Source of the DNA: an uncultured delta proteobacterium | Lineage (GTDB): Bacteria; Desulfobacterota; Binatia; UBA9968 | Direction: 5' to 3' | Assembly (NCBI GenBank): GCA_963840855.1 | Contig: CAWJBB010000061.1 | Coordinates: forward strand, 1-64,000 | DNA: 64,000 bases | Shown: positions 1 to 64,000 of the stretch, piece after piece | Numbering within the stretch: position 1 is the stretch's first letter | Layout of the letters: each line of letters begins with the position of its first letter | Made by a program: the position numbers and the translations under genes | Notes under the pieces: model-generated | Told to the model about the DNA's origin: nothing | Databases searched by the model: none | The model's input: only the letters and a program-made list of their open reading frames with translations

Positions 1-10
1 ACCCACGCAA

Positions 11-733
11 CTACGGCATCTCGGCCAGGAGTCGACCGTAGCCTGTCTTGGGTTGCCGCACATGTAACCGCTTTTGGATCTCCCAAGCTTGCGCGACTCC
101 CGGGTGAAGGACCGGCACTTGGAGATCCTCTTCGAGCAGCTCGATGATGTCCAGAATGCGCAGCTTCCCTCCCTGAAAATAGATCCCGTCGGCATCGGGG
201 TGTTTTAGAAACAGCCGCTTGACGTGGGAATAGACTTCGGTCGACGCAAGCCTCCCGGCCTCCTCCCACGGAACTGGCAGTCTCTCGATGCCAAGCACAT
301 CGAAGCCGGCCGCCGTAAAGTAGTTAACGACGATGCTCGTGTCTTCGAAGTCGTACCCGACACCGACGAATTTTTTGATCTTCAGGGCCTTTAGCGCCGC
401 GATCTGGTTCGTGCCTGAGGTGAAGATCGGAATCTTGAACTTTTTTTCCCACTTCTCGATGATTTCCCGCTCTCCCTTATATCCCAGGAGCATGAACGGC
501 GGCGTGCCTGCAGCGTGTATGAGGTCAACCTGATCCTCGGCAAGTTCCGCAATCTTTTCCTCGTATGCCGGAATCGCCGCACGGAACTCCTCGATCTTGC
601 CATGTCGAATATTGTTGAAGAGCGGGATAATTCCGATGCCGTCCGGCAGCATCCGGATCATTTCTACAAGTGAAGCGGAGCCCTTGGTAGGCTTAATAAT
701 TCCCACCATGCCACGCCAAGTATCAGACGCCAT
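11..733 (-). CDS. Asp/Glu racemase superfamily protein (maleate isomerase / arylmalonate decarboxylase-like), cysteine-free
   Basis: Family pattern GIIKP...DLIHAAGTPP...IPIFTS...ALKAL.IKK...DADGIYFQGG...LEEDLQVPVLHP...GYGRLL; RBS AGGA upstream. Confidence 0.8.
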   Translation of the reverse strand: MASDTWRGMVGIIKPTKGSASLVEMIRMLPDGIGIIPLFNNIRHGKIEEFRAAIPAYEEKIAELAEDQVDLIHAAGTPPFMLLGYKGEREIIEKWEKKFKIPIFTSGTNQIAALKALKIKKFVGVGYDFEDTSIVVNYFTAAGFDVLGIERLPVPWEEAGRLASTEVYSHVKRLFLKHPDADGIYFQGGKLRILDIIELLEEDLQVPVLHPGVAQAWEIQKRLHVRQPKTGYGRLLAEMP

Positions 734-808
734 ATTCTTTCCTCCTTTGTCTCAAGTGCTCGAGAGCCGATTCGACCTACACCGTGCTTCGCCATCGAGG
801 TCTGCCGA

Positions 809-1837
809 TTAATTTGCCAGCAGCGTTTTCATGCGCTCGATGACTTCGGGCGGTTGGGACATAATCTCTTTGGCTATGGTCTGGAGTTCCTCACCGCCGG
901 TCGGATCGACTTCCAGTCTTTTCTTTTTGGCCTCTGCCAACAGCTGGGGATCTGCCATGGCTTTATTGAAGGCGTCTCTCATGATTTTTACTCTTTCCGG
1001 CGCGACTCCGGGTGACATTATGATTGGACGTCCCATATCTCCGTTGGCGAGCAAAACGACTGCCAGACGTCGGTCAGATTCAGGCGCTTTATACTCATCC
1101 ATCAGTTCATAAATGGTCGGTACTTTAGGCAGCCTTGGATCTCGCTTGCGGCCGGTTTGAATGAGATTTCGGACAAATCCGTTTTTTTCCCAGGTGAGAA
1201 AAGGCTCGCGGCCGAAGTAGGTGACGATGGTGAAGGCACGGCATTGAAGCTCTCCCCGTTCCACCGCCAGGTCAACATCCGTACCTCCCTGATAACCTGA
1301 GATGACATGGAATTTGGTTCCGAGGATTTCGTTGAGCAGCTTGGGTATGTAGTTTCCTGTGGAAGAGGGTCCGGTGGAGCCGCATTTGGGAGGGTCGGTA
1401 GCGCTGCGCACGTCCTGGATAGTTTTGTAAGGGCTGTCCGCGCGTATATAGAGCAGGAGTTGCGATTGCCACGGGCTTCCTACGAAATTAAACTTCGGCC
1501 AATCAAATTTCACCTCCTTCAGCCCGACGAGTTGATTGAAATAGAGCGCGGGTTGAACTCCGCTGAGCGTCAAACCGTCCGGTTTGACGACTCCAGAGAT
1601 GTAGTTGGCCGCGATCATCGAGCCGGCCCCGGGCATATTTTGTACAATCATATTAGGATTTCCCGGGATATATTTTGGTAGGTACTGCGCTATCAGACGG
1701 GACCAAAGGTCATCGTAACTTCCAGCGATATAGCCGGCAACAAACGTGATGGTCTTACCCTGATAAAAAGAGCTTTGGGCATGAAGGTCGGACGCCCCAA
1801 AGAATAACAACAACAAACTCCAAAAAATTCTTACCAT
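809..1837 (-). CDS. Bug/TctC tripartite tricarboxylate transporter substrate-binding protein
   Basis: Signal peptide; FYQGKTITF..G..AGSYDD, PGNP..IVQNMPGAGS, KPDGLT, GYQGG.DVDLA.ERGE, PGVAPERV motifs. Confidence 0.9.
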   Translation of the reverse strand: MVRIFWSLLLLFFGASDLHAQSSFYQGKTITFVAGYIAGSYDDLWSRLIAQYLPKYIPGNPNMIVQNMPGAGSMIAANYISGVVKPDGLTLSGVQPALYFNQLVGLKEVKFDWPKFNFVGSPWQSQLLLYIRADSPYKTIQDVRSATDPPKCGSTGPSSTGNYIPKLLNEILGTKFHVISGYQGGTDVDLAVERGELQCRAFTIVTYFGREPFLTWEKNGFVRNLIQTGRKRDPRLPKVPTIYELMDEYKAPESDRRLAVVLLANGDMGRPIIMSPGVAPERVKIMRDAFNKAMADPQLLAEAKKKRLEVDPTGGEELQTIAKEIMSQPPEVIERMKTLLAN

Positions 1838-2019
1838 CGCGCCTCCTTGCCCCGCGGACGCCCAGGTTTGTTGCCCGTCACTGAGCGGGTAATGTGTTGC
1901 GTCGGCTTCGCGCTCTACCCAAGGGCGGACATTCAGTTTTTCGACACTCCGTTTAGTTTGTCAACCAAAATGGCTTTTACCGTGCCTTTTAACATATATA
2001 ATGGCTTTTGGACTTAGCT

Positions 2020-3096
2020 ATGAGGATCGCTCAGATCACCAGCGTGTATATCGCCGTTCCGCCGACGACGTACGGTGGAACAGAACGGATCGTCTACCAT
2101 CTCTGCCAACAGCTCACCCGGCGCGGACATCAGGTGGAGCTTTTTGCGTCTGGCGACTCGCGGGTCGACTGCACGCTCCATGCTGTTTTGCCCATCGCCA
2201 GCCAGGATGATCCCCATTCGACCTTCTATCTGGAAAAGGAGTTCGAGGCGCGCAACACCTATAATCTTTATCGCCAGGCCGGCCGCTTCGATCTGATTCA
2301 CGCTCATTGGACAACCCTGGCCCCCTATTTTTCCTCGTTTGCGCCAACGCCGACCTTGGTCACTTATGCGTATATGGAGAAGCACATCCACGAATATTAT
2401 CGACGCCACTTCCCGCATTGCCTTCCGGTCTGTGTCAGCCGCGCTCAAACGAAATTGTTGGGGGACGAATCGATTCCTGTCGTTTACAATGGGGTCGATC
2501 TGGACGAGATTCGATTTAACGGCGAGCCTGAGGATTTTTTTATCATCGTCGGCAGGATGACGCCCGAGAAAGGCATTGCCGATGCCATCCGCATCGCCAA
2601 GAAAGCCAAAACGAAACTCCTCATTATCGGCCATGTCACCACTCACTTGCCTTGGAGCGAGGAGTACTTTCTCAAAGAGGTCAAGCCCCATATCGACGGA
2701 GATCAAATCCGTTACATCGAGCGGCTAGCCTATCCCGATATCGTGCAATTGATGGGTAAGGCCAAAGGGTTCCTCTTTCCCCTGCAGTGGGACGAGCCTT
2801 TCGGGATGGTTGTCATAGAAGCGATGGCCGCGGGGACTCCGGTGCTGGCATACCGGCGCGGCTCGATGCCCGAATTGATCAAGAACGATGAGACCGGCTA
2901 TCTGCTCGATAGCGAGGAAGAGATGGTTGCGATGACGCAGCGAGTCGAGACGCTGGACCGCGCGCGCTGCAGAAGTTGGGTCGAGGAGCATTTCTCCGTG
3001 CAACAGATGATCGAGGGCTATGAGCGGCTTTATAAACTGGCTGTGAGCGGCCAACCCAAGCAGAAGCTCAAGCCAAAGCGGCGCCATGTCCGCTAA
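2020..3096 (+). CDS. Glycosyltransferase family 4 (GT-B)
   Basis: MRIAQI..VPP..YGGTE N-terminus, GRMTPEKG, EPFGMV.IEAMA.GTPV signature; ATG at 2020 chosen as start. Confidence 0.9.
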   Translation: MRIAQITSVYIAVPPTTYGGTERIVYHLCQQLTRRGHQVELFASGDSRVDCTLHAVLPIASQDDPHSTFYLEKEFEARNTYNLYRQAGRFDLIHAHWTTLAPYFSSFAPTPTLVTYAYMEKHIHEYYRRHFPHCLPVCVSRAQTKLLGDESIPVVYNGVDLDEIRFNGEPEDFFIIVGRMTPEKGIADAIRIAKKAKTKLLIIGHVTTHLPWSEEYFLKEVKPHIDGDQIRYIERLAYPDIVQLMGKAKGFLFPLQWDEPFGMVVIEAMAAGTPVLAYRRGSMPELIKNDETGYLLDSEEEMVAMTQRVETLDRARCRSWVEEHFSVQQMIEGYERLYKLAVSGQPKQKLKPKRRHVR

Positions 3097-4075
3097 GCAA
3101 TGGAACCTCGAACGACTGCTAAGCGAGAGCAGCTATTGGCGCTCGTGCATCGTAATCTCGGCGGCCCATCTGAACCTGTTCGATTGGCTCGGCAAACGGG
3201 AAAAAACTCCCAGGGCTCTCGCCGCTCATTTCGGCGGCAGCGGCGCGGGGTGGGAGATCTTTCTCGACGCGCTCTGCGGCATGGGTTTGTTGCGAAAGCG
3301 CGGCGAAAGATACGCCAATACCCGTGTCTATGAGCATTATCTTCGTGGCGGCGCGGCAGCGTTTCTTCTCCCAGGCTATGATGCTTGGGATGCTTGGGGT
3401 GGGCTCGCCTCTGCCCTATGCGCGGGAAAGCGACCCAGGACGCAGAAACCCTTTTTCTCCGATCGCAAAAAAGCAGAGAGATTACTCCATGGTCTGGATA
3501 TCCATGCTCAAGAAATTGCGCCATATCTGATCAAAAACCTGTCGTTGAGCCGCTGCCGAACGTTGCTGGACGTGGGCGGAGGGCTTGGAACCTATTCCAT
3601 TGCTTTTTGTCATTTCTATCCTCACCTGCGGGCAACCCTGGTTGAGCATCCTTATATATCTGCTCTGGCCCGTCGAGCCGTTAGGCAGGCTGGGTTGGCG
3701 AAAAGAGTGCGGGTCATCGGCATGGATTTTTCGCGTGAGGCTCTGCCACGAGGATTCGATGCCGTATTTGTCTCCAATGTGCTGCACGCGCACGGGGTTG
3801 ATGAAAACCGCTCTCTCCTCCGCAAGCTCCACAGTTGTCTCAACCCGAAAGGGCAATTAATCTTGCGCGATGTATTCATGAGTCGAGATCGGACCGCGCC
3901 CGAGTGGGGAACGCTTTTTTCTGTCTTGCTTCTATTGCACACGCCCCAGGGACGCTGTTACGCTCTCGAGGAGATTCTCGGATGGCTGCGCCAAGCCGGC
4001 TTCGCAGATATTGCGAGACCCTTCCGCTCCAGCCCGCTGCCGTTCGATCCAGACGCGATTTTAGTAGCCAAGTAG
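3086..4075 (+). CDS. SAM-dependent O-methyltransferase (Methyltransf_2 with dimerisation domain)
   Basis: LLDVGGGLG motif I, FDAVFVSNVLH, LNPKGQLIL; N-terminal wHTH-like dimerisation region; overlaps the GT4 stop by 11 nt. Confidence 0.85.
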   Translation: MSAKQWNLERLLSESSYWRSCIVISAAHLNLFDWLGKREKTPRALAAHFGGSGAGWEIFLDALCGMGLLRKRGERYANTRVYEHYLRGGAAAFLLPGYDAWDAWGGLASALCAGKRPRTQKPFFSDRKKAERLLHGLDIHAQEIAPYLIKNLSLSRCRTLLDVGGGLGTYSIAFCHFYPHLRATLVEHPYISALARRAVRQAGLAKRVRVIGMDFSREALPRGFDAVFVSNVLHAHGVDENRSLLRKLHSCLNPKGQLILRDVFMSRDRTAPEWGTLFSVLLLLHTPQGRCYALEEILGWLRQAGFADIARPFRSSPLPFDPDAILVAK

Positions 4076-4237
4076 TTTTCAATGGATAAAGGCGGAATCG
4101 ACGGGGCGACTGGTGCGGAGCAATAACCGGAAGCAGTGTCGCAGGCTTGACGCTTCTCTAAAAGTCGTTTAATCACGCTTTCATCGACGGAATTCGGTTG
4201 CAAAGAGAATGCCGATTCAACTATAAACGGACCCCAT

Positions 4238-5431
4238 ATGAGCATTCGCAATAAAGCTGTCGTCGTTGGTATCGGTGAAACTCCCACGGATCGTCTCGGC
4301 TCAAAACCCGGCGAGCCGCGCAAATCGAGCGCCGAGTATATTTCCTGGGCGATGCGCCTCGCGTTGGCAGACGCCGGACTCAGCCTCAAGGACTTTCAAG
4401 GCCAGGGACTGGGAGTGACGATTCCGACCGCCTATCCGCAACCGTTCTGGCCGGAAGAAGTCGCCGAAATTCTCGGCATCACTCCGGGATTTCTCCTCGG
4501 TGGCGCCACGGGTGGCGCGGGCGCCGTGTCGCTTCTGGGCGGCATGGCCGCGGCGATCACTGCGGGCTTGATCGACCTTGCTTTGGTCGTCGGTTCGGCG
4601 GCGCCGTTCTCGGAACATTGGGGCGGCGGCATCCAGCCCGGCGACATGCGCGACTGGGAAATCCCCTACGGCACCATGGGGCCCAATAGCAAAATCGCCA
4701 TGGTCATGCGCCGCCACATGCACCAGTACGGCACCACCCTCGATCATCTCGGCAAAATCGCGGTTGCGGGCCGTTATCACGCGACCTTGAATCCGCTCGC
4801 GTATCTGCGCGAGCCGATGACCATCGATGATTACAAAAATTCTCGGCTGGTCGCCGACCCAGTACGGTTGTTCGACTGCGTCATGCCCGCGAACGGCGGC
4901 AGGGCCTTTGTCCTGGCCTCGCCGGAACGCGCTAAATCGCTGAGAAAAAAACCCGTCTATGTGAAAGGCTTCGGCGAGCGCAGCAATCCTTCCTATGGAC
5001 CGCGAGCCGGCTCCGACGCCCTCATCATGGGCGTCAAAGACGCTGGCAGAGTCGCGATGGAAATGGCCGGCGTGAAACACAGCGACATCAATTTTTTACA
5101 ACTCTATGACGATTACATCGTTGTCGTGTACCTGCAGATCGAAGACCTGGGCTTCTGCGAAAAGGGCGATCTCGGCTTTTTCGAGCGCACCGACTTTACT
5201 TTCAAAGGCCAACTGCCGATCCAAACCGGCGGCGGCATGATCAACTGCGGCCAGCCATCGACCGCGGGGGGCACCTTGCACGTCATCGAATCCGTGCGCC
5301 AACTGCGCGGTGAAGGCGGCGAGCGCCAGGTGCCCAACGCGAAAATCGGCTTGTGTTCCGGCTTGGGCGTGCTTCCCTATGGCAAAAATCTTGGCTGCTG
5401 CGCCGTGGCCATTTTAGGAAATGAGGCATAG
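4238..5431 (+). CDS. SCP-x/Ltp2-type thiolase-fold protein (non-canonical, probable aldolase)
   Basis: VVGIGET, PVRLFDCVMPANGG.A.VL, QLYDDY, PIQTGGGM, ESVRQLRGEGGERQV; no nucleophilic Cys (GGAGAV). Confidence 0.85.
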   Translation: MSIRNKAVVVGIGETPTDRLGSKPGEPRKSSAEYISWAMRLALADAGLSLKDFQGQGLGVTIPTAYPQPFWPEEVAEILGITPGFLLGGATGGAGAVSLLGGMAAAITAGLIDLALVVGSAAPFSEHWGGGIQPGDMRDWEIPYGTMGPNSKIAMVMRRHMHQYGTTLDHLGKIAVAGRYHATLNPLAYLREPMTIDDYKNSRLVADPVRLFDCVMPANGGRAFVLASPERAKSLRKKPVYVKGFGERSNPSYGPRAGSDALIMGVKDAGRVAMEMAGVKHSDINFLQLYDDYIVVVYLQIEDLGFCEKGDLGFFERTDFTFKGQLPIQTGGGMINCGQPSTAGGTLHVIESVRQLRGEGGERQVPNAKIGLCSGLGVLPYGKNLGCCAVAILGNEA

Positions 5432-5437
5432 AGAGCT

Positions 5438-5863
5438 ATGGCTGAAGTAGATGTCAGAAAACCGGTCCCGGCAATTACGCCTGAGGCTCAGCCGTTTTGG
5501 GACGCCGCCGCTCAACAGAAGCTAAAAATCCAGCGCTGTAAAGACTGCAATGCCTGGGTGTGGACGCCCCGTCCCTCCTGCGTCGAATGCGGCAGCGAGA
5601 AGGTCGAATGGACCGACATGAGCGGCAAAGGCGAAGTCTATTCTTTTACCGTAATTCGCCAGATCGTCGGCCGCGGCGCCTCACAGGCGTTTCAGAAAGA
5701 TATTCCCTACGTCGTCGCGTGGGTGGACCTCGACGAAGGCCCGCGGCTGATCACCAATATCGTCGGCTGCCCGGTGGAAGGTGTGAAGCTCGGCATGAAA
5801 GTAGCGGTGCAATTCGAGCAAGCGTCGGACAAGGTTTGGCTGCCGAAGTTCAAGCCGTCTTGA
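5438..5863 (+). CDS. DUF35 Zn-ribbon/OB-fold protein (ChsH2-like thiolase partner)
   Basis: PFWDAA..QRCKDC..PRPSCVEC..SGKGEVYSFTV..PYVVAWVDLDEGPRL.TNIV; 6 nt after the thiolase. Confidence 0.92.
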   Translation: MAEVDVRKPVPAITPEAQPFWDAAAQQKLKIQRCKDCNAWVWTPRPSCVECGSEKVEWTDMSGKGEVYSFTVIRQIVGRGASQAFQKDIPYVVAWVDLDEGPRLITNIVGCPVEGVKLGMKVAVQFEQASDKVWLPKFKPS

Positions 5864-5939
5864 GTTACGGCGGATTGACCGCCATAGCGAGTTAGCAGGC
5901 AGTTACGGCAACGTTCCGGCACACTTAAGCACTTGTCTA

Positions 5940-6063
5940 CTCGCCGCGAGTTGATTCGAAACCTGTAACCCTGCAAACAGGCTACGCCTACTACGGAAGC
6001 ATCGGGACAACGAGTAGCCATCTGGCTGGCAACCATGTTTGAACCATACGCGAAATAGTACAT
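5940..6063 (-). pseudogene. Gamma-glutamylcyclotransferase N-terminal fragment
   Basis: MYYFAYGSNM...QM..RCPDA...GVACLQGYRFRINSR is the GGCT N-terminal signature; similarity ends after about 40 aa and the ORF continues antisense to the DUF35 gene. Confidence 0.7.
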
Positions 6064-6155
6064 TCTTTTGTCTCGACTTGTCAGCCCAATTCAACTCCAA
6101 AATGTAGCGCGACTAACCACCTCACGTGATCGTTGTCTCAAAAAGCTCCTAACCT

Positions 6156-7121
6156 TTACCTCTTCCCCACCTCATCCAGCAGCGAAAAATCATAAGACTG
6201 CTCCGGTTTCGGCAGCTCTTTGAGCCCCATGTCTCGCATTGAGAGCTCGGCGTCAAGCTTCATCGCCGCCGCCGTCGGTTTGCCGTCCAGAGCCCAGCCG
6301 CCGCGCATGGCATCGTACACGTAACCGGCTTCCTCTTGCGTCAGTGACAGCTGCTTGACGAGGACCGGCACCACTTTTTCTCTCTGATTGGCGATGATGC
6401 GGATCGCCTCGAGAACGGCTTGCATGCCCGGCCGCAAAAACTCCCGCTTCGATTGCATGGTCGCAACCGACATGCCGAGCCCGCTCTGCGGCAATTCAAC
6501 CTCGTCGGCGGCCCTGGCCAGAATATGGAACCCCTGCTTCAAAAGCTTGACGGTCTCAACGCTATTGACCAGGGCCACTGGAACGTTTCCGCTCATCAGC
6601 GCCGCCGCTCGCGCCGTGCCAGCGTTAATGACTTTGTATTCATCGGGTCGCAATCCCTTGCGCCGCAACATTTCGTTGAGGATGACGTTTACCGTTCCTT
6701 GGGGCGTGTATCCGCCAACTAACTTGCCGCGAATCTGCTCGATGGTTTGTATTTCCTTGTTGGCAACCAGCATGAAGTCGGAGCGATTCAACGCCACAAG
6801 ACCCACGCGGACCGGCACCCCGCGCAGCGCCGCGCGCGCGGTGGAACCGATGGCCGTGTAAAAGTCAAGCTCGCCCGCGAGCATTGCCGCCAGCGCCGCG
6901 CGCGGCTCGAGCACCATTACCCGAGGATCGAATCCGTGGTGTTCAAATATCCCTAAATGCTTGGCCACATAAATGGCGGTCATGCTCACGGAGTGATTGG
7001 CCAGCGCGATATGTAAGGGTTTCAGCTTTTGCTGCGCCCTCGCCGGAACCGCGACGGTGATCATCGCCACGACTCCGGCGCACAGACCACGCACAAGCCA
7101 TCGCCTGGCAATTTGTGACAT
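6156..7121 (-). CDS. ABC transporter substrate-binding protein, NMT1/SsuA-like
   Basis: Signal peptide, YVAKHLGIF..HG, AAMLAGELDF, C-terminal PEQSYDFSLLDEV. Confidence 0.85.
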   Translation of the reverse strand: MSQIARRWLVRGLCAGVVAMITVAVPARAQQKLKPLHIALANHSVSMTAIYVAKHLGIFEHHGFDPRVMVLEPRAALAAMLAGELDFYTAIGSTARAALRGVPVRVGLVALNRSDFMLVANKEIQTIEQIRGKLVGGYTPQGTVNVILNEMLRRKGLRPDEYKVINAGTARAAALMSGNVPVALVNSVETVKLLKQGFHILARAADEVELPQSGLGMSVATMQSKREFLRPGMQAVLEAIRIIANQREKVVPVLVKQLSLTQEEAGYVYDAMRGGWALDGKPTAAAMKLDAELSMRDMGLKELPKPEQSYDFSLLDEVGKR

Positions 7122-7294
7122 TTTGATGGCCCTCCTTTGCGGCCGGTCTCTGGCGACTCATACTCGCGCCACAGCGCTGCTGTCAAGATTAGATCGCTCG
7201 CCTCTGAGGCAGACATCCTCCGAACTTTGCGCTTGTCATGTGCCTCTCAACTGCGCTACTCATTCCAACAACATTGACAGCGGAGGAGCACGGG

Positions 7295-8754
7295 ATGGAA
7301 GAAGTCCGAATCGTCGACACAACCCTGCGCGACGGCAACACGAGCCTTTGGGCGCACAACATGACCACGGGGATGATGCATCCGGTCTTGAAGCACATGG
7401 ATCAAGCCGGCTTCGACGCCATGGAGTTTTTCGTCAGCGGCCGGTTCAAAAAAGTCGTGCGAGAGCAGCGCGACAATCCCTGGGATTGGGTGCGCTACGG
7501 GCAGAAAGAAATCAAAAATACCCGACTAAGATATCACGGCGGTATCAGTGGAGGATTTATCCTGATTCCCCGGTGCATCCCGCGCCTCGTCATCAAGACC
7601 GTCGTCTCCTACGGCATCACCATGACTAGACTTTCCGACCCCTGGAATGACTACGACGAGTTGGCAAAAGAGGTTGAGGAAATACGGGATATGGGCATGG
7701 AGTCGGTGGTCAACGTTATTTACTCCGTGTCGCCGCGCCACACCGACGAATACTACGCGCGCAAAGCCCGTGAAGCCGCCGCGTTAAGACCTTACCGTAT
7801 CTGTTTCAAAGACGTCGGCGGCATGCTGACTCCCGAGCGCACGCGCACGCTGGCGCGACTTTTCCTCGACAATGCCGGCGACGTGCCGGTGGAGTTTCAT
7901 GCCCATTGCAACAACGGACTCGCGCCGTTCAATCTCTTGGAAGCCGTACAGGCGGGGCATCCGCGATCGTGCACACGTCGGTACCGCCGCTCGCCAACGG
8001 TTCGGCGCAGCCTTCGGTGCTCAATGTCGCTGGCAATCTCCGCGCACTGGGATACAAACCGCTGGTGAACGAGAAGGTTCTCCATCCAGTCGAACAGCAT
8101 TTCCGGCGCATCGCAAGAGAAGAAGGGCTTCCCATCGGCGCGCCCCGCGAATATGACGAAAAATGGTACCGCCATCAGGTGCCCGGCGGGATGATTTCCA
8201 ACCTGCGCCACCAGCTCAAGATGCTCGGTAAAGAAAATCAAATGGACAGAGTCTTAGATGAAATCGTTCAAGTGCGAGCGGAACTTGGGTACCCGATCAT
8301 GGTCACGCCCTTCGCCCAATTCGTCGGCAGCCAGGCGGCCATCAACATCATGACCGGCGAGCGTTATAAAGAAGTCACCGACCAGGTAATTCAGTACGCG
8401 CTTGGCCTCTGGGGCAAAGAAGGCGCCGACTACATGGACCCGGAAGTCAAGGCGAAGATTTTAAACCGCTCCCGGGCGCGGGAGATGGAAAAGTTCGAAA
8501 TACCGGATACGCCGCTCGAAGAAGTGCGCAAACAATACGGCGGACCGAATCTGTCGGATGAAGAATTGCTTTTAAGATTTTACGCCGGCCCGGAATTCGT
8601 CGACGCGCTAAAAACCGCGCCGCCGCGCAAAGAATATCTAGATGCGCGTAAGCCCTTGGTGAAGCTGGTTGAAGAATTGGTCAATAGGCGAGATGCCGGG
8701 CATGTTTACATTCGGCGCGATAATTTCTCTCTGTCGGCCGGACGGCGACCTTAA
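7295..8754 (+). CDS. Carboxyltransferase (pyruvate carboxylase subunit B / oxaloacetate decarboxylase alpha-like), frameshifted near 7955-7965
   Basis: DTTLRDG, FKDVGG, HAHCNNG, HQVPGGMISNL, LGYPIMVTPFAQFVG; removing two extra G in gcggggcatccgcgatcgtg joins the two ORFs as AGIRIVHT; RBS GGAGG before ATG 7295. Confidence 0.85.
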
Positions 8755-8851
8755 GAAAAGTGCAATTTGCCATCGTAACCGCTGCTTCAGCCATCAGCCT
8801 CAGCTTAGTGAAATCATCTATCAAACAACCTGACAATATTTAGTTTCGTAC

Positions 8852-8879
8852 TTGCACGGCGACGCGCCTGCGTTATAGA
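8852..8879 (+). promoter_or_regulatory. Possible sigma70 promoter for the amidohydrolase genes
   Basis: TTGCAC-N16-TATAGA about 60 nt upstream of the start codon. Confidence 0.3.
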
Positions 8880-8942
8880 TTCGCGACGAGCCTCGAAGGG
8901 CTGCAGTTTTTAGACCGGCAATTCAAAATGGAGGGTAATGCG

Positions 8943-10040
8943 ATGAAACGGCCATTCCCAGTGATCGATGCCGACGGTCATGTCATTGAAAATATCCAGC
9001 AGTTCCGCGAATTTCTACCTAGTCAGTTCCATGGCGAAGATGGCAAGAGGGAGTATGTATTGTTTCCCCGGGACGGCTGGGCGCGGGGCGCGCTGACACC
9101 GCGCAAACGCGAGCATCCCGATGCCGCGCGCTGGTTGGAGTTTCTCGACGCCTGCGGCATCGACGCGACGGTGCTTTACACCAGCGCGGGTTTGGCTTTG
9201 GGCTTGCTGCATGACGCCGATTTCGCGATCGTGCTGGCGCGCGCATATAATAACTGGTTGCATCAATATTTTCTGCGCGTCAGTCCGCGCTTTCAGGGAG
9301 TTGCGTTGCTACCCGTGCAAGACCCACCCGAAGCCGCCAAGGAGTTGGAACGTTGCGTCCGCGATTACGGCATGGTCGGCGGTATGCTCGCCGCGGTAAT
9401 GAATCCCATGCGCGGTTACGGTTTGCCGCAGTTCGATCCGATTTATGCCACGGCGGAAAGGCTTGACGTTCCCCTTGGCGTGCACGCCGGCGTCGCGTCT
9501 GAGTTGGGCCTGGATCATATGACGAGTTTCGCCGGCGTCTATCCGTTAAGCCATCCTTTCGCCCAGATGCAACAACTGACGAGCATGATGATTCACGGCG
9601 TGTTCGAGCGCTTTCCGCGTTTGCGCGTCGCATTTCTCGAAGCCGGCTGCGGCTGGGTGCCCTATCTGATGGATCGTCTCGACGAAAGCTACGAACATCG
9701 CTTTAACCGCTGGCCCCACAAGGCGAAAAAGGCGCCGAGCGAGATCATGTGCAACGGCAATCTCTACTACTCCTGCGAAGCCGGCGAGCGCACACTCGAT
9801 ACCGTCGTCAGGCTGATGGGCGGCACGCAGCTTCTCTGGCCGTCGGATTTCCCCCATGAAAAACCTTGGGATGAGTTCTCCGGCAACCTCGACGCGTTCA
9901 TCGGCCGCGACGATCTGTCCGCGAACACGGCGCGCCAGATTCTCTGGGAAAATCCATGCCGGCTTTATGGACTTTCCGAAAAGACCATAACGGCAAACGT
10001 TGAAGCAAAGACCGAGACAGCCGCGGCTGCGCTGGCGTGA
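8943..10040 (+). CDS. Amidohydrolase family 2 protein (ACMSD/LigW-like decarboxylase or hydratase)
   Basis: IDADGH, RAYNNWL, PLGVH, GVFERFPRLRVAFLEAGCGW, WPSDFPH. Confidence 0.9.
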   Translation: MKRPFPVIDADGHVIENIQQFREFLPSQFHGEDGKREYVLFPRDGWARGALTPRKREHPDAARWLEFLDACGIDATVLYTSAGLALGLLHDADFAIVLARAYNNWLHQYFLRVSPRFQGVALLPVQDPPEAAKELERCVRDYGMVGGMLAAVMNPMRGYGLPQFDPIYATAERLDVPLGVHAGVASELGLDHMTSFAGVYPLSHPFAQMQQLTSMMIHGVFERFPRLRVAFLEAGCGWVPYLMDRLDESYEHRFNRWPHKAKKAPSEIMCNGNLYYSCEAGERTLDTVVRLMGGTQLLWPSDFPHEKPWDEFSGNLDAFIGRDDLSANTARQILWENPCRLYGLSEKTITANVEAKTETAAAALA

Positions 10041-10113
10041 TGACAATGGCACGCCGAGTGTCACGTTCTGCGCGGATACGAATACCGCGCGTTAACATTG
10101 GGAGGTGAGTCAC

Positions 10114-11238
10114 ATGCGATACGTCGATGCCGACGGCCATGTAGAGGAATGTCATGCCACTTCAGCGAACAGTACCTCGATCCGCTATTCGTTCGCGCCA
10201 ACTCAGCTTCGTCGTCAGAGACGGCATGGCGTACTGGGTGATCGATGAAGAGATGATTCCCAGACGCGTAGGACGCGGCTGCAACAATCTCGGCACGCCG
10301 GTGAGCTATGAAGGAAAAGCCAACCAAACACTCGGCGTTGAAACCCGATAGCTTGGAGAGCATGGAGCTCAGCGACATCAATGCTGTTTGCGCTCGATGG
10401 ATGAGGAGGAGATCGCGCTCCAGGTCGTTTACCCAAGCCTGTTTTTGGCTTATCCGTTAACCTCCAACAACGCCTTTGCCAGCGCGCTTTCGTCGTCTTA
10501 CAACCGCTGGCTAAGCGACCGGCTTTGCGGTATCGAACGGATCAAATGGGCGGCAATCGTCAATCTTGATGACGCCCAAGGCGCGGCGCGGCAAGTGCGT
10601 GAAGCGAAGTCTTTGGGCGCCGTCGCTGTGATGGTTCTGGGCACCGCCGGCGATCTCACTTTAGATCACCCGACTCTTTTACCCTTTTACGAAGCTTTGA
10701 CCGAGAACGATTTGCCATTGGCCGTTCATGTGGGTTGGGGCTGCCCATCGCTTAACAACCTTTACAGTCACATCTATCCGTCCGGAGTCATCGCCTTTCT
10801 CGTTCCCGTGCTTATGGGTCTTGTGGCGATGATAAGAGGAGGTATCTTGGACCGCTTTCCCAATCTAAGAATTGCCTTTCTAGAGGCAGGCTGCCAGTGG
10901 GTTCATTTCGTGCTGGAGCGGCTGGAACACCGCTTCAAGCGGACCGGCACCCAGCTTTCCACCTTTCACTCACTCACGGCGCCGCAGCATGTGCTACCGC
11001 CGATGGAGTATGTGCGTAGAGGGAACCTCTTCTTCAGCACGGAAGCGGAGGACGTTCTCTTGCCACAGGTGATCGACCTCGTAGGGCAAGAAAATATCGT
11101 CTTCGGCTCCGACATGCCGCAGGAGATCGTTATCAGTGCGCCGCTAGAATGCTGACGGACCGAAACGACGTCAGCGAAGCGGCGAAGATCAGCATTTTGG
11201 AAAAAAACCCGGCGCGGCTCTACGGCCTTAGAATCTAG
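10114..11238 (+). CDS. Amidohydrolase family 2 protein with multiple frameshifts
   Basis: RBS GGAGG then MRYVDADGHVEE at 10114; YNRWL, PLAVH, DRFPNLRIAFLEAGCQW, FGSDMP, and ILEKNPARLYGL before TAG 11238, spread over several frames. Confidence 0.8.
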
Positions 11239-11273
11239 AAGCAATTACTTCTGCAAGGAAGGCTGCGAAGATT

Positions 11274-12316
11274 ATGCGGAAAGCAATTTTCATCCTTGGG
11301 TTTTGCTTTGGATCGAACCTTTTATACAGCGAAACCCTGTGGGCCCAGGCTGAACCTATATCAAAGGCAAGAGCATTAGAATCATCGTCGCCTTAACGCC
11401 CGGAGGAGCTTACAGATACGTGGGCGCGGCTACTCACGAAATACCTCGACAAGTATATTCCAGGAAATCCGAGCTTCATCGTGCAAAATATGCCGGGCGC
11501 CGGATCCGTCGTTGCGGCTAACTATCTCTACAACGTAGCGAAGCCCGACGGTTTGACTTTGGGCACGATCTCTTCCGCGCTCTATTTCGACCAGCTCATC
11601 GGCAGAAAAGAAGTTAATTTCGATTGGGGTAAATTCTCCTGGATCGGCACGCCCGAGCAGACCAGCGAAATGCTTTACATTCGGTCGGACACGCCCTTCA
11701 AAACCGTGGACGACCTGCGCAGGGCCTCGGAGCCGCCTAAATGCGGTCCGTCGGGATCGGCAGCACCGACCATTATTTCCCGAAACTCCTGGAAGACGCG
11801 ATGGGAGCCAAGTTCAACATTGTCGTCGGCTACCAGGGCGCCGCCGACATCGACCTCGCCGTCGAGAAAGGTGAGATGCTTTGCCGGGCGGGAACCCTGT
11901 CATCCTTTTTTGGCAGAGAGCCAGGACGCACATGGATAAAGCAAGGGTTCGTCCGGGTGCTCGTTCAGGGCGGCAAGACCCGCGATCCCAGAGCGCCGGA
12001 TGCGCCCACAATCTACGAGCTGATGGATAAATACAAAACACCTGAAGCGGTCAAGCGCCTGGCTGCCGTCCTCTTATCGCTGGGTGATTTCGGCCGGCCC
12101 GTGGTTGGCCCTCCGGGAATTCCGGCGGACCGGATCAAAATCCTCCGGGACGGCTTCATGAATACTTTAAAGGATCCGGAACTGGCGGCTGAGGCCAAGA
12201 AACGCGGATGGGATCTGAGCTCGATCACCGGTGACGAACTTGATCGCCTGGCTAAGGAAATCGTCGCTCAACCGCCCGAGGTCATCGAGCGAATGCAAAA
12301 ATTGTTTTCGAAGTAG
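11274..12316 (+). CDS. Bug/TctC substrate-binding protein, frameshifted
   Basis: KGKSIRIIV, PGNPSFIVQNMPGAGS, KPDGLT, GYQGAADIDLAVEKGE, PPGIPADR in successive frames. Confidence 0.85.
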
Positions 12317-12354
12317 TGCAGCCGGCTTCACCGGTGCAAAATCGGGAATAGGCT

Positions 12355-12396
12355 TGTCAGGCGGTAGCGGAAGGATCTCGATTCATCAGAATGACA
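12355..12396. repeat. Degenerate palindromic element (GTCA...GAAGGATCT...CAGAATGAC family)
   Basis: tgtcaggcggtagcggaaggatctc...tcagaatgaca shares its ends with the element at 49070-49137. Confidence 0.45.
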
Positions 12397-12596
12397 TTCC
12401 TGCGCTTTTTCGGGTTGCGACACGGATTGGGTGCGTTCGCCCTGATAGCTCATCGTAATTCCCTGAAACTACGTTCTCTATTCTATGTCCGTCGTGGTGG
12501 CTTGCGCTTTTCCACGTCGACTTTTGGGCGTACAAGAAACAATGGCGAAGAATTTTCACTTCGCACTCAGATCAAAGGAGAAAAGGAGATAAACCC

Positions 12597-13412
12597 ATGG
12601 CGTCAAATTACGAGACCCTGATCGTCACCAAGGCGGATGGCATCACGACCATCACCTTTAATCGTCCGGAGAAGCGCAACGCGATGAGCCCGCAATTGCA
12701 CCGGGAGATGTTTCATCTGCTCACGGACTTGCGCTACGACAAGGAAACTCGGGCGATTATCATTACCGGCGCGGGAGACAATTTTTGCGCCGGCCAAGAC
12801 CTCAAGCAATATGGCCTCGAAATGGAGTCACAGCCGCAGCAAGTGCGCGACGAGGTGCGGGACATGGTGCGCCGCTGGCGTAACGAGCTGCTCAGGACTC
12901 TGCCGCAGCCGGTGATCGCGCGCATCACCGGCTGGTGCCTGGGCGGCGCGCTCACGGTGGTTGCTGGATGCGACATTGCCATCGCCGCCGAAGATGCGCT
13001 TTTCGGTCTGCCCGAAGTCAACTTCGGCCACTTCCCCGCGGGTGATACCACCTATGTGATGACGGAACACCTCAAGCCGAAGCACGGGCTTTACTACGCG
13101 CTTACGGGAAAGATGATGAACGCCAAAGAAGCGGAACGGCTTGGCTTGATTTCCAAGGTCGTTCAGCGCGCGGATCTGGACACCGAGGTCATGGAGACCG
13201 CCAAATGCCTCGCCGAAAAAAGTCCGATAGGTCTAAAGGCAGTCAAGGAAGCATGGTATTACAGCTCCTACTCGGCGCCGAACGTCGCCTACGAAATTTC
13301 TAATTTGATTTCCGCGCGCGCCATCCGCGAACATGGCGGGAGACCCGGACTGGAGCAGTTCGTGCAGAAAAAACTACGGCCGGTCTCGGGCGTCATGAGT
13401 CTGGAGAAGTAA
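12597..13412 (+). CDS. Crotonase-family enzyme resembling hydroxycinnamoyl-CoA hydratase-lyase (HCHL/Ech)
   Basis: NRPEKRNAMSP, AGQDLKQY, GWCLGG, FGLPEVNFG, LYYALTGK, GGRPGLEQF match the HCHL subfamily pattern as I recall it. Confidence 0.75.
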   Translation: MASNYETLIVTKADGITTITFNRPEKRNAMSPQLHREMFHLLTDLRYDKETRAIIITGAGDNFCAGQDLKQYGLEMESQPQQVRDEVRDMVRRWRNELLRTLPQPVIARITGWCLGGALTVVAGCDIAIAAEDALFGLPEVNFGHFPAGDTTYVMTEHLKPKHGLYYALTGKMMNAKEAERLGLISKVVQRADLDTEVMETAKCLAEKSPIGLKAVKEAWYYSSYSAPNVAYEISNLISARAIREHGGRPGLEQFVQKKLRPVSGVMSLEK

Positions 13413-13552
13413 ATGGGCCCGGGGAGGGTTTCGTTACCCGCGCTGAATCCTGCGCGGTAGATCCGGCACTTGTGGCCGGTACTGTTGAATGCTACAAAAT
13501 TCTCACCTTGACTCGCGGGAACATGGCCCGCGAAAATTAATCCGGGGGTGAC

Positions 13553-14620
13553 ATGATCAGAATCCGAGCAAGTTTACGGCCGTTTATCGCGATGGTTTTC
13601 GCGCTCATTGGTTCCGCTATTTTTCCCAACGACATTTTCTCCCAAACACCTTCTTTCCAGAACAAGACAATCACGATCCTTCGCGGCGGCGAGCCCGGCG
13701 GCTCCGGCGATATGCAAGCGCGGGCGTTGATCCCGTTCTTGAAAAAGTACATCCCCGGTAGTCCGACCATCGTCATTGAAAACATGCCCGGCGCGGCGGG
13801 GATGAAAGCGGTCAATCACGCGTATTCATCCGCTAAACCTGACGGGCTTACGATTACGGCCGTGGGTTCCGGCCTGGCGTCGGGCGCGATTCTCGGGCTG
13901 CCGGGAGTAAGGTATGACGTCGACAAGCTCATTTATCTCGGCTCCACCGAACATGGCGATCCCTACGTGTTCTTAAGCCGCAAAGAGTCGGGCTTCGACA
14001 CGCTGGAGAAACTGCGCGCCGCCACCGGCGTGCGGGTCGGAGCGCAAACCGTGGGCCATGCCGTATACATCAGCGGGCGGATTTTCGCCTATCTGCTCGG
14101 CCTCAAGGAGCCGAAAATCGTTGTCGGCTTTGGCGGCGTGGAAATGGATCTCGCCTTGACGCGGGGTGAGATCGACGCTAGGGCGAATAGCGCGGACACT
14201 GTGGTACGAAGAAATGCCGAAGCGCTGAACAAGGGCCAGTTTAATATTCACGCCACCTTAACGATTCCAAAAGGCAAGCCGTACCCGCGTTTCAGTAATG
14301 TCCTCGACGTGGATACGTTGACCAGGAACGAAAGAGAGCGCCAGTTAGTGAGCCTGTTCCGCGAATTCATGTATCCCCGTTGGCCTTATGTCTTGCCGCC
14401 GGGAACGCCGCCGGAGATCGTCAAGACGCTGCGCGATGCCATGAATAAATCCTTCAAAGATCCCGGGTTCGCCCAGGAGTTTAAAAAACTTATGGGTAGT
14501 GACCCGTCGCCTCTCACTGGCGAAGAAGTGGAGACGTCGATTCGCGAGCTGCCGCGCGATCCGGAAATCGTCGGCCTGTACAAAAAAATGGCCGAGCATG
14601 GTCCGCTCCCGCCGCGGTGA
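13553..14620 (+). CDS. Bug/TctC substrate-binding protein
   Basis: Signal peptide, KTITILRGGEPGGSGD, IVIENMPGAAG, KPDGLT, PPGTPPE. Confidence 0.88.
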   Translation: MIRIRASLRPFIAMVFALIGSAIFPNDIFSQTPSFQNKTITILRGGEPGGSGDMQARALIPFLKKYIPGSPTIVIENMPGAAGMKAVNHAYSSAKPDGLTITAVGSGLASGAILGLPGVRYDVDKLIYLGSTEHGDPYVFLSRKESGFDTLEKLRAATGVRVGAQTVGHAVYISGRIFAYLLGLKEPKIVVGFGGVEMDLALTRGEIDARANSADTVVRRNAEALNKGQFNIHATLTIPKGKPYPRFSNVLDVDTLTRNERERQLVSLFREFMYPRWPYVLPPGTPPEIVKTLRDAMNKSFKDPGFAQEFKKLMGSDPSPLTGEEVETSIRELPRDPEIVGLYKKMAEHGPLPPR

Positions 14621-14662
14621 GAACGCGAGCCCAGGGTTTGCCCGACCGCAGAGTTTCTCGGG

Positions 14663-14770
14663 CTAACTTTTCGCGCCGAGCTGCGCGAGGAAACCGCTCT
14701 TCTCTAAATCATCGACGAAGCGCAAGTCGACAACCTCTTCCGGCTTGGCCCTGGCGGCTTGTTCTTTCAG
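14663..14770 (-). pseudogene. Orphan C-terminal remnant of an NMT1/SsuA-type binding protein
   Basis: Minus strand reads LKEQAARAKPEEVVDLRFVDDLEKSGFLAQLGAKS*, matching the tails of the intact SBPs (e.g. DPKAFVDQSLITELDKSGFIKQLY). Confidence 0.7.
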
Positions 14771-14978
14771 TACCGGCCTCGACCTAAGCCGCAAAACCAA
14801 TCTAAAGCGCGCGACAAAATTTTAACCGGCGTCATTCGATTCGGGAACGATCAACTCGAAGCGAAGGAAAAGATTGGCGAATCGCCTAATAGGCGATTGA
14901 CGGTTGCAGCCCTCAGACAAAACTAAAGCGTTTCGGAACTTGGAATCGTGGCATTGGGGAGATAAAATCAAGAAGCCC

Positions 14979-16490
14979 ATGCAAGCTGTCTACATCGCCG
15001 GTATCGGTATGACCAAGTTCGGCAAGGACCCGCGGTCCTTGGCGGAGATTTTTTGCCAAGCGGCGCAACGAGCGCTCGCCGAATCCAAAATCCAAGAAGT
15101 CGACGCGCTCTTTATTGGCGCGATGAACCCCGAGGAGTTTACCGGCGACAGTAATATAGCATCGCATATCGTCGGCGCGCTTGGGCTCACCGGCATTCCC
15201 GCGTTACGTATCGAAACTGCGTCATCCGCGGGCGCCGCGGCCCTGGCCGCCGGTTTTCACGCAATCGCGTCGGGGTGTTATCGCAGGATTTTGGTGCTAG
15301 CCGCCGAGAAGATGACGCACTTGAGCACCAGCGCGACAACGCGCATCTTGGCTGGAGTCATCGACAAACGGGAACGACAGTGCGGCGCCACCATGCCGGC
15401 TCTAGCCGCGATGATCACCGAAAAGTACCGCAAGAAGTTTCGTTTCTCCGAGTCGCGCTTGGAGAATATGCTTTGCGCTGTGGCGCTGAAAAACCACCTC
15501 AACGGATCAAAGAATTCGCACGCGCAATTTCAGAACGCGATCACGCGGGAGACCTACTTCGCGAGCAAATTCGTGGCCACGCCGCTGCGATTGTACGATT
15601 GCTCGCCGATCACCGACGGTGCGGCCGCGGTGGTACTTACGAGCGACAATACCGATGTGCGGCTTTCGGGCATAGGACAAGGGACCGGTCCACTGAGCCT
15701 TCAGGAAAGAGAGATCTTTACTTCTTTTCCGGCGACGAAAATTGCCGCCGCGCGCGCCTATGAAATGGCGCAGGTTACACCGCAAGACATCGATTTCGCG
15801 GAAGTCCACGATGCGTTTACACCCTTTGAAATCATCAGCTGCGAAGATCTCGGTTTTTTTCCGCCGGGCAAAGGGGGCGACTCGACGATCGCCGGCAAAA
15901 CCGCTATCGAGGGGGCACTGCCCATCAATCCTTCCGGCGGCCTGAAGGCACGCGGCCACCCCGTCGGCGCCAGCGGTTTGGCGCAAGTTGTCGAAGTCGC
16001 CAAAAGACTTCGAGGTCAAGAGCCCCTCAAGCGCGCCCCCAAACGGGGCCTGACCCAGAGCACCGGCGGTATGGGTACAAATAACTTTGTGACAATTCTC
16101 GAACGCGCCGACGCGCCCGCCGTGCAAAATCTGTGGACGCCCCCGCCCACGCCGCCGGTCAGCCCTCGCGGGAATCTCGTTTCCGCGCGCAGCACCGATG
16201 AAGGCGTCATCGAAACGTTTACGATTCTTTATGTGACACCGGATGGTTTTCTCCCACCGCTCGCTCTAGCCCTCGTCCGAGATCGCCTTGGCGCCTTGCT
16301 CATGGCGCAGGGAGAAGATAACACGCAACTCAAAATCGGCCAGGAGGTTTTTCTCCGGAGCGTCGACGGCGTCTACCTTTTTACGGTAAAAAGCCAAATA
16401 CAAAAAGTGCAGCAAGCTTTCATGAAGTTTTTTCGGCGCAAGGCAGCCGCGCCGTCGTCGAAAAATAACCGCAGCGGAGACCAACAGTGA
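14979..16490 (+). CDS. Thiolase-fold protein (Cys-to-Ser at the nucleophile position) fused to a C-terminal DUF35-like OB fold
   Basis: IAGIGMTKFG, IETASSAG, PLRLYDCSPITDGAAA, EVHDAF, INPSGGL.ARGHPVGASG; Pro-rich linker then GVIETFTIL..TPDGF..PLALALV...LKIGQEV. Confidence 0.85.
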   Translation: MQAVYIAGIGMTKFGKDPRSLAEIFCQAAQRALAESKIQEVDALFIGAMNPEEFTGDSNIASHIVGALGLTGIPALRIETASSAGAAALAAGFHAIASGCYRRILVLAAEKMTHLSTSATTRILAGVIDKRERQCGATMPALAAMITEKYRKKFRFSESRLENMLCAVALKNHLNGSKNSHAQFQNAITRETYFASKFVATPLRLYDCSPITDGAAAVVLTSDNTDVRLSGIGQGTGPLSLQEREIFTSFPATKIAAARAYEMAQVTPQDIDFAEVHDAFTPFEIISCEDLGFFPPGKGGDSTIAGKTAIEGALPINPSGGLKARGHPVGASGLAQVVEVAKRLRGQEPLKRAPKRGLTQSTGGMGTNNFVTILERADAPAVQNLWTPPPTPPVSPRGNLVSARSTDEGVIETFTILYVTPDGFLPPLALALVRDRLGALLMAQGEDNTQLKIGQEVFLRSVDGVYLFTVKSQIQKVQQAFMKFFRRKAAAPSSKNNRSGDQQ

Positions 16491-17179
16491 TCCTAGGACG
16501 CGGCGCCGGTCGAGCGGAAAAGCGTTTCAAGTCGCTCACCAAACTCCTAACCGAGAAGCTTAAAGAAGCGATTATCACCGGCAGCCTCGCTCCGGGCGAA
16601 CGGCTCGCCGAGGCCGCTCTGTCGGCTTCTCTAAAAGTTGGTCCCGTGGCGCTGCGCGAAGCGCTGCGCACGCTCGAAGCGGAAGGTTTCGTTACTATTC
16701 GCCCGGATAACGAAATAATTGTGAGCAAGCCAACGCGCGAAGAGATCGAAGATTACTACAGCATCGCCGGCGTGCTCGAAGGCTTGGCCGTTCGTCTCGC
16801 GGTCGAGCGCGCTCAGCAGGAAGAGGTGGAGCGTCTCACGGAACTGCATCGGGCGCTCAAAGAAGCCTGCCAGAAGCGCGATCTGATTCGCTACTTCGAC
16901 GCCAATGCCAACTTTCATCGCTTCATCGCCGAAATCGCGCGCAACGAACGCCTATACCGGCTCATCGACCAGTCCCGCCAGGAAATGCAACGGACGCGAA
17001 TTTTGACGCTCCGTGTGCCGCAAAGGCTCGACTATTCAATGCGCGAGCATGACCAGATCATGGATGCCTTTTTGAAAAAAAACCCGGCCCTCGCCGAGAG
17101 CACCATGGTGCGCCATTTGCACAACCAGATGGAAACACTGCGCAAAGCCATCGATACCGCGAAAGGAGAAAACCGATGA
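16487..17179 (+). CDS. GntR/FadR-family transcriptional regulator (FCD domain)
   Basis: LKEAIITG.LAPGERL.E...LREALRTLEAEG, NANFH..IAE, EHDQIMDA, MVRHL. Confidence 0.9.
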   Translation: MILGRGAGRAEKRFKSLTKLLTEKLKEAIITGSLAPGERLAEAALSASLKVGPVALREALRTLEAEGFVTIRPDNEIIVSKPTREEIEDYYSIAGVLEGLAVRLAVERAQQEEVERLTELHRALKEACQKRDLIRYFDANANFHRFIAEIARNERLYRLIDQSRQEMQRTRILTLRVPQRLDYSMREHDQIMDAFLKKNPALAESTMVRHLHNQMETLRKAIDTAKGENR

Positions 17180-17634
17180 ACGATAAAACCGAAAAGAAAG
17201 CCCGCCCTTTGGGTATCAACCACGTGGTCCTCGAAGTCGACGACCTGGACAAGGCTCTAGAATTTTACGGCGCGCTCTTCGATTTCACGCTGCGCGGCCG
17301 GGGCGATCACAATGCCTTTATCGATCTCGGCGACCAGTTCATTCAACTTACCCTCGGCAGAACTCAAGTCCCGGATACCAAGCGCCACTTCGGTCTCGTG
17401 GTCGACGACCGTGAAGCCGTCCGCCGAGCCATGGAGAGGGTCGGCATCAAGAGCATCAACGACCGGCTGAATATCCTCGACCCCTGGGGTAATCGCATCG
17501 AGATCGTTCCATACGACGATTGCCAGTTCACTAAAGCCGATCACGTGCTGAACGGCATGGGCGTGGTCCCCATCGAAAAGACCGCCAGCGCCATCGAGGA
17601 GCTGCGAAAGAAAGGCATGACGCCGCTTTCCTAG
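17176..17634 (+). CDS. VOC (glyoxalase/extradiol dioxygenase) family protein
   Basis: GINHVVLEVDDLDKALEFY, HFGLVV, DPWGNRIEIV. Confidence 0.88.
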   Translation: MNDKTEKKARPLGINHVVLEVDDLDKALEFYGALFDFTLRGRGDHNAFIDLGDQFIQLTLGRTQVPDTKRHFGLVVDDREAVRRAMERVGIKSINDRLNILDPWGNRIEIVPYDDCQFTKADHVLNGMGVVPIEKTASAIEELRKKGMTPLS

Positions 17635-17694
17635 ACTGTCCTCATCCAACGCCGAACTCCATTGCCACAAAGGTCACCGCTCCTGCTCGCGCAT

Positions 17695-17793
17695 GTTTCA
17701 AACGTTCAAATGGTTCAATATGTTCAAGTTGTTCAACGCAACCCATACGGCTCGGACGGCTTGAACGTTTGAACGGCTTGAACTACTTGAACC
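17695..17793. repeat. Inverted array of GTTCAA / TTGAAC short tandem repeats (period 8-9)
   Basis: Five (g/t)ttcaa units, a spacer, then four ttgaac units. Confidence 0.8.
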
Positions 17794-17924
17794 GGCTGCG
17801 CCCAGCATTCAATGTGCCCCTTTGTGGTTAAATCTCTTTTCCCCTTCGGTTGCGGCTTTGTCGCGCTAGGCTATTTGGGGTTAATAATTTTTCATCAACC
17901 GACCACAAAGGATGTAAGAGGAGT

Positions 17925-18255
17925 ATGGCTAAAAAAGGAAATTGTGGAAGAAAGAGTGGGAAGGGATAAGAAAAGAGAAAAAAAAAGGAAGTAAAAGGAG
18001 AAATGCTCGGCTCGGAAGGCAAAGCTCCGAGGTATCTTGCGAAATTTGTACTAAAAGCCGGTGATGGAGCGCTACCTCGGAGAGGCCGAGGTGATTTGGA
18101 AGGATTTCAAGCTTTGCCAAGGCTACGGAGGGTTCGAGTTCCTCAATCCGCAGCAGAGCTGGCGGAGAAGTATCGGCGAAGGAATAATCTATCTGAACTC
18201 CAGCCGCACCGACAAAGAGGTGCTGGCCTGCGAGATTCAGAGCGCGATGGAGTGA
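17925..18255 (+). pseudogene. Small hypothetical protein with a degraded or mis-called purine-rich 5' half
   Basis: RBS AGAGGAG-ATG at 17925, garbled A/G-rich stretch, then CEIC and the clean ORF VMERYLGEAEVIWKDFKLCQGYGGFEFL...CEIQSAME*. Confidence 0.4.
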
Positions 18256-18286
18256 AGTCGGGGCTGATGGAATTTTCGAACGTAAA

Positions 18287-19204
18287 GTGTCACATTCAGA
18301 TCCGGCGACTTCGCAATACCGCGCCTCCCCGCTCGCCGTCTGGACGGCGCTTGGCGCCGTGTATCTGATCTGGGGTTCCACCTACCTCGCGATTCGTTTC
18401 GCCGTCGAAACGTTGCCGCCGTTTTTGTCAGCCGCGTCGCGCTTTGTCATCTCCGGTGCGTTCCTATATTTCTGGCGGCGCATGGCCGGCGATCCAGCGC
18501 CCAGTAAACTTGAATGGCGCAATACCGCAACCATCGGCATTCTGCTTTTGGTCGGCGGCAACGGCGGCGTAGTCTGGGCAGCGCAGTTCATACCATCGAG
18601 CTTAGCCGCACTGCTGGTGGCGACTGCGCCGCTGTGGATGATCATGATCGATGCACTTCGTCCCGGCGGCGCGTGGCCCAATTTCAAGTCTGCCCTCGGC
18701 ATTGTCATCGGCTTTTGCGGCGCGGCATTGCTAATCGGCTGGAGCGCCAGTGCCACGGAACCGGCAAATTTCCATGGCGCCGTAGCCGTGGTTGCGGCAT
18801 CGCTTTTCTGGGCCCTTGGTTCGATCCAAGGCAAGACCGCCAAGCTCCCGAGTTCTCCCCTGGTCGCCACCGGCATGGAGATGCTGGTGGGAGGAGCGGT
18901 TCAGATTGCTGTCGCTTGGCTATTCGGCGAGTTTCGCCGCTTTGACTTTAATCTGGTCTCCGCGCGCTCGGCCGTTTCCTGGACTTATCTAACCGTGATC
19001 GGCCCGGTCGCCTTCGTCGCCTATGCATGGCTTCTGCGCAACGCGCCGATTCCCTTGGTGGCCACCTACTCCTACGTGAATCCGCTGGTAGCGATCTTGC
19101 TTGGTTATTTCCTTGGCCGAGAAATTATTACCGCGCGCACCCTTCTCGCCGCCGCGCTCGTCGTCGGCTCGGTGGCTCTGGTGAGTGGCGCCAAGAAAAC
19201 TTGA
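18287..19204 (+). CDS. EamA/DMT family transporter (YedA-like)
   Basis: VYLIWGSTYLAIR, PPFL.AA.RF, AYAWLL, TYSYVNPLVA; about 10 hydrophobic segments. Confidence 0.92.
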   Translation: MSHSDPATSQYRASPLAVWTALGAVYLIWGSTYLAIRFAVETLPPFLSAASRFVISGAFLYFWRRMAGDPAPSKLEWRNTATIGILLLVGGNGGVVWAAQFIPSSLAALLVATAPLWMIMIDALRPGGAWPNFKSALGIVIGFCGAALLIGWSASATEPANFHGAVAVVAASLFWALGSIQGKTAKLPSSPLVATGMEMLVGGAVQIAVAWLFGEFRRFDFNLVSARSAVSWTYLTVIGPVAFVAYAWLLRNAPIPLVATYSYVNPLVAILLGYFLGREIITARTLLAAALVVGSVALVSGAKKT

Positions 19205-19278
19205 CCGGCCTCGTTTCCTTGTCCCCCGCCCTGGCGGGTGTTAAAAGAACGTCATCTGGACCAGTAAGGAGATTAGGA

Positions 19279-19884
19279 ATGGCGATTACGTTGTACCATG
19301 ACGTTCCATCATCGAACTCTGACCGGGTAAAAATCGCATTGGCGGAAAAAGGCCTCGCATGGGACGGCGTTACAGTCTCATTGGCCAAGAAAGATCAGAA
19401 GCGGCCCGAGCATCTTAGGCGCAATCCATATGGCAAGATTCCGGTCATCGATGATGACGGCAAAATTCTCTTCGAGTCCTGCATAATCAACGAGTATCTC
19501 GAGGAAAAATATCCCAACCCGCCGCTCATGCCTAACGATCCTTTTCTGCGCGGGCGGGGCCGCATCCTGGTCGATTATGCTCTCAACTATCTTCACGAGC
19601 CCTATTGGATGCTGCGCGGGGAGATGCTCAAAAAGGAATCCGAGCGCAACCCGGCTGTGATGGACGAGAAGCGCCGGACGCTACGGAAACTGCTCGAGTA
19701 TCTAGAGGAGGCGCTCGGCGATAAGCCCTATTTCCTCGGCGATTTTAGCTTGACCGACATCGCGGTCATACCGCGCTTCCTGCGCATGGAGACCTACGGC
19801 GCAATGCCGGCGCCCACACTACCCAAGCTCAATCAGTGGCTGCAACGAATGAAAGAGCGCTCGTCGGTGCAGGCGGTTCTCTAG
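19279..19884 (+). CDS. Glutathione S-transferase family protein
   Basis: RVKIALAEKG, NPYGKIPV, LFESCIINEYLEE, YFLGDFSLTDIA; RBS AGGA before ATG 19279. Confidence 0.92.
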   Translation: MAITLYHDVPSSNSDRVKIALAEKGLAWDGVTVSLAKKDQKRPEHLRRNPYGKIPVIDDDGKILFESCIINEYLEEKYPNPPLMPNDPFLRGRGRILVDYALNYLHEPYWMLRGEMLKKESERNPAVMDEKRRTLRKLLEYLEEALGDKPYFLGDFSLTDIAVIPRFLRMETYGAMPAPTLPKLNQWLQRMKERSSVQAVL

Positions 19885-20022
19885 GCGGGCCACTGAAAAA
19901 GACTCAAAGGCGCTGTTTGCGGTCGTCGATATTCGCGGACATCGTACTCGTCCTCGTGCTCGCACAAACACGAACAACGATAACTGCGCGCCTCGCCCCT
20001 GAGATCTTTTTGAGCGGCCCGC
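19885..20022. mobile_element. MITE-like element with terminal inverted repeats
   Basis: gcgggccactgaaaaagactca ... tgagatctttttgagcggcccgc imperfect TIRs with internal hexamer repeats; starts right after the GST stop codon. Confidence 0.55.
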
Positions 20023-20538
20023 AGGAACAAAATTTTTCCACTGATTGGCTTAATCACTTCCTTTAGCTTCGCCTAAGGCGAAGAGTCCTTGTCTTTCACC
20101 GTGAAGGAAAAAGCCTTGTGCAAAATCTGCACCCGGTCCTTTTGCGTTGTCGGAAAACACGTTGACAACGAGCCGTGGTTCCCTGTATGGAGCCAATCTA
20201 GGAGGTTTGCCTTATGAGGACTAGATTTTGGCTACTAGCCATAAGCGTCGGCCGTATCGGTAGGGCCTGGAGAGGGGATTAAATCGTGATCGAGTCCGAT
20301 CCGGGGATGCCGTAGATGCTTGAGAAGTTGTTTGATGAACAATCGCGCGGAATCGAGCTGTCTAGAGATGGGTTGATATTTTTGGAAGTACGCGGTCATG
20401 CCACGGAACTGGATCAGCGGCAACAGCCGGCCAGCCACATAAAGGTTGCGTAGATTATACATCATCTGGGCTAGAACCTGCGGAGTAATCGAAAAACCGA
20501 GGAGGGAGCTATCACCAGAATTGGTTCGGAGGTCAATC

Positions 20539-21549
20539 ATGGTCAACCTGCTTCGCTGTTGTTCTGCTGGTTTTATGCTACGCGCCCCTCTTGGCGCCGA
20601 CGATTTCTAAAAGGGTAAGACGGTTCGGATCATCGTCGGCGGCAGCGCCGGAGGTGGATTCGATACTTACAGCCGCGTTATGGCCCGCCACATGGGTAAA
20701 CATATTCCGGGCCATCCGGCCATCCTGGTTGAAAATATGACCGGCGCGGGAACCCTGATCGCAGCCAAATATCTTCATGGCAGTGCCAAGCCTGACGGGC
20801 TTTCGTTCGGCATTTTCAACGGTTCCTTGATCCTGGGACGGGCCCTGGGCATGAAAGGGATCGATTTCGACGTGCGAGAGTTGCAATATCTCGGCGTGCC
20901 GGTCCAAGACAGCCCGGTCTGTGCTCTTCGCAAGGAGAGCGGCATTACGAATATCGATCAGTGGTTGGCAACCAAGACACCGGTTAAGATAGGCGGCCTC
21001 AGCCCGGCAATAGCACCAGCGATGTCGCGCGCATTCTCGCCGCCTCGCTCGATCTACCGATCCAGCTCGTCGAAGGTTATAAAGGAACTAACGAGGTGCG
21101 TTTGGCCGTGGACGGAGGCGAACTGCATGGCGGTTGTTGGGCGTGGGAAACCTTGAAAACTGCCTGGGCTAGAGCATCCCGGCCGGAGAGGTCAATGTCG
21201 TGCTCCAAGTCAGCGCGAAGAAACAGCCGGATCTATCCAGCGTTCCGTTGCTCTTGATCTCGCCAAGACGGACGAAGCGCGCCAGCTCCTCAAAGCCGGC
21301 GCCATCGATCCAGCGGCCATCGTCCGTGTATATGTCACGACTCCGCGCGTACCGAAAGACCGTCTGCAGATTCTGCGCAATGCGTTCGCCAGAACTCTCG
21401 TCGACCCGGATTTCGTTGCTGAAGCTAAAAAGGGCAACCTTGATATCAACCCCTTAACGGGCGAAGAGGTAAAAAAACTCGTAGACGATCTATTCAAGCT
21501 CCCGCCGGCTACGAAGTCGAAACTGACGAGCGTCCTGGCGGCGAAATAG
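20539..21549 (+). CDS. Bug/TctC substrate-binding protein, disrupted (in-frame TAA and frameshifts)
   Basis: RBS GGAGG-ATG 20539; DDF*KGKTVRIIVGGSAGGGFD, ENMTGAGT, KPDGLS, EGYKG, PRVPKDR; ends LAAK*. Confidence 0.8.
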
Positions 21550-21579
21550 TAATTTAGTACTTGGTCGAGGAGATCGCGT

Positions 21580-22600
21580 ATGCCCGGCAAAATTCCAGTA
21601 ATGGCAGTTTTCCTAACGGCTGCGCTCACCAGCCCGCTCTGCGCGCAAGACTTCTATAAGGGCAAGACGATTCGCGTGATCGTCGGCGGCAGCGCCGGCG
21701 GCGGCTTCGACGTCTACAGCCGCGTTATGACCCGCTATATGGGAAAGCATATTCCGGGCAACCCGACCATGGTGGTCGAAAACATGACCGGCGCGGGGAC
21801 GCGCATCGCGGCCAAGTACATGCACAGCGCGGCCAAACCGGATGGGCTGACGTTCGGAATTTTCAACGGCTACTTGATCCTTGATCAAGTGCTAAACCCC
21901 AAAGGATTTGATTTCGACATGCGGAAATTGGAATGGCTCGGCGTGCCGATTCAAGACAACGTCGCTGTGCGTAATGCGCAAGGAGGGCGGCATCACGAAC
22001 GTCGATCAATGGCGCGCGGCTAAGACACCGGTTAAGATAGGCGGCCTGAGACCGGGCAATAGCACCAGCGATGTTCCCCGGATTCTTAGAGCAACATTGG
22101 ATCTTCCGATACAGGTCGTCGACGGCTACAAGGGTACCGCTGAAGTACGCTTGGCCGCGGACGCGGGGGAGGTGCACGGTGGTTGCTGGGCGTGGGAATC
22201 CGTAAAAGTGACCTGGGCAAAAGGAGTTCAATCGGGGGAAGTCAACCCCGTCTTGCAGACGACCGCGAAAAAAATCCCTGACCTTCCCAACGTACCGCTC
22301 GCCCTCGACCTGGCAAAGACGGACGAGGCGCGTCAGCTACTGAGAGCCGGCGCCATCGACCCCGCAGCCATTGTCCGTGTGTATGTAACCACACCGCGCA
22401 TTCCGAAAGACCGGCTACAGACTCTTCGCCGGGCCTTCACGAATACGTTAACGGACCCGGACTTCGTGGCGGAGATGAAGAAATCAAATTTAGACATCAA
22501 TCCGTTAACCGGTGAGGAGGTTGAGAAAATCGTTCATAGCTTGTTCAAGCTCAACCCTGCGCTTTTATCGAAACTGGCTAAAATTCTGGCGACGAAATGA
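21580..22600 (+). CDS. Bug/TctC substrate-binding protein, tandem paralog, one frameshift near 21965
   Basis: QDFYKGKTIRVIVGGSAGGGFD, ENMTGAGT, DGYKGTAEVRLA, PRIPKDR; shares DNA stretches with the upstream copy. Confidence 0.88.
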
Positions 22601-22620
22601 AAGGAACAGGAAAAATAGAT

Positions 22621-22647
22621 GTAAGGGCGGGTTTAAACCGCTCCTAC
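22621..22647. repeat. REP-like palindrome
   Basis: gtaagggcgggtttaaaccgctcctac hairpin with GTA(G)...CTAC ends. Confidence 0.55.
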
Positions 22648-22661
22648 GGAGCGTATTTAGA

Positions 22662-23675
22662 ATGACCCAACGCTCGACTCTAACGATCTTGTCGGCGACT
22701 CTCGCAGTGAGTTTGGCATTTTTCGCGGGACCTTCGCTAGACGCCGCTGAACCTAAACCGGAAAAGAATTCACTCGAAGTCGCCGTCGCCGCCTGGGGCC
22801 CCCTTTATATGCCGTTGCTCGTCGCCCATGAGTCGGGTTATTTTTCAAGGCGCGGCGTTACTTTGAATATTACCCAGCTGAGCGCCACCGCTTCGGCGCA
22901 GGCGTTGATCTCGGGTCAAATCGACATCTACCAGGGCGGCGCCTCCACCATCCACGCCAACGTCGGCGGCAGCGATCTGATTTATATCGGCGCGTCGGTG
23001 GACCGCAGCACCCTGGTTTTGTTTGGCCAGAAAGGGCTGGCGACCTTCGAGGCGCTCAAAGGCAAAGCGGTGGCCACGACCTCGGTGGGAGCCTTTGGCG
23101 AAATCGCCATGCGCAAGACCGCCAAGGAGCGAGGGCTGGAGATCGGCAAAGACATCAAGCTCCTCTATCACAAGGGCCCGCCGGACGCCTTGACAACCTT
23201 CATGTCCGGCAACGCCGATGGCCTGATCGTCACGCCGCCGCAGAGCGAAATGGCGCGCACCAAAGGCTACCCGGTCATCATCGACTATTTTGAACAGGGA
23301 TTTAGAATCGTCGGGCCCGGCACCGGCGTCGCCCGCGCCTTCATGCAAAAATATCCGAATACGCTCAAAATCTTTCTGATGGGCTATCTCGACGGCATAA
23401 AAAGATCCATCGACGATCCCGGATATGCCAAGAAAATCGAAGCCCACTACTCAAAGATATCCGACGCGAAACTCCTCGACGAAAGTTACCAGGAGGGACT
23501 CAAGGTCTGGAACAAAGACATGACCGTCGATGCCGGTGCGGTCCGCGTGGTTCTCGAACATTCAAGCAACCCGAAAGCCAGAGACTTGGACCCGAAACGG
23601 TTTTTCGATAATACGTTGATTCGCGAAGTCAATCGGGACTATGCTTCAAAGCTATTTCCGGGCGAGGTGAAGTGA
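22662..23675 (+). CDS. ABC transporter substrate-binding protein, NMT1/SsuA-like
   Basis: Signal peptide, VAHESGYF, QALISGQID, LKGKAVA, C-terminal NPKARDLDPKRFFDNTLIREV. Confidence 0.88.
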   Translation: MTQRSTLTILSATLAVSLAFFAGPSLDAAEPKPEKNSLEVAVAAWGPLYMPLLVAHESGYFSRRGVTLNITQLSATASAQALISGQIDIYQGGASTIHANVGGSDLIYIGASVDRSTLVLFGQKGLATFEALKGKAVATTSVGAFGEIAMRKTAKERGLEIGKDIKLLYHKGPPDALTTFMSGNADGLIVTPPQSEMARTKGYPVIIDYFEQGFRIVGPGTGVARAFMQKYPNTLKIFLMGYLDGIKRSIDDPGYAKKIEAHYSKISDAKLLDESYQEGLKVWNKDMTVDAGAVRVVLEHSSNPKARDLDPKRFFDNTLIREVNRDYASKLFPGEVK

Positions 23676-23725
23676 AGGCGGTCCAAATCGAACGAAGCTA
23701 TCTTCAAGAAGACGAGGAATAACCC

Positions 23726-24880
23726 ATGCGCATTATCGATGCTGACGGCCACGTACAGGAGAAACAAATCCCCTGGGCAGATTTGATTGACGCGCCCTAT
23801 CGCGCTCGCGCGCCAAAAGAAGTGAAAGACAACCGGGGGTTTAGTTTTGTCATGATCGACGGCAGATTGACTCCCAAGCCCGTGGGCAAAGCGTGCAGCT
23901 TTATCGGCGCGCCGCGAAACCGCAACCCGCAGTCGACGACGGGTATGACCGACCCGGTCCAGCGTCTCAAGGACATGGATCTCGAAGGCATCGATACGGC
24001 GGTGCTCTTCGGCACTTCGCCGTTCTTGAGCCTGCCGTTCGTCGAAGACAAAGATTTGGCCTCGGCCGTGGCGCGCGTGTACAACAACTGGCTCGCCGGT
24101 TACTGTAAGGCCGACCCGCACCGGCTCAAGGGCGTCGCCCTCACTGCAATCCAGGATCCGGCGCAGGCGGTTAAAGAATTGCGCCGCGCCGTGGAAGAGC
24201 TTAAATTCGTCGCCGTCGCGACGCCGCCGATCTCGGCATCGGGAAAAAACCTCGATCATCCCGATCTGTTTCCGTTCTTCGCCGAAGCCGAGCGCCTCAA
24301 CGTGCCCGTTTGTATTCACGTCGGCGCGGGCGACGGCGTGCCCGCGGCGACGGAGCGTTTCGATCATCCTTTCTTCACCCACGCGATGGCTCACCCATTC
24401 GAGCAAATGATCGCGACGCTTTGCGTGGTCGTCGGCGGCCTATTGGAACGCTTTCCGCGGCTGAAGTTCGCCTTCATGGAAGCCGGCTGCGGCTGGGTGC
24501 CTTACTGGATGGAGCGGCTCGACGAGCACTATGAGTTCTTGCAGCCGACGGTACCATGGCTCACCAAACCACCCAGTGAATATATGAAGAGCGGGCAGAT
24601 GTTTTACGCCTTCGAGATGGATGAAAAGATGCTGCCCTACGTAGCGGAATTCGTCGGCGCCGAACGCTTGGTTTTCGCCACCGACTACAATCACAGCGAC
24701 TCTAAGTTCCCTCACACCGTCGAGGAAGTGATGGAACGAAAGGATGTATCGGAAGCGCTGAAAACCAAGATCATGGGCGAAAACGCCGCGCGACTTTACA
24801 ACTCTAGGAAGAGGTTGTCTGTTCAAGGTTCAATGTTTAAAGTTCAACGTCCCCTCCCCACCTTGAACATTGAACCTTGA
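23726..24880 (+). CDS. Amidohydrolase family 2 protein (true stop probably near 24807)
   Basis: IIDADGH, RVYNNWL, PVCIH, ERFPRLKFAFMEAGCGW, FATDYNHSD, GENAARLY; the tail runs through a repeat, and one extra C would give LYNL*. Confidence 0.9.
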   Translation: MRIIDADGHVQEKQIPWADLIDAPYRARAPKEVKDNRGFSFVMIDGRLTPKPVGKACSFIGAPRNRNPQSTTGMTDPVQRLKDMDLEGIDTAVLFGTSPFLSLPFVEDKDLASAVARVYNNWLAGYCKADPHRLKGVALTAIQDPAQAVKELRRAVEELKFVAVATPPISASGKNLDHPDLFPFFAEAERLNVPVCIHVGAGDGVPAATERFDHPFFTHAMAHPFEQMIATLCVVVGGLLERFPRLKFAFMEAGCGWVPYWMERLDEHYEFLQPTVPWLTKPPSEYMKSGQMFYAFEMDEKMLPYVAEFVGAERLVFATDYNHSDSKFPHTVEEVMERKDVSEALKTKIMGENAARLYNSRKRLSVQGSMFKVQRPLPTLNIEP

Positions 24881-24896
24881 ACTTTGAACATTTAAC
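24821..24896. repeat. Inverted heptamer array (GTTCAAn / nTTGAAC) between convergent genes
   Basis: gttcaag gttcaat gtttaaa gttcaac, spacer, cttgaac attgaac cttgaac tttgaac. Confidence 0.85.
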
Positions 24897-24906
24897 CCGA
24901 GACGGG

Positions 24907-25878
24907 TTAAACATAGTGCTGGATTCTCTGCAAGCTCGGCGGGAAAAATAAATCTTCCACGTTTGGCTTCTTCTTGATCATGCCCTGTTCATGCTCATAG
25001 CGGATCGCGGCTTCGAGGGCGCCGCGATTGTCGTCGAGATTGTAGGGCCACGGATCGGCGCCGAATATTTCCCGTTGCTCTTTCATCAGATCCTGGACCC
25101 AAACCAGCGCGAAACTGCGCGGGTCGCTGTTTCTCTCGTAACAAATTTCTTTGGCCTTTTGGAAAGCCCGGACCAAACTGATGCCAACCCACGGATGGCC
25201 GTCCAAGATTCGATTCTTGACCACCACCGTGTGCATGATGGGGAAGAAGCCGCCGTTCTTGAGATACTCGATTTCGGCTTTTTTCGGCTCGGGAAACAAA
25301 AGCGCCACTTTCGGATTGCCACTGCGAATTGACGGCAAAGTTTCCGGATACAGAGCCGCTTCCAATTCGCCGTCTAAAAGCATCTGGTCGACGTTCTTGC
25401 CCTGCTGCACCCGCCTGACGTTCATCCAAGGAGCCGGCTCGAAAGCAATATCTTCTTCTTCCTGGCACCACCACTCGATGGTCTTGAGATCGACGCCGTA
25501 GTGGTCCTGGAGTATGCCGCGCATCCACAGGCCGGCGGAGTTTTGCAATGTGTCCAGCGCCACGCGCTTACCGTTCAAATCAGACGGCTTATCGATGCCG
25601 CAGCCGGTGCGCTTGACCATATAGGAATGGCGAAAGCGCCGGTGCGGGAAAACCGGGATCGCGTTGTAGTTGCACCCCTTGTCGCGCGCCACGAGATAAC
25701 CTACCAACGACAACTCACAAACATCGAATTCCTCGTGGCGCAGCATGCGCCCGTGCCGTTCCGGCGATGGCATCGTCAAAACGTTCAACTCGATCCCCTG
25801 CGGCTGAACCTCTCCGTTGATCAACGGCCGGAGAAAATCATAGTCGCCGCAGGCCAGGGTCAATTTCAACTTCGCCAT
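24907..25878 (-). CDS. 4,5-dihydroxyphthalate decarboxylase-like protein (periplasmic-binding fold, no signal peptide)
   Basis: MAKLKLTLACGDYD, FDVCELSL..Y, AIPVFPHRRFRHS, WMRGILQDHYGV, FPIMHTVVV, DPWPY. Confidence 0.82.
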   Translation of the reverse strand: MAKLKLTLACGDYDFLRPLINGEVQPQGIELNVLTMPSPERHGRMLRHEEFDVCELSLVGYLVARDKGCNYNAIPVFPHRRFRHSYMVKRTGCGIDKPSDLNGKRVALDTLQNSAGLWMRGILQDHYGVDLKTIEWWCQEEEDIAFEPAPWMNVRRVQQGKNVDQMLLDGELEAALYPETLPSIRSGNPKVALLFPEPKKAEIEYLKNGGFFPIMHTVVVKNRILDGHPWVGISLVRAFQKAKEICYERNSDPRSFALVWVQDLMKEQREIFGADPWPYNLDDNRGALEAAIRYEHEQGMIKKKPNVEDLFFPPSLQRIQHYV

Positions 25879-26470
25879 CTAGTATCCTTTGACATGTTGC
25901 CGGTAAAGCTCCGGTGTGTCGATATCGAGTGTAATTCCCTCATCTTCGGTTTCGATTTCCAAGGTTTCATCGCGATGCGCATTGACCACCGCCTTCGCTC
26001 CTTGGTCCTCGGGCGCGTTGAGCAGTTCGTCGAACAACGAGCGCGCGAAGATGACCGGATGGCCGCGCTTACCGTGAAAGCGCGGTACGGCGATCAGTTT
26101 TCCGCTGTCTTCAAAACGCTCAATCAACAAATTGACCAGCGCCGCGTCAATGTATGGATGATCGACTAAATGCACCAGCAAACCGCTGCATCTATCATTC
26201 GGCCAGAAGATGGCGGATGGCCACCCGCAGCGAGGACAACTGTCCCTTGCTATAATCGGGATTGACCAGAATGGTCACCGGCAGGTGCGCGATCTTTTGC
26301 CGCATCGCCTCGGCGTCGTGGCCGAGGACAACGATGATATTTTCGAGACCGGCTTGCCTGAGCGCGCCGACGATTTTCTCGATAAAGGTTTGGCCGCCGA
26401 TGGGGAGCAGCGCCTTGGGCTGACCCATGCGGCTCGACTCACCCGCGGATAGAATTACGGCGGCGATCAT
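25879..26470 (-). CDS. MocA/MobA-like nucleotidyltransferase, frameshifted near 26195
   Basis: ILSAGESSRMGQPKALL, NPDYSKGQLSSL, LVDHP, GKRGHPVIF, DIDTPE; removing one base joins the two ORFs. Confidence 0.85.
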
Positions 26471-27459
26471 CTGTACACCTTGTCGATAAACCCGCTTTTT
26501 TCAAGCTCCCGCACAATACTGTCGTCCACCATGTCTTCGACCCTGAGAGTCGCCCCTGGTTTTCGGCCGAGCGCCTCTTTGATTTGAACCTCCGTGCCCT
26601 CCCGCGTCACCAGGGGCACCCGCTCGTGCAGTTTTACGTTCGCCATGTAGGAAGCCTCTAGATATTGCGGATTGTTCTGGCGGGTGTATTTGGCTATGTA
26701 TTTCTTCGTTTCTTCCTTGCGGGTCTTGAGAAAATGCGTGGCTTCAATGAGCGCCATCGTAAGTTTTTTCATGGTTTCCCGGTTGCTCGCCAGATAGCTT
26801 TTTGCAGTGGTAGAGCAAATATACGGAAAATCGAAACGTTTTTGAAAATCCGCCGTGCTGATCAGAATCCGATGGGGCATGCCTTTGGCGAGGTGAATCG
26901 TTCCGGGCGGTGATGGAAAGCCGACGATTTTGCCCGTCCTAAACGCCGCCGCCCGCTCCGACGGGCCGCCCACCTGCATGATCGGCACGTCCTTCACCGG
27001 CTCCAAACCCAACCCTTTGATCAGTACCCTTGCCGCCACGTCTGAAGCACTCCCCACGCGGCTGATGCCGACATTCTTGCCTCTTAAGTCTTCCACAGAT
27101 TTGACCGATTCCTGAACCACCAGTTCGTAAGGCAATGTATTGATGTAGCAGGCGGTCATCACCAAATTGGCCCCAGCCACGACTGCGCTGGCCACCGCGC
27201 CACCGGAGCTGTTCGCAATCTGAATATCGCCCGAGACCAACGTGGAGACGCTCATGGTCGAGCTTTGGATGAAGATGAGTTCGACGTCCAAACCGTACTT
27301 CCGATACATGCCGCCATCCAAGGCGGTGAACCATACGACGTTGGACGCGTCGGCCGAGCTGTAGGCGATCTTGACGCGCTCCTGAGCCGCGCCGGGAGCG
27401 TAACTGCCGATAGACGACAATACCAAAAGCGACAAGCCAACGCTGATTCGGTTTACCAT
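26467..27459 (-). CDS. ABC transporter substrate-binding protein, NMT1/SsuA-like
   Basis: Signal peptide after RBS GGAGG, KYGLDVEL, DLRGKNVGISRVGSASD, tail VDDSIVRELEKSGFIDKVY. Confidence 0.9.
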   Translation of the reverse strand: MVNRISVGLSLLVLSSIGSYAPGAAQERVKIAYSSADASNVVWFTALDGGMYRKYGLDVELIFIQSSTMSVSTLVSGDIQIANSSGGAVASAVVAGANLVMTACYINTLPYELVVQESVKSVEDLRGKNVGISRVGSASDVAARVLIKGLGLEPVKDVPIMQVGGPSERAAAFRTGKIVGFPSPPGTIHLAKGMPHRILISTADFQKRFDFPYICSTTAKSYLASNRETMKKLTMALIEATHFLKTRKEETKKYIAKYTRQNNPQYLEASYMANVKLHERVPLVTREGTEVQIKEALGRKPGATLRVEDMVDDSIVRELEKSGFIDKVYR

Positions 27460-27597
27460 GCCTACCAATCCTCCTGCTTCGAATCGCTCACACGGCGAGC
27501 GGGTGCAACTGTAGTCTTGATTTAACTCAACAGCGATCAATGAATCAACAAGGCGAGAAAACCGGTTCGGAGTGCCGGAACGGCGCGCTATTCGTGG

Positions 27598-28701
27598 TCA
27601 CTGTTCCGCGGGCAGAGCCATGCATTCGCCCGCCGGTAACTCTACCCAAACCGCGTCGCCGCGGCGCACTTGCAGCGTGTAGCGCTGGTGGGTCTGCAGA
27701 ATGTTTTTGCCGAGCTCGATGGTGCAGTCGACGTATTCACCCAAAAACATGGCGGCGCCGATTTTACCCGCGATAACGTTCGAACCGTTGGTTGGCTGCT
27801 GCTGGTGCAGGTTAATGCTCTCGGGTCGCACCACGACAACCACCTTGCTGCCGGCAGTCAAGCCATCGAGGATGCCGCAGGAGATCTCGCCGTCGTCGGT
27901 GCGAACCGTCGCGGTGCCGTTTCCTTCCAGCTTGGTCACCTGGCCGGTCATCTGATTGGTCGAACCGATAAAGTTGGCAACAAATTTCGTTTTCGGTTGC
28001 AAATAGATATCCCGCGGGGCGCCCTCCTGAACGATCACGCCGGAGTTCATAACGGCGATAACGTTGGACATCGACAGCGCTTCGATCTGATCGTGGGTGA
28101 CGTAGAGAGTCGTGATGCGCAGGCGGCGCTGTAGCTCGCGCAGCTCGAAGCGCATCCGCTCGCGCAGTTTGGCATCGAGATTACTGAGCGGTTCGTCCAA
28201 GAGCAGCACCTGCGGTTCGCGAACCAAGGCGCGGGCCAATGCAAGCCGCTGCTGCTGTCCACCGGACAGCTGCGTGGCCATGCGATCTTCGTAGCCGTTC
28301 AATTCCACCTGGGCCAACGCCCCGATGACTTTCTTTTTTACGTCGGCGTTGCTGATGCGTTCTTTGCCCACACGCAGCGGAAACGCCACGTTTTCGAACA
28401 CCGTCATATGCGGCCAGATGGCGTAGCTCTGAAAGACCATACCGATGGGGCGACGGTAGGCGGGCACAAAGGTTCCATCTGCCGCGGAAAAGACCTTCTT
28501 GCCGGCGACCAGAATCTCACCGGCGTTGGCCTTTTCCAAACCAGCGATGCAGCGCAAAGTGGTCGTCTTGCCGCAACCTGAGGGGCCCAACAGAGTGTAA
28601 AAACGACCCTCTTCAACGTTAAAAGAAATATCGTTGACGGCTTTAACGCCGGCGTTATCGCCGTCTTCGTAAATTTTTACTAGCGACTTAATTTCAATCA
28701 C
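27598..28701 (-). CDS. ABC transporter ATP-binding subunit (FbpC/PotA-like, TOBE domain)
   Basis: Walker A GPSGCGKT, LSGGQQQ signature, LLLDEPLSNLD, YVTHDQ; GTG start at 28701. Confidence 0.95.
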   Translation of the reverse strand: MIEIKSLVKIYEDGDNAGVKAVNDISFNVEEGRFYTLLGPSGCGKTTTLRCIAGLEKANAGEILVAGKKVFSAADGTFVPAYRRPIGMVFQSYAIWPHMTVFENVAFPLRVGKERISNADVKKKVIGALAQVELNGYEDRMATQLSGGQQQRLALARALVREPQVLLLDEPLSNLDAKLRERMRFELRELQRRLRITTLYVTHDQIEALSMSNVIAVMNSGVIVQEGAPRDIYLQPKTKFVANFIGSTNQMTGQVTKLEGNGTATVRTDDGEISCGILDGLTAGSKVVVVVRPESINLHQQQPTNGSNVIAGKIGAAMFLGEYVDCTIELGKNILQTHQRYTLQVRRGDAVWVELPAGECMALPAEQ

Positions 28702-28720
28702 AGGGTGCCTTACCAATCTA

Positions 28721-30445
28721 TCAAGTCTGTATGCCGATCTTGCCGGTAAGCTTATAGAATACCGCCACGATCGAAAGCAAGGTAGCAATCATCAACACAC
28801 CGATGGCCGCGACCACGGTCACCTGCCCCTGCTCGAACATGGTGAAGAGCAGAATCGAGAGCACACGACTTTCGCCTGTGGCCAGCAAGACCGAAGTGGA
28901 AAATTCCCGAAACGACACGATGCAGATGTAAATCCATCCCGCCGCCAAGCCCGGCCGCAAGAGCGGCAACGTAACCCGTTTGAACGACTCCCACCACGAA
29001 GCGCCGGAGGCCGCTGCGGCCTCCTCCAATTCGCTGTGAATTTGTAAAATCGACCCCGACGCCGCGCGCATGCCGTACGGAATAAAGCGGGTGACATAGG
29101 CGATCAGCAAAACCCAGATCGTGCCGTAAATCGGAATAGGAAAGGCGACATAGAGCAGGATCAACGCCATGCCCATAACGATGCCAGGGATCGTAATCGG
29201 CACGAAGGCGAGAAAATCCAGAATCCACGAACCCGGCAACCGGCTTTTGTAAACGATCCACGCTACCAGTGAGGTCAGCACCATCGCCACCGTCGCCGTC
29301 AACGTCGAGAGGATGATGCTATTCTGCATCGCATCCCAAAAGGGGCGAAAGCCTGACAGATAGCGATAGTTGTCGAGACTGAGCTTGCTCACGGCATCCC
29401 AACTCGGCGCCGCGAAGAACGGCAGAAATGACGCCCAAAACAACACCAAAAACGGCAGCAGCACGACGAATAAGAAGTAACCCGACAGGAACCCGAAGCC
29501 GGCCCAACGCCAGGCGCCGAGATCGAACTGCCGAGGTCGAAACGCCTTGCCGGTGACGGTTTGAAACTTCTTGCCTTCTTTGGTCGCGCGCGTGTACAAC
29601 CACACGCCAACGGCGCTCAAGAGCAGCAAACCTACCGCCAATGCGCCGCCACGCCCGTAGTCGGGCGGGTACTCGTTGAAGGCCAAGAAAATCTCGCTGG
29701 TATAAACATAGATACGGGCCGGAATGCCGATCAGTGCCGGGGTCTCAAAAGATTCCAAGGTGCGGACGAACAGGATGAGCATCACCGAAGCCGCCGTCGG
29801 CATCAACAAGCGCAAAGTTACCCGTTTAAACGTCTGCCAGGTGTTGGCACCGGACATCATCGCCGATTCTTCCAAGGAGGGGTCCATCGATTTGAAAGCC
29901 GCCACCATCAAGAGAAACGCCAAAGGAACCTGCCCCACCGAATGGACCCAAATCATGCCCGGCAAGGAAAAGACGTTGAACGGCGGCGACTGGAGGCCGA
30001 ACAAATTGATCAGCCAAACATTGAGGTAACCGAACTTCGGACTCAAAAGAAAAATCCACGCGATCGACTCCAAAACGCCGGGAAGAATCAACGGCACGAC
30101 GGCGAGGGGCACGAAGATACCGCGTAGCGGGGTGTTGGTCCGTTCGGTAAGCCATGCGAGCATGGTGCCGAGAATGAAACTGAGCCCGGCGGAGCCCGAG
30201 GCAAAGATCAATGAGTTGAGAAAAGTCGAGTAGGTGTATTCGCTAGCGTAGGCGGCATGGTAGTTCTTAAGCGTGTAGACGAACTCCCTCGGCGCCACTT
30301 CCGCCTGAAAGCTGCCGACAAACAACATCAGCAGCGGCAGAACCGCTAGATAAACCAGGATGCCGGCGCCGACCACGGGGATCAGCAGCGCCGGATCCAA
30401 AGACATGCTCACTTTCCCGGTACGGGGAATTGCCGCGGTCGGCAT
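28721..30445 (-). CDS. ABC transporter permease (FbpB-like, two BPD domains)
   Basis: Two EAA loops (DPSLEESAMMSGA, HSELEEAAAASGA), WLTERTNTP, VTGKAFRP. Confidence 0.93.
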   Translation of the reverse strand: MPTAAIPRTGKVSMSLDPALLIPVVGAGILVYLAVLPLLMLFVGSFQAEVAPREFVYTLKNYHAAYASEYTYSTFLNSLIFASGSAGLSFILGTMLAWLTERTNTPLRGIFVPLAVVPLILPGVLESIAWIFLLSPKFGYLNVWLINLFGLQSPPFNVFSLPGMIWVHSVGQVPLAFLLMVAAFKSMDPSLEESAMMSGANTWQTFKRVTLRLLMPTAASVMLILFVRTLESFETPALIGIPARIYVYTSEIFLAFNEYPPDYGRGGALAVGLLLLSAVGVWLYTRATKEGKKFQTVTGKAFRPRQFDLGAWRWAGFGFLSGYFLFVVLLPFLVLFWASFLPFFAAPSWDAVSKLSLDNYRYLSGFRPFWDAMQNSIILSTLTATVAMVLTSLVAWIVYKSRLPGSWILDFLAFVPITIPGIVMGMALILLYVAFPIPIYGTIWVLLIAYVTRFIPYGMRAASGSILQIHSELEEAAAASGASWWESFKRVTLPLLRPGLAAGWIYICIVSFREFSTSVLLATGESRVLSILLFTMFEQGQVTVVAAIGVLMIATLLSIVAVFYKLTGKIGIQT

Positions 30446-30730
30446 AAATCAGCCTCGAAAGGTAGACAGATTGACTGCTTCTTGGGGTTGAAAAAACTCA
30501 TCAACAAACATCAACTTATGGCGAATAATCGATTTCTTTTGCGAGAGCCGGGTTAACTAATACCTATTAATCGTCACGAGTCAATATTGGTCGTTTTTAT
30601 TGCTTCGAGCTTTCCATTGTCGCGTGAACGATTCGCTCCATCAGACGTGCGGAACAAGACCAACTGTGATTCCGAGCGGAGCGCGGAATCTTGCCCCGAA
30701 CCCGCAGGGTTCCGAACTCAAAGCGAGCCA

Positions 30731-31735
30731 TCAGCGCAGCTTGAAGATCTCTTTCCACCTCTTTTCGTACCTGGGCCACTCCTTTATTTCGTCTATGCCG
30801 ATGGGATAGATCGTCGCTGGGCGAATCTTCTCCTTTGGTTCTACGTTTGGATGCGATGGCGTGCGCCCGCCCGCGGCATACGTCTTCTGCCCTTCCTCGC
30901 TCGCCACCCAGCGGAAAAATAGCCGCGCCGTATTCGGATGGGGAGCGTCCTTTGCGAGCGCGGTGCCGGAAAGCGTCGCGATTCCTTCGGTCAACATAAA
31001 GCCAAGCGGCGCGCCTTTCCTAATCCGCGGCGGATAGTGATGGGCGTAGCAGGTAACACAGGCGGCCGCCTGCCCGGCAACGAGAAACTCGGCGAGCTCG
31101 GAGTGTCCCTTGTGAAACTCGACACTATTTGCCGCCAGCTTGCGCACAAGTTCAATCGCTTTCTCGTCGTTTTTGTATTTATGTCGCGCCAGCCCTATGA
31201 GCAGCTCGACATCCCGCGGTTCGGCGATCAGCCGCCCCTTCCACTTGGGGTCGGCAAAGTCTTCGAACTGCTTCGGTTCATCCTCTTTCTTGACTAAATT
31301 GGTATTCCACGAAGCGGTGATAAAGATCAGATCCGTGGCCAACCAGTAGGTCCCCTTTAGATTGGCCGGGAATGCCGAGGCTTCGGGCGGCAGCCAATCA
31401 ACTACCAGCTTCTGCTCCGAGACCTGCAGGACGTTTTCAAGAGCCATCTGGAAGATATCGGCTAAGACCTTGCCCGCTCGTGCTTCCGTGATCGCTCTCG
31501 CGGCAAGCAGGTTCGCCGTCGCATCGACATGATTGACTTTAACGCCGGGAAAGCGTTTCTCGAATACCGGCAGGATTCTCTCCGCGTTGATTTGCGCGAG
31601 TACGCCATAAAAATTAAGCGTCCCGCCTTCTTTCAACGCGAGCTTGTGAAGCTCATCGAGCGTTTGCCCATGGACCCCAGGGCCAGTAGTTAGAATTAGA
31701 AGGAACGCAACCAGGGCATGAAAAATCCATCGCAT
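30731..31735 (-). CDS. Extracellular solute-binding protein (Fe3+/polyamine/thiamine cluster D), copy 3
   Basis: Signal peptide, ALKEGGTLNFY, FEKRFPGVKV, WNTNLV, DPKWKG, APHPNTARLF..W..SEEGQ. Confidence 0.9.
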   Translation of the reverse strand: MRWIFHALVAFLLILTTGPGVHGQTLDELHKLALKEGGTLNFYGVLAQINAERILPVFEKRFPGVKVNHVDATANLLAARAITEARAGKVLADIFQMALENVLQVSEQKLVVDWLPPEASAFPANLKGTYWLATDLIFITASWNTNLVKKEDEPKQFEDFADPKWKGRLIAEPRDVELLIGLARHKYKNDEKAIELVRKLAANSVEFHKGHSELAEFLVAGQAAACVTCYAHHYPPRIRKGAPLGFMLTEGIATLSGTALAKDAPHPNTARLFFRWVASEEGQKTYAAGGRTPSHPNVEPKEKIRPATIYPIGIDEIKEWPRYEKRWKEIFKLR

Positions 31736-31764
31736 AGGAACTCCGAATTTATGTCGAATGTCTG

Positions 31765-32791
31765 CTAACGCAGTTTAAAAACTTCCTTCCAAATCTTCTC
31801 GTACTTTTTCCAGTCCTTAATTTCATCTGTGCCGATCGGATAGAGCACCGCAGGGCGAATTTTTTCCACGGGTTCCACTTTCGGATGCGGCGGCAAGCGG
31901 CCTCCCGCCGCATAGACCTTCTGCCCTTCTTCACTGGCGGACCAGCGGTAAAAGAGGCATGCCGACGTTCGGATGGGGGCGTCCTTTGCAAGGCAGTTGC
32001 AGTGATAGTGGCGATTCCCTCCTCAGCATATATCCGAGCGGCGCGCCCTTTTTGATTCGCGGTGGATAGTGATGTGCGTAACAGGTAAAGCAAGCGGCCG
32101 CTTGGCCGGCCACGAGGAATTCGGCGAGCTCGGAATGACCCTTGTGAAACTCAACATTGTTGGCGGCAATCTCTTGAGAAGGTCGATGGCTTTCTCATCG
32201 TTCTTGAATTTATGCCGCGCCAGACCGAGTCAACAATTCCAGGTCCCGTCGTTCGCCAATCAACTTTGCCCTTCCATTTGGGATCGGCAAAGTCATCGAA
32301 TTGCTTGGGCTCGTCCTCTTTCTTGACCAAGTTCGTATTCCAAGAAGCGGTAATGATCACCATGTCTGCGGCCAGCCAGATTGGGCCTCTTAAAATTTGC
32401 TGGATAGGCCGCGGCTTCGGGCGGAAGCTATTCGACGCCAGCTTTTGTTCAATCACCTGCAGGACGTTTTCAAGCGCCATTTGAAAAATATCGGCGAAAA
32501 CCCGACCGCCGCGTGCTTCGGTGATCGCTCTGGCGGCGAGCTTGTCCGCAGTGGCGTCGACGTGGTTGACCTTGAGTCCCGGAAAACGCTTCTCGAACAC
32601 TGGCAGAATTCTCTCTGCGTTGATTTGCGCCAGGGTGCCGTAGAAATTAACCGTCCCTCCTTCCTTGAGCGCTGCCTTGTGAAGCTTCGTCCAGGTCTGG
32701 GCGCCCGCCGTCGAGAATGCCGCAAAAAGCAAATAGCCCAAGCCGAAAGGACGAAATGTTTGCAAGAAAGCAGACCGGCCAGTTCTGGCAT
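31765..32791 (-). CDS. Extracellular solute-binding protein, copy 2, multiple frameshifts
   Basis: Same motifs as both neighbours (FEKRFPGLKV, WNTNLVKKEDEPK, AGQAAACFTCYAHHYPPR, WKEVFKLR*) across several frames. Confidence 0.82.
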
Positions 32792-32845
32792 AAGTTCCTC
32801 ACTGTAATTATGCCGGCCTATGGAATCCAGTCGTTAAGCGTACGA

Positions 32846-33862
32846 TCATCTAAGCTTGAATACTTCCTTCCAAACTTTCTCGTACTTGGTGTATTGCTTC
32901 AGGTCCTCCACGCCAACCGGATAGATGGCCTTCGGGCGGATGGGCTCGGTGGGTTCCACCTTCGGGTGGGCCGGCGTTCTACCGCCCTTCGCGTAGATAG
33001 CTTGCCCTTCTTCCGACGCCGCCCAACGAGTAAATAGCCACGCCGTGTTGGGATGGGGCGCATTCTTCATGACCGCCACTGCGATAATTCCAGCAGCGCC
33101 TTCAGATAGCATGTAATCCACGGGTGCCCCTTTTTTCTTGCGTGCCGGGTAATGATGCGAGTAGCAAGTGAAACACGCCGCCGCCTGGCCGGCGACTAGT
33201 AGCTCGGCGAGCTGTGAATGCCCTTTGTGGAATTCAACGTTGTTTGCTGCGATCCTCGCGAGTACAGCCCGGGCCTTCTCCAAGCTCTTATGCTTGTGCG
33301 TCAGGCCGATGAGAATTTCATAATCCCTCGGTTCCGCAATGAGGCGCCCTTTCCAGCGCGGCTCCCCGAAATCGTCCAAAAATTTCGGCTCCTCCTCTTT
33401 TTTGACCTTTTCCGTATTCCAGGCACCGATGAAGAAGATCAGGTTATTGGCAACCCAGTAGGGACCTCTTAAATTCGCCGGATACTGGGCAGCTTCCGGC
33501 GGAGCTTTCTCCAAAATCAGTCCCTGCTCGTGAATCTTGTTGATATCTTCCAGACCGAATTCAACCACGTCCGCAATGGTCCTTCCCCCTCGAGCTTCCG
33601 TAATAGCCCGCGCCGAGAGCTTGTCCGACGTGGCATCGACGTGATTAATTCTTATGCCGGGAAATCGCTTCTCGAACAGTGGGTAAATTATTTCCGCGTT
33701 GATCTGCGCGAGGGAACAGTAGCAATTGAGAACCTTCTCTTCCTTCAGCGCCTTCTTGTAAAGTTCATCGATGGTTTCAGTCTGCGCTTTCAGTGCGGAT
33801 GGAAAAACTAGAAATAATAGCGATACTAGCGTGCCGAGTGTTTTTTTTAAGGTTATCGACAT
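32846..33862 (-). CDS. Extracellular solute-binding protein, copy 1
   Basis: Signal peptide, FEKRFPGIRI, WNTEKV, AGQAAACFTCYSHHYP, APHPNTA, WKEVFKLR*. Confidence 0.9.
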   Translation of the reverse strand: MSITLKKTLGTLVSLLFLVFPSALKAQTETIDELYKKALKEEKVLNCYCSLAQINAEIIYPLFEKRFPGIRINHVDATSDKLSARAITEARGGRTIADVVEFGLEDINKIHEQGLILEKAPPEAAQYPANLRGPYWVANNLIFFIGAWNTEKVKKEEEPKFLDDFGEPRWKGRLIAEPRDYEILIGLTHKHKSLEKARAVLARIAANNVEFHKGHSQLAELLVAGQAAACFTCYSHHYPARKKKGAPVDYMLSEGAAGIIAVAVMKNAPHPNTAWLFTRWAASEEGQAIYAKGGRTPAHPKVEPTEPIRPKAIYPVGVEDLKQYTKYEKVWKEVFKLR

Positions 33863-33906
33863 ACTTATTCCTTTCCTTTTTTCCTGCAAAATTTACCCTG
33901 CATACC

Positions 33907-34980
33907 CTACTTCTTACCTTTCAAGACGCCTTGCAACTTGCCTTTCAACTCCGGGCTCATGCCCAGAAACTCGACCACGAGTTTGTGGATCTCCTCGCCG
34001 ATCATCGGATCGATTTCCAGCTTGCCTTTGGTGGCGTCCGCCTGAAGCTCTTTATCGCTAAAAACCCTTTCAAAGGCCTTTTCCAACGCGGCAGCCCGGT
34101 CCGCCGGGGTGCCTGGCGGGACGACGTACACCTTGCCGAAATCGTTGGGCGTGCTCGTGCCGAATTTCAACAGCAGGCGGTGCTCGTTATTCTTGGTGAG
34201 TTGTGGAATGGTCGGAACGTTGGGCACGATCAGGTCCTTGATCGGCTTCTCCCCGAGTTGCGCGAGCAAGACCCATTCGCCGCTTTTCATTTTGTCAAAC
34301 GAAGTAATCTTTAGAGAGGTGTACGAATTGAACAATCCATCGACCTCGCCCGAGTCGATCGCCATGCGCACATCAGCGGTTCCTTTGTAGCCCAACACCA
34401 TTTTTACATTGGCGCCGAGTATATCCCGCGCCAATATCGGCGCATGCTCCACCGTCGATCCGGGTATACCGCCAACGACAACCTGTTTGCCGTTGGGACC
34501 GAGCAACTCTTCGAACTTGGTCACGCCGGGTTTTTTCGTGGCGATAAAAATATAGGTCTCGCTCACCGGCACGGCGAGATAACGAAACTTCGCCATATCG
34601 AACTGAATCGCCGGATTGCCGAACAATTGCTCCAAAATGATTGGACCGGAGATATTACCGACTACCGTCCCGTCTTTGGCCACGGTGTTGTAGACATGAT
34701 TGGCCGCGATGATACTGCCGGCCCCCGCCATATTGTCGACAACGATGGCTGGATTGCCGGGGATGTACTTTGAAAGATGGCGTCCGATCAACCTCGAGTA
34801 CTGGTCGTAGCCGCCCCCCGCTGAAAAGCCGACGATGATACGGAGCGTCTTGCCGCGGTAAAAGTCCGCGACTTTTTTCTCATCGTAGCCCGCGCCTGGC
34901 GCCTGGCCGGCGAAACTGACGCCTAGACTGGCCAGGAAAACCATAACAGTCAAACCTCTAAAAATCCGTCCGCTCCTCAT
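33907..34980 (-). CDS. Bug/TctC substrate-binding protein
   Basis: FYRGKTLRIIVGFSAGGGYD, PGNP.IVVDNMAGAGS, GYKGTADVR.A, PPGTPADR. Confidence 0.92.
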   Translation of the reverse strand: MRSGRIFRGLTVMVFLASLGVSFAGQAPGAGYDEKKVADFYRGKTLRIIVGFSAGGGYDQYSRLIGRHLSKYIPGNPAIVVDNMAGAGSIIAANHVYNTVAKDGTVVGNISGPIILEQLFGNPAIQFDMAKFRYLAVPVSETYIFIATKKPGVTKFEELLGPNGKQVVVGGIPGSTVEHAPILARDILGANVKMVLGYKGTADVRMAIDSGEVDGLFNSYTSLKITSFDKMKSGEWVLLAQLGEKPIKDLIVPNVPTIPQLTKNNEHRLLLKFGTSTPNDFGKVYVVPPGTPADRAAALEKAFERVFSDKELQADATKGKLEIDPMIGEEIHKLVVEFLGMSPELKGKLQGVLKGKK

Positions 34981-35086
34981 GTATCCTCCAGTATTGAACC
35001 TAAATCAGCGCCCCCACTCGCTTGCCCATAGCCACGCCACCAGTTAGACGTACCGCTCTTTGCTCCGCTTCAGGAAAGGGATTTGA

Positions 35087-36058
35087 TTAGAGATTTTCCA
35101 GCCTTTTCAACGTCGCCCCGTAGTCCACGACCGCTTTGTCGATCGGATAGTCGGGCTCGTATCCCAGTTGTTCCTTTGCCCGTGAAAAATCACTGGAGAG
35201 GCGCGACTCAGGATAAGGCATCGGATTATTCGCCCTTTGCAGCTCGATGTTCGAGCCGGGAAACGCCTCGCGAATCGCATCAACAATATCATCGCCGCTC
35301 ACCATACCGGCGTTGCCGATGTGAAAGAGAGTGTCTTTGAACTTGTCTTTGAGCACCGCCAAAACGGTGCCTTTGGCAGCGTCCTTACCATAGAGGATTT
35401 CCGAAGGTCCGTAAGGCCAGCTGATCTTAGCCTTTTCGCCTTTCACCGCCGCGCGAATCATCTGCTGAATGGCAATCTCTCGAGTTGCCTTGAGGGCCGC
35501 CGGAGAGGGGCCGTATAGCCCCCCGGTATAGCGCAGGCAAATAAACTCGAAGCCGTACCGCTTGGCGTAGGCGCGCCCCATGAATTCGCAGCTCGCTTTG
35601 GTGGCGGCATAGACCGACGGAGGGTTCATCGGGATGCTTTCGTCTATTTTGGCAAGCCCCTCGCCAAGGGAACCCAAATAGACGGTGCCCGAACTCGGGA
35701 AGATAACGCGGGATACTTTTTCCAAGCGCGCGGCTTCGAAGACGTTTACCGTCCCCATGAAGTTCAAACGCACGCCGCTGTACGGGCGGCGCTGCACTTC
35801 TTCGCCAAGGAACGCGGCCAGGTGAATGATCCGGTCACAGTCATTGTCGCGCAGGGCCGAAATAATCGCGGGTAGATCCATCATGTCGCCGCGCACCAAG
35901 GCTACCTTGCTTGGGTCCACCCCCACGGCGCTCAGCAACCGTTCATTGAGCGCCACGTCGAATACGACCGGTCGCTCGCCCCGCTCCAGCAACATGCCAA
36001 CGGCGTAAGCGCCAACCAAACCGGTTCCACCCGTAACCAATATGCCCTTTTGTGCCAT
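35087..36058 (-). CDS. NAD-dependent epimerase/dehydratase (extended SDR)
   Basis: ILVTGGTGLVG, IIHLAA, YAATK, LGYEP. Confidence 0.9.
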   Translation of the reverse strand: MAQKGILVTGGTGLVGAYAVGMLLERGERPVVFDVALNERLLSAVGVDPSKVALVRGDMMDLPAIISALRDNDCDRIIHLAAFLGEEVQRRPYSGVRLNFMGTVNVFEAARLEKVSRVIFPSSGTVYLGSLGEGLAKIDESIPMNPPSVYAATKASCEFMGRAYAKRYGFEFICLRYTGGLYGPSPAALKATREIAIQQMIRAAVKGEKAKISWPYGPSEILYGKDAAKGTVLAVLKDKFKDTLFHIGNAGMVSGDDIVDAIREAFPGSNIELQRANNPMPYPESRLSSDFSRAKEQLGYEPDYPIDKAVVDYGATLKRLENL

Positions 36059-36279
36059 AAGCCGTCCGTCCTTGTTAGGACTGGCTATAACAATCAATGC
36101 CTTGAGTCAACGTGTTTGCGCGCCTCCAGTTTCGCACGTCGAGTCCTCTAGATTTGACGACTTGAATGTTTGGAACAAGCGCGATCAGCGCGAGCGCAGC
36201 CATTGTGGTCGCCTTGACCCGTCGCAACCGATATGCAAACTTGGCTGCGCTCGTCTAACAAACCGGAGGGAATTCTATC

Positions 36280-37269
36280 ATGCCGACAAAGTTGCTGCTC
36301 GTGATAACCCTAGTAGTCAGCATTCTTGCGCCTGCTTATCAGGCCACGGGCCAGGAAAGAATCAGGCTCGCTTGGGCCGGCTTTAGCCCAACCAATAGCC
36401 CGATCTGGGTGATCGAGGATCGAAAGCTCCTGCACAAGCTTGGGGTCACGCCAGAGATCATCGCCATTAACGCAAGCCCAACCGTGCTACAGGCCCTCCT
36501 GGCCAACGAGATCGATGCCGCCAGCATTTCTGTGACTACGCTTACCAGTTCACGCCTCGCGGGGGCAGATACCGTAATGATCGTCGGCGTGGTTCCTACA
36601 TTCGTCGACCACATTGTTTCGTTATCGAACATCACCGCAGTCGAACAACTCAAAGGCAAAACGGCCGGCGTCAATCGTCTCGGCAGCACCTCCGATCTGG
36701 GCTTGCGTCTGGCGTTGAGAAAGCTCGGGATCGACCCGGAGAAAGACGTGAAAATCATTCCCACCGGCGGCACCGCGGAAAGATTCGCGGCGCTTTCAAA
36801 GGGCGTAACTCAGTTCACCATCATCCCGGAACCCTTCTTGACCCAGGCGGAAAAACTCGGCTTCCGCAATCTCTACAACATTACTGATCTCAAGATTCCC
36901 TTTTGGTGGAATGGCATCTTGAGCCGCGAAGCGATCATTAAAACCAAACGGCCGTTAATGCAAAAACTCACTCGCGCAATGGTCGAAGCGATTCATATCA
37001 TCAAGACCGAAAAGGAATACGCTAAGGGGTTGTTCAAAAAGAACCTGGGAGTCTCCGACCCCGAAGGGCTGGAGCGAGCCTACAAAGATTACGCGAACGT
37101 CTTTCCGGAAGTGCCCTACCCGACCCCGGACGGTGTTAAGACTATGTTGGATGATTTGGCGATCAAAAATCCCAAAGCCGCCGCGGCTGACCCGAAGGCT
37201 TTCGTGGACCAGAGCTTAATCACTGAATTGGATAAATCCGGTTTCATCAAACAGCTCTATAAAAAATAG
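36280..37269 (+). CDS. ABC transporter substrate-binding protein, NMT1/SsuA-like
   Basis: Signal peptide, LKGKTAGVNRLGSTSD, GIDPEKDV, PYPTPDGV, NPKAAAADPKAFVDQSLITELDKSGFI. Confidence 0.92.
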   Translation: MPTKLLLVITLVVSILAPAYQATGQERIRLAWAGFSPTNSPIWVIEDRKLLHKLGVTPEIIAINASPTVLQALLANEIDAASISVTTLTSSRLAGADTVMIVGVVPTFVDHIVSLSNITAVEQLKGKTAGVNRLGSTSDLGLRLALRKLGIDPEKDVKIIPTGGTAERFAALSKGVTQFTIIPEPFLTQAEKLGFRNLYNITDLKIPFWWNGILSREAIIKTKRPLMQKLTRAMVEAIHIIKTEKEYAKGLFKKNLGVSDPEGLERAYKDYANVFPEVPYPTPDGVKTMLDDLAIKNPKAAAADPKAFVDQSLITELDKSGFIKQLYKK

Positions 37270-37392
37270 CCAAGAGAAAAATCACTCCAATACTCCGACT
37301 CACCAGCAGCGTCGCCATCGGTTGAAATCCCTCGCCCGCGTGCGCTAAGTGAGACCTAGAGCTTCAAACACGAGTACCAGGAGGCAAAACTT

Positions 37393-38223
37393 ATGGTGGA
37401 AGTGCTTAAAGACGAACACGACATGATGCGGTCCGGACTCGGCCGCCTGAGGGGAAAGGTTGCGATAATCACTGGGGCGAATAGCGGCATCGGCCGGGCC
37501 ACCTCAAGGGTGTTCGCGCGCGAAGGCGCGAAGGTCGTTTGTTGCGATATTCAAGAGACCATTGCGCCGCGCATCGACCAACTGATCAAAGAGAAAGAAG
37601 GCGGCGAAGCGGTATTTGCGACCATCGACGTCACCAAGCAAGAAGACTGCGACCGCATGGTCAAAACCGCCCTCGACAGTTTTGGCCGGGTGGATATTCT
37701 CTACAACAATGCCGGCGCCGGTGTTCGCAAAAAAGTGCACGAGCACACCGATGAGGAGTGGAACTTCGTCTTGAACACGAATTTGAACGCCATGTTCCGC
37801 GGTTCCCGCGCCGTGCTGCCCCATTTTATCAAACAGGGCAGCGGCAATATCGTCACCACGGCGTCGACTTTCGGCCTGTTGGCGTCGCCGGAGTATCCCG
37901 GCTACTGCGCTACGAAGGCGGCCATCATCAACTTGACCCGCGAGATGGCGCTCGACTATGGCCCGCTGGGCATAAGAATAAACTGCGTCTGCCCGGGCGC
38001 CATCGAGACGCCCCGCTTCCGAGGGTTTCCGCCCAGGCCCACTCTTGGCGAAGGCATGACCGACGAACAGCGCAAGACTATGGGAGCAAGCAATAAGGCG
38101 CTGCTGCGGATGGGACGTCCGGAAGAGATCGCCTACGGCGTGCTTTTTCTCGTTTCAGACGAAGCATCGTTTGTTACGGGGCATGCATTGGTCGTGGACG
38201 GCGGCCAGACGATAGATGCGTAA
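37393..38223 (+). CDS. Short-chain dehydrogenase/reductase
   Basis: TGANSGIG, YNNAG, YCATK, IRINCVCPG, VDGG. Confidence 0.93.
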   Translation: MVEVLKDEHDMMRSGLGRLRGKVAIITGANSGIGRATSRVFAREGAKVVCCDIQETIAPRIDQLIKEKEGGEAVFATIDVTKQEDCDRMVKTALDSFGRVDILYNNAGAGVRKKVHEHTDEEWNFVLNTNLNAMFRGSRAVLPHFIKQGSGNIVTTASTFGLLASPEYPGYCATKAAIINLTREMALDYGPLGIRINCVCPGAIETPRFRGFPPRPTLGEGMTDEQRKTMGASNKALLRMGRPEEIAYGVLFLVSDEASFVTGHALVVDGGQTIDA

Positions 38224-38230
38224 AAAAGAT

Positions 38231-38305
38231 TGGTGTGATGGAGTATTGGAGTGGTGGAGTGATGGGCTGAAACCGTACCCAATACTCCAGTACTCCAACA
38301 TTCCA
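38231..38305. repeat. Inverted octamer array (TGGAGTnn / nnACTCCA) between convergent genes
   Basis: tggtgtga tggagtat tggagtgg tggagtga tggg, spacer, cccaatac tccagtac tccaacat tcca; a half copy lies at 37282-37300. Confidence 0.85.
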
Positions 38306-38320
38306 ACGGACTGTCCAGTC

Positions 38321-39175
38321 TTATTCGCCGCTGGCGGTGCGCGGAGCGCTTAGCGGCAGATACTCGCCGGCGAAAATAACGATGGCCCCCGCTACGTCGG
38401 TGGCGGTTCTTTCCAGATTGGCGCGCGAGCGGAGATGGGTTCCGAATTCGAGCTGTATCGCGTCGATACCCGTGCCGCGGTGGCTGCCGTAGGTCCGAGT
38501 TGTGTAACCGCCGCTGTAGCGCTGTTCGCGCTCGCCGTCGCCGTTCGAGGGAAATACCTTATAGCCGCTTCTTTCCAGTAACCCCAGAATGCTTTGAGCT
38601 CCTGACAACGCCGCTTTGCCGAAGCGCCGTTCCAGATCGGTGACACTTTTCAAATTGTCCGTGCCGCGAAAGATCGCCTGCGGCTCGGCGCTCTGTCCGT
38701 GGATGTCGAGCAAAAGCCCCTGGCCCCACAGCTTGCGCACATCATCGCAGTGTTGACCCAGCGCCCGGTGATAAGCTTCGTAATAGGGCCGCGCTTCCTC
38801 GGCTTCGTAGGCGCCATCACGGGGACGATTGGCGTCCACATATTTGCGATCAAAATTCGCGATGACAAGAAAAGGCTTCGCGCCGAGCCGCTCCTGCAAC
38901 TTCGCAGCGATCCGCTCGGCCAATTCGCCGGTGTTATGGTCACGTCCGGTAGCAAACTGCGCGACTCCAACTCCCCGGCGCACGGCAACCCCGGGTATAG
39001 CGTCGCGCCCGCCGTGGGGCGCCGATAGAATGATCGGCAACATTCCAGACTCGATAGTTACAAGATTATCGACCGCTCGACGCCCGGCGCCAAGCAATTG
39101 CGCAGATAATAGAATTGATACGACAAAAAAGGAATCAAGGGCAAGGAGGAATTTTGCCGGCGGCTTCATCACCAA
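38321..39175 (-). CDS. N-formylglutamate amidohydrolase-like (Zn-carboxypeptidase fold) protein with a probable signal peptide
   Basis: ILSAPHGG, YVDANR, YYEAYH, LLLDIHG, YSGGYTT..YG, AIQLEF. Confidence 0.8.
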   Translation of the reverse strand: MVMKPPAKFLLALDSFFVVSILLSAQLLGAGRRAVDNLVTIESGMLPIILSAPHGGRDAIPGVAVRRGVGVAQFATGRDHNTGELAERIAAKLQERLGAKPFLVIANFDRKYVDANRPRDGAYEAEEARPYYEAYHRALGQHCDDVRKLWGQGLLLDIHGQSAEPQAIFRGTDNLKSVTDLERRFGKAALSGAQSILGLLERSGYKVFPSNGDGEREQRYSGGYTTRTYGSHRGTGIDAIQLEFGTHLRSRANLERTATDVAGAIVIFAGEYLPLSAPRTASGE

Positions 39176-39261
39176 ATATGCAGTCTGGTATTATAAAGTG
39201 CCAAATAATTCTTTTGCGGGCCGCTCCAATAAATATTAGATCCAAGTATTTTCTTCGCAAC

Positions 39262-39298
39262 GGTTTGAACTGCTTGAACGTTTGGAACGGCTTGAACG
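39262..39298. repeat. 9-nt TTGAAC tandem repeat half-element
   Basis: ggtttgaac tgcttgaac gtttggaac ggcttgaac. Confidence 0.75.
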
Positions 39299-39358
39299 AT
39301 TCGTAGGAGCGATGCAATCGTGCCAACGAAGTAAACTAACATGTTTCAGCAGCCCCAG

Positions 39359-40216
39359 TTACCGCGTGATAACTCCGTTTAACAATGCCGCGATTCCCGC
39401 ATAACCAGCTACCTGCGCCAGGGTCAGCGCGCTCGTGCCGTCATGGCCGACGTGATGTGGATCGGCACCATGTTCAAGAAGCAAACTAACGATACCGGAG
39501 AAACCTTTCACCGAGGCGATCATCAAAGCGTTGTATCCGCTGTGATCGGCGACGTGGGGCTCGGCGCCGATTTCCAAGAGCAGGCGAACGGCGTCGCGAT
39601 GGCCACGGACAGTGGCGAAGATAAGCGCCGTCCCGCCGTGATTGTCAGCTAGATTTGGATTGGCTCCGGCCCGGACTAGGATGTCGATGACGCTCTGATG
39701 ACCGTAGAACGCCGCTTCCATAATGGGAGTGCGGCCCAGCCAATTACACGCACCGAGATTCGCGCCGTGGCGAATGAGCAGATCCACGACTTCCGTCCGG
39801 CCCATGATCGCCGCGAATAGCAATGGAGTCTCGCCTTTGCCGGTTGCGAAATTGATATCAGCGCCGCGCTCTATCAGCAGCGACACGATTTCCATATAGC
39901 CTGCGTGCGCGGCCAGCGCCAGCACGCTTTCACCGTCGGGGGTGATGGCGTTGACGTTGGCGCCTGACGCGATCAATAGACGCGCAGTATCGAGCCTTGC
40001 CGCTTGTAAGCTGGTTATCAGGGGCGTGAAACCTCGCTCGAAGGTATTAACATCGGCGCCGAGCTTAAGCAGTCTACGAACTTTGTCCGTCTCACCGTTG
40101 TATCCGGCTACCATAATGGGTGGCGCGCCGCAGCCCGCCGGAAAGCATCCCAGTCTTCTTAACAAAGGCAGAACTTTTCCCTCAGAAATCAAGTGTTCCC
40201 TAAGATCCATGCTCAC
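39359..40216 (-). CDS. Ankyrin-repeat protein
   Basis: About seven 33-aa G.TPL..AA..G....V..LL..GAD.N units. Confidence 0.93.
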   Translation of the reverse strand: MSMDLREHLISEGKVLPLLRRLGCFPAGCGAPPIMVAGYNGETDKVRRLLKLGADVNTFERGFTPLITSLQAARLDTARLLIASGANVNAITPDGESVLALAAHAGYMEIVSLLIERGADINFATGKGETPLLFAAIMGRTEVVDLLIRHGANLGACNWLGRTPIMEAAFYGHQSVIDILVRAGANPNLADNHGGTALIFATVRGHRDAVRLLLEIGAEPHVADHSGYNALMIASVKGFSGIVSLLLEHGADPHHVGHDGTSALTLAQVAGYAGIAALLNGVITR

Positions 40217-40354
40217 AACTCTCCAATAATTCTAAAAATTAACTAAAGAGGCACCGCCTGCCAAAGTTGCCACGTTGTCCGCACAAACTCCCCAGGGCCG
40301 GATCGGATAGTCGCGGTCACGGCCCTAAAGCGATGCGATTCCAAAACTAAAGCG

Positions 40355-41083
40355 CTACTTTGGCTCGGCTATTTTACTCTTGAGCTTGCTTTGAAAATCG
40401 GCGGGAAAAGGTTCGGCTTTAAGCTCCCGGGCACGGGAGGCTTTGAGCCAAGCCTCAGAGTAACGTCCCTGATCGTATAGAGAAATGGCCCATTCACGCC
40501 AGCTCGGCGCATAGTCGGGATCGAGCTCCAGGCTTTCGGAAAATCGCTGGTTGGCGGCGCTGAATTGCTGCGCGCGCTCCAGCTCCCGCTCCCGGGGCAA
40601 GCTCACCGCATACGCTGAACGCACGGCGCCGATATCGGCCAAGAGTTGCACCAATTGCTTCGCATCATTGATCATGAGCTCCCGGGCGGTTTCCAATTGT
40701 TCAATGGCCTCCAAAAACTTGCCCCGCTCGCTCAAGACGGCGCCAAATCCCCAAAACACCCCCGGGTTATCGGGAGCAAGCAGCCAGCCTTCATTAAAGT
40801 ACCGCAGCGCCAGCGCAGATTTCCCGCTCCGGATCGATGCCCATCCTTGCGCCAAGGCCGCGATACTTGCGGCAGTACGGTTGCCGTGTTTGGCAACGGC
40901 GTTCTTGATGAAAACTTCGTCGGCTTTTTTCAGATCGTCCGGTCTTGTGATCGCTGGTTGGCCAAACATCGGAAGAGTGTCTGGATTGGTCTCTTGCGCA
41001 GCGGGCGCAGCCACGGGCAAGATGCAGAGTGCCCAAAAGGCCAAGAGTCTGACGGGACGTGAGCGTAGAAATTTAGTCTTCAT
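40355..41083 (-). CDS. Secreted TPR-like protein
   Basis: Signal peptide, LPMFG, ALRYFNEGWLLAPDNPGVFWGFG, LELDPDYAPSWREWA. Confidence 0.75.
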   Translation of the reverse strand: MKTKFLRSRPVRLLAFWALCILPVAAPAAQETNPDTLPMFGQPAITRPDDLKKADEVFIKNAVAKHGNRTAASIAALAQGWASIRSGKSALALRYFNEGWLLAPDNPGVFWGFGAVLSERGKFLEAIEQLETARELMINDAKQLVQLLADIGAVRSAYAVSLPRERELERAQQFSAANQRFSESLELDPDYAPSWREWAISLYDQGRYSEAWLKASRARELKAEPFPADFQSKLKSKIAEPK

Positions 41084-41159
41084 CAACGTTCCATCGCGCG
41101 AACATATGAGTATCGAATCCCATAAGCCAAAACGTCGGCTGAAGCCGACAACCCAAGCT

Positions 41160-41190
41160 GTAATATCTCGCGCAAACGCGGGAATCCAGG
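41160..41190. repeat. Half copy of GTCAT.CCCGCG..GCGGGAATCCA palindromic element
   Basis: gtaatatctcgcgcaaacgcgggaatccagg, same family as 43099-43183. Confidence 0.55.
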
Positions 41191-41433
41191 ATGTATCCCT
41201 TCCCCTGTTCAGCCGCGCTCGATGCCCGCCGCAGCCAGCCCTCGACTCCGATCGGGCGCGAATATGACGGACTTTTTTTCGCCCGAAGGCGAGAAGCATC
41301 TAGCCTCCTCTAGAAAAACATGAAAATCGTCTCACTATAGCACGCATACTCCCGTCATGCGCCGTGTTGCGCCTTGACTCGGAAAAGTTTTTCAGGTCTA
41401 TTTTGTCGGCAAGTTAACCTAAAGGAGACGCTA

Positions 41434-42204
41434 ATGATCGACGGACTCAAGGGCAAAGTGGTTATCGTGACCGGCGGCGGACATGGCATCGGGCGGGCGT
41501 ATTGCCACGGTTTTGCCGAAGCGGGCGCCAAAGTCGTCGTCGCGGATATAGACATGCCCGCGGCGGAGAAGGTCGCCGTGGAAGTCGTCAAACAGTATGA
41601 CGGCAAAGCGCTGGGGATTAGAGTCGATGTCGCCAACGAAGACTCGGCAATGGAGATGGCGAAGAAAACCCTATATCATTTCGGCACGATCGACATTCTG
41701 GTTAATAATGCCGCGATCTTCAGCACGATTCCCATGAACCGCGGCGGTATCGACACCATCGATCCGGCCGAATGGGACCGCATGATGTCGGTCAACTTGA
41801 AGGGATTGTTCTATTGCTGCCGCGCGGTTCTGCCGACGATGCGCCAGCACAAGTCGGGTAAGATCGTCAATATTTCTTCCGGCACGGCATTGAATGGCAG
41901 CGCTGGCCGCATTCACTACGTCACTTCCAAGGCCGGTGTGATCGGCTTCACCCGCTGTCTCGCCCGGGAAGTGGGCGACGATAACATCAATGTCAACGCT
42001 ATCGCGCCGGGCTCGACCTTGTCCGAAGAGAACCCGAGTGAAGAAGTGCTCAAGATGCGGGGCGCACGCCTGGCCGACCGCGCTTTGAAGCGAGTACAAC
42101 TACCGAAAGACCTGGTCGGCACAATGCTTTTCTTATCGTCCCCGCTCAGCGATTTTATGACCGGGCAGACGGTTGCCGTCGATGGCGGCGTCGCGTTCTT
42201 ATAG
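41434..42204 (+). CDS. Short-chain dehydrogenase/reductase (FabG-like)
   Basis: TGGGHGIG, LVNNAA, YVTSK, VNAIAPG, VDGG; RBS AAGGAG. Confidence 0.93.
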   Translation: MIDGLKGKVVIVTGGGHGIGRAYCHGFAEAGAKVVVADIDMPAAEKVAVEVVKQYDGKALGIRVDVANEDSAMEMAKKTLYHFGTIDILVNNAAIFSTIPMNRGGIDTIDPAEWDRMMSVNLKGLFYCCRAVLPTMRQHKSGKIVNISSGTALNGSAGRIHYVTSKAGVIGFTRCLAREVGDDNINVNAIAPGSTLSEENPSEEVLKMRGARLADRALKRVQLPKDLVGTMLFLSSPLSDFMTGQTVAVDGGVAFL

Positions 42205-42222
42205 GGGAAAGGAACGTTCCCC

Positions 42223-43044
42223 ATGGCCGACTACCAGCGCCGGTCAATTTACGTCGGCGATATCAAGTCCCACTTTCTCGAAGCCGGCAGCGGCCCCGAT
42301 CTCGTGCTGCTGCACGGCGGCGAATACGGAGCTTCGGCGGAGATCACCTGGCGCCACAACATTGACGCATTGGCGAAGCGATTCCATGTCATCGCTCCGG
42401 ACATGCTCGGCTGGGGCGGCACGGATAAGATTTATAACTTCTCCGACCCTGCAGGGTACCGCATTAGGCATATCAAACGGCTGCTGGAAATCCTCGGTGT
42501 CGCCAAGGCCTTTTTTGTCGGCAACTCCGCCGGCGGCGGCACCATCCTGCGCGCCTCCGTGCTCGATCCTATTCCCTTCCAAATACAAAAGATGGTCACC
42601 ATTTGCGGCAACGCCAGCGTCTTCAAAACCGTCTCGCAAGGAGACCTGGAAAACTACACGCCGTCGCTGGAGAACATGGCGAAAATCGTAAAACTGCTTT
42701 TTCACGACCCCAGGTGGATCACACCGGGCAACATCCAGGAGCGCTACGACGCTTCCGTCATTGCCGGTGCATGGGAAGCCCTTTCCGCCGCGCGGCTTAG
42801 AAGCCCGGCACACCAGGCACGTTCGACGACCGAAGAATTCGTCAAGAAGCTCTCGCAGCTCAAGATTCCGCTCTTGCTCATGTCCTGCGAGCACGATCCG
42901 CTGAACCAGAAGGATTGGGACGTGAACTTTCAAAAAATCGTCCCTGGCTCAAAGGTGCACCGCTTCATGCATTCCGCCCACGAACCGCAGATCGAAGAGA
43001 CCGAAGAGTTCAATCGGGTGCTCACGGAATTTCTGCTGGGCTAG
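42223..43044 (+). CDS. Alpha/beta hydrolase (meta-cleavage product hydrolase-like)
   Basis: LLHGG, VIAPDMLGWG.TDK, nucleophile GNSAGG, EHDPL acid, SAHEPQIE His. Confidence 0.85.
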   Translation: MADYQRRSIYVGDIKSHFLEAGSGPDLVLLHGGEYGASAEITWRHNIDALAKRFHVIAPDMLGWGGTDKIYNFSDPAGYRIRHIKRLLEILGVAKAFFVGNSAGGGTILRASVLDPIPFQIQKMVTICGNASVFKTVSQGDLENYTPSLENMAKIVKLLFHDPRWITPGNIQERYDASVIAGAWEALSAARLRSPAHQARSTTEEFVKKLSQLKIPLLLMSCEHDPLNQKDWDVNFQKIVPGSKVHRFMHSAHEPQIEETEEFNRVLTEFLLG

Positions 43045-43098
43045 GTTCGTAAACGCCCAAAGGGACATTTCAATATCCAAGCCCCAATATAAAAATCC

Positions 43099-43183
43099 GT
43101 CATACCCGCGAACGCGGTATCCAGATCATAACGTAAAGAACTAACTCAAAACAAATCTAGATTTCCGCCTGCGCAGGAATGAT
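43099..43183. repeat. Palindromic element (GTCATxCCCGCG...GCGCAGGAATGA)
   Basis: gtcatacccgcgaacgcggtatccag ... ctagatttccgcctgcgcaggaatgat inverted arms. Confidence 0.7.
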
Positions 43184-43291
43184 AAACCGGATACCGAAAG
43201 TGGCGTCACCACGGTCCAGGCGCTCATGAGCCTCCAGTAGTCAATGCTCTCGCACAACTTTTTCGGTCTTTGGAAATGCGAGACCCACGAT

Positions 43292-44541
43292 TTACTTTTT
43301 TAGTAATATCATCCCAGTATGTGGACCCAGCCGCTGTTTACGGTTCTTGACGGGATTTCCCAAGGTGTCCCAAAAACCGACTTCCACATCACAATAGGCC
43401 GTTTGAGTAGTTGGGTTAACGAGAATCCTTGCCTTAGAAAATTCGCGCACCCAAAGCTCTCCAACATTCCGCCTTGACCCAATGGCTTTCCAATGTCAAG
43501 ATCAAATTCTTTAAACCAGAAATGAGGCACACTGGACGTGCCTTCTTTGAACGACCAAAAGGTTTGAGCACCAGCAATCAACAAATAAGTGCAATAAGCG
43601 TACAAAGTTCTCGGCACATCTCCCGAAAGATTAGCCGGATTAGTACCTACCGACAAAACCTTTCCTGCTGACATTTTCTCGATCACGTCTAAGTACCCGG
43701 CAACCGAATCCTTGTCGGAAAAACCGTGCTCATTGGGAGCATCCAGAGCAAATCCTTCCAATTCCACACCTGCCGCGATCCGCTGTACATCAAGCACGAA
43801 TTTTGGATTAAAATGATGTCCCCACTTAAGAAGTACAATAGGTTCGACATTGGGAACTAATGGTTTTGTCAACTTAGGAACTACGTTGCGAAGAAACTTC
43901 AACTGCGCAGCTTGCCACGTCGTATCGCTCGTATAATTTAATTGCTTGGTAGCTCGACCGACCCATTCGTGGCCATGACTCACCGGAGTGGATAAAAACT
44001 CATCTAAAATTACGCCGTCCCAAGAAGCCGTGGCCAATAGTTTGTTTAACTTCTGCACGAAAAATGTTGCCCAATCTGCGAGACCCGGATCGGGCCAAAA
44101 CTTTCTATCCCATGAGAAACCCTCAATCGGTTTCCCATTGGCGCCTTTCAATAAATAATCAGGCCGATTCTTTAGAATCCATTGAGTGGTTTGTGAATCT
44201 ACACTTCCAGCGTCCATTCCCGAAGCAGTTAACGTAAGTGAACTGGCAAAGTATAGATAAACTTTTGCAGTTCGGTTTACTTGTTTAATCACTTTAACCA
44301 TACTATTGTTGCGTGGGCCTAAGAGCCATAAATCATAATGTGGCGCCAGTCTCTTGATTTCTTCAACCAACGCCGATGTAGAACTGAATCCCCCTCCACG
44401 TAGCTTTGCATATCGAGACTTGCCCATCGATACCCGGGGATATGTACTAAGCTTGGTAGCGACAATCGCGTGAAATGCCTTAGCCCCTGATCCCAATGAT
44501 GACGCATCGGGCAATGGAGGTAGCACAGTTGGAGAAATCAT
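43292..44541 (-). CDS. Putative glycoside hydrolase (GHL15-like TIM barrel), frameshift near 43470
   Basis: PDYLLKGANGKPI, DPGLADW, WDGVILDE, YLLIAG, WFKEFDLDIGKPLG; an alternative frame supplies LWVREFSKARILVNPT...LGPHTGMILLKK*; visibly more AT-rich than its neighbours. Confidence 0.65.
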
Positions 44542-44613
44542 TGTGGTTTCCTTTCTAAAGACAAGTCGTTCATGGTCCCTCAGATCATATTCACTACGTA
44601 AAAACACGCAATG

Positions 44614-44835
44614 CAAGCGCCTGGCGATTTCTCGCTTCGGCAGCGCGTCGGATTCGGGCGTGCGTGATCTCCAACGCTTCGGATTAGATCCCCATGTGTT
44701 GCCCGCCGCGATCCAAACCCAACTCACCTGGATGGCCGAGCGCGATCCTCGCGCGAAAAACGCCAAGCCGGAACAGTTTATCGATGGAACGATCTTAAGA
44801 GAAATCGAAAAAAGCGAGTTTGTGACGCGGCTGCT
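44614..44835 (+). pseudogene. Internally deleted remnant of an NMT1/SsuA-type binding protein
   Basis: KRLAISRFGSASD...FGLDP joined directly to AIQTQL...DPRAKNAKPEQFIDGTILREIEKSEFV. Confidence 0.75.
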
Positions 44836-45166
44836 AACAACAGAAATAGGCAGGATGGTTTTTTTGTGTTTCAAAAACCGAAGCTCGCGAGCGATTGGTT
44901 TGACCGGGAAATGAACATTCCTCTTGCAAACTGGAGAACGAGTGACCCGCGGGCGTCAGCCGCGCCCAGAAGTTCCAGCTTCCAGGCACCGGCTGCACAC
45001 GCGGCGTTAAGCGAGATGGAGGTCGCGATGCAGCTGTACCAGCACGAATCTGAAAGCTGGTTCACGCCGGTCTGACTCTCGCGTTGTCAAGTCGCGGTTC
45101 TCCCCAGCCAAGAATCCTTCATCAAGAGAATATAGCACTGTCTCGATTACTATCCGTAAAATAAAC

Positions 45167-45193
45167 GAGGCAGAGCCATAAAGACTCTGCCTC
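45167..45193 (-). terminator. Rho-independent terminator
   Basis: gaggcagag / ctctgcctc stem followed on the minus strand by GTTTATTTT, about 20 nt after the stop at 45212. Confidence 0.7.
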
Positions 45194-45211
45194 TGACTGT
45201 TTTGAAATAGC

Positions 45212-45816
45212 TTATTTGCCCGGAAGAACTTTCACGAAACCGAACATCTCAACTTCAGTAGGGGGAGCGAAATGATTACTGACGCGCACAGATCACCAGA
45301 TAGGTACCGGGATTAGAAAACTGCACAACTTCAACGCCATCGCGCCGAGCGGGATTTAGCATTTAAGAACGCTCCCCGGTAAATTCTGTCGGCAGACTGA
45401 TTGAGAATTCCGCCGGCCGTAACCGCGAGCGAGATACCGCTCTGAGGACTACAGACGATAAGGATGCGACACGCGGCTGAGGACCAACAGGGAGTTTCTA
45501 TATCAAGGCTAATTTGCTGGGTATAGTACCATCATCGTAGACGGCTACGATGTGCCCACCGCTAATGATAAAATTGACCGAGCCACCTGCCTTTATAGTG
45601 ACGACATCTGAGGATGCCAACTCGTGATTATTGCCCACGCCTCCTGTCGGATCAGCAAGTAGCCTATCGAGCGGTGGCTCGGTTTCCCACTGTCCAAAAC
45701 TTACCGTCGCTTTCCTAGCATGCCGGCGGACCGTCTATGGCCGTTGCCGAGGAAGCACTCAAAGCGAACGCACAGAAGGTCAAAATACCGATCATCGATA
45801 GTATTGAACGTTTCAT
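45212..45816 (-). CDS. Secreted cupredoxin (blue copper)-like protein, frameshifted, absent from the ORF track
   Basis: RBS AGGAG, signal MKRSILSMIGILTFCAFALSASSATA; VVTIKAGGSVNFIISGGHIVAVY; EVVQFSNPGTYLVIC...HF...MFGFVKV. Confidence 0.7.
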
Positions 45817-46125
45817 TGGGTTTCTACTCCTAAGTTGTCAAGCTCACGTTATTGTCTCAAACATACTCCATGGCACGAACATTCGCCCACGCGAAGGCCC
45901 ACGGAAATCCTTCGGGGGGTTATCACTTCCATATTGGCGGACCTCTTCCACCTAATATTATCTGACAAAGGCGAAGTCTTGCCAAATCTCCTGATGCGTG
46001 AAGGCCACTGCTTTGCCGTACTTTGGCAGCAAAGTGCGGACAATATCGACGACCGGCCCGCACATGCGGCTGGTGCAAAATTGCGGCGTGGCAAACACGA
46101 TAAGCTGCGGCTTCCCTTGCATAGG

Positions 46126-47547
46126 TTAGCCCAGCGCGACTTCAGGCCGTCTGCGTCCAAAGCCCGTCGCTTGCTCAAACGCATGGGCAATTTGCAGCAC
46201 GCCGAAATCGTCGCGGTAGCGGCCGACGATTTGAATGCCGACGGGCAAGCCATCGGACGTAAATCCGGCGGGCACCGAGATCGCGGGACAGAAGGTCGCG
46301 CTGATCCAATACGCCGATTTCATCCACGCGATATAGTTCTCCATCACCACCCCCTCGATTTCACGGGGCCAGTGCGTCTTAGCGTCGAACGGCGGCACCT
46401 GGTTCACCGCGCAGATTAGGAATTCATACTGCTCCTGGAAGCGGCGCACGCGTTCCATTAGCTCACCGCGCCGGGCCATCGCCTGGGCGATATCGGCCCC
46501 GGAATAGCGGCTGCCGGCTTCGATTTGCCACACCGCCTCCGGTTTCATTTCATGCCGATGGTTCTCGAGCAGTGGACCCAAGGTGTGCCAGTAGTTCCAC
46601 GCGCGCAGAACCAGGAAAACTTCGTCAGCGCCGCTCAAGTCGGGACAGGCCGCCTCGACGATACAGCCGAGGCCGGTGAATGATTTAAACTGCGCCTCCA
46701 GTACCGATCGAACCCGTCGATCGAGCGGCAAACCACCCAGGTCGGGACACCAGGCGACCCGCACGTTCTTGAAATCGCGCTCCAAGGGTTGGCTAAAAGT
46801 AGTTGGGTCGGAAGGATAGCAGGCCGGATCGCGCGGATGAGCACCCGCCATCGCGCTGAGCAGGAATGCAATGTCGGCGACTGACCGCGCCATCGGCCCT
46901 TTAACGCTAACGCCAAAAAATGGCAACGCCGTCGGCGCTGTGGGCACGAGCCCTACGGTCGGACGAAGCGCAACGATGTTGTTGAAGTTGGCCGGATTGC
47001 GCAGCGAACCGCCGTGATCACTGCCACTCGCCAGCGGCAATAGACCCGCGGCAAGCGCAGCCCCTGCGCCACCGCTCGAGCCCCCGGCGCTTTTAGTGAG
47101 GTCGTAGGGATTAAGCGTGGTTCCGTATACTTCATTGTAAGTGTGCGAACCCATGCCAAACTCGGAGACGTTGGTCTTGCCGATGGGGATTACACCCGCG
47201 CCGCGCAACCGTTCCACCAGCACTGAATCTCCACTCGGCATGAAGTCTTTGAAGATCGGCGAACCCCGGGTCATGGGAAAACCAACCGCGGAGTCTAGAT
47301 CCTTAAAAGCAAAGGGTAGGCCATGGAGCGGTCCAACCGTATCGCCTCCCGTCAATCGCCGATCGGCCTCGTCGGCTTGGGCGAGACATTTCTCGTCATC
47401 CAGCTTGGCGACGATTGCGTTGATCTTGGGATTGACCCGCTCGATCTGGCGCAGATAGGCGCTCATGACTTCGCGCGCGGAAAGCGCGCGCCCGCGAATG
47501 AATTCCGCCAGCTCTCTGGCGCTAGTAAAGCAAATCTCGTTAGCCAT
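46126..47547 (-). CDS. Amidase (amidase-signature family)
   Basis: GPLHGLPFAFKDL, IGKTN, GGSSGG, GSDHGGSLRNPA, GLPVGIQIVG. Confidence 0.95.
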   Translation of the reverse strand: MANEICFTSARELAEFIRGRALSAREVMSAYLRQIERVNPKINAIVAKLDDEKCLAQADEADRRLTGGDTVGPLHGLPFAFKDLDSAVGFPMTRGSPIFKDFMPSGDSVLVERLRGAGVIPIGKTNVSEFGMGSHTYNEVYGTTLNPYDLTKSAGGSSGGAGAALAAGLLPLASGSDHGGSLRNPANFNNIVALRPTVGLVPTAPTALPFFGVSVKGPMARSVADIAFLLSAMAGAHPRDPACYPSDPTTFSQPLERDFKNVRVAWCPDLGGLPLDRRVRSVLEAQFKSFTGLGCIVEAACPDLSGADEVFLVLRAWNYWHTLGPLLENHRHEMKPEAVWQIEAGSRYSGADIAQAMARRGELMERVRRFQEQYEFLICAVNQVPPFDAKTHWPREIEGVVMENYIAWMKSAYWISATFCPAISVPAGFTSDGLPVGIQIVGRYRDDFGVLQIAHAFEQATGFGRRRPEVALG

Positions 47548-47639
47548 GAGTTCGCTCGCGGCGCTATGCTGTGCCGGCCGGCCGAACTTGTCCTTCTATT
47601 AGCTGGTCATAACAGCAGGCGCTTCATCTTGGCGCCTTG

Positions 47640-48197
47640 CTATTTCTGTTTATCCAAGAAGGACAGCCGCTCGGCCATGGGCGTCTCGGGAAAAACATAA
47701 CCGCAGGCGCGGCAGGTGCGCAGAGTGGGATCAGCATTGAATTCGTTATAAACGGCGGAAACCTGCGACGGGATGTTGCCCTGGTTTACCACGCGCGCGA
47801 GCACAAGTTCGTCGCACTTCTCGCAGAACCACACGAACTCCTCTTTTTCTTCTTGCCGCCGCTTGCGCTCGATGACCAAGCCCCAAGTGTTCTCGGAGCG
47901 GCGCGGCGAATGCGGCAATCCGCCGGGGCAAACGAAGATTTCCCCTTCCTTGATCTGCACCGATTGCCGGCGCTCGCCTTCGGGTTTGAGAACCAGCTCC
48001 ATTTCGCCCTCGACTTGATAGAAAAATTCGTCGCCGGGATCGATATGAAAATCGAGCCGCGTATTCGGCCCGCGCAGGATCATTACCAAAAAGTCTTTGT
48101 GCGCGACAATCAGTTTGTTGGTCCGAACAGGCGGATTGAAATAAGAACGGTTTTCCTCAACCCACTTCTTCAGATGATAGGTGGACAGCAATTCCAT
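47640..48197 (-). CDS. nbaC: 3-hydroxyanthranilate 3,4-dioxygenase
   Basis: PPV, GPNTRLDFHIDPGDEFFYQ, PHSPRR, GLVIERKR, rubredoxin-like WFCEKC and RTCRAC. Confidence 0.92.
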   Translation of the reverse strand: MELLSTYHLKKWVEENRSYFNPPVRTNKLIVAHKDFLVMILRGPNTRLDFHIDPGDEFFYQVEGEMELVLKPEGERRQSVQIKEGEIFVCPGGLPHSPRRSENTWGLVIERKRRQEEKEEFVWFCEKCDELVLARVVNQGNIPSQVSAVYNEFNADPTLRTCRACGYVFPETPMAERLSFLDKQK

Positions 48198-48209
48198 AAT
48201 ATTTCTCGC

Positions 48210-48248
48210 TGGAGTGATGGAGTATACTCCAACACTCCATTACTCCAA
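48210..48248. repeat. Octamer TGGAGT / ACTCCA inverted repeat overlapping the stop codon of the upstream gene
   Basis: tggagtga tggagta tactcca acactcca ttactcca. Confidence 0.75.
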
Positions 48249-49022
48249 TTTTCTCGGCTGCTCGCATTCCCGCGCGACGCCGTCGGTGAGGGCCCACCAT
48301 ATCGACAAACCTTTACGCAATGCTTTCAACACCCGCGCCTGCAATTCATTCGTGATGGCGAACTCTTCCACCAGTTCGTAGCCGATGTTGCTGTGCTCGG
48401 TATCGGCTTCGCCGTGCTCGGCGAAAAACTCGATGTCGTGCGGCTTCAAGCCGTAATGATCGCGGAAAGCTCGGAAAAACTTGCCGCCGGTCAATTGGTT
48501 GGAGAATTCGTTGCAGCAGTTCGTCGACGCGACTTGCTCGAGGATATGATTACTGCGCAGCGCAATATCGAGCCACCCCACCCGGGCCAATACCGTCGTC
48601 GGGAGAAAGTCTTCTTCAATCTCGCATCGTTCGAGTTCCTGCGCGGCAATCCCGATGCTTTCGCCAAAACGCAGAAACAGGGCGCGGTGGCCCAAGACCG
48701 GGCGCGGCGATCCTTCGAAATAGGTATAGCCGACTTCGGAATGAATGATATCGACAAACTTCTTGTGAATTTCGGGATCGTGGATGCCGGAAAGCTGGCA
48801 GCGCACGAGTTTGGCCGTGTTGATGGCTACGTTATAGCTGAAGATGCCCCAGGCTTCTCTGGCCCATATGCGCACGGCCTCTATCGAAAGCTTACCTTCA
48901 TAAAGATCGAGATAAAACGGATGGTAAAGGCGCGCGTGGCGGTTCTTCACTTCCTCCATCAAGGCCGCACAGAACTCTTTTGTCGGAAGTGTCTTGCCGC
49001 CTAGCACCGCTTCAACTGACAT
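48240..49022 (-). CDS. Heme-oxygenase-like diiron enzyme (TenA/PqqC/CADD-like)
   Basis: HPFY..LYEGKL, SEVG...GHRALF.RFGESIG, NEF, FFAEHGEADTEHS (E..H..E..H-x3-D-x2-H ligand set). Confidence 0.8.
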   Translation of the reverse strand: MSVEAVLGGKTLPTKEFCAALMEEVKNRHARLYHPFYLDLYEGKLSIEAVRIWAREAWGIFSYNVAINTAKLVRCQLSGIHDPEIHKKFVDIIHSEVGYTYFEGSPRPVLGHRALFLRFGESIGIAAQELERCEIEEDFLPTTVLARVGWLDIALRSNHILEQVASTNCCNEFSNQLTGGKFFRAFRDHYGLKPHDIEFFAEHGEADTEHSNIGYELVEEFAITNELQARVLKALRKGLSIWWALTDGVARECEQPRKLE

Positions 49023-49069
49023 GGATGACCTCGCCAGCTTCAGTCCAAAAATCTACAAAAAGTACATGC

Positions 49070-49137
49070 GAGATTCTTCGTGGCGCTCAGAATGACAGAT
49101 TCGGGGATTGTCATCCTGAACGAAGTGAAAGGATCTC
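49070..49137. repeat. Palindromic element (AGATTCTTCG..CTCAGAATGAC / GTCATCCTGA..GAAGGATCT)
   Basis: gagattcttcgtggcgctcagaatgaca ... tgtcatcctgaacgaagtgaaaggatctc. Confidence 0.75.
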
Positions 49138-49163
49138 GTCCCCTTTAACATCACTCCACGCCA

Positions 49164-49306
49164 TCAGCGTCGATACAGCTCGGCGATGTAAGCACCGTCC
49201 TCCAGCTCCTTTAGGAAACGCGGCTCGATGAATCGTTTCGGATCGGCGCCTCTGGCTTTGACATTGGTTTTTGCCAGGTCTTCCAAAGCAGCGATTTCTT
49301 CAACGT
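49164..49306 (-). pseudogene. Orphan C-terminal remnant of an NMT1/SsuA-type binding protein
   Basis: VEEIAALEDLAKTNVKARGADPKRFIEPRFLKELEDGAYIAELYRR*. Confidence 0.75.
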
Positions 49307-49313
49307 CACTCCC

Positions 49314-49745
49314 TTATTGCTTTTCGCGCTCGTCGTACTTGAATTTGTTAGCATTGCAAGCTACTTCGACGCGGTTGCCGTCAGGATCGAGAAAACTGAT
49401 GGAGCGGTTGCCGGCGACAACCAGCGTCTCCGGTCCGCTGACAATCGGAATTTTCCGCCGTTTCAAGATCGGATACAGCTTGTCGATGACTTCGTTGGCA
49501 TCGACGTAGATACAAAAATGATGGAGTTTGGGCATCCCCTTCCCCGTTACGAGTTTCGCGCCCGCCGGCAGCGCCTGCAGAGCAACGTCATGGTGTTCCC
49601 GCCCGTAACTCAAGAACGTCATCTTCGTCTGCTTGTTCCGCGCCGAGACTTTTAACCCGAGCACTGAGCGGTAAAAATTCTCCGACTTCTTGAGATTCGC
49701 CACGTTCAGTACGATGTGGCCCAATACTCCGTTCGAGACGCTCAT
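49314..49745 (-). CDS. VOC family protein (extradiol dioxygenase-like single domain)
   Basis: LGHIVLNV, FYRSVLGL, HHDVAL, LHHFC, FLDPDGNRVEV. Confidence 0.9.
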   Translation of the reverse strand: MSVSNGVLGHIVLNVANLKKSENFYRSVLGLKVSARNKQTKMTFLSYGREHHDVALQALPAGAKLVTGKGMPKLHHFCIYVDANEVIDKLYPILKRRKIPIVSGPETLVVAGNRSISFLDPDGNRVEVACNANKFKYDEREKQ

Positions 49746-50167
49746 CGTAGCTTCATTTAATCGGTGGAATCTTTGCTGTCAAGCTAATGTCTTCGCGTCT
49801 CGGCCACAGTCATACCGAGCACATCGCCTCGAATCGCAGTATCAACGTCACCGTTCCGGAGTACTTGAAGACGATCAGGTTAGGAATATCGACTCCGTAG
49901 ACACGCAGACCGGCATGTCGCACCTCCAGTGCCTTTAGCCGCGCATGGTGCAGCGCAAATCGAGGCCCTACCTGTTTCACTTCCAGCTTGACAAAGCTTT
50001 CGGAAGTCAGGAGAATCACGCCGGTTTTGGTAAGTTCGCAACCGTACTTGGTAGACCGACATAGCTGCGAGTCGGGGGTCGAGAAATTCACTGGCACCGT
50101 CATGCGCGACTGTTCCCTCACCCAATTTGCAGCCCGGAGTTATTGAAACCAGGAGGGAGGTTTTCAC

Positions 50168-51721
50168 ATGAAGCGTTCAATAATCGTGGGCCTAATTTGC
50201 TTATGGGGCATGTCAGTTCTCCCGGCACGAGGCGCATCGGTGCAGCCCAAGAGGGGCGGAACCATCACCCTCGCCACGCAGAACGATCTGGTTACGATGA
50301 ATCCGATGGTGCGAACGGCGTCAACAGAGAGGCTCATGCGCATGTTGATGTTCGATTCTCTGCTCGGCAGCGATCTTCAGGGAAAAGTGCAACCTAATCT
50401 CGCTGAGTCATGGGAAACCTCCTCGGACGGAAAAATTTACACCTTTCGCCTGCGCAAGGCGGTCATGTTTCACAACGGTAAGGAATTGTCGTCGGAAGAC
50501 GTCAAGTTTTCCATGAACTACACCATGGAGCCCAAGAATGGCGCCTACGGCTTCTCGCAACTCAGTTTAGTGGAGCGCGTGGAGGCGCCGGAAAAGTATC
50601 TACTGCGGGTGTACCTTAAAAAGCCGAGCGCGGTATTATTGTCGTCGTTGGCGGGCATCCAATCCTTTCCCGTCATCCCTAACGGCTCTCTCGAGGCGGG
50701 GCCCATGAAACCCACACAGTTCCCACCCGGGACCGGCCCCTTCAGGTTCGTCGAGTGGTTACCTGCCCAACGAGTGGTTTTTCAGCGTTTTGAGAATCAT
50801 TGGGGCCATAAAGCGTACGTGGACAGATTGGTGATCCGACCGATTGCCGACACGACCGTGCGTTTTACGGCTTTGCAAGCCGGAGACGTAGATATCGTAG
50901 AACGCACTCCCTACGAGTGGATGAAGCAGGTGGTCGAAGGCAAAGTCAAAGGCATCGGATCAGTCAAGGCCGCCACCGCGGGCTACCGTCGATTGATTTT
51001 CAATTTAACGCAGCCGCCTTTGAATAACAAAAAATTACGAGAGGCGATTGCCTATGCCGTCGATAAGAAGGAGATGCTCGATGCTGCGTATATGGGGTTC
51101 GGCGAGCCCACCGATCAGAAATATCCCAAAGACAACATGTGGCACGTTAAGGGAGCGCGCACGTATGCCCAGGATTTGAATAAAGCCAGGTCGCTTTTGA
51201 AAGAGGCGGACTACAAAGGCGAGGTCCTCGAAGTGCTTGCCGACCGGGCGCCTTTTCAGAGCACGGAAGTAACCATACTCCAGAGTCAACTCAAAAAGAT
51301 CGGCGTCGCGGTCAAGCTGAATATGGTCGAGTGGAGCGCCTATCGAGAACTACAGCGCAAGGGTAATTTTCATCTAATGATGTATGGTGGCAGCATTGAT
51401 CCGGATCCGTCTCTAACCTATGGGCCGGATTTTGGATGCGAGCAGGACCTCAAAAGCCGCAGCTCCAACATGCCGGGTTACTGCAACAAGGAAATCGACG
51501 CCCTGCTGGCGAAGGCGGAGTTGGAATCGGACAACAAGAAACGGAAGGAGCTTTTCGATCGGATCATTATCAAGATCAGCGACGACTTGCCGGAGCTACC
51601 GATCGGCTATGTGCCTCGATTTTACACGTTCCGCGACTATGTGAAGGGCTTCACCGTCAACGATGAAGGGGAATTTCAGTTCTATGGCGGAGGGCTGAGT
51701 CACGCCTGGTTGGACAAATAG
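50168..51721 (+). CDS. ABC transporter substrate-binding protein family 5 (DppA/OppA-like)
   Basis: PKRGGT, PNLAESWE.S.DG..YTFRLRK.V.FHNG, GTGPFRFVEW, LQAGDVD; RBS GGAGG. Confidence 0.95.
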   Translation: MKRSIIVGLICLWGMSVLPARGASVQPKRGGTITLATQNDLVTMNPMVRTASTERLMRMLMFDSLLGSDLQGKVQPNLAESWETSSDGKIYTFRLRKAVMFHNGKELSSEDVKFSMNYTMEPKNGAYGFSQLSLVERVEAPEKYLLRVYLKKPSAVLLSSLAGIQSFPVIPNGSLEAGPMKPTQFPPGTGPFRFVEWLPAQRVVFQRFENHWGHKAYVDRLVIRPIADTTVRFTALQAGDVDIVERTPYEWMKQVVEGKVKGIGSVKAATAGYRRLIFNLTQPPLNNKKLREAIAYAVDKKEMLDAAYMGFGEPTDQKYPKDNMWHVKGARTYAQDLNKARSLLKEADYKGEVLEVLADRAPFQSTEVTILQSQLKKIGVAVKLNMVEWSAYRELQRKGNFHLMMYGGSIDPDPSLTYGPDFGCEQDLKSRSSNMPGYCNKEIDALLAKAELESDNKKRKELFDRIIIKISDDLPELPIGYVPRFYTFRDYVKGFTVNDEGEFQFYGGGLSHAWLDK

Positions 51722-51807
51722 GAAACACTGGAGCCCCAACACCCCGAACAAAACTCGTGTCAAAAGGCACCGAGACGCAACAAACGGAGAAGCGATATCA
51801 CGAAACA

Positions 51808-51985
51808 TATATTCTTGGGCTGAAGCCATCAAAATCTTCCGTCCCAAAACCGTCATCATCCACCATCACGACAACTGGCAGGTGCCATTTTCAGTGGAGA
51901 TCGCGATCGAACCGCAAACGGGTCCAGCGGATGGAGGTCGGAATCAAGTGGTCCGATGGGAATATCAAAGTCATCAATCAGGGGC
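51808..51985 (+). pseudogene. C-terminal remnant of a metallo-beta-lactamase-fold hydrolase
   Basis: WAEAIKIFRPKTVIIHHHDNWQVPFS resembles the l.Pk.viP.Hyd C-terminal strand of MBL-fold (UlaG-like) proteins; no N-terminal part is present. Confidence 0.45.
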
Positions 51986-51993
51986 AATGTGCG

Positions 51994-52377
51994 ATGAAGA
52001 CAAAAGGCGAAATCGAAGCCGAGATCAGTCAAGCCATCGTCCAATTCGAGATCGATTACATGGGCCGCGGCCCGAAAGAAACGCGCACCCATATCGTCGA
52101 AGACTTGGTTGTCGTTCGCCTCAAAGGCGTTTTGACCCCGGCGGAAGAACAATTGACAAAGTCGATCGAGGGCAAAGATCTGGTCAAAAAAATGCGCGCA
52201 ACTCTGATCGACAAAGCGCGCCCGCTTTTGTACCAGGTCGTTGGCGATATCACTGGCACGAAAATTCTCGATCTGCATACCGACATCAGCACGGAATCCG
52301 GTGAACGGGTCTTTGTCTTTTCCCTCGATAACAACCTGCCGAAAGCCGTGCGCGCGCCAAGGGCTCTTGACATATGA
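51994..52377 (+). CDS. DUF2294 (MpsC/YbcI-like) protein
   Basis: KTKGEIEAEIS.AI..FE..YMGRGPKE, LKGVLTPAE..L, LVKKMR..L, LHTDISTESGERVFVFSL. Confidence 0.88.
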   Translation: MKTKGEIEAEISQAIVQFEIDYMGRGPKETRTHIVEDLVVVRLKGVLTPAEEQLTKSIEGKDLVKKMRATLIDKARPLLYQVVGDITGTKILDLHTDISTESGERVFVFSLDNNLPKAVRAPRALDI

Positions 52378-52404
52378 CAGCATCGTTCCTATAAGCTAAG
52401 CCCC

Positions 52405-52504
52405 AAAGTCTGACGATTTCCCGAAGGGTTGGTTGAAATCAATCTAACCAGTCGGGGAATGGGCCGACCTAGGAAACTCAGGTTTCCGGTCGGCCTTTTT
52501 ATTT
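52405..52504 (+). promoter_or_regulatory. Candidate attenuator: bulged hairpin directly followed by an intrinsic terminator
   Basis: ATTTCCCGA(52416-24)/TCGGGGAAT(52452-60), AGGG bulge, TTGGTT/AACCAG; terminator GGCCGACC..GGAAAC-TCAG-GTTTCC-GGTCGGCC-TTTTTATTT. Confidence 0.65.
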
Positions 52505-52551
52505 GGCTCAAGCTGTCTTCAAAGGCGCTAGTTAACAAGGGAGGTGTGAAC

Positions 52552-52710
52552 ATGAACTCTACGATTTACGTGATCACCGGCGTGTTCCTCGTCATCTTGG
52601 GCGTCGTTGGTATCTACTACATTCGCCAAGCACCCGGATTAGCTCTCTTCGCTTCGATGGGTCTGCTTGCGGGAATCGCGATGATAGCCAAGGCCAACAA
52701 GAAATTCTGA
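52552..52710 (+). CDS. 52-aa small membrane protein (two hydrophobic helices)
   Basis: Strong RBS AAGGGAGGTG; MNSTIYVITGVFLVILGVVGIYYIRQAPGLALFASMGLLAGIAMIAKANKKF. Confidence 0.7.
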   Translation: MNSTIYVITGVFLVILGVVGIYYIRQAPGLALFASMGLLAGIAMIAKANKKF

Positions 52711-52859
52711 GTTAGACGCGCACCGCATTGACCGCTGTCTCTTTTGCTTTTCGGGACTGCGTGCGATGTATCGAGCGCGGCAAAGATTTGGCAGAAGATC
52801 GTGATTCTGGATAGCCTTGCTATTCGCGGCGACACGCTTCTCGGAACACGGGTCGATCT

Positions 52860-52914
52860 GTTCCAATAGTTCCAATCGTTCCAGCCGTTCCAAACGTTTT
52901 GAACGCTTTGAACC
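52860..52914. repeat. 9-nt GTTCCA / TTGAAC tandem repeat
   Basis: gttccaata gttccaatc gttccagcc gttccaaac gttttgaac gctttgaac. Confidence 0.75.
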
Positions 52915-52929
52915 TAATTTATGCGCCCG

Positions 52930-54507
52930 TCAGCTCATCTGCTCCTTCACTTGATATTTCCCCTCCCCGTCTTGCGTAATCTTTCCCTCTTGATGCAGCT
53001 GGCCCACGGCCGTGGCGATGGCCCGATATTCCACTTGCGGGAATTGATCCAGTAGATCGGCGAAGAAGCAGTGGGAGTTTTTAAGAGCCGCGAGAATTTT
53101 CTCCGATAGCGTCTCGACAGTTTCAGATCGCTTTGCCTCGGCTCTTTCCTTCGCGGGCTCAGCGACTTCGCCCAGGTAGTTATTCAAATTCACTTTGCCT
53201 TGATTGAAATAAACGATCCGGTTGTAGCGGCTGCGCGGCACGTCGTCGGGAATCGTCGCGTCGATGCCCATCTTGGCCGTGGTCGGAATGCGCCCCGGAG
53301 TCGGTACCAGCGACGGGTCTAATGGTTTCGAGCGCGCGTTGGAAACGATCAATACGTCTTTGTCCGCCTGAACACGGGTGGCGATCGCCCACTCGACGTC
53401 CGTGGGATCGAAAACGTCTATATCATCATCGACGATGGTGACATGCTTGATATCCGCGATGGAAAGCAAAGCCATGATGGCGTTTTTGCCGTCACCCGGA
53501 ACCTTCTTGATCGCCGCAACGATATGCCAGTGACAGCAGCCGCCGGGAGTCACGTTGACCGCCGTCGCCTGCACGCCCGCTTCGTGCAACACGCGCCACG
53601 CGGCGGCCTCGTAAATCGGCGCTGACATCCAGATATTCTCCCACGGCATGTGCAGCGCGTAGTAGATTGGGTCTTTGCGGTGCATGATCGCTTTGATCCG
53701 CACATGCGGGTTTTTGTGAATGCCGCCCATGAGTCGGTTGAATTCACAAAACGGCCCTTCGGGGTAGACCCAGCCGTCGGGAAGAATTTCTCCTTCCAGG
53801 ACGATTTCCGCGTCGGCGATACAGGGAACCGGAATCGTTTCGCCGTCGGCTAATTGGAGCGGCTCACCGCGCAGGCCGCCGGCGAAGGTAAGCTCGTTAA
53901 CGCCCAGATTGGCCTTGAAGGTGGAAGCGACGCACTCGTAGGGATGGGTGCCGATGGAGATGGAAATCGGCAGCGGCTTTTTCTTTGCCATGGCCCGCTC
54001 GGTAAACCTGCGCAAGTTATTGGGCGTGACGATGTCGATGCCCGTCACGTTCTTTTCTTTGAGCATCAGCCGATACATGCCGGCGTTCATGCCGTGCTCG
54101 GGATCTTCGGCGATGACGACTCCGCCGGTGATCATAGGCCCGCCGTCCATGATGGAAAAGATCGGCACCGGCAGATCGAAGACGTTGACCTCGTTCTTCG
54201 TCAAAATCACGTCTTTGACCGGCGCGCGCTTGACGCGCTCGGGTTCGATCGGGTGATCCATCGCGTTGCGCAATTTCTCTTCGATCTTTTCGTAGGGAAC
54301 GCCCATGCCGATGGCCAAACGATTGCGCGATTGCAGCAGTCCGGAAACCACCGGCATCGAGTAGCTGCGGACCTTCTTGAAAAGCAGGGCCTTTTCGGCC
54401 TGCGCCACTAGGGCCGCGATATCGCGCGCGTCCGTAGGTTTGGCGATCTCAATCAGCTCGTCACTCTTCGTCAAATCGGCCAAGTAGCTTCTAAAACTCG
54501 CCGCCAT
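52930..54507 (-). CDS. UbiD-family (prFMN-dependent) decarboxylase with a C-terminal winged-helix-like extension
   Basis: DLPVP....DGGP.IT, NAGMYR, AEIVLEG, EGPFCEF, VDDDIDVFD..DVEWAIATR, LDPS, KMGIDAT. Confidence 0.92.
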   Translation of the reverse strand: MAASFRSYLADLTKSDELIEIAKPTDARDIAALVAQAEKALLFKKVRSYSMPVVSGLLQSRNRLAIGMGVPYEKIEEKLRNAMDHPIEPERVKRAPVKDVILTKNEVNVFDLPVPIFSIMDGGPMITGGVVIAEDPEHGMNAGMYRLMLKEKNVTGIDIVTPNNLRRFTERAMAKKKPLPISISIGTHPYECVASTFKANLGVNELTFAGGLRGEPLQLADGETIPVPCIADAEIVLEGEILPDGWVYPEGPFCEFNRLMGGIHKNPHVRIKAIMHRKDPIYYALHMPWENIWMSAPIYEAAAWRVLHEAGVQATAVNVTPGGCCHWHIVAAIKKVPGDGKNAIMALLSIADIKHVTIVDDDIDVFDPTDVEWAIATRVQADKDVLIVSNARSKPLDPSLVPTPGRIPTTAKMGIDATIPDDVPRSRYNRIVYFNQGKVNLNNYLGEVAEPAKERAEAKRSETVETLSEKILAALKNSHCFFADLLDQFPQVEYRAIATAVGQLHQEGKITQDGEGKYQVKEQMS

Positions 54508-54628
54508 GTATCGCTCCTCTCCTGTTGGCAGGCCTCAGCCAACCACGGATGAAAAAGTGTGTCAATCTAAGCTTCCCGCTTTCGCATTCAACTATGCGTA
54601 TGTTATAGAGAGCGCAGGGAGCGTCTTG

Positions 54629-55627
54629 ATGGGTTCATTCGGACTGACATTAGCCAACCGCGGCGTCATCATCGGCGCGGTGACGGTTCCCGAGCTCTTC
54701 GATATGGCGAAGCGGGGCGAAGACTCCAGCGCGTTCAGCGCCGTTTGGGTGGGCGACAGCTTGCTCGCCAAGCCTAGGCTTGAATCCATCGCTTTGCTTT
54801 CCGCGCTGGCGGCGCTCACCAAAAAGGTCAAGCTGGCGGTGGGCTGCATGGCGACCTTTCCGCACCGCCATCCGGCGCTGCTGGCGCAACAATGGGCCAG
54901 TCTCGACGTGATCTCCAACGGCCGCTCCTGGCTGGCGGTTTGCCTCGGTGGCCCCAATGAGCAAAGTCCCGCGCAAGCGCTTGAGCACAAAGTCATGGGT
55001 ATCAAAGACACCGAGCGCGTCGGCCGGCTTGAAGAAGGTATAACGATCCTGCGCAAGCTCTTTCATCAAGAAAAGGCCTCGCACAAAGGCCGCTTCTACG
55101 AATTCGACGGCGTCACCATTCAGCCCCGTCCGGTGCAAAACCCCATGCCGATTTGGATTGCCAGCAATCCCACGGGCTTGACTTGGAAGGACGGCGCCAG
55201 CGCACCGTCAGCCGCAGTTGAAAAAGGTCTAAGGCGCGTGGCGAAATTCGCCGACGGCTGGATGACCAACAAAGTAACGCCCGAGGATTTCAAATCGCAG
55301 TGGAGGCGCATTCAGGCGATGGCGAAAGAAGAAGGCCGCGATGCCGCGAAGATCGGCAGCGCCCTCTATCACAACATCACCATCAACGATAACCGCCAGG
55401 CCGCCCTGGATGAGAGCAAAGCGTTCCTGGACAAGTACTACACTTCGAACTTCAGCATGAAGTTCGTCGAGGGCTTTACCACGGCGGGGAGCCCCAAACA
55501 ATGCATTGACGAGTTGAGAGCTTACTTCGACGCCGGCATCGAGCATATCACGCTCAGAATGACGTCCTGGGACCAGACCGGCCAGTTGAATAGGTTTCTT
55601 AGCGAAGTAGTGCCGGCGTTTAAATAA
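54629..55627 (+). CDS. Luciferase-like (LLM) flavin/F420-dependent oxidoreductase
   Basis: SAVWVGDS, ALAALT.KVKL, RHPALLAQQWASLDVISNGR, PRPVQNPMPIWIA, RRVAKFADGW. Confidence 0.9.
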   Translation: MGSFGLTLANRGVIIGAVTVPELFDMAKRGEDSSAFSAVWVGDSLLAKPRLESIALLSALAALTKKVKLAVGCMATFPHRHPALLAQQWASLDVISNGRSWLAVCLGGPNEQSPAQALEHKVMGIKDTERVGRLEEGITILRKLFHQEKASHKGRFYEFDGVTIQPRPVQNPMPIWIASNPTGLTWKDGASAPSAAVEKGLRRVAKFADGWMTNKVTPEDFKSQWRRIQAMAKEEGRDAAKIGSALYHNITINDNRQAALDESKAFLDKYYTSNFSMKFVEGFTTAGSPKQCIDELRAYFDAGIEHITLRMTSWDQTGQLNRFLSEVVPAFK

Positions 55628-55649
55628 GAATTTCAGGCGGTCCAAAAGA

Positions 55650-56423
55650 ATGTTTCAAGGCATCGATCACCTGGTCATCGCCGTCAACGATCTCGATCAA
55701 GCGGCCAACGACTACCGCCAGCTCGGCTTTACCGTGGTGCCCGGCGGCAAGCATCCCGTGGGCAGCCACAACGCGCTGGTCGCCTTCGAAGACGGCTCCT
55801 ATCTCGAAATCATCGCATTTTACCGCGAGGCCCTCGATCACCGCTGGTGGGACCCATTACAAAAGGGCGAACGGCTGGTGGACTATTGCATGCAGACCGA
55901 TGACCTCGCCGGCGACACGCGCAAACTGCGCGAGTGTGGCGTGGCGATCAACGATCCCGTGCCCTGGTCGCGCATCCGTCCGGACGGTCACGAGCTTGAA
56001 TGGCTCCTTTCCCTCGCCACGGGCTCGCACCGCGGCGTGGCGCCTTTTCTCATTCAAGACGTGACACCTCGAGAAGAACGCATCCCACGCCACCGGGAAC
56101 ATGAAAACGGCGCCGCGGGTATCGGTACACTGACCATCGCCGTTGGCGAAATATCGAAAATCGATCATTGGTACCAGACCATTCTGGGACGCCAGCCCCA
56201 ACCCGTGGTCGACGACGCGCTGGAAGCCCAGGGATTATGCTTTAAGGTCGGTCCGCACCAGATCGAATTCATGATGCCGGTCACGCCGGATAGCCCGCTG
56301 GTCAACTGGATGAAACAATACGGCCCGTCGCCCTACGCCGCCACCCTGCGCACCAAGCGCAACGAGCCTCTGCTATTCGATCAAAAGCTGCTGCACGGAG
56401 CGGATCTTTCCTTTGGCATCTAA
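55650..56423 (+). CDS. VOC family protein (Glyoxalase_3-like)
   Basis: IDHLVIAV.DL, LGFTVVPGGKHP.GSHNALV.F.DGSYLE, RPDG..LEW, PFLIQD.TPR. Confidence 0.9.
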   Translation: MFQGIDHLVIAVNDLDQAANDYRQLGFTVVPGGKHPVGSHNALVAFEDGSYLEIIAFYREALDHRWWDPLQKGERLVDYCMQTDDLAGDTRKLRECGVAINDPVPWSRIRPDGHELEWLLSLATGSHRGVAPFLIQDVTPREERIPRHREHENGAAGIGTLTIAVGEISKIDHWYQTILGRQPQPVVDDALEAQGLCFKVGPHQIEFMMPVTPDSPLVNWMKQYGPSPYAATLRTKRNEPLLFDQKLLHGADLSFGI

Positions 56424-56513
56424 CGGCATCGCGGTTTCCTTACTCGCATCCTCTTCAGCGTAAGCCGTCGTTAAGCGTAATCCATAACAAGCATTAGGAC
56501 CACACTAAAAACC

Positions 56514-56960
56514 ATGACGCCATCCGATGCGGCCAGTTTCAACGTCACTTCCTATCGGGTTATTTACGGCGACACGGACAAGATGGGCATCGTCTATTAC
56601 GCCAATTACTTGCGCTGGTTCGAGCGCGGGCGCTGCGAGTTCCTGCGCCAGTTGGGTGTGCCCTACGGAGATATCGAGGCGCGCGGCATTCATTTTCCCG
56701 TCGTCGAAGCCAGCTGCCGCTACGTCAAACCGGCGCATTACGACGATGTGGTGTTGATCGAAACCAGGCTCGATTCGCTGAGCCGGAGAACGCTGATTTT
56801 CAGCTACCGCATTTTGCGCGAGGGCGAAGACGTGGCGCTGGCCACCGGCTCAACCAAGCATGCTTGCGTCGACGGCGCGGGAAAGGTTTTAACAACCCCG
56901 ACCGATCTGGTGCGGATATTGGAACAGGCAGTGGCGCAAGAAACGTCGGGGAAAGTGTAG
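56514..56960 (+). CDS. Acyl-CoA thioesterase (YbgC/4HBT family)
   Basis: RVIYGDTDKMGIVYYANYLRWFE.GR, PVVEA.CRY..PAHYDD. Confidence 0.93.
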   Translation: MTPSDAASFNVTSYRVIYGDTDKMGIVYYANYLRWFERGRCEFLRQLGVPYGDIEARGIHFPVVEASCRYVKPAHYDDVVLIETRLDSLSRRTLIFSYRILREGEDVALATGSTKHACVDGAGKVLTTPTDLVRILEQAVAQETSGKV

Positions 56961-56981
56961 CGGCGAGCACACCGCGTGTGC

Positions 56982-57105
56982 GGTTCAAAAGTTCAACATT
57001 CAAGGGCTTCGTACGTTCGTTCAACGTTTAACGTCCCCCACGTCCCAACCTTGAACTTAGCGAAACCTTGAACCGCGCCAAAGGCGCCACGTCGAACTTT
57101 GAACC
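56982..57105. repeat. Inverted GTTCAA / TTGAAC repeat element between convergent genes
   Basis: ggttcaaaagttcaacattcaa...aacgtcccccacgtcccaaccttgaac...cttgaacc...tttgaacc; the spacer resembles that at 24848-24863. Confidence 0.75.
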
Positions 57106-57158
57106 AGTAGACGGATTAACCGTGCTCGGAGGAGCCTGGCCCGGGGACACCAGGTACC

Positions 57159-58328
57159 TCAATCGTGACCTTGATCATGACCGCCGCATTCGGCAATCGC
57201 CTGCTCGAGTTCGTCTTTTACTTCCGGATCACCTTCAAGGTCCAACCGCTCGCGCAACGCCCGCGCCGCATGGTCGCCGCCAATCCGTCCCAGCGCCCAA
57301 GCCGCATGGCCGCGCACCAACGGCTCATCGTCAAGCAGCGCCAGCACCAGCGCGGGCACGGCCTCTGGAGAACCGCTGTTACCCAGCGCCACCGCGACGT
57401 TGCGCAGGAAACCGCGGCGCTTGGCGCGCCGCACCGGACTGCCGCGAAAGCGGCGGCGAAATTCCTCCTCGCTCAGCGACAGGAGCTCGGTCAGCTCGGG
57501 AGCATGGAGCCCGTCCCTGGGCTCGAAGGCCGCCTCGGTACTGGGCCGCGCCTTGACATTGTATGGGCAGATCTCCTGGCAGATATCGCAGCCAAAGACG
57601 TGATTGCCGATAAGCGGCCGGAGATGGCGTGGCATCCAGCCCTTGATCTCGATGGTCAAGTAGGAAATACAGCGGCGCGCGTCTAAAATATACGGCCCGA
57701 CGAATGCCTGTGTCGGGCATGCTTTTATGCACAGATCGCAGCTACCGCAGCGGTCGCGTATGGGCTTGTCATAAGCGAGAGAAACGCTCAGAAACAGCTC
57801 GCCGAGAAAGAACCACGAGCCTTTTTTCGGTGATATCAGGTTTGTGTTTTTGCCGATCCAGCCGAGCCCCGCCACGCCGGCAAAGTTCCGCTCCAACACC
57901 GGCCCCGAGTCGACAAAAGCCCGGCCCTCCACTGGCCCATCGTAGAAGCCTATGATTTTCGCGAGCAGGGAATCGAGCCTGCGCGTCATCAGCTCGTGAT
58001 AATCATCACCCCAGGCATATCGCGAAATCCAACCCCTGGTTCCCTTCGCCTGCCCTGGACGGTCATAGGCGGTATGATAATTCAAACCCAGGGAAACCAC
58101 TGACACCGCCCACGGAACAAGCTCCTCAGGCCGGCGGCGCAAATCGGCCGTGCGCGCCATATAACCCATCTCGCCGGCAAATCCCCGGCGCAACCAATCG
58201 GCAAATGAGCTTTCATGGGCCGGCGGGCGGACGGGGGAAATGCCTACAAGCTCGAAACCCAGACGCTGCGCTTCCTCTTTGATCCTGAGTGACAACGCAG
58301 CTATGGTATGAGCGGGCATAGAATTCAT
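57159..58328 (-). CDS. queG: tRNA epoxyqueuosine reductase
   Basis: ISRYAWGDDYH, FVDSGPVLER, AGLGWIGKN, CGSCDLCIKACP, RCISYLTIE, FGCDICQEICP, C-terminal HEAT repeat. Confidence 0.95.
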   Translation of the reverse strand: MNSMPAHTIAALSLRIKEEAQRLGFELVGISPVRPPAHESSFADWLRRGFAGEMGYMARTADLRRRPEELVPWAVSVVSLGLNYHTAYDRPGQAKGTRGWISRYAWGDDYHELMTRRLDSLLAKIIGFYDGPVEGRAFVDSGPVLERNFAGVAGLGWIGKNTNLISPKKGSWFFLGELFLSVSLAYDKPIRDRCGSCDLCIKACPTQAFVGPYILDARRCISYLTIEIKGWMPRHLRPLIGNHVFGCDICQEICPYNVKARPSTEAAFEPRDGLHAPELTELLSLSEEEFRRRFRGSPVRRAKRRGFLRNVAVALGNSGSPEAVPALVLALLDDEPLVRGHAAWALGRIGGDHAARALRERLDLEGDPEVKDELEQAIAECGGHDQGHD

Positions 58329-58516
58329 CGTGGCAGTACGGCTGGCGCAGCGGCAAAAGCAAAAATGCGGCGCAGCGCGAAACGATTCTAACTGTAGTCT
58401 TAGACGAGGTACAACAAAAAGCCGCGGGCGGTGTGCCCGGAACAATATTTTCGATGTTGAGTCTAAAGTCGTAACCCAAGACCCTAGACTCAAGAGCCGG
58501 GACAATTCCCGTATGT

Positions 58517-58963
58517 TCAGTGCAAGAAGGTATCGCTGTCGGGGCCAGGCTCTTCCTCATCAAGCAAAGCACGCCGCCCGGCAAAGCCATCCTCTATACG
58601 GTGCCAATGGCTCACCGCCTGTTCGCCCAATTGCCAGCAGAGGAACACGACCTCCGGCCCGAGCATGCAAGGAAAATCGACGAGCCCTTGTTCGACTCCC
58701 TTGCAGATGCAGCCATAACCGTGAATTTCATCGACCCCAAGCGTTACCTGGTGCAATAGGCGGGCGATGTCCGCATCCTCGCGCAGGCGATCCATCAAAT
58801 TCGGCGCCTCAGGATCGAGTTGCTGGTTCCGGATCACGATTTCGCTCTTGCTCTTGAGGCGCCTGATGTTTTCTAGAATATTTTCCAGCAACGGGCGCAG
58901 CGCCGGCAGCAAGGCGTTGGCTTCCTCGACGGTAAAGAGTTTGGAGAACTGAGAGCGATCCAT
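58517..58963 (-). CDS. DUF2203 family protein
   Basis: FTVEEANALLP, K....GLVDFP, VFLCWQLGE..V.HWH....GFAGRR. Confidence 0.9.
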   Translation of the reverse strand: MDRSQFSKLFTVEEANALLPALRPLLENILENIRRLKSKSEIVIRNQQLDPEAPNLMDRLREDADIARLLHQVTLGVDEIHGYGCICKGVEQGLVDFPCMLGPEVVFLCWQLGEQAVSHWHRIEDGFAGRRALLDEEEPGPDSDTFLH

Positions 58964-59025
58964 TGGACTACAATTTTACTTGATGAATGCCGGCTTTTCC
59001 TCGGCTTCGCGCTACTCGATCATTG

Positions 59026-60324
59026 CTATAAACCCATGCCCTTTTTCAGCTCACGCAGCAGCGCGATGTTGTCCGAATGGCCGGTCATGCGCGCGGTGAT
59101 CGCGCCGCGGATAGGCCTTCCCAACAAATAAAAATCGCCGATGATGTCGAGTATCTTGTGACGCGCCAGCTCGTCAGTGAAACGCAGCTCGGTATTTACG
59201 ATCTTCTCGTCATCGATGAGAATTAAATTGCTCAGCCGGCCGCCGGCGGCGAGCCCCATCTTTTCCAGTTGGGCGACGTCTTTAAGAAAACCAAAGGTCC
59301 GGGCTGGTGCAATCTCCTCTTTGAAAGTCTCAGGTCCGCGATGGGCATAAAAATACTCCTGCCGTCCCACCGGCTTTGGGTAACGCAGTTCGTAGCGCAC
59401 TGAAAAAACGTCCGCGGGCTCGATGATAATCGACTCGCCGTCCTCATTGCCCGCCCGGTAACGCCGGTCCACGACGATCTCGCTGCATTCTTCGTCCTGC
59501 TCTTCAATGCCCGCCTCGTCGACAAGGCGGCAAAACTCGATGGCGGAACCGTCGAGGATCGGGATTTCGCTTTGGACTTTTACCAGCAGGTTGGTAATTC
59601 CGTAGCTATGCAAGGTGGCAAGAAGATGTTCGATCGTGGCCACGCTGATACCCTTGTTACGCAGTGAGGTCGCGTACCCGGTAGAGACCACATTGTCGAG
59701 ATGCGCCCGCACCGTGGCGTCCGCCGCGATACCGGTAAACAGGATGCCGCTGTTCGGCGGCAGCGGATGAAGCACCAGGCCGGTTTTGATTCCCGAATGA
59801 AGACCTTGGCCGGAGGTCACGACGCTATGCCCTAGCGTTTTTTGTTTGAGCTGGCCCGCGGTGAGCGCCCACGCAGCTGCTGACGCAGGTTTTTTGGCGA
59901 CTCTTTTTTTGTTTCCTCCGGGCGCGCTTTGGACCGTGCCGCCTGGAACGTCGCCCAAGGCGCGCCGCACGGTTAACAGCAAGCCTTCCAGCGAAAGCGG
60001 CTTTTCGAGAAAATCGAAGGCGCCGAACTTTGTCGCCGTCACCGCCGTGTGAATATTGCCGTGGCCGGAGATCATGACAACGTTCAATTCCGGCTCCTTG
60101 CTCTTGATTTCCTTTAGTAAACCGATGCCATCCGCCTGGGGCATCCAGATGTCGAGTAGAACGAGTCCGGGTTTTTCCTCCTCGATAATATCGAGCACAC
60201 GGGTAACATCGGCGGTGTCCACGACGCGGTAACCTTCGTCGCTCAAGACTTCCCGAACCGATTCCCGGACTCTATCTTCATCGTCCACAACCAGGATCGT
60301 CTGCTCCGCGAGAGTTTCAATCAC
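59026..60324 (-). CDS. lpxC: Response-regulator receiver domain fused to UDP-3-O-acyl-GlcNAc deacetylase (REC-LpxC)
   Basis: REC: ILVVDDE, LLDIWMP, ISGHG, FLEKP. LpxC: QKTL..SV...GQGLHSG, TIEHLLA, EIPILDGSA, EIAPARTFGF, RHKILDIIGD, GH..N. GTG start at 60324 after a G-rich RBS. Confidence 0.93.
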   Translation of the reverse strand: MIETLAEQTILVVDDEDRVRESVREVLSDEGYRVVDTADVTRVLDIIEEEKPGLVLLDIWMPQADGIGLLKEIKSKEPELNVVMISGHGNIHTAVTATKFGAFDFLEKPLSLEGLLLTVRRALGDVPGGTVQSAPGGNKKRVAKKPASAAAWALTAGQLKQKTLGHSVVTSGQGLHSGIKTGLVLHPLPPNSGILFTGIAADATVRAHLDNVVSTGYATSLRNKGISVATIEHLLATLHSYGITNLLVKVQSEIPILDGSAIEFCRLVDEAGIEEQDEECSEIVVDRRYRAGNEDGESIIIEPADVFSVRYELRYPKPVGRQEYFYAHRGPETFKEEIAPARTFGFLKDVAQLEKMGLAAGGRLSNLILIDDEKIVNTELRFTDELARHKILDIIGDFYLLGRPIRGAITARMTGHSDNIALLRELKKGMGL

Positions 60325-60349
60325 TCTTCCCCCCTTGCCGGACAATACT

Positions 60350-62596
60350 CTATCCGATTGCCGGTAAAGCCGCTAGTTGGTGGCGTACCGGCAGCTCGAT
60401 TATAAACCTGGTTCCCTTCGGCTCGTTGGGCCGAACGCGGATATAACCGTGATGATCTTCCACGATGGCGCTAACGATGGAAAGCCCCAGGCCCGTACCG
60501 TCCCGCTTGGTTGAGAAGTATGGCTCGAAGATGCGCGACCGCACCTCCGGCGGCAAGCCCCTGCCATTGTCCGCCACTTCGAGACAAACTTTGGTTAAAG
60601 CATGCTCATAGCTCGTGGTGATCTCCACGTCTCCCCTGCCATCCATCGCCGTCACGGCATTGTCCAGTAGATTGATCAAGGCCCGCTTGATCTGGTTTCG
60701 GTCCAACTCCAAGGCCGGGATAACGCCCGGGTGAAATTCAAAACGGATGGTGCGATGCCCCTCCTGGAAGAGAAACAACGCCTCCCGCACGACTTCGTTG
60801 AGATCATTCACGGCCAGCTCCGCCGCCGGAAGTCGCGCGAACTGGGCGAATTCGTTCACAAGACGCTTGAGTTCTTCGACTTGCCGAATGATGGTCGTCG
60901 TGCATTTATCGAGAATCGCGCCGTCGCCTTCGAGCATCTTCGCATAACGTTTCCTCAGCCGTTCCGCCGACAGCTGGATCGGCGTGAGCGGGTTTTTGAT
61001 CTCATGGGCGATGCGCCGCGCCACTTCGCGCCATGCTTCCATGCGCTGCGCTTTCTGAATCTCGGTAATATCTTCCACGAACACCATCACGCCCAGACTG
61101 CGGCCGTCGTCGTCGCGCAAGGTGGCCGCGTTGGCCACCACCGTCAGCACCCGGTCCGGCAGGGATATCGACAATTCCTTTTCGACGCTCTCGCCGTCTT
61201 TGACGTTTTCCATGATTTCGCGCATCGGCTTGAGCTGTTCGGCGGCGAAAATCCGTTCCTGCGAATGGCCCAGGGCATCGGCACCGTTTATGCCGAAAAT
61301 TCTTTCCGCGGCTTTGTTCCAAGCGGTGATCTGGCCGCCGGCATCGACGGCGATGACCGCGGCATTGACGTTGGCAAGCAGGGTCTCCATATAGCGGCCG
61401 CGCCGTTCGATTTCGAATGTCATCTGCTTTAAATCCCGCGTCATGCCATTGAAAGAGTCCACGAGGGTGCCGATCTCGTCGTCGCCGCTGGCTTCAATCT
61501 GGTAGTCCCAATTGCCCTGCGCCACTGCATGGGTTCCCTCGGCCAACTGCTGGATCGGCACAGTGATACCTTTGGCCAGATAGAGGCCGAACCATGTCGC
61601 CGCAAATATGATAACGAGGGTAATAAGAAGCAACGTGAGAATGTAGCTGTTCTTGATCGGCGTTTTGAGAAACATGGAATGCTTATACTGTTCATAAGAG
61701 CGGGAGATCTGCGAGGCGCGCTTGGCGATGCTTTTGGGAACATAATAGTCCACCACCACAGCGCCTCGGATACGCTTGCCGTCGCCGTATACCGGCGCGC
61801 CGCCGCGAATCACATCACCCTCGCCGAACTCTTGCGTGCGCGTCACTTCCAAGCCGCGCAGCGCGCCGTTCAAGAACTCGGAGTCCGCCTTGATAGTAAC
61901 TCCCGTCGGCACGTCGTTGTTAAACGCCACCACGAGCAGTCGACGGTCCGGAGTGAACAACTCCACCGTGCCAAGGTTATATTCCCGCTGCTTGCGCGTG
62001 ACGAACTGTTTCAGCTCGGCGATACGCTGCGCGTCAAATAGTCTTTCCTCGGTGATCAGCCGGCTCAGCTGTTTGGCATAAAAAAGCGCGTTGTTGGCCG
62101 AATTTTGATAATAGGTCTGGCCTATTTCCAGCGAACCCTGGAGCGCGCTTTCGACCTGGACGTCGAACCAGCGTTCAAACGAGCGGGTCACAAAGCCGCC
62201 GGCGATCACGAACAAGATCAAGGTCGGCACCAACGACAGGCCGACAAAGGCCAGCACCAGCCGCACGCGCAGCCGGGAGCCAAGTATGTGGCGTTTGCGC
62301 TCGAAAACCAACTTGACTAGGTTTCGGACCACCAGAAAAACCATGAGCATAAGCAAAATGATGTTGATATTGATTAACAGGAAAAAGACGATGTTGTTGC
62401 CGAGCGATTGCTCGGTAGAAGCGTCGGGGAGGTTGACCTCGAAGTACGCGAACGCCGCCACCGTGAGGGCAGTGACAACAATCACCCACGCCTCGCGCCT
62501 GCGCCGTTTGGCCTCTTCCAGTTTGAGACTTTCCGCTATCGGTTTGGCCGGGTGAACCGCTTCCATGGGACTCTTTCCGGGAACATTATCGGACAA
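60350..62596 (-). CDS. NtrY-like sensor histidine kinase (TM, HAMP, PAS, HisKA, HATPase)
   Basis: GSRLRVRLVLAF, SFERWF, HAMP DEIGTLVDSFN.MT, AWREVARRIAHEIKNPLTPIQLSAERL, NLLDNA, DNGRG, GTGLGL. Confidence 0.93.
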   Translation of the reverse strand: MSDNVPGKSPMEAVHPAKPIAESLKLEEAKRRRREAWVIVVTALTVAAFAYFEVNLPDASTEQSLGNNIVFFLLININIILLMLMVFLVVRNLVKLVFERKRHILGSRLRVRLVLAFVGLSLVPTLILFVIAGGFVTRSFERWFDVQVESALQGSLEIGQTYYQNSANNALFYAKQLSRLITEERLFDAQRIAELKQFVTRKQREYNLGTVELFTPDRRLLVVAFNNDVPTGVTIKADSEFLNGALRGLEVTRTQEFGEGDVIRGGAPVYGDGKRIRGAVVVDYYVPKSIAKRASQISRSYEQYKHSMFLKTPIKNSYILTLLLITLVIIFAATWFGLYLAKGITVPIQQLAEGTHAVAQGNWDYQIEASGDDEIGTLVDSFNGMTRDLKQMTFEIERRGRYMETLLANVNAAVIAVDAGGQITAWNKAAERIFGINGADALGHSQERIFAAEQLKPMREIMENVKDGESVEKELSISLPDRVLTVVANAATLRDDDGRSLGVMVFVEDITEIQKAQRMEAWREVARRIAHEIKNPLTPIQLSAERLRKRYAKMLEGDGAILDKCTTTIIRQVEELKRLVNEFAQFARLPAAELAVNDLNEVVREALFLFQEGHRTIRFEFHPGVIPALELDRNQIKRALINLLDNAVTAMDGRGDVEITTSYEHALTKVCLEVADNGRGLPPEVRSRIFEPYFSTKRDGTGLGLSIVSAIVEDHHGYIRVRPNEPKGTRFIIELPVRHQLAALPAIG

Positions 62597-62607
62597 TTCG
62601 AGAAATT

Positions 62608-62820
62608 CTATCTGCGAAAGAAATAAACGACAAGGGAAATCAACACGCTGACGAGCAGACAGGTGGCCAGCGGAAAATAAAAAGTAAACCGCTCGCGCTC
62701 AATCGTAATATCGCCGGGCAGGTGGCCGAGCCAGGGGATCTTGCCGCCGAGCAAGAAAATCACCCCAAAGAGGACTAACACGATGCCAATAAAGATAAGA
62801 GTTTTACCCAGACCCTCCAT
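62608..62820 (-). CDS. DUF2905 family small membrane protein
   Basis: LGK.LI..G, LGHLPGDI.IER..FTFYFPLATCLLVS. Confidence 0.9.
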   Translation of the reverse strand: MEGLGKTLIFIGIVLVLFGVIFLLGGKIPWLGHLPGDITIERERFTFYFPLATCLLVSVLISLVVYFFRR

Positions 62821-62978
62821 GATCGGTCCCTCCGAGTAAACCTATTATGGTCAAGCTGTTGCCGGGCTTCCCGCCTCATCTCCAGGCTCGTGGATCGCAG
62901 GAGCGCAAACGCCAATTTTTTCAATCAGCATCGAGCATTTTCCATTTTGCATTCCGCTATCACCACCCACCCTACTCT

Positions 62979-64000
62979 TCAGAACAGACTCGGCTGGTTT
63001 TTCGCTCCGATCGGTTTCACTCCACTCTGACTCCGGTCAAAATGTTCGTAAGCCAAAGCCGTGGCGACGCGCCCGCGGGGCGTGCGCTGCACGAACCCGG
63101 CCTGGATCAAAAACGGCTCGTAGACATCCTCGATGGTATCTTTCTCTTCCCCTATGGCGGCGGCGAGGGTTTCCACTCCGACCGGCCCACCGGCAAATTT
63201 ATCGATGAGCGTCAACAGCAACATCGTGTCCATTTTGTCCAGTCCCCGCCGATCGACCTCTAACATTCGCAACGCCTCGTCCGTGAGCGACTTTGTAATC
63301 GTTCCATTACCTTTGACCTGGGCGTAGTCGCGCACCCGCCGCAACAGCCGGTTCGCTATCCTTGGCGTGCCGCGCGAGCGGGTCGCGATCTCTGCAATGC
63401 CGGCACTATCCGCATTCACGCCGAGTATGGTCGCGGAGCGTTTTAAGATGCGCGAAAGCGCGCCGGTGTCGTAATAGTCCAAGCGATGGATGTGGCCGAA
63501 GCGGTCGCGCAGGGGGGAAGTCAATAGCCCGGAACGCGTGGTCGCGCCGATCAGCGTAAAGCGCTTGAGCTCCAACTTGATGGAACGAGCAGCCGGTCCC
63601 TGACCGATCATGATATCGATCTGATAATCCTCCATCGCGGGGTAGAGCACTTCTTCCACCACATGGTTCAAGCGGTGAATCTCATCGATAAAAAGGACAT
63701 CGCCTTCTTCGAGGTTGGTAAGCAGCGCCGCCAAGTCGCCCGGCCGTTCGACCACGGGCCCGGAAGTCGCCCTAATATTCACGCCCCTCTCACGGGCGAT
63801 GATGTAGGCCAATGAAGTCTTACCCAGGCCGGGGGGACCGTGAAAAAGAATATGATCGAGCACATCGCCCCGGCCCTGGGCCGCGACAATGGCCACTTTC
63901 AAGTTTTCCTTAATTGACTCTTGACCGACGTACTCATCGAAGCCGCGCGGCCGCAGATTGGCTTCGTAGTTTACTTCGTCGTCGTCCCTATGCCCATCGA
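62979..64000 (-). CDS. ruvB: Holliday junction branch migration helicase RuvB (5' end outside the window)
   Basis: [12 protein letters not shown] in frame upstream of the listed [45 protein letters not shown]. Confidence 0.98.

What the first reader, a model, noticed from the sequence alone, without database searches (positions are those of the whole stretch)
51994..52710. DUF2294 gene, switchable RNA element and 52-aa membrane protein: candidate riboswitch or protein-dependent attenuator
Seen: about 40 nt after the DUF2294 stop is a hairpin with a 4-nt AGGG bulge (52416-52460), followed one base later by a strong terminator (52462-52504). A small ORF with an excellent RBS starts about 50 nt further on, with no obvious promoter in between. 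The terminator 5' arm CCGAC (52464-68) can alternatively pair with GTCGG (52451-55) in the first hairpin. CTGAC (52410-14) can also pair with either GTCGG copy. These folds are mutually exclusive. Established: DUF2294 (MpsC/YbcI) has no known function and accompanies MpsAB/DabAB bicarbonate transporters, which are absent here. Inference: DUF2294 may be a ligand-sensing RNA-binding antiterminator acting on this element, or the RNA is an ion/CO2-responsive switch controlling the micro-protein.
Basis: partly seen in the sequence, partly recalled or inferred. Interest (0 to 1): 0.75.

Follow-up and report, generated by a model that had tools for sequence, protein, structure and literature searches.

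The report
New leader RNA tied to DUF2294
The hairpin and terminator after this DUF2294 gene belong to a widespread structured leader RNA that is absent from the Rfam catalogue, nearly always sits beside DUF2294 genes, and most likely gates transcription of the next gene.

Summary
A long hairpin (52416-52460) abuts a strong terminator (52461-52504), and a conserved 52-aa two-helix membrane protein gene follows (52552-52710).

It is not a chance fold. A covariance model finds 50 strong copies in 39 of 90 genomes of the same bacterial family. A broader model finds relatives next to DUF2294 genes in many phyla. On 83 aligned copies, 88.6% of cells pair and 23 of 25 pairs show compensatory changes.

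Three Rfam scans found no matching family.

Each copy has its own sigma-70-like promoter. In the window it overlaps the end of the DUF2294 gene. So the RNA is a 5' leader, not a 3' UTR.

Downstream genes are mostly GTP-PEPCK. Others include purC, isocitrate dehydrogenase, SbtA and NuoL-like transporters, an ABC permease and small membrane proteins.

A second proposed pairing is not.

Best reading: a terminator/antiterminator attenuator, with the neighbouring DUF2294 protein as the likely effector. A protein-independent riboswitch remains a serious rival, because a few genomes keep the RNA with no DUF2294 gene found. The signal is unknown; inorganic carbon is the leading guess.

The parts
51994..52377 (+). 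DUF2294/MpsC-family gene (127 aa), the proposed partner or effector gene
   Evidence: PF10057 at E 6.9e-38. It is the only PF10057 gene found in the genome. AlphaFold model has pLDDT 95.2.
52367..52395 (+). Predicted sigma-70-type promoter of the leader: -35 TTGACA 52367-52372, 17-nt spacer, -10 TATAAG 52390-52395. It overlaps the last codons of the DUF2294 gene.
   Evidence: Read from sequence. The same TTGACN, 16-18 nt, TAnnnn arrangement is upstream of 44 of 49 family copies that have enough upstream sequence. No transcription start was measured.
52406..52415 (+). Conserved 5' flank of the motif (UG..GAU type; GGAAGAY in other phyla)
   Evidence: Model match 52406-52502: R1 93.3 bits, R2 61.1 bits. 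Alignments A3 and A9.
52416..52460 (+). Sensor hairpin: P1 (52416-24 with 52452-60), 2x2 internal loop AG/AG, P2 (52427-35 with 52440-49)
   Evidence: Fold. Covariation: 12 of 16 hairpin pairs have compensatory changes in 50 copies, and 16 of 16 in 83 copies.
52451..52468 (+). Candidate antiterminator: GUCG(G) 52451-55 pairing with (C)CGAC 52464-68. It is mutually exclusive with both P1 and the terminator.
   Evidence: Across 83 copies the four core pairs are standard pairs in 78, 74, 75 and 61 sequences, with C-G replacing U-A in 12 cells at each of two pairs. Covariation score is 0.30 against 0.22 for shuffles (0 of 500 reach it) and at most 0.14 for slid controls. In the window it costs 19 kcal/mol more than the terminator fold.
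52461..52504 (+). Intrinsic terminator: 9-bp conserved outer stem, 6-bp inner stem, U5AU3 tail
   Evidence: Fold. The terminator helix is 96.7% paired in 83 copies, with 7 of 9 pairs changed on both sides. The simple scan did not flag it.
52539..52544 (+). Ribosome-binding site GGGAGG, 7 nt before the ATG
   Evidence: Sequence.
52552..52710 (+). Gene for a 52-aa protein with two predicted hydrophobic helices; the gene controlled here
   Evidence: 40 protein clusters at 67-100% identity, nearly all 52 aa, with no Pfam or NCBIfam family. A homolog follows 8 of 50 family copies, 7 of them about 50 nt after the model end.

Best explanation
The element is the 5' leader of a short transcription unit and belongs to a widespread family of structured RNAs that is not in Rfam.

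Proposed mechanism:
1. Transcription starts at a promoter that overlaps the end of the DUF2294 gene.
2. The RNA folds into a two-helix sensor hairpin with purine-rich internal loops, directly followed by an intrinsic terminator.
3. By default, transcription stops before the 52-aa membrane protein gene.
4. An effector shifts the RNA to a fold in which the 3' strand of the hairpin pairs with the 5' arm of the terminator, or in which the conserved flanks capture that arm. The polymerase then reads through.

The most probable effector is the DUF2294 protein encoded next door, acting as a ligand-responsive RNA-binding regulator in the manner of HutP or PyrR.

Shown here: the structure and its covariation, the promoter-like sequence, the terminator, the gene neighbourhood and the co-occurrence with DUF2294.

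Inferred: that termination is regulated, that DUF2294 binds the RNA, and what the signal is. Inorganic carbon is the leading guess, based on the gene content.
For: Structure:
- 50 strong copies in 39 of 90 genomes of the family.
- On these, 90.6% of cells pair, 15 of 25 pairs are changed on both sides, and 0 of 500 shuffles reach the observed values.
- On 83 copies from many phyla, 88.6% pair against 67.4% for shuffles. 23 of 25 pairs are compensatory. The covariation score is 0.653 against 0.263 for shuffles and at most 0.168 for slid controls.

Leader position:
- TTGACN, 16-18 nt, TAnnnn lies upstream of 44 of 49 family copies.
- It lies upstream of 45 of 83 broad copies, against 224 of 16262 control windows. 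Most copies without it are second units of tandem arrays.
- The next start codon lies 5-50 nt after the U-tract in many loci, with no promoter seen by eye in the window.

Link to DUF2294:
- 38 of 50 family copies start 29-39 nt after a DUF2294 stop.
- 56 of 80 DUF2294 loci from many phyla carry the motif on the same strand within 255 nt after the stop, and 61 of 80 within 3 kb.
- In an RNA-first metagenome sample, 30 of 47 evaluable copies have a DUF2294 gene ending 43-171 nt upstream.
- Co-occurrence in the 90 family genomes: both 36, RNA only 3, protein only 6, neither 45.
- In a phylum sample of 150 other genomes, 5 have DUF2294 and 3 have the RNA, with 2 shared. Two more DUF2294 loci show weaker motif hits with filters off.
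- In 5 genomes of other phyla, 11 of 11 copies lie within about 1 kb of a DUF2294 gene.
- In some loci the gene is divergent from the motif (L129, L143, G354, G280). That fits a regulator gene beside its target and does not fit a 3' UTR element.

Switching:
- The antiterminator helix is supported.
- The default fold is 19 kcal/mol more stable. A protein effector fits that gap better than a small ligand.

Background, from passages of PMC6689103: in S. aureus, mpsC is dispensable for MpsAB transport, and mpsA expression falls at 5% CO2. This leaves room for a regulatory role.
Against: - No experiment shows that the terminator is regulated or that DUF2294 binds RNA.
- The DUF2294 model is an alpha/beta sandwich with no clear relative. 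Best Foldseek E is 6.4e-3 (H-NOX, Bet3, YslB), and best VIA Z is 6.9 among mixed folds. It is not a recognised RNA-binding fold.
- Its invariant residues (E51, R68, D97) look more like a ligand pocket than an RNA-binding surface.
- Three genomes keep the RNA with no DUF2294 gene found: G072 (88% complete; the gene is deleted but the promoter, leader and small ORF are kept), G131 (91% complete) and G042 (84% complete; the copy sits 100 nt from a contig end).
- 16 of 47 RNA-first copies have no DUF2294 gene nearby, and 2 of 7 copies in Planctomycetota genomes lie elsewhere in the genome.
- The antiterminator is short (4-5 bp). Its excess over shuffles is modest (73.1% against 68.0% paired), and related sequences can beat shuffles without any structure (tool caveat).
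- The genomes compared are kin and are not independent.
- R2 was built from 35 of the loci in which it was later counted.
Confidence: 0.5

Rival explanations
1. A protein-independent riboswitch. The hairpin, with its conserved purine-rich internal loops and flanks, is an aptamer for a small molecule or ion related to PEPCK or inorganic-carbon metabolism. DUF2294 is only a functionally related neighbour.
For: - The layout is that of a classic riboswitch: promoter, conserved aptamer with covariation, terminator as expression platform, then the gene.
- The conserved unpaired or non-canonical nucleotides (GGAAG and AAGCC flanks, AG/nG loop) could form a pocket.
- Full units occur in tandem, up to 4 in L129, as known for some riboswitches (recalled).
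- The RNA is present without any DUF2294 gene found in G072, G131 and G042.
- 16 of 47 RNA-first copies are not next to DUF2294, yet they precede the same kinds of genes, such as PEPCK and purC.
- DUF2294 has no recognised RNA-binding fold.
Against: - Tight synteny with one protein family across many phyla, in both co-directional and divergent arrangements, is unusual for riboswitches.
- The hairpin has no multi-helix junction.
- In the window it is 11-19 kcal/mol more stable than the alternative fold. That is a large gap for a small ligand to overcome.
- No Rfam family matches.
Confidence: 0.3
2. A free-standing small RNA of about 100 nt, transcribed from its own promoter and ended by its own terminator. 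It would act in trans, for example as a protein-binding or base-pairing sRNA. The downstream ORF would be expressed only by leakage.
For: Promoter, structured RNA and strong terminator together form a complete small transcription unit. The predicted default is termination. The conserved single-stranded 5' flank could serve as a seed.
Against: - Downstream ORFs start 5-50 nt after the U-tract without a promoter of their own, and they change from locus to locus while the RNA stays.
- Tandem units each carry a terminator.
- The antiterminator pairing is conserved.
Confidence: 0.1
3. An ordinary terminator and 3'-end stabiliser of the DUF2294 mRNA, conserved only because it sits beside a conserved gene.
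For: It starts 29-39 nt after the DUF2294 stop in 38 of 50 family copies. The minimum-energy fold is hairpin plus terminator.
Against: - 12 of 50 family copies, and many copies elsewhere, are not preceded by DUF2294. Some are divergent from it.
- A promoter-like sequence lies between the gene and the element.
- Sequence and structure are conserved across phyla far beyond what a terminator needs.
Confidence: 0.05

Closest known systems
HutP and the hut operon terminator of Bacillus subtilis (recalled, not tested here)
   Same: A small regulator gene is the first gene. It is followed by an intercistronic terminator structure that the ligand-activated protein is proposed to act on, so that the downstream genes are transcribed.
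   Different: DUF2294 shows no sequence or clear fold relation to HutP. Here the RNA has its own promoter. RNA binding by DUF2294 has not been shown.
PyrR attenuators of the pyr operon (recalled; the Rfam PyrR family did not match)
   Same: Repeated hairpin-plus-terminator units sit in and around the regulator's own operon. The logic involves three structures: binding hairpin, antiterminator and terminator.
   Different: The RNA sequence and structure differ. In the PyrR system the protein promotes termination; the direction of control here is unknown.
Terminator-type riboswitches such as the Na+ (DUF1646 motif) and Li+ (nhaA-I motif) classes (features recalled)
   Same: A hairpin-type aptamer with conserved internal loops abuts an intrinsic terminator, upstream of transporter and metabolic genes.
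   Different: No match to these or any other of the 4227 Rfam families at E up to 1-10. Strong synteny with one protein family. Ligand unknown.
MpsABC / DabAB inorganic-carbon system (PMC6689103 passages; bioRxiv 10.64898/2026.09.08.750065 passages)
   Same: The protein partner is the MpsC/DUF2294 family. Some motif copies precede NuoL-like (MpsA/DabB-like) and SbtA bicarbonate transporter genes.
   Different: DabA was not found in this genome. Most motif copies precede PEPCK rather than transporters. No RNA element is mentioned in the passages read.

Membership tests
Any Rfam 15 family (including DUF1646 Na+, nhaA-I Li+, PyrR, ykkC, mepA) | Covariance-model match at or near the family's gathering score | tested here: not met
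   Window 51500-53200 at E up to 10: best overlapping match is SorY at 16.7 bits against a gathering score of 111, covering the terminator only. 12 relatives' loci at E up to 1: 0 matches. 15 loci from other phyla: only a tRNA.
Intrinsic (Rho-independent) terminator | G+C-rich stem-loop directly followed by a U-tract | tested here: met
   A 9+6 bp stem followed by U5AU3. The helix is 96.7% paired in 83 copies. The simple consensus scan did not list it.
Riboswitch / cis-acting attenuator (generic) | Conserved structured domain with covariation in a 5' leader | tested here: met
   for covariation. for promoter-like sequences upstream. The transcription start was not measured.
Riboswitch / cis-acting attenuator (generic) | Mutually exclusive terminator and antiterminator folds | tested here: inconclusive
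   The antiterminator helix beats shuffles and slid controls, but it is short and its margin is modest. It is energetically disfavoured in the window.
Riboswitch (strict sense) | Direct binding of a small ligand without protein | not testable with these tools
   Needs in-line probing or ITC.
Protein-dependent attenuation system (HutP/PyrR/BglG kind) | Regulator gene genetically linked to its RNA target | tested here: met
   56 of 80 DUF2294 loci. 30 of 47 RNA-first copies. Co-occurrence 36/3/6/45 in 90 genomes.
Protein-dependent attenuation system (HutP/PyrR/BglG kind) | Regulator has a demonstrable RNA-binding fold or activity | tested here: inconclusive
   No clear structural relative: Foldseek E at best 6.4e-3, VIA Z at most 6.9. 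No solved homolog by sequence.
PF10057 MpsC/DUF2294 (the protein) | Pfam profile match above the gathering score | tested here: met
   129.6 bits against a cut-off of 23.
ANTAR-type two-hexaloop RNA target | Two short hairpins with hexaloops, the second overlapping the terminator | not tested
   Considered from memory only. P2 loops here are variable in length and sequence.

The most novel reading that the evidence does not exclude
DUF2294/MpsC is a ligand-sensing RNA-binding regulator of a new kind, and this RNA is its operator. Together they form a widespread inorganic-carbon (CO2/bicarbonate) or anaplerotic-state sensing circuit. Across Desulfobacterota-like bacteria, Planctomycetota, Omnitrophota, Nitrospirota and others, the circuit would gate PEPCK, purC, isocitrate dehydrogenase, SbtA, DabB-like and ABC transporters and small membrane proteins.
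Probability: 0.2. Interest if true: 0.9.

Novelty: new member of a known kind. Interest (0 to 1): 0.8.

Why it matters
DUF2294/MpsC is a large protein family with no known function. It has 1548 clusters at 50% identity with E up to 1e-3.

The RNA described here is a structured motif found in many phyla. It is absent from Rfam, and I found no paper that links it to DUF2294.

The pairing gives a concrete, testable hypothesis for both: a regulator and its RNA operator, or a new riboswitch class. It points to regulation of GTP-PEPCK and of inorganic-carbon transporters. In the passages read, one preprint says the mechanisms regulating carbonic anhydrase and bicarbonate importer genes in B. subtilis remain to be explored.

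The test is simple: an in vitro termination assay with one small protein and a 100-nt RNA.

Tried and rejected
- CTGAC (52410-14) pairing with GTCGG: 46.0% paired against 44.0% for shuffles, and the -1 slide does better at 64.1%. Covariation 0.119 against 0.123, reached by 303 of 500 shuffles. Rejected.
- A closing helix between the 5' GG and the CC of the terminator arm, with G.A-type pairs between: both sides are nearly invariant (82 and 60 of 83 G-C), so covariation cannot test it. Left open.
- Mutual information within the 49 distinct family copies only recovered the known pairs plus phylogenetic signal.
- Repeat or mobile-element origin: the element is single-copy in its genome. Rejected.
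- Metatranscriptome contigs from 4 RNA runs covered only parts of the DUF2294 coding region (51993-52344) and an unrelated low-complexity stretch. Nothing lay on the leader or the small ORF, so they say nothing about starts, ends or read-through.
- ESM Atlas look-alike search for DUF2294: no usable hit.
- NCBIfam: no family for DUF2294, the small protein or four neighbouring proteins.
- Literature searches:
  - 'DUF2294' gave 1 unrelated paper (listing).
  - riboswitch + bicarbonate + orphan riboswitch gave 7 papers. The review PMC7266159 mentions bicarbonate only in the name of a transporter family (passages).
  - MpsC / 'RNA motif' gave nothing relevant (listing).
  - riboswitch + PEPCK + Planctomycetes + motif gave 0 papers.
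  - The main text of PMC5737381 has 0 occurrences of carboxykinase, pck, DUF2294, purC, isocitrate or bicarbonate. Its supplements, which list the 224 motifs, could not be seen.
  - ybcI + Bacillus subtilis gave 5 papers, none about RNA by title or abstract (listing).
Full report
**1. What is in the window**

The DUF2294 gene runs from ATG 51994 to its stop at 52377 and matches PF10057 (MpsC) at E 6.9e-38.

Downstream lies a long hairpin. P1 is 52416-24 paired with 52452-60. A symmetric 2x2 internal loop follows (A52425 G52426 opposite A52450 G52451). P2 is 52427-35 paired with 52440-49, with U52443 bulged.

An intrinsic terminator follows directly at 52461-52504. It has a 9-bp outer stem, a 6-bp inner stem and a U5AU3 tail.

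The 108 nt around the element fold at -49.7 kcal/mol. Shuffles average -29.9 (z -5.5), and 0 of 200 shuffles fold as well. The whole 175-nt spacer gives z -4.4.

A 52-aa ORF starts at ATG 52552 and ends with its stop at 52710. GGGAGG lies 7 nt upstream.

The three complementary pentamers it named are present.

The simple consensus scan flagged neither the terminator nor any promoter.

The element and the DUF2294 gene are each single-copy in the 7.1-Mb genome, which is 94% complete. DabA was not found in that genome.

**2. The element is conserved**

DUF2294 orthologs at 66-80% identity occur in 12 of 24 sampled genomes of the same family. They occur in 0 of 16 genomes of the two sister families.

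In 11 of these 12 loci, the same hairpin plus terminator follows the stop.

RNAalifold on 12 sequences predicted 21 pairs, 6 of them with compensatory changes.

A covariance model built from them (R1) found matches in 39 of 90 genomes of the family, with 1-4 copies each. It found matches in 0 of 33 genomes of the sister families.

The 50 strong copies (above 55 bits; 49 distinct) pair in 90.6% of cells. 15 of 25 pairs have changes on both sides, 12 of these among the 16 hairpin pairs. No shuffle in 500 reaches the observed values, and slid controls are far lower. This alignment is fitted to the model, which leans towards the structure.

One unpublished genome (G009) contributes 1 of 12 rows of A1, 2 of 50 rows of A3 and 2 of 83 rows of A9, and counts once in the tallies.

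**3. It is a 5' leader with its own promoter**

38 of the 50 copies start 29-39 nt (mostly 31 nt) after the stop of a DUF2294 gene of about 125 aa. The constant distance has a simple cause. A -35 hexamer TTGAC(A/T) overlaps the stop codon and is followed, 16-18 nt later, by a TAnnnn -10 element.

This arrangement is present upstream of 44 of 49 copies with enough upstream sequence, or 48 of 49 if TTCAC is allowed. That count includes copies that do not follow DUF2294.

In the window the -35 is 52367-52372 and the -10 (TATAAG) is 52390-52395. The scan requires a T at the sixth position of the -10, so it missed this one.

In other phyla, a textbook TTGACA...TATAAT lies between the DUF2294 stop and the motif.

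Over 83 copies, 45 have such a promoter-like sequence within 75 nt upstream. Only 224 of 16262 control windows do. Most copies without it are the second or later units of tandem arrays.

No transcription start has been measured.

**4. The family is wide and is not in Rfam**

From 80 DUF2294 loci in named genome records (Planctomycetota, Omnitrophota, Nitrospirota, Nitrospinota, Verrucomicrobiota and others), R1 already hit the region just downstream of the gene in many.

A second model, R2, was built from 35 such hits. It finds the motif within 3 kb in 61 of the 80 loci. In 56 of 80 it is on the same strand, starting within 255 nt after the stop. R2 was built from part of these loci, so the count is partly circular, but many of the hits were new.

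Shared features across the family:
- a 5' flank (GGAAGAY in most phyla, a UG..GAU variant in the window's family);
- helix P1;
- a small purine-rich internal loop;
- a variable helix P2;
- the strand returning through P1;
- a conserved R-U-A-R-G-C-C junction that runs straight into the terminator.

RNAalifold on an independent MAFFT alignment of 36 cores found the outer P1 pairs, with C-G replaced by U-A in 8 sequences.

On 83 copies (A9), 88.6% of cells pair, against 67.4% for shuffles. 23 of 25 pairs have compensatory changes. The covariation score is 0.653, against 0.263 for shuffles (0 of 500 reach it) and at most 0.168 for slid controls.

Rfam 15 scans of the window, of 12 relatives' loci and of 15 loci from other phyla gave no family match.

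**5. Tandem units**

In the window's family, 23 of 50 copies are followed within about 15 nt by a second, divergent unit with its own terminator. This is my reading of the coordinates. The window has only one unit.

Elsewhere there are two units in L152, L104 and L111, three in L213 and four in L129.

**6. What it precedes**

In the window's family the next gene is:
- an ABC permease (BPD_transp_1) in 18 of 50 copies;
- a DUF2294 paralog in 6;
- a homolog of the window's 52-aa protein in 8, seven of them about 50 nt after the model end;
- a TctC-type binding protein in 2 (L074, L075);
- a membrane-anchored protein of about 200 aa in 2 (L053, L091).

Weaker family members precede a Na_H_Exchanger gene and an 863-aa NuoL-like gene.

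Among 43 downstream proteins from the 80 loci, the Pfam tallies are PEPCK_N 9, DUF4914 5, SAICAR_synt 3, BPD_transp_1 2 and MpsC 2. Monomeric IDH, Iso_dh, Sbt_1, Proton_antipo_M, Sua5 and chorismate synthase score 1 each, among others. About six proteins belong to a 590-aa family with only sub-threshold PEPCK_ATP/HprK-like similarity.

In an RNA-first sample, 27 of 41 downstream proteins are GTP-PEPCK.

Other instances precede HPF, Usp, M48/HtpX, DUF3309, DUF3795, DUF2062 and HdrA-like genes.

Many of these enzymes and transporters handle CO2 or bicarbonate, but not all do. The signal therefore remains a guess.

**7. Link to DUF2294**

Co-occurrence in the 90 family genomes:

| RNA | DUF2294 | Genomes |
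|---|---|---|
| yes | yes | 36 |
| yes | no | 3 |
| no | yes | 6 |
| no | no | 45 |

In an even sample of 150 other genomes of the phylum, 5 have DUF2294 and 3 have the RNA, with 2 shared. With filters off, two more of the five DUF2294 loci show the motif downstream at 40 and 27 bits.

In 5 genomes of other phyla, chosen through DUF2294, all 11 motif copies lie within about 1 kb of a DUF2294 gene.

In a sample of 100 other Planctomycetota genomes, 4 have the motif. All 4 have DUF2294, and 5 of their 7 copies are adjacent to it.

An RNA-first pattern scan of metagenome contigs gave 53 copies in 51 loci. Of the 47 copies with at least 450 nt upstream, 30 have a DUF2294 gene ending 43-171 nt upstream on the same strand. 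One has it downstream, and 16 have none nearby.

In some loci the gene is divergent from the motif (L129, L143, L163, G354, G280).

Against a strict dependence on DUF2294:
- G072 (88% complete) has lost the gene but keeps its last bases with the promoter, the leader and the small ORF.
- G131 (91% complete) has a copy before an HdrA-like gene, and no DUF2294 was found in that genome.
- G042 (84% complete) has a copy 100 nt from a contig end.

The genomes compared are kin, so these counts overstate independence.

**8. Switching**

The 3' strand of P1 and the 5' arm of the terminator are complementary across the family. In the window these are 52451-54 and 52465-68. The four core pairs are standard pairs in 78, 74, 75 and 61 of 83 copies. 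C-G replaces U-A in 12 cells at each of two pairs.

Overall, 73.1% of cells pair against 68.0% for shuffles. The covariation score is 0.30 against 0.22 (0 of 500 shuffles reach it), and slid controls give at most 0.14.

A possible closing interaction between the conserved flanks cannot be tested, because both sides are nearly invariant.

In the window, the hairpin-plus-terminator fold is 19 kcal/mol more stable than the antiterminator fold for the full transcript. It is 11 kcal/mol more stable for the nascent transcript. The default is therefore termination, and read-through needs a strong effector.

**9. The protein**

The AlphaFold model is confident (pLDDT 95.2, pTM 0.86). Its topology is helix, two strands, two helices, two strands, then a short C-terminal helix.

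Foldseek finds only weak matches, with best E 6.4e-3 (H-NOX, Bet3/TRAPP, YslB, BcsD).

The wide VIA search gives Z at most 6.9 among unrelated folds. RbfA scores 6.1 and V4R-type domains score 4.8-4.9. The tool's own notes place these values in the range of common arrangements.

No solved homolog exists by sequence.

Invariant residues in 55 diverse homologs are E51, R68 and D97, and a G-R-G-P motif is nearly invariant.

The fold neither supports nor excludes RNA binding.

Passages of PMC6689103 state that S. aureus mpsC is separated from mpsAB by a weak terminator and is dispensable for growth and for MpsAB function. They also state that mpsA expression falls at 5% CO2.

**10. The small protein**

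It has 40 clusters at 67-100% identity, almost all exactly 52 aa. The source labels that appear are Syntrophales, JGI 'hypothetical protein' and, once, JGI 'uncharacterized membrane protein YesL'. It matches no Pfam or NCBIfam family.

By eye it has two hydrophobic helices (about residues 5-23 and 30-46) and a basic C-terminus. It is a real, lineage-restricted gene of unknown function.

**11. Verdict**

The element is a member of a widespread leader-RNA family that is not in Rfam and is genetically coupled to DUF2294.

The best-supported mechanism is transcription attenuation by a terminator/antiterminator switch. DUF2294 is the most likely effector (about 0.5). A protein-independent riboswitch is the main rival (about 0.3).

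No paper linking DUF2294, MpsC or YbcI to an RNA element was found in the searches listed.

Noticed in passing
L060 (G072:C32), about 1295-1640 on the minus strand: The DUF2294 gene is deleted apart from its last bases. The embedded promoter, the leader RNA (81 bits) and the 52-aa ORF (67% identity) are kept. No PF10057 gene was found in that genome, which is 88% complete.
   Followed up: yes
L129 2276-2775 (minus strand); L213 1090-1402: Four (L129) and three (L213) tandem full units of the motif, each with its own terminator. In L129 the array is divergent from a DUF2294 gene and lies upstream of a DUF2294 paralog about 1.8 kb away.
   Followed up: partly
L108, L110, L138, L150, L153, L164, L187 (genes downstream of the motif): A conserved protein family of about 590 aa with no Pfam or NCBIfam match. 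It has only sub-threshold similarity to the PEPCK_ATP/HPr-kinase P-loop region. It may be an unrecognised PEPCK-like enzyme.
   Followed up: partly
window 52367-52377: In relatives, the DUF2294 stop codon is the TGA inside the -35 hexamer TTGAC. In the window, that frame reads on for two more codons, to the TGA at 52375-52377.
   Followed up: yes
window 52855-52900: A short tandem of GTTCCA-type decamers, followed by an inverted GTTTTGAAC/GCTTTGAAC stretch, lies between the small ORF and the convergent UbiD gene. It attracted many unrelated metatranscriptome contigs.
   Followed up: no
L054 1964-2057, L064 1015-1108, L093 3872-3965: In close relatives with the same gene order as the window, a further motif unit lies after the small ORF and before the next gene. 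The window has none there, and the convergent UbiD gene follows instead.
   Followed up: partly
window 51931-52038: A weak Rfam S15-leader match (18.2 bits against a gathering score of 39.5, E 0.24) overlaps the DUF2294 start. Most likely chance.
   Followed up: no
window 51993-52344: Short contigs (151-218 nt) from four soil and rhizosphere RNA runs match the DUF2294 coding region at about 90-99% likeness. This hints that orthologs may be transcribed in such samples.
   Followed up: partly

What the first reader, a model, noticed from the sequence alone, without database searches (positions are those of the whole stretch)
59026..62596. NtrY-like kinase paired with a receiver-LpxC fusion: possible direct phosphorylation control of lipid A synthesis
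Seen: the gene right after the NtrY-like kinase begins as an NtrX-type receiver with all phosphorylation residues (DD, D in LDIWMP, S in ISGH, K in EKP). Instead of the AAA+/HTH output it continues in frame through a ~35-aa Gly/Lys/Ala linker into a full LpxC. The Zn and catalytic residues are present (E-H in TIEHL, H-K-x2-D-x3-D in RHKILDIIGD, H in GHSDN). There is no ATG before the LpxC QKTL start, so this does not look like read-through of two genes. Established: LpxC catalyses the committed step of lipid A synthesis and in E. coli is controlled by FtsH/LapB/PbgA proteolysis; NtrYX systems are linked to envelope regulation in alphaproteobacteria. Inference: here the two-component system regulates the enzyme itself, a mode of LPS control I know no characterised example of, although the architecture may already be in databases.
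Basis: partly seen in the sequence, partly recalled or inferred. Interest (0 to 1): 0.9.

Follow-up and report, generated by a model that had tools for sequence, protein, structure and literature searches.

The report
Lipid A enzyme fused to phospho-receiver
The only copy of LpxC, the enzyme that commits a cell to making lipid A, is here fused to a two-component receiver domain beside its sensor kinase, and the same fusion occurs in many other bacteria, which points to direct phospho-control of outer-membrane synthesis that has not been described.

Summary
ORF 59026-60345(-) encodes a receiver (REC), a 37-aa disordered linker and a complete LpxC. It follows an NtrY-like histidine kinase (60350-62596) by 25 nt. 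It is the genome's only LpxC, and LpxB, LpxK and LpxD are present.

It is not an artefact. The 120 best database homologues carry both domains, and contigs of two other studies bridge the junction.

It is the short form of a large, undescribed family. Relatives carry REC-AAA+-HTH-LpxC (NtrX::LpxC). By my classification, fused forms occur in 76 of 301 sampled genomes of the window's phylum. In a Nitrospinota-labelled phylum they occur in 28 of 29 LpxC-bearing genomes.

Unfused relatives keep lpxC-DUF4390-ntrY-ntrX at the same ruvB-DUF2905 locus, with an intact sigma-54 activator. In fused forms GAFTGA and the Walker B glutamate are lost (0 of 146), and the AAA+/HTH part was deleted at least three times. 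The phospho-acceptor Asp (101 of 101) and the LpxC catalytic residues (108 of 108) never vary.

Best reading: the kinase phosphorylates REC, which modulates LpxC post-translationally. The direction and mechanism are untested. My searches found no paper describing this.

The parts
60350..62596 (-). NtrY-like sensor histidine kinase, 748 aa. It has four hydrophobic segments (about residues 36-56, 64-99, 109-140 and 312-346), with a hydrophilic domain of about 170 aa (141-311) between the third and fourth that is presumably periplasmic. HAMP, PAS, HisKA and HATPase_c follow. The stop codon TAG is at 60350-60352.
   Evidence: Pfam: NtrY_N 37.3 bits (cut-off 23.2; covers model positions 6-157 of 291), HAMP, PAS, HisKA, HATPase_c. 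Hydropathy scan. This is the only NtrY-type N-terminus in the genome. A homologue lies directly upstream of the fusion in 69 of 80 related loci.
59026..60345 (-). REC::LpxC fusion ORF. It is 439 aa from TTG 60345, but the probable start is GTG 60324 (432 aa). The stop codon is at 59026-59028.
   Evidence: It is the sole LpxC match in the 7.1-Mb genome.
60326..60336 (-). Shine-Dalgarno-like AAGGGGGGAAG, ending one base upstream of GTG 60324. The gap from the kinase stop codon to this GTG is 25 nt, with no terminator-like site in that gap.
   Evidence: Sequence read. Terminator scan.
59968..60297 (-). Receiver (REC) domain, residues 17-126. The acidic pocket is D21/D22, the phospho-acceptor is D65, and S93 and K115 complete the site.
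   Evidence: Pfam PF00072, 103.1 bits. The residues are invariant across fused relatives: D65 in 101 of 101 untruncated rows, K115 in 105 of 105, S or T at 93 in 103 of 103. The model shows a (beta-alpha)5 pattern. The closest solved REC structures are 4d6x and 5m7n.
59845..59955 (-). Disordered inter-domain linker, residues 131-167 (37 aa), basic and rich in Gly and Ala.
   Evidence: pLDDT is below 50 for residues 135-162. In 50 homologues the linker is 25-64 aa (median 37) with no conserved sequence. It holds no in-frame start codon.
59044..59844 (-). LpxC (UDP-3-O-acyl-GlcNAc deacetylase) domain, residues 168-434. Zn-binding and catalytic residues are E239, H240, H396, K397, D400, D404 and H423. 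The protein ends five residues after the Pfam LpxC match.
   Evidence: Pfam PF03331, 276.2 bits, and TIGR00325 above its cut-off. The residues are invariant in 108 of 108 fused rows. Foldseek matches the model to P. aeruginosa and A. aeolicus LpxC with TM 0.85-0.95 (normalised to target) and rmsd 1.6-2.0 A.

Best explanation
The gene encodes a response regulator whose output domain is LpxC itself.

Proposed pathway (inferred): the membrane-bound NtrY-like kinase senses an envelope or redox signal through its periplasmic and PAS domains. It phosphorylates Asp65 of the receiver. The state of the receiver then changes the activity of the tethered LpxC domain, by docking or undocking on the enzyme and/or by receiver-driven dimerisation. 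This sets the flux into lipid A post-translationally. The logic resembles CheB: receiver, flexible linker, enzyme.

Shown here:
- the architecture is real;
- it is the only LpxC in a genome that has the rest of the lipid A pathway;
- the kinase-receiver-LpxC association is conserved;
- the phospho-site and the catalytic site are both invariant;
- the protein descends from an NtrX::LpxC fusion in which the transcription modules decayed and were then deleted.

Inferred only: phosphotransfer from this kinase, any effect on activity, and the sign of that effect. I weakly favour phosphorylation lowering LpxC output, by analogy with NtrYX repressing lpxC in alphaproteobacteria.
For: 1. Both domains are intact and in one frame. 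The linker has no internal start codon.

2. It is the sole LpxC of the genome. LpxB, LpxK and LpxD are present on contig C21. The fused gene is also the only LpxC match in 5 of 5 other carrier genomes tested.

3. The receiver phospho-site never varies across fused relatives that go down to about 40% identity: D65 in 101 of 101, K115 in 105 of 105. The LpxC catalytic residues are invariant in 108 of 108.

4. The kinase lies directly upstream in 69 of 80 related loci. In 5 of 5 genomes where it is not adjacent, exactly one full-length NtrY-like kinase lies elsewhere. In the four whose fused gene is the only LpxC seen, that kinase has no regulator gene beside it; in G034 it sits between a stand-alone lpxC and lpxK. 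The window's genome has no NtrX orthologue, so the fusion is the kinase's only evident partner.

5. Evolution.
- In an LpxC-domain tree all 108 fused rows sit on one side of a branch with 99% SH-aLRT support, against 21 stand-alone rows. Short and long forms are interleaved, so well-supported branches require at least 3 changes of form.
- Long forms have lost GAFTGA (0 of 146) and the Walker B glutamate (0 of 146).
- Unfused NtrX genes beside lpxC keep the Walker B DE in 5 of 5 and G[AS]FTGA in 4 of 5.
- So the receiver and LpxC are always kept, while the transcription parts are expendable.

6. Unfused relatives have ruvB-DUF2905-lpxC-DUF4390-ntrY-ntrX at the same locus.

7. Two AlphaFold models, of the window protein and of a 50%-identical homologue, both give pTM 0.85. 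By my arithmetic the ceiling would be about 0.65 if the two domains were not placed relative to each other. This hints at a defined REC-LpxC packing.

8. Literature. In D. vulgaris the regulator DVU2934, encoded with kinase DVU2931, has lpxC as its single DAP-chip target (PMC3333781, passages read). In R. sphaeroides, deleting ntrYX raises lpxC mRNA 8.8-fold and raises LPS (PMC7240162, passages read).
Against: There is no biochemical evidence of any kind.

I could not see the predicted aligned error or the coordinates of either model. The docking inference therefore rests on pTM arithmetic alone, and the two models share most of their alignment rows.

Five related loci of one clade (L047-L050, L053) have no kinase upstream, and I did not search their genomes for one.

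Because the fusion is the only LpxC of an organism that appears to make LPS, control cannot be a simple on/off switch.

In alphaproteobacteria the link between NtrYX and lpxC is reported to be indirect (PMC7240162).

Two representatives of about 290 aa at 53% identity (P0263, P0274) may be stand-alone members of the fused subfamily, or they may be fragments.

The tree's outgroup was drawn only from the window's own phylum.
Confidence: 0.62

Rival explanations
1. The receiver controls LpxC abundance, not its catalysis. Phosphorylation would expose or hide a degron, or recruit a protease or adaptor. This would be a phospho-gated counterpart of FtsH/LapB control in E. coli.
For: Known LpxC regulation works mainly through proteolysis (JBC 2025 review PMC12444477, section 10 passages read). 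The window's LpxC domain ends five residues after the Pfam match, so it has no long C-terminal tail of the kind used as the FtsH degron in E. coli (that role is recalled). Some other handle would be needed. The only PF18073 (LapB zinc-ribbon) hits in the genome are RadA-like by eye.
Against: Nothing in the sequence points to a protease or an adaptor. The conserved neighbours are RuvB, DUF2905, DUF2203 and QueG. The compact two-domain models fit allostery at least as well.
Confidence: 0.12
2. The receiver is only a tether. By docking on the membrane kinase it brings LpxC to the inner membrane, or fixes the ratio of the two proteins, without changing the enzyme's catalytic rate.
For: The kinase has four predicted membrane segments. 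The linker is long, flexible and basic in the window's clade. The JBC review reports a proposal that a LapB homologue localises LpxC to the inner membrane in N. meningitidis.
Against: A pure tether would not need the whole phospho-site to stay invariant. In several lineages the kinase and the fusion are unlinked in the genome.
Confidence: 0.1
3. Signal flows the other way. The LpxC domain reports substrate or product occupancy to the receiver and kinase, for example by changing phosphatase susceptibility. The real output would lie elsewhere: in long forms, DNA binding by the HTH.
For: Long forms in Thermodesulfobacteriota-labelled genomes keep a Fis-type HTH region and Walker A. Five of 14 long forms keep a Met at the LpxC start.
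Against: Short forms, including the window's, have no output other than LpxC, and the genome has no NtrX. GAFTGA and the Walker B glutamate are lost in all 146 long forms. The Nitrospinota-type forms lack the HTH.
Confidence: 0.05
4. The fusion is a neutral accident. The receiver would be a vestige of a deleted ntrX with no present function, and LpxC would work constitutively.
For: The protein did arise by loss of the AAA+/HTH part of an NtrX::LpxC fusion.
Against: The receiver is kept with an invariant phospho-site in 101 of 101 untruncated relatives, across lineages only 40-50% identical. The kinase is kept too. No intact member of the fused clade has lost the receiver; the four exceptions carry frameshifts or a stop in metagenome-assembled genomes.
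Confidence: 0.04

Closest known systems
CheB (receiver + methylesterase response regulator)
   Same: A receiver domain joined by a flexible linker to an enzyme domain, and phosphorylated by a histidine kinase. In CheB the unphosphorylated receiver packs on the catalytic domain and inhibits it (recalled).
   Different: The enzyme, pathway and kinase type are all different. No sequence relationship exists beyond the receiver. The mode of control here is untested.
NtrY/NtrX two-component system (Brucella, Rhodobacter, Caulobacter)
   Same: The kinase has the NtrY architecture: NtrY_N, HAMP, PAS, HisKA, HATPase_c. The receiver's best family hit is NtrX, and its best solved relatives are 4d6x and 5m7n. 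NtrYX lowers lpxC expression and LPS in R. sphaeroides, and is reported to do so in C. crescentus.
   Different: NtrX is a DNA-binding regulator with AAA+ and HTH domains. The window protein has neither. Its NtrX score is 130.7 bits against a cut-off of 600. The output here is the enzyme itself.
DVU2931/DVU2934 of Desulfovibrio vulgaris Hildenborough
   Same: A two-component regulator whose single mapped DNA target is lpxC. The paper also notes that lpxC lies next to the orthologous operon in S. fumaroxidans (PMC3333781).
   Different: The proteins are separate and control is transcriptional. I could not test orthology to the window's kinase and receiver, because those sequences are not held here and the paper's supplements are closed.
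FtsH/LapB/PbgA control of LpxC in E. coli
   Same: Both act on LpxC, the committed step, after translation.
   Different: The E. coli route is proteolytic and uses a C-terminal degron (recalled). The window's LpxC domain has no long C-terminal tail. No LapB was identified: the PF18073 hits are RadA-like, and that family's control was unspecific.
Bifunctional LpxC/FabZ fusion (NCBIfam NF009667)
   Same: It is another natural fusion that involves LpxC. The window protein's LpxC part hits this model at 206 bits, below the cut-off of 465.
   Different: There the partner is a second lipid enzyme placed C-terminal to LpxC. It is not a signalling domain placed N-terminal.
Long NtrX::LpxC fusions (REC-AAA+-HTH-LpxC) in genomes labelled Thermodesulfobacteriota and Nitrospinota
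   Same: The same LpxC subfamily, 55-64% identical. The same NtrX-type receiver. The same kinase upstream.
   Different: They keep a degenerate AAA+ module, with or without an HTH, between the receiver and LpxC. They are annotated only as LpxC or as NtrX, and my literature searches found no description of them.

Membership tests
LpxC (PF03331 / TIGR00325) | Profile score above the curated cut-off over the full domain | tested here: met
   PF03331 scores 276.2 bits (cut-off 27) over model positions 1-267 of 268. TIGR00325 scores 236.1 bits (cut-off 187.25).
LpxC (PF03331 / TIGR00325) | Zn ligands (His, His, Asp) and the catalytic Glu and His. The E. coli numbering H79, H238, D242, E78, H265 is recalled. 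| tested here: met
   The window has H240, H396, D400, E239 and H423. All are invariant in 108 of 108 fused rows and in 21 of 21 stand-alone rows.
LpxC (PF03331 / TIGR00325) | The two-domain LpxC fold | tested here: met
   The AlphaFold model has pLDDT 87.4. Foldseek matches it to solved LpxC chains with TM (normalised to target) of 0.85-0.95 and rmsd 1.6-2.0 A.
LpxC (PF03331 / TIGR00325) | Deacetylase activity on UDP-3-O-acyl-GlcNAc | not testable with these tools
   Supported indirectly. It is the sole LpxC in a genome that has LpxB, LpxK and LpxD.
Response regulator receiver (PF00072) | Profile score above cut-off and a (beta-alpha)5 fold | tested here: met
   103.1 bits (cut-off 30.2). DSSP on the model shows five strand-helix pairs over residues 16-129.
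Response regulator receiver (PF00072) | Acidic pocket, phospho-acceptor Asp, and the conserved Ser/Thr and Lys | tested here: met
   D21, D22, D65, S93 and K115 are present and invariant across fused relatives.
Response regulator receiver (PF00072) | Phosphotransfer from a cognate histidine kinase | not testable with these tools
   Only gene adjacency and co-occurrence could be examined.
NtrX (NCBIfam NF051870) | Full-length REC + AAA+ + HTH architecture scoring above the cut-off | tested here: not met
   130.7 bits against a cut-off of 600. Only model positions 3-119 of 452 are matched. The protein is derived from NtrX but is not a member.
NtrY-type histidine kinase | NtrY_N membrane region followed by HAMP, PAS, HisKA and HATPase_c | tested here: met
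   All five Pfam families score above their cut-offs. NtrY_N is matched only partly (positions 6-157 of 291). Four hydrophobic segments are predicted. Homologues in L136 and L146 match NtrY_N nearly end to end.
NtrY-type histidine kinase | Haem-binding PAS domain acting as a redox or O2 sensor, as reported for Brucella NtrY | not tested
   I saw only the title of the Brucella paper, in a reference list.
Sigma-54 enhancer-binding protein (applies to the long relatives) | GAFTGA loop and the Walker B Asp-Glu pair | tested here: not met
   GAFTGA is absent in 146 of 146 long forms. The Walker B second position is never Glu (Ser 83, Ala 47, Gly 10, other 6). Walker A is kept in 146 of 146. The canonical motifs themselves are recalled.

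The most novel reading that the evidence does not exclude
An ancient envelope homeostat works without FtsH, LapB or PbgA. An NtrY-type membrane kinase reads the state of the envelope, possibly LPS or its precursors. It then directly tunes the committed enzyme of lipid A synthesis by phosphorylating a receiver domain fused to that enzyme.

The circuit would have begun as a transcriptional lpxC-DUF4390-ntrY-ntrX module. It was then hard-wired by gene fusion, and it became the only form of LpxC in a phylum labelled Nitrospinota and in many deltaproteobacteria-type lineages. On this view the NtrYX-lpxC link seen in alphaproteobacteria and in Desulfovibrio is the transcriptional version of the same ancestral circuit.
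Probability: 0.35. Interest if true: 0.9.

Novelty: new variant of a known kind. Interest (0 to 1): 0.8.

Why it matters
[quoted passage not shown] How cells set its level is an active question, and the answers so far are proteolysis in Enterobacteria and transcription in a few alphaproteobacteria.

A response regulator whose output domain is LpxC would be the first case of direct two-component control of this step.

It would also explain the puzzling link between NtrYX and the cell envelope.

The many natural variants form a ready-made dissection series: stand-alone, long fusion with a degenerate AAA+, long fusion without HTH, and short fusion.

The question is directly testable with purified protein. 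It may also be testable in culturable members of the Nitrospinota-labelled phylum, where 28 of 29 LpxC-bearing genomes sampled carry the fusion. I did not identify a cultured carrier.

Tried and rejected
- Misassembly or chimaera: rejected. All 120 of the best 120 database hits carry both domains. Fifty-nine of the 80 related loci are short fusions, and none of the 80 proved to be a stand-alone gene. Contigs of runs X2 and X4, from two other studies, span 59728-60020 with no indel or joint.

- Read-through of two genes, or an internal start: rejected for the window. There is no in-frame ATG, GTG or TTG between residues 131 and 175, and the GGAGGA at about 59917-59922 has no start codon after it. 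It is not excluded for some long forms, where 5 of 14 have a Met at the LpxC start.

- A triple kinase-receiver-LpxC fusion, suggested by open frames of 1423, 1378 and 1007 aa in G143, G110 and G076: rejected for G143 and G110, where the kinase and receiver matches lie in different frames. G076 was not checked.

- AAA-lid-plus-LpxC forms without a receiver (L076, L078): rejected. The receiver and AAA+ parts lie upstream in other frames. L039 has a frameshift and L066 an in-frame stop.

- LapB search with PF18073: uninformative. The two hits are RadA-like by eye, and the control matched in 10 of 14 genomes, Gram-positives included.

- DUF4390 in the window's genome: none found, but the control matched in no genome, so this is inconclusive.

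- RNA evidence: contigs from RNA libraries cover the junction (X15, 59781-60159) and the kinase/fusion boundary (X16, 60307-60616). Contigs cannot show transcription or a single transcript, and DNA may be present in such libraries. Stretches without cover are not evidence.

- Interface analysis: not possible. Model coordinates and predicted aligned error are not provided, and only pTM is given.

- Tools unavailable: complex prediction and the search of earlier findings.

- Paper supplements are closed. Table S9 of PMC3333781, which lists orthologues of DVU2934, may bear on orthology and was not seen.

- Literature searches that found nothing relevant:
  - 'REC-LpxC': 0 papers.
  - LpxC + receiver domain + fusion: 10 papers, 9 listed, none relevant by title or abstract.
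  - NtrX + LpxC: 4 papers, none on a fusion.
  - LpxC + response regulator + output domain: 4 papers.
  - LpxC + sigma-54 + fused: 1 unrelated paper.
  - LpxC + Nitrospina: 1 paper, judged unrelated from its title and abstract.

Full report
THE FEATURE. On the minus strand a 748-aa histidine kinase (60350-62596) is followed by a 439-aa ORF (59026-60345). Pfam finds Response_reg at residues 17-126 and LpxC at residues 168-434 of the second ORF. The kinase has NtrY_N, HAMP, PAS, HisKA and HATPase_c. NCBIfam's lpxC equivalog is passed (236.1 bits; cut-off 187.25). The best receiver match is NtrX at 130.7 bits, with the next family at 101.6. The closest solved receivers are 4d6x/4d6y and 5m7n-5m7p; I recall these as Brucella NtrX. 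The kinase stop TAG (60350-60352) is followed by TTG (60345), and 21 nt further by GTG (60324) with AAGGGGGGAAG just upstream. The nearest homologues are 432 aa, so GTG is the likelier start. No terminator-like site lies in the gap between the two genes. The linker (residues 131-167) has no in-frame ATG, GTG or TTG.

NOT AN ARTEFACT, AND THE ONLY LpxC. The 120 best hits among 5.8 billion proteins all carry both Pfam domains. They are 428-448 aa long and 71-97% identical. An Atlas query with homologue P0009 gave 17 of 30 hits that are clusters with Response_reg and LpxC (in all members of the three clusters shown), named simply as LpxC. Contigs from two other DNA studies (X2 59729-59982; X4 59728-60020) and one RNA-library contig (X15 59781-60159) bridge the linker without an indel or joint. 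The 7.1-Mb genome (94% complete, 8% contamination) has one LpxC match, which is the fusion. It also has LpxB, LpxK and LpxD. It has no second NtrY-type N-terminus and no NtrX orthologue: the best other receiver is 39-43% identical, and AAA+ hits to a long-form query are about 33%.

A LARGER FAMILY. The 80 related loci show two architectures.
- Short forms (REC-linker-LpxC) come from records labelled Candidatus Binatia, Deltaproteobacteria, Syntrophobacter and others.
- Long forms of 677-769 aa come from records labelled Thermodesulfobacteriota and Nitrospinota. They read REC, Sigma54_activat, AAA_lid and LpxC in one frame. The Thermodesulfobacteriota-type forms also have a Fis-type HTH region, identified by eye and by alignment. 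The Nitrospinota-type forms lack it.

A search with the long form L071 found 943 proteins at E<=1e-50. Of the best 120, 118 carry REC, AAA+ and LpxC, and 2 lack the receiver hit. They are annotated as LpxC or, by JGI, as NtrX.

The kinase homologue lies directly upstream in 69 of 80 loci. Six loci are cut at that side. Five loci of one clade (L047-L050, L053) lack it.

HOW COMMON. I searched 301 evenly drawn genomes of the window's phylum and classified the 150 listed rows myself.
- 39 genomes (G000 included) have a full-length short-fusion match.
- 12 have an LpxC-only match in an open frame of 450-497 aa. I fetched 4 of these and all 4 are REC::LpxC. The other 8 are inferred from frame length.
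- 25 have LpxC in open frames of 554-837 aa. I fetched 14 of these and all 14 are long forms. The other 11 are inferred.

That makes 76 of 301 fused. The remaining listed rows are about 40% identical in frames of 281-393 aa, apart from G236 (476 aa), which proved to be a stand-alone gene. Eight genomes had no match.

In the phylum of G301, whose record title says Nitrospinota, 29 of 33 genomes have LpxC. In 28 of them it lies in an open frame of 538-962 aa, and the 29th is fragmented. I confirmed the domains by Pfam only in L077 and L080. In 5 of 5 further carrier genomes the fused gene is the only LpxC match.

A scan of 1.84 billion representatives with the LpxC domain alone shows the same split. 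Of the 41 best rows (46-63% identity), 36 have LpxC starting at residue 126 or later of a longer protein. Five are short (P0242, P0263, P0274, P0275, P0278) and may be fragments or stand-alone genes. Below about 45% identity the hits are mostly ordinary proteins of 275-320 aa.

ORIGIN AND DIRECTION OF CHANGE. I built a maximum-likelihood tree of 129 LpxC domains. Five rows were dropped first: 3 were identical and 2 were short matches. All 108 fused rows sit on one side of a branch with 99% SH-aLRT support, against 21 stand-alone rows. Short and long forms are interleaved. The short label needs 7 changes on the tree, and well-supported branches force at least 3. Re-inserting an AAA+-HTH block to recreate the NtrX order is implausible. 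So the parsimonious reading is a long ancestor with repeated deletions. This is an inference; the root and the outgroup sampling (own phylum only) are caveats.

Around 20 stand-alone lpxC genes of the phylum, 7 loci have an NtrY-like kinase within about 2.5 kb, and 5 also have a full NtrX. Two of these loci (L146, L160) are from one genus and read ruvB-DUF2905-lpxC-DUF4390-ntrY-ntrX. This is the same ruvB-DUF2905 anchor as in the window. DUF4390 was confirmed in 3 of 3 loci tested.

Those unfused NtrX proteins keep Walker A (5 of 5), the Walker B DE (5 of 5) and G[AS]FTGA (4 of 5). In 146 distinct long fusions Walker A is kept (146 of 146), but GAFTGA is absent (0 of 146) and the Walker B glutamate is never present. 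After fusion, the sigma-54 activator machinery decayed and was then lost.

WHAT STAYS CONSTANT. Across 105 distinct fused proteins, D65 is Asp in 101 of 101 rows that reach that column. The other 4 rows are cut or frameshifted. K115 is invariant in 105 of 105, position 93 is Ser or Thr in 103 of 103, and D22 is invariant in 101 of 101. The LpxC residues E239, H240, H396, K397, D400, D404 and H423 are invariant in 108 of 108. Seventeen LpxC columns are more than 90% conserved in fused forms while fewer than 15% of stand-alone forms have that residue. The linker is 25-64 aa long with no conserved sequence.

Where the kinase is not adjacent (G053, G105, G124, G001, G034), each genome has exactly one full-length NtrY-like kinase elsewhere, 34-47% identical and matching from the N-terminal membrane region. 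In four of them no regulator gene lies beside it. In G034 it lies between a stand-alone lpxC and lpxK.

STRUCTURE. AlphaFold2 with a 50-row alignment gives pLDDT 87.4 and pTM 0.85, with only residues 1-10 and 135-162 disordered. A homologue 50% identical, from a basal clade (L057), gives pLDDT 88.0 and pTM 0.85. The LpxC part superposes on solved LpxC structures with TM 0.85-0.95. No listed chain spans both domains (query-normalised TM is at most 0.60).

My arithmetic is as follows. If the receiver (about 125 residues) were not placed relative to LpxC (about 275 of 439 residues), pTM could hardly exceed about 0.65. A value of 0.85 therefore suggests a confidently packed pair of domains. I could not see coordinates or the predicted aligned error, so this is only a hint. 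The two models also share most alignment rows.

MECHANISM. The best-supported reading is a response regulator with LpxC as its output, under the NtrY-like kinase and acting after translation. Shown: the architecture, its exclusivity, its conservation and its evolutionary trajectory. Inferred: phosphotransfer, an effect on activity, and the sign of that effect. The rivals are phospho-gated proteolysis, pure tethering to the membrane kinase, reversed signalling, and a vestigial receiver. They are listed with their evidence in the rival explanations. The last is hard to reconcile with the invariant phospho-site.

LITERATURE. A 2025 review of lipid A regulation (PMC12444477; passages found by term search) contains none of the words 'fusion', 'fused', 'receiver' or 'response regulator'. 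It mentions NtrYX only as a transcriptional repressor of lpxC in R. sphaeroides and C. crescentus. Lemmer et al. 2020 (PMC7240162; passages) report an 8.8-fold rise in lpxC mRNA and more LPS in a strain lacking ntrYX, with no NtrX site at lpxC. Rajeev et al. 2011 (PMC3333781; passages) report that the D. vulgaris regulator DVU2934 has lpxC as its single target. The six searches listed under Tried and rejected found no description of a REC-LpxC or NtrX-LpxC fusion.

VERDICT. The architecture is present in databases but is unremarked there, annotated only as LpxC or NtrX. I file it as a new variant of a known kind, namely response regulators with enzymatic outputs. It has unusually broad taxonomic weight and clear experimental tests.

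Noticed in passing
L140 (G034:C33) 2000-6484; L090 (G034:C11) 965-2281: One genome has a stand-alone lpxC, an NtrY-like kinase and lpxK in a row on one strand. Elsewhere it has a second, very divergent REC::LpxC (about 40% identical, on a long branch). It is the only sampled genome seen with both forms.
   Followed up: partly
L094 (G236:C95) 923-3981: A stand-alone lpxC lies 160 nt downstream of a single-domain receiver gene (117 aa). A REC-PAS-kinase hybrid and a fragment of a sigma-54 activator lie further upstream. This may be an independent receiver-lpxC association.
   Followed up: partly
Genomes G079, G146, G177, G207, G237, G265, G293 (family f46, genus g75): Seven genomes that are 99-100% complete gave no match to the fusion protein at E<=1e-20, not even to the LpxC part. 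They may lack LpxC or have a very divergent one.
   Followed up: no
G000:C31:75642-75725 and G000:C53:17975-18058: Two RadA-like zinc-ribbon hits with identical score and frame length lie on different contigs of the window's genome. This suggests duplicated contigs, in line with the 8.27% contamination figure.
   Followed up: no
window 60932-61058: Summed contig depth in soil run X4 jumps to about 430 over the HisKA H-box region, against 2-12 elsewhere. Loose ends lie on both sides. Conserved kinase sequence is recruiting contigs from many other organisms.
   Followed up: no
L034, L038, L042, L043, L081: These records are labelled Verrucomicrobiia, Limnocylindrales, Mycobacterium, Udaeobacter and Chloroflexota. 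All carry the short fusion, and all but the Mycobacterium-labelled L042 share the window's gene order at 67-70% identity. They are probably mis-binned contigs.
   Followed up: no
L050, L053, L084, L132 (linker region of the fusion): In these short forms the 54-aa linker begins with an EHRRL...-type stretch rich in charged residues. It looks like a leftover of the helix that joins the receiver to the AAA+ domain in NtrC-family regulators (by eye only).
   Followed up: no
P0263, P0274: Two cluster representatives of 289 and 292 aa are 53% identical to the window's LpxC domain and have no N-terminal extension. They could be stand-alone members of the fused subfamily, or truncated gene calls.
   Followed up: no
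window 57159-58963 and 62608-63998: The gene order RuvB, DUF2905, kinase, REC::LpxC, DUF2203, QueG is conserved in most of the closer related loci. The ruvB-DUF2905 anchor is shared with unfused relatives.
   Followed up: partly
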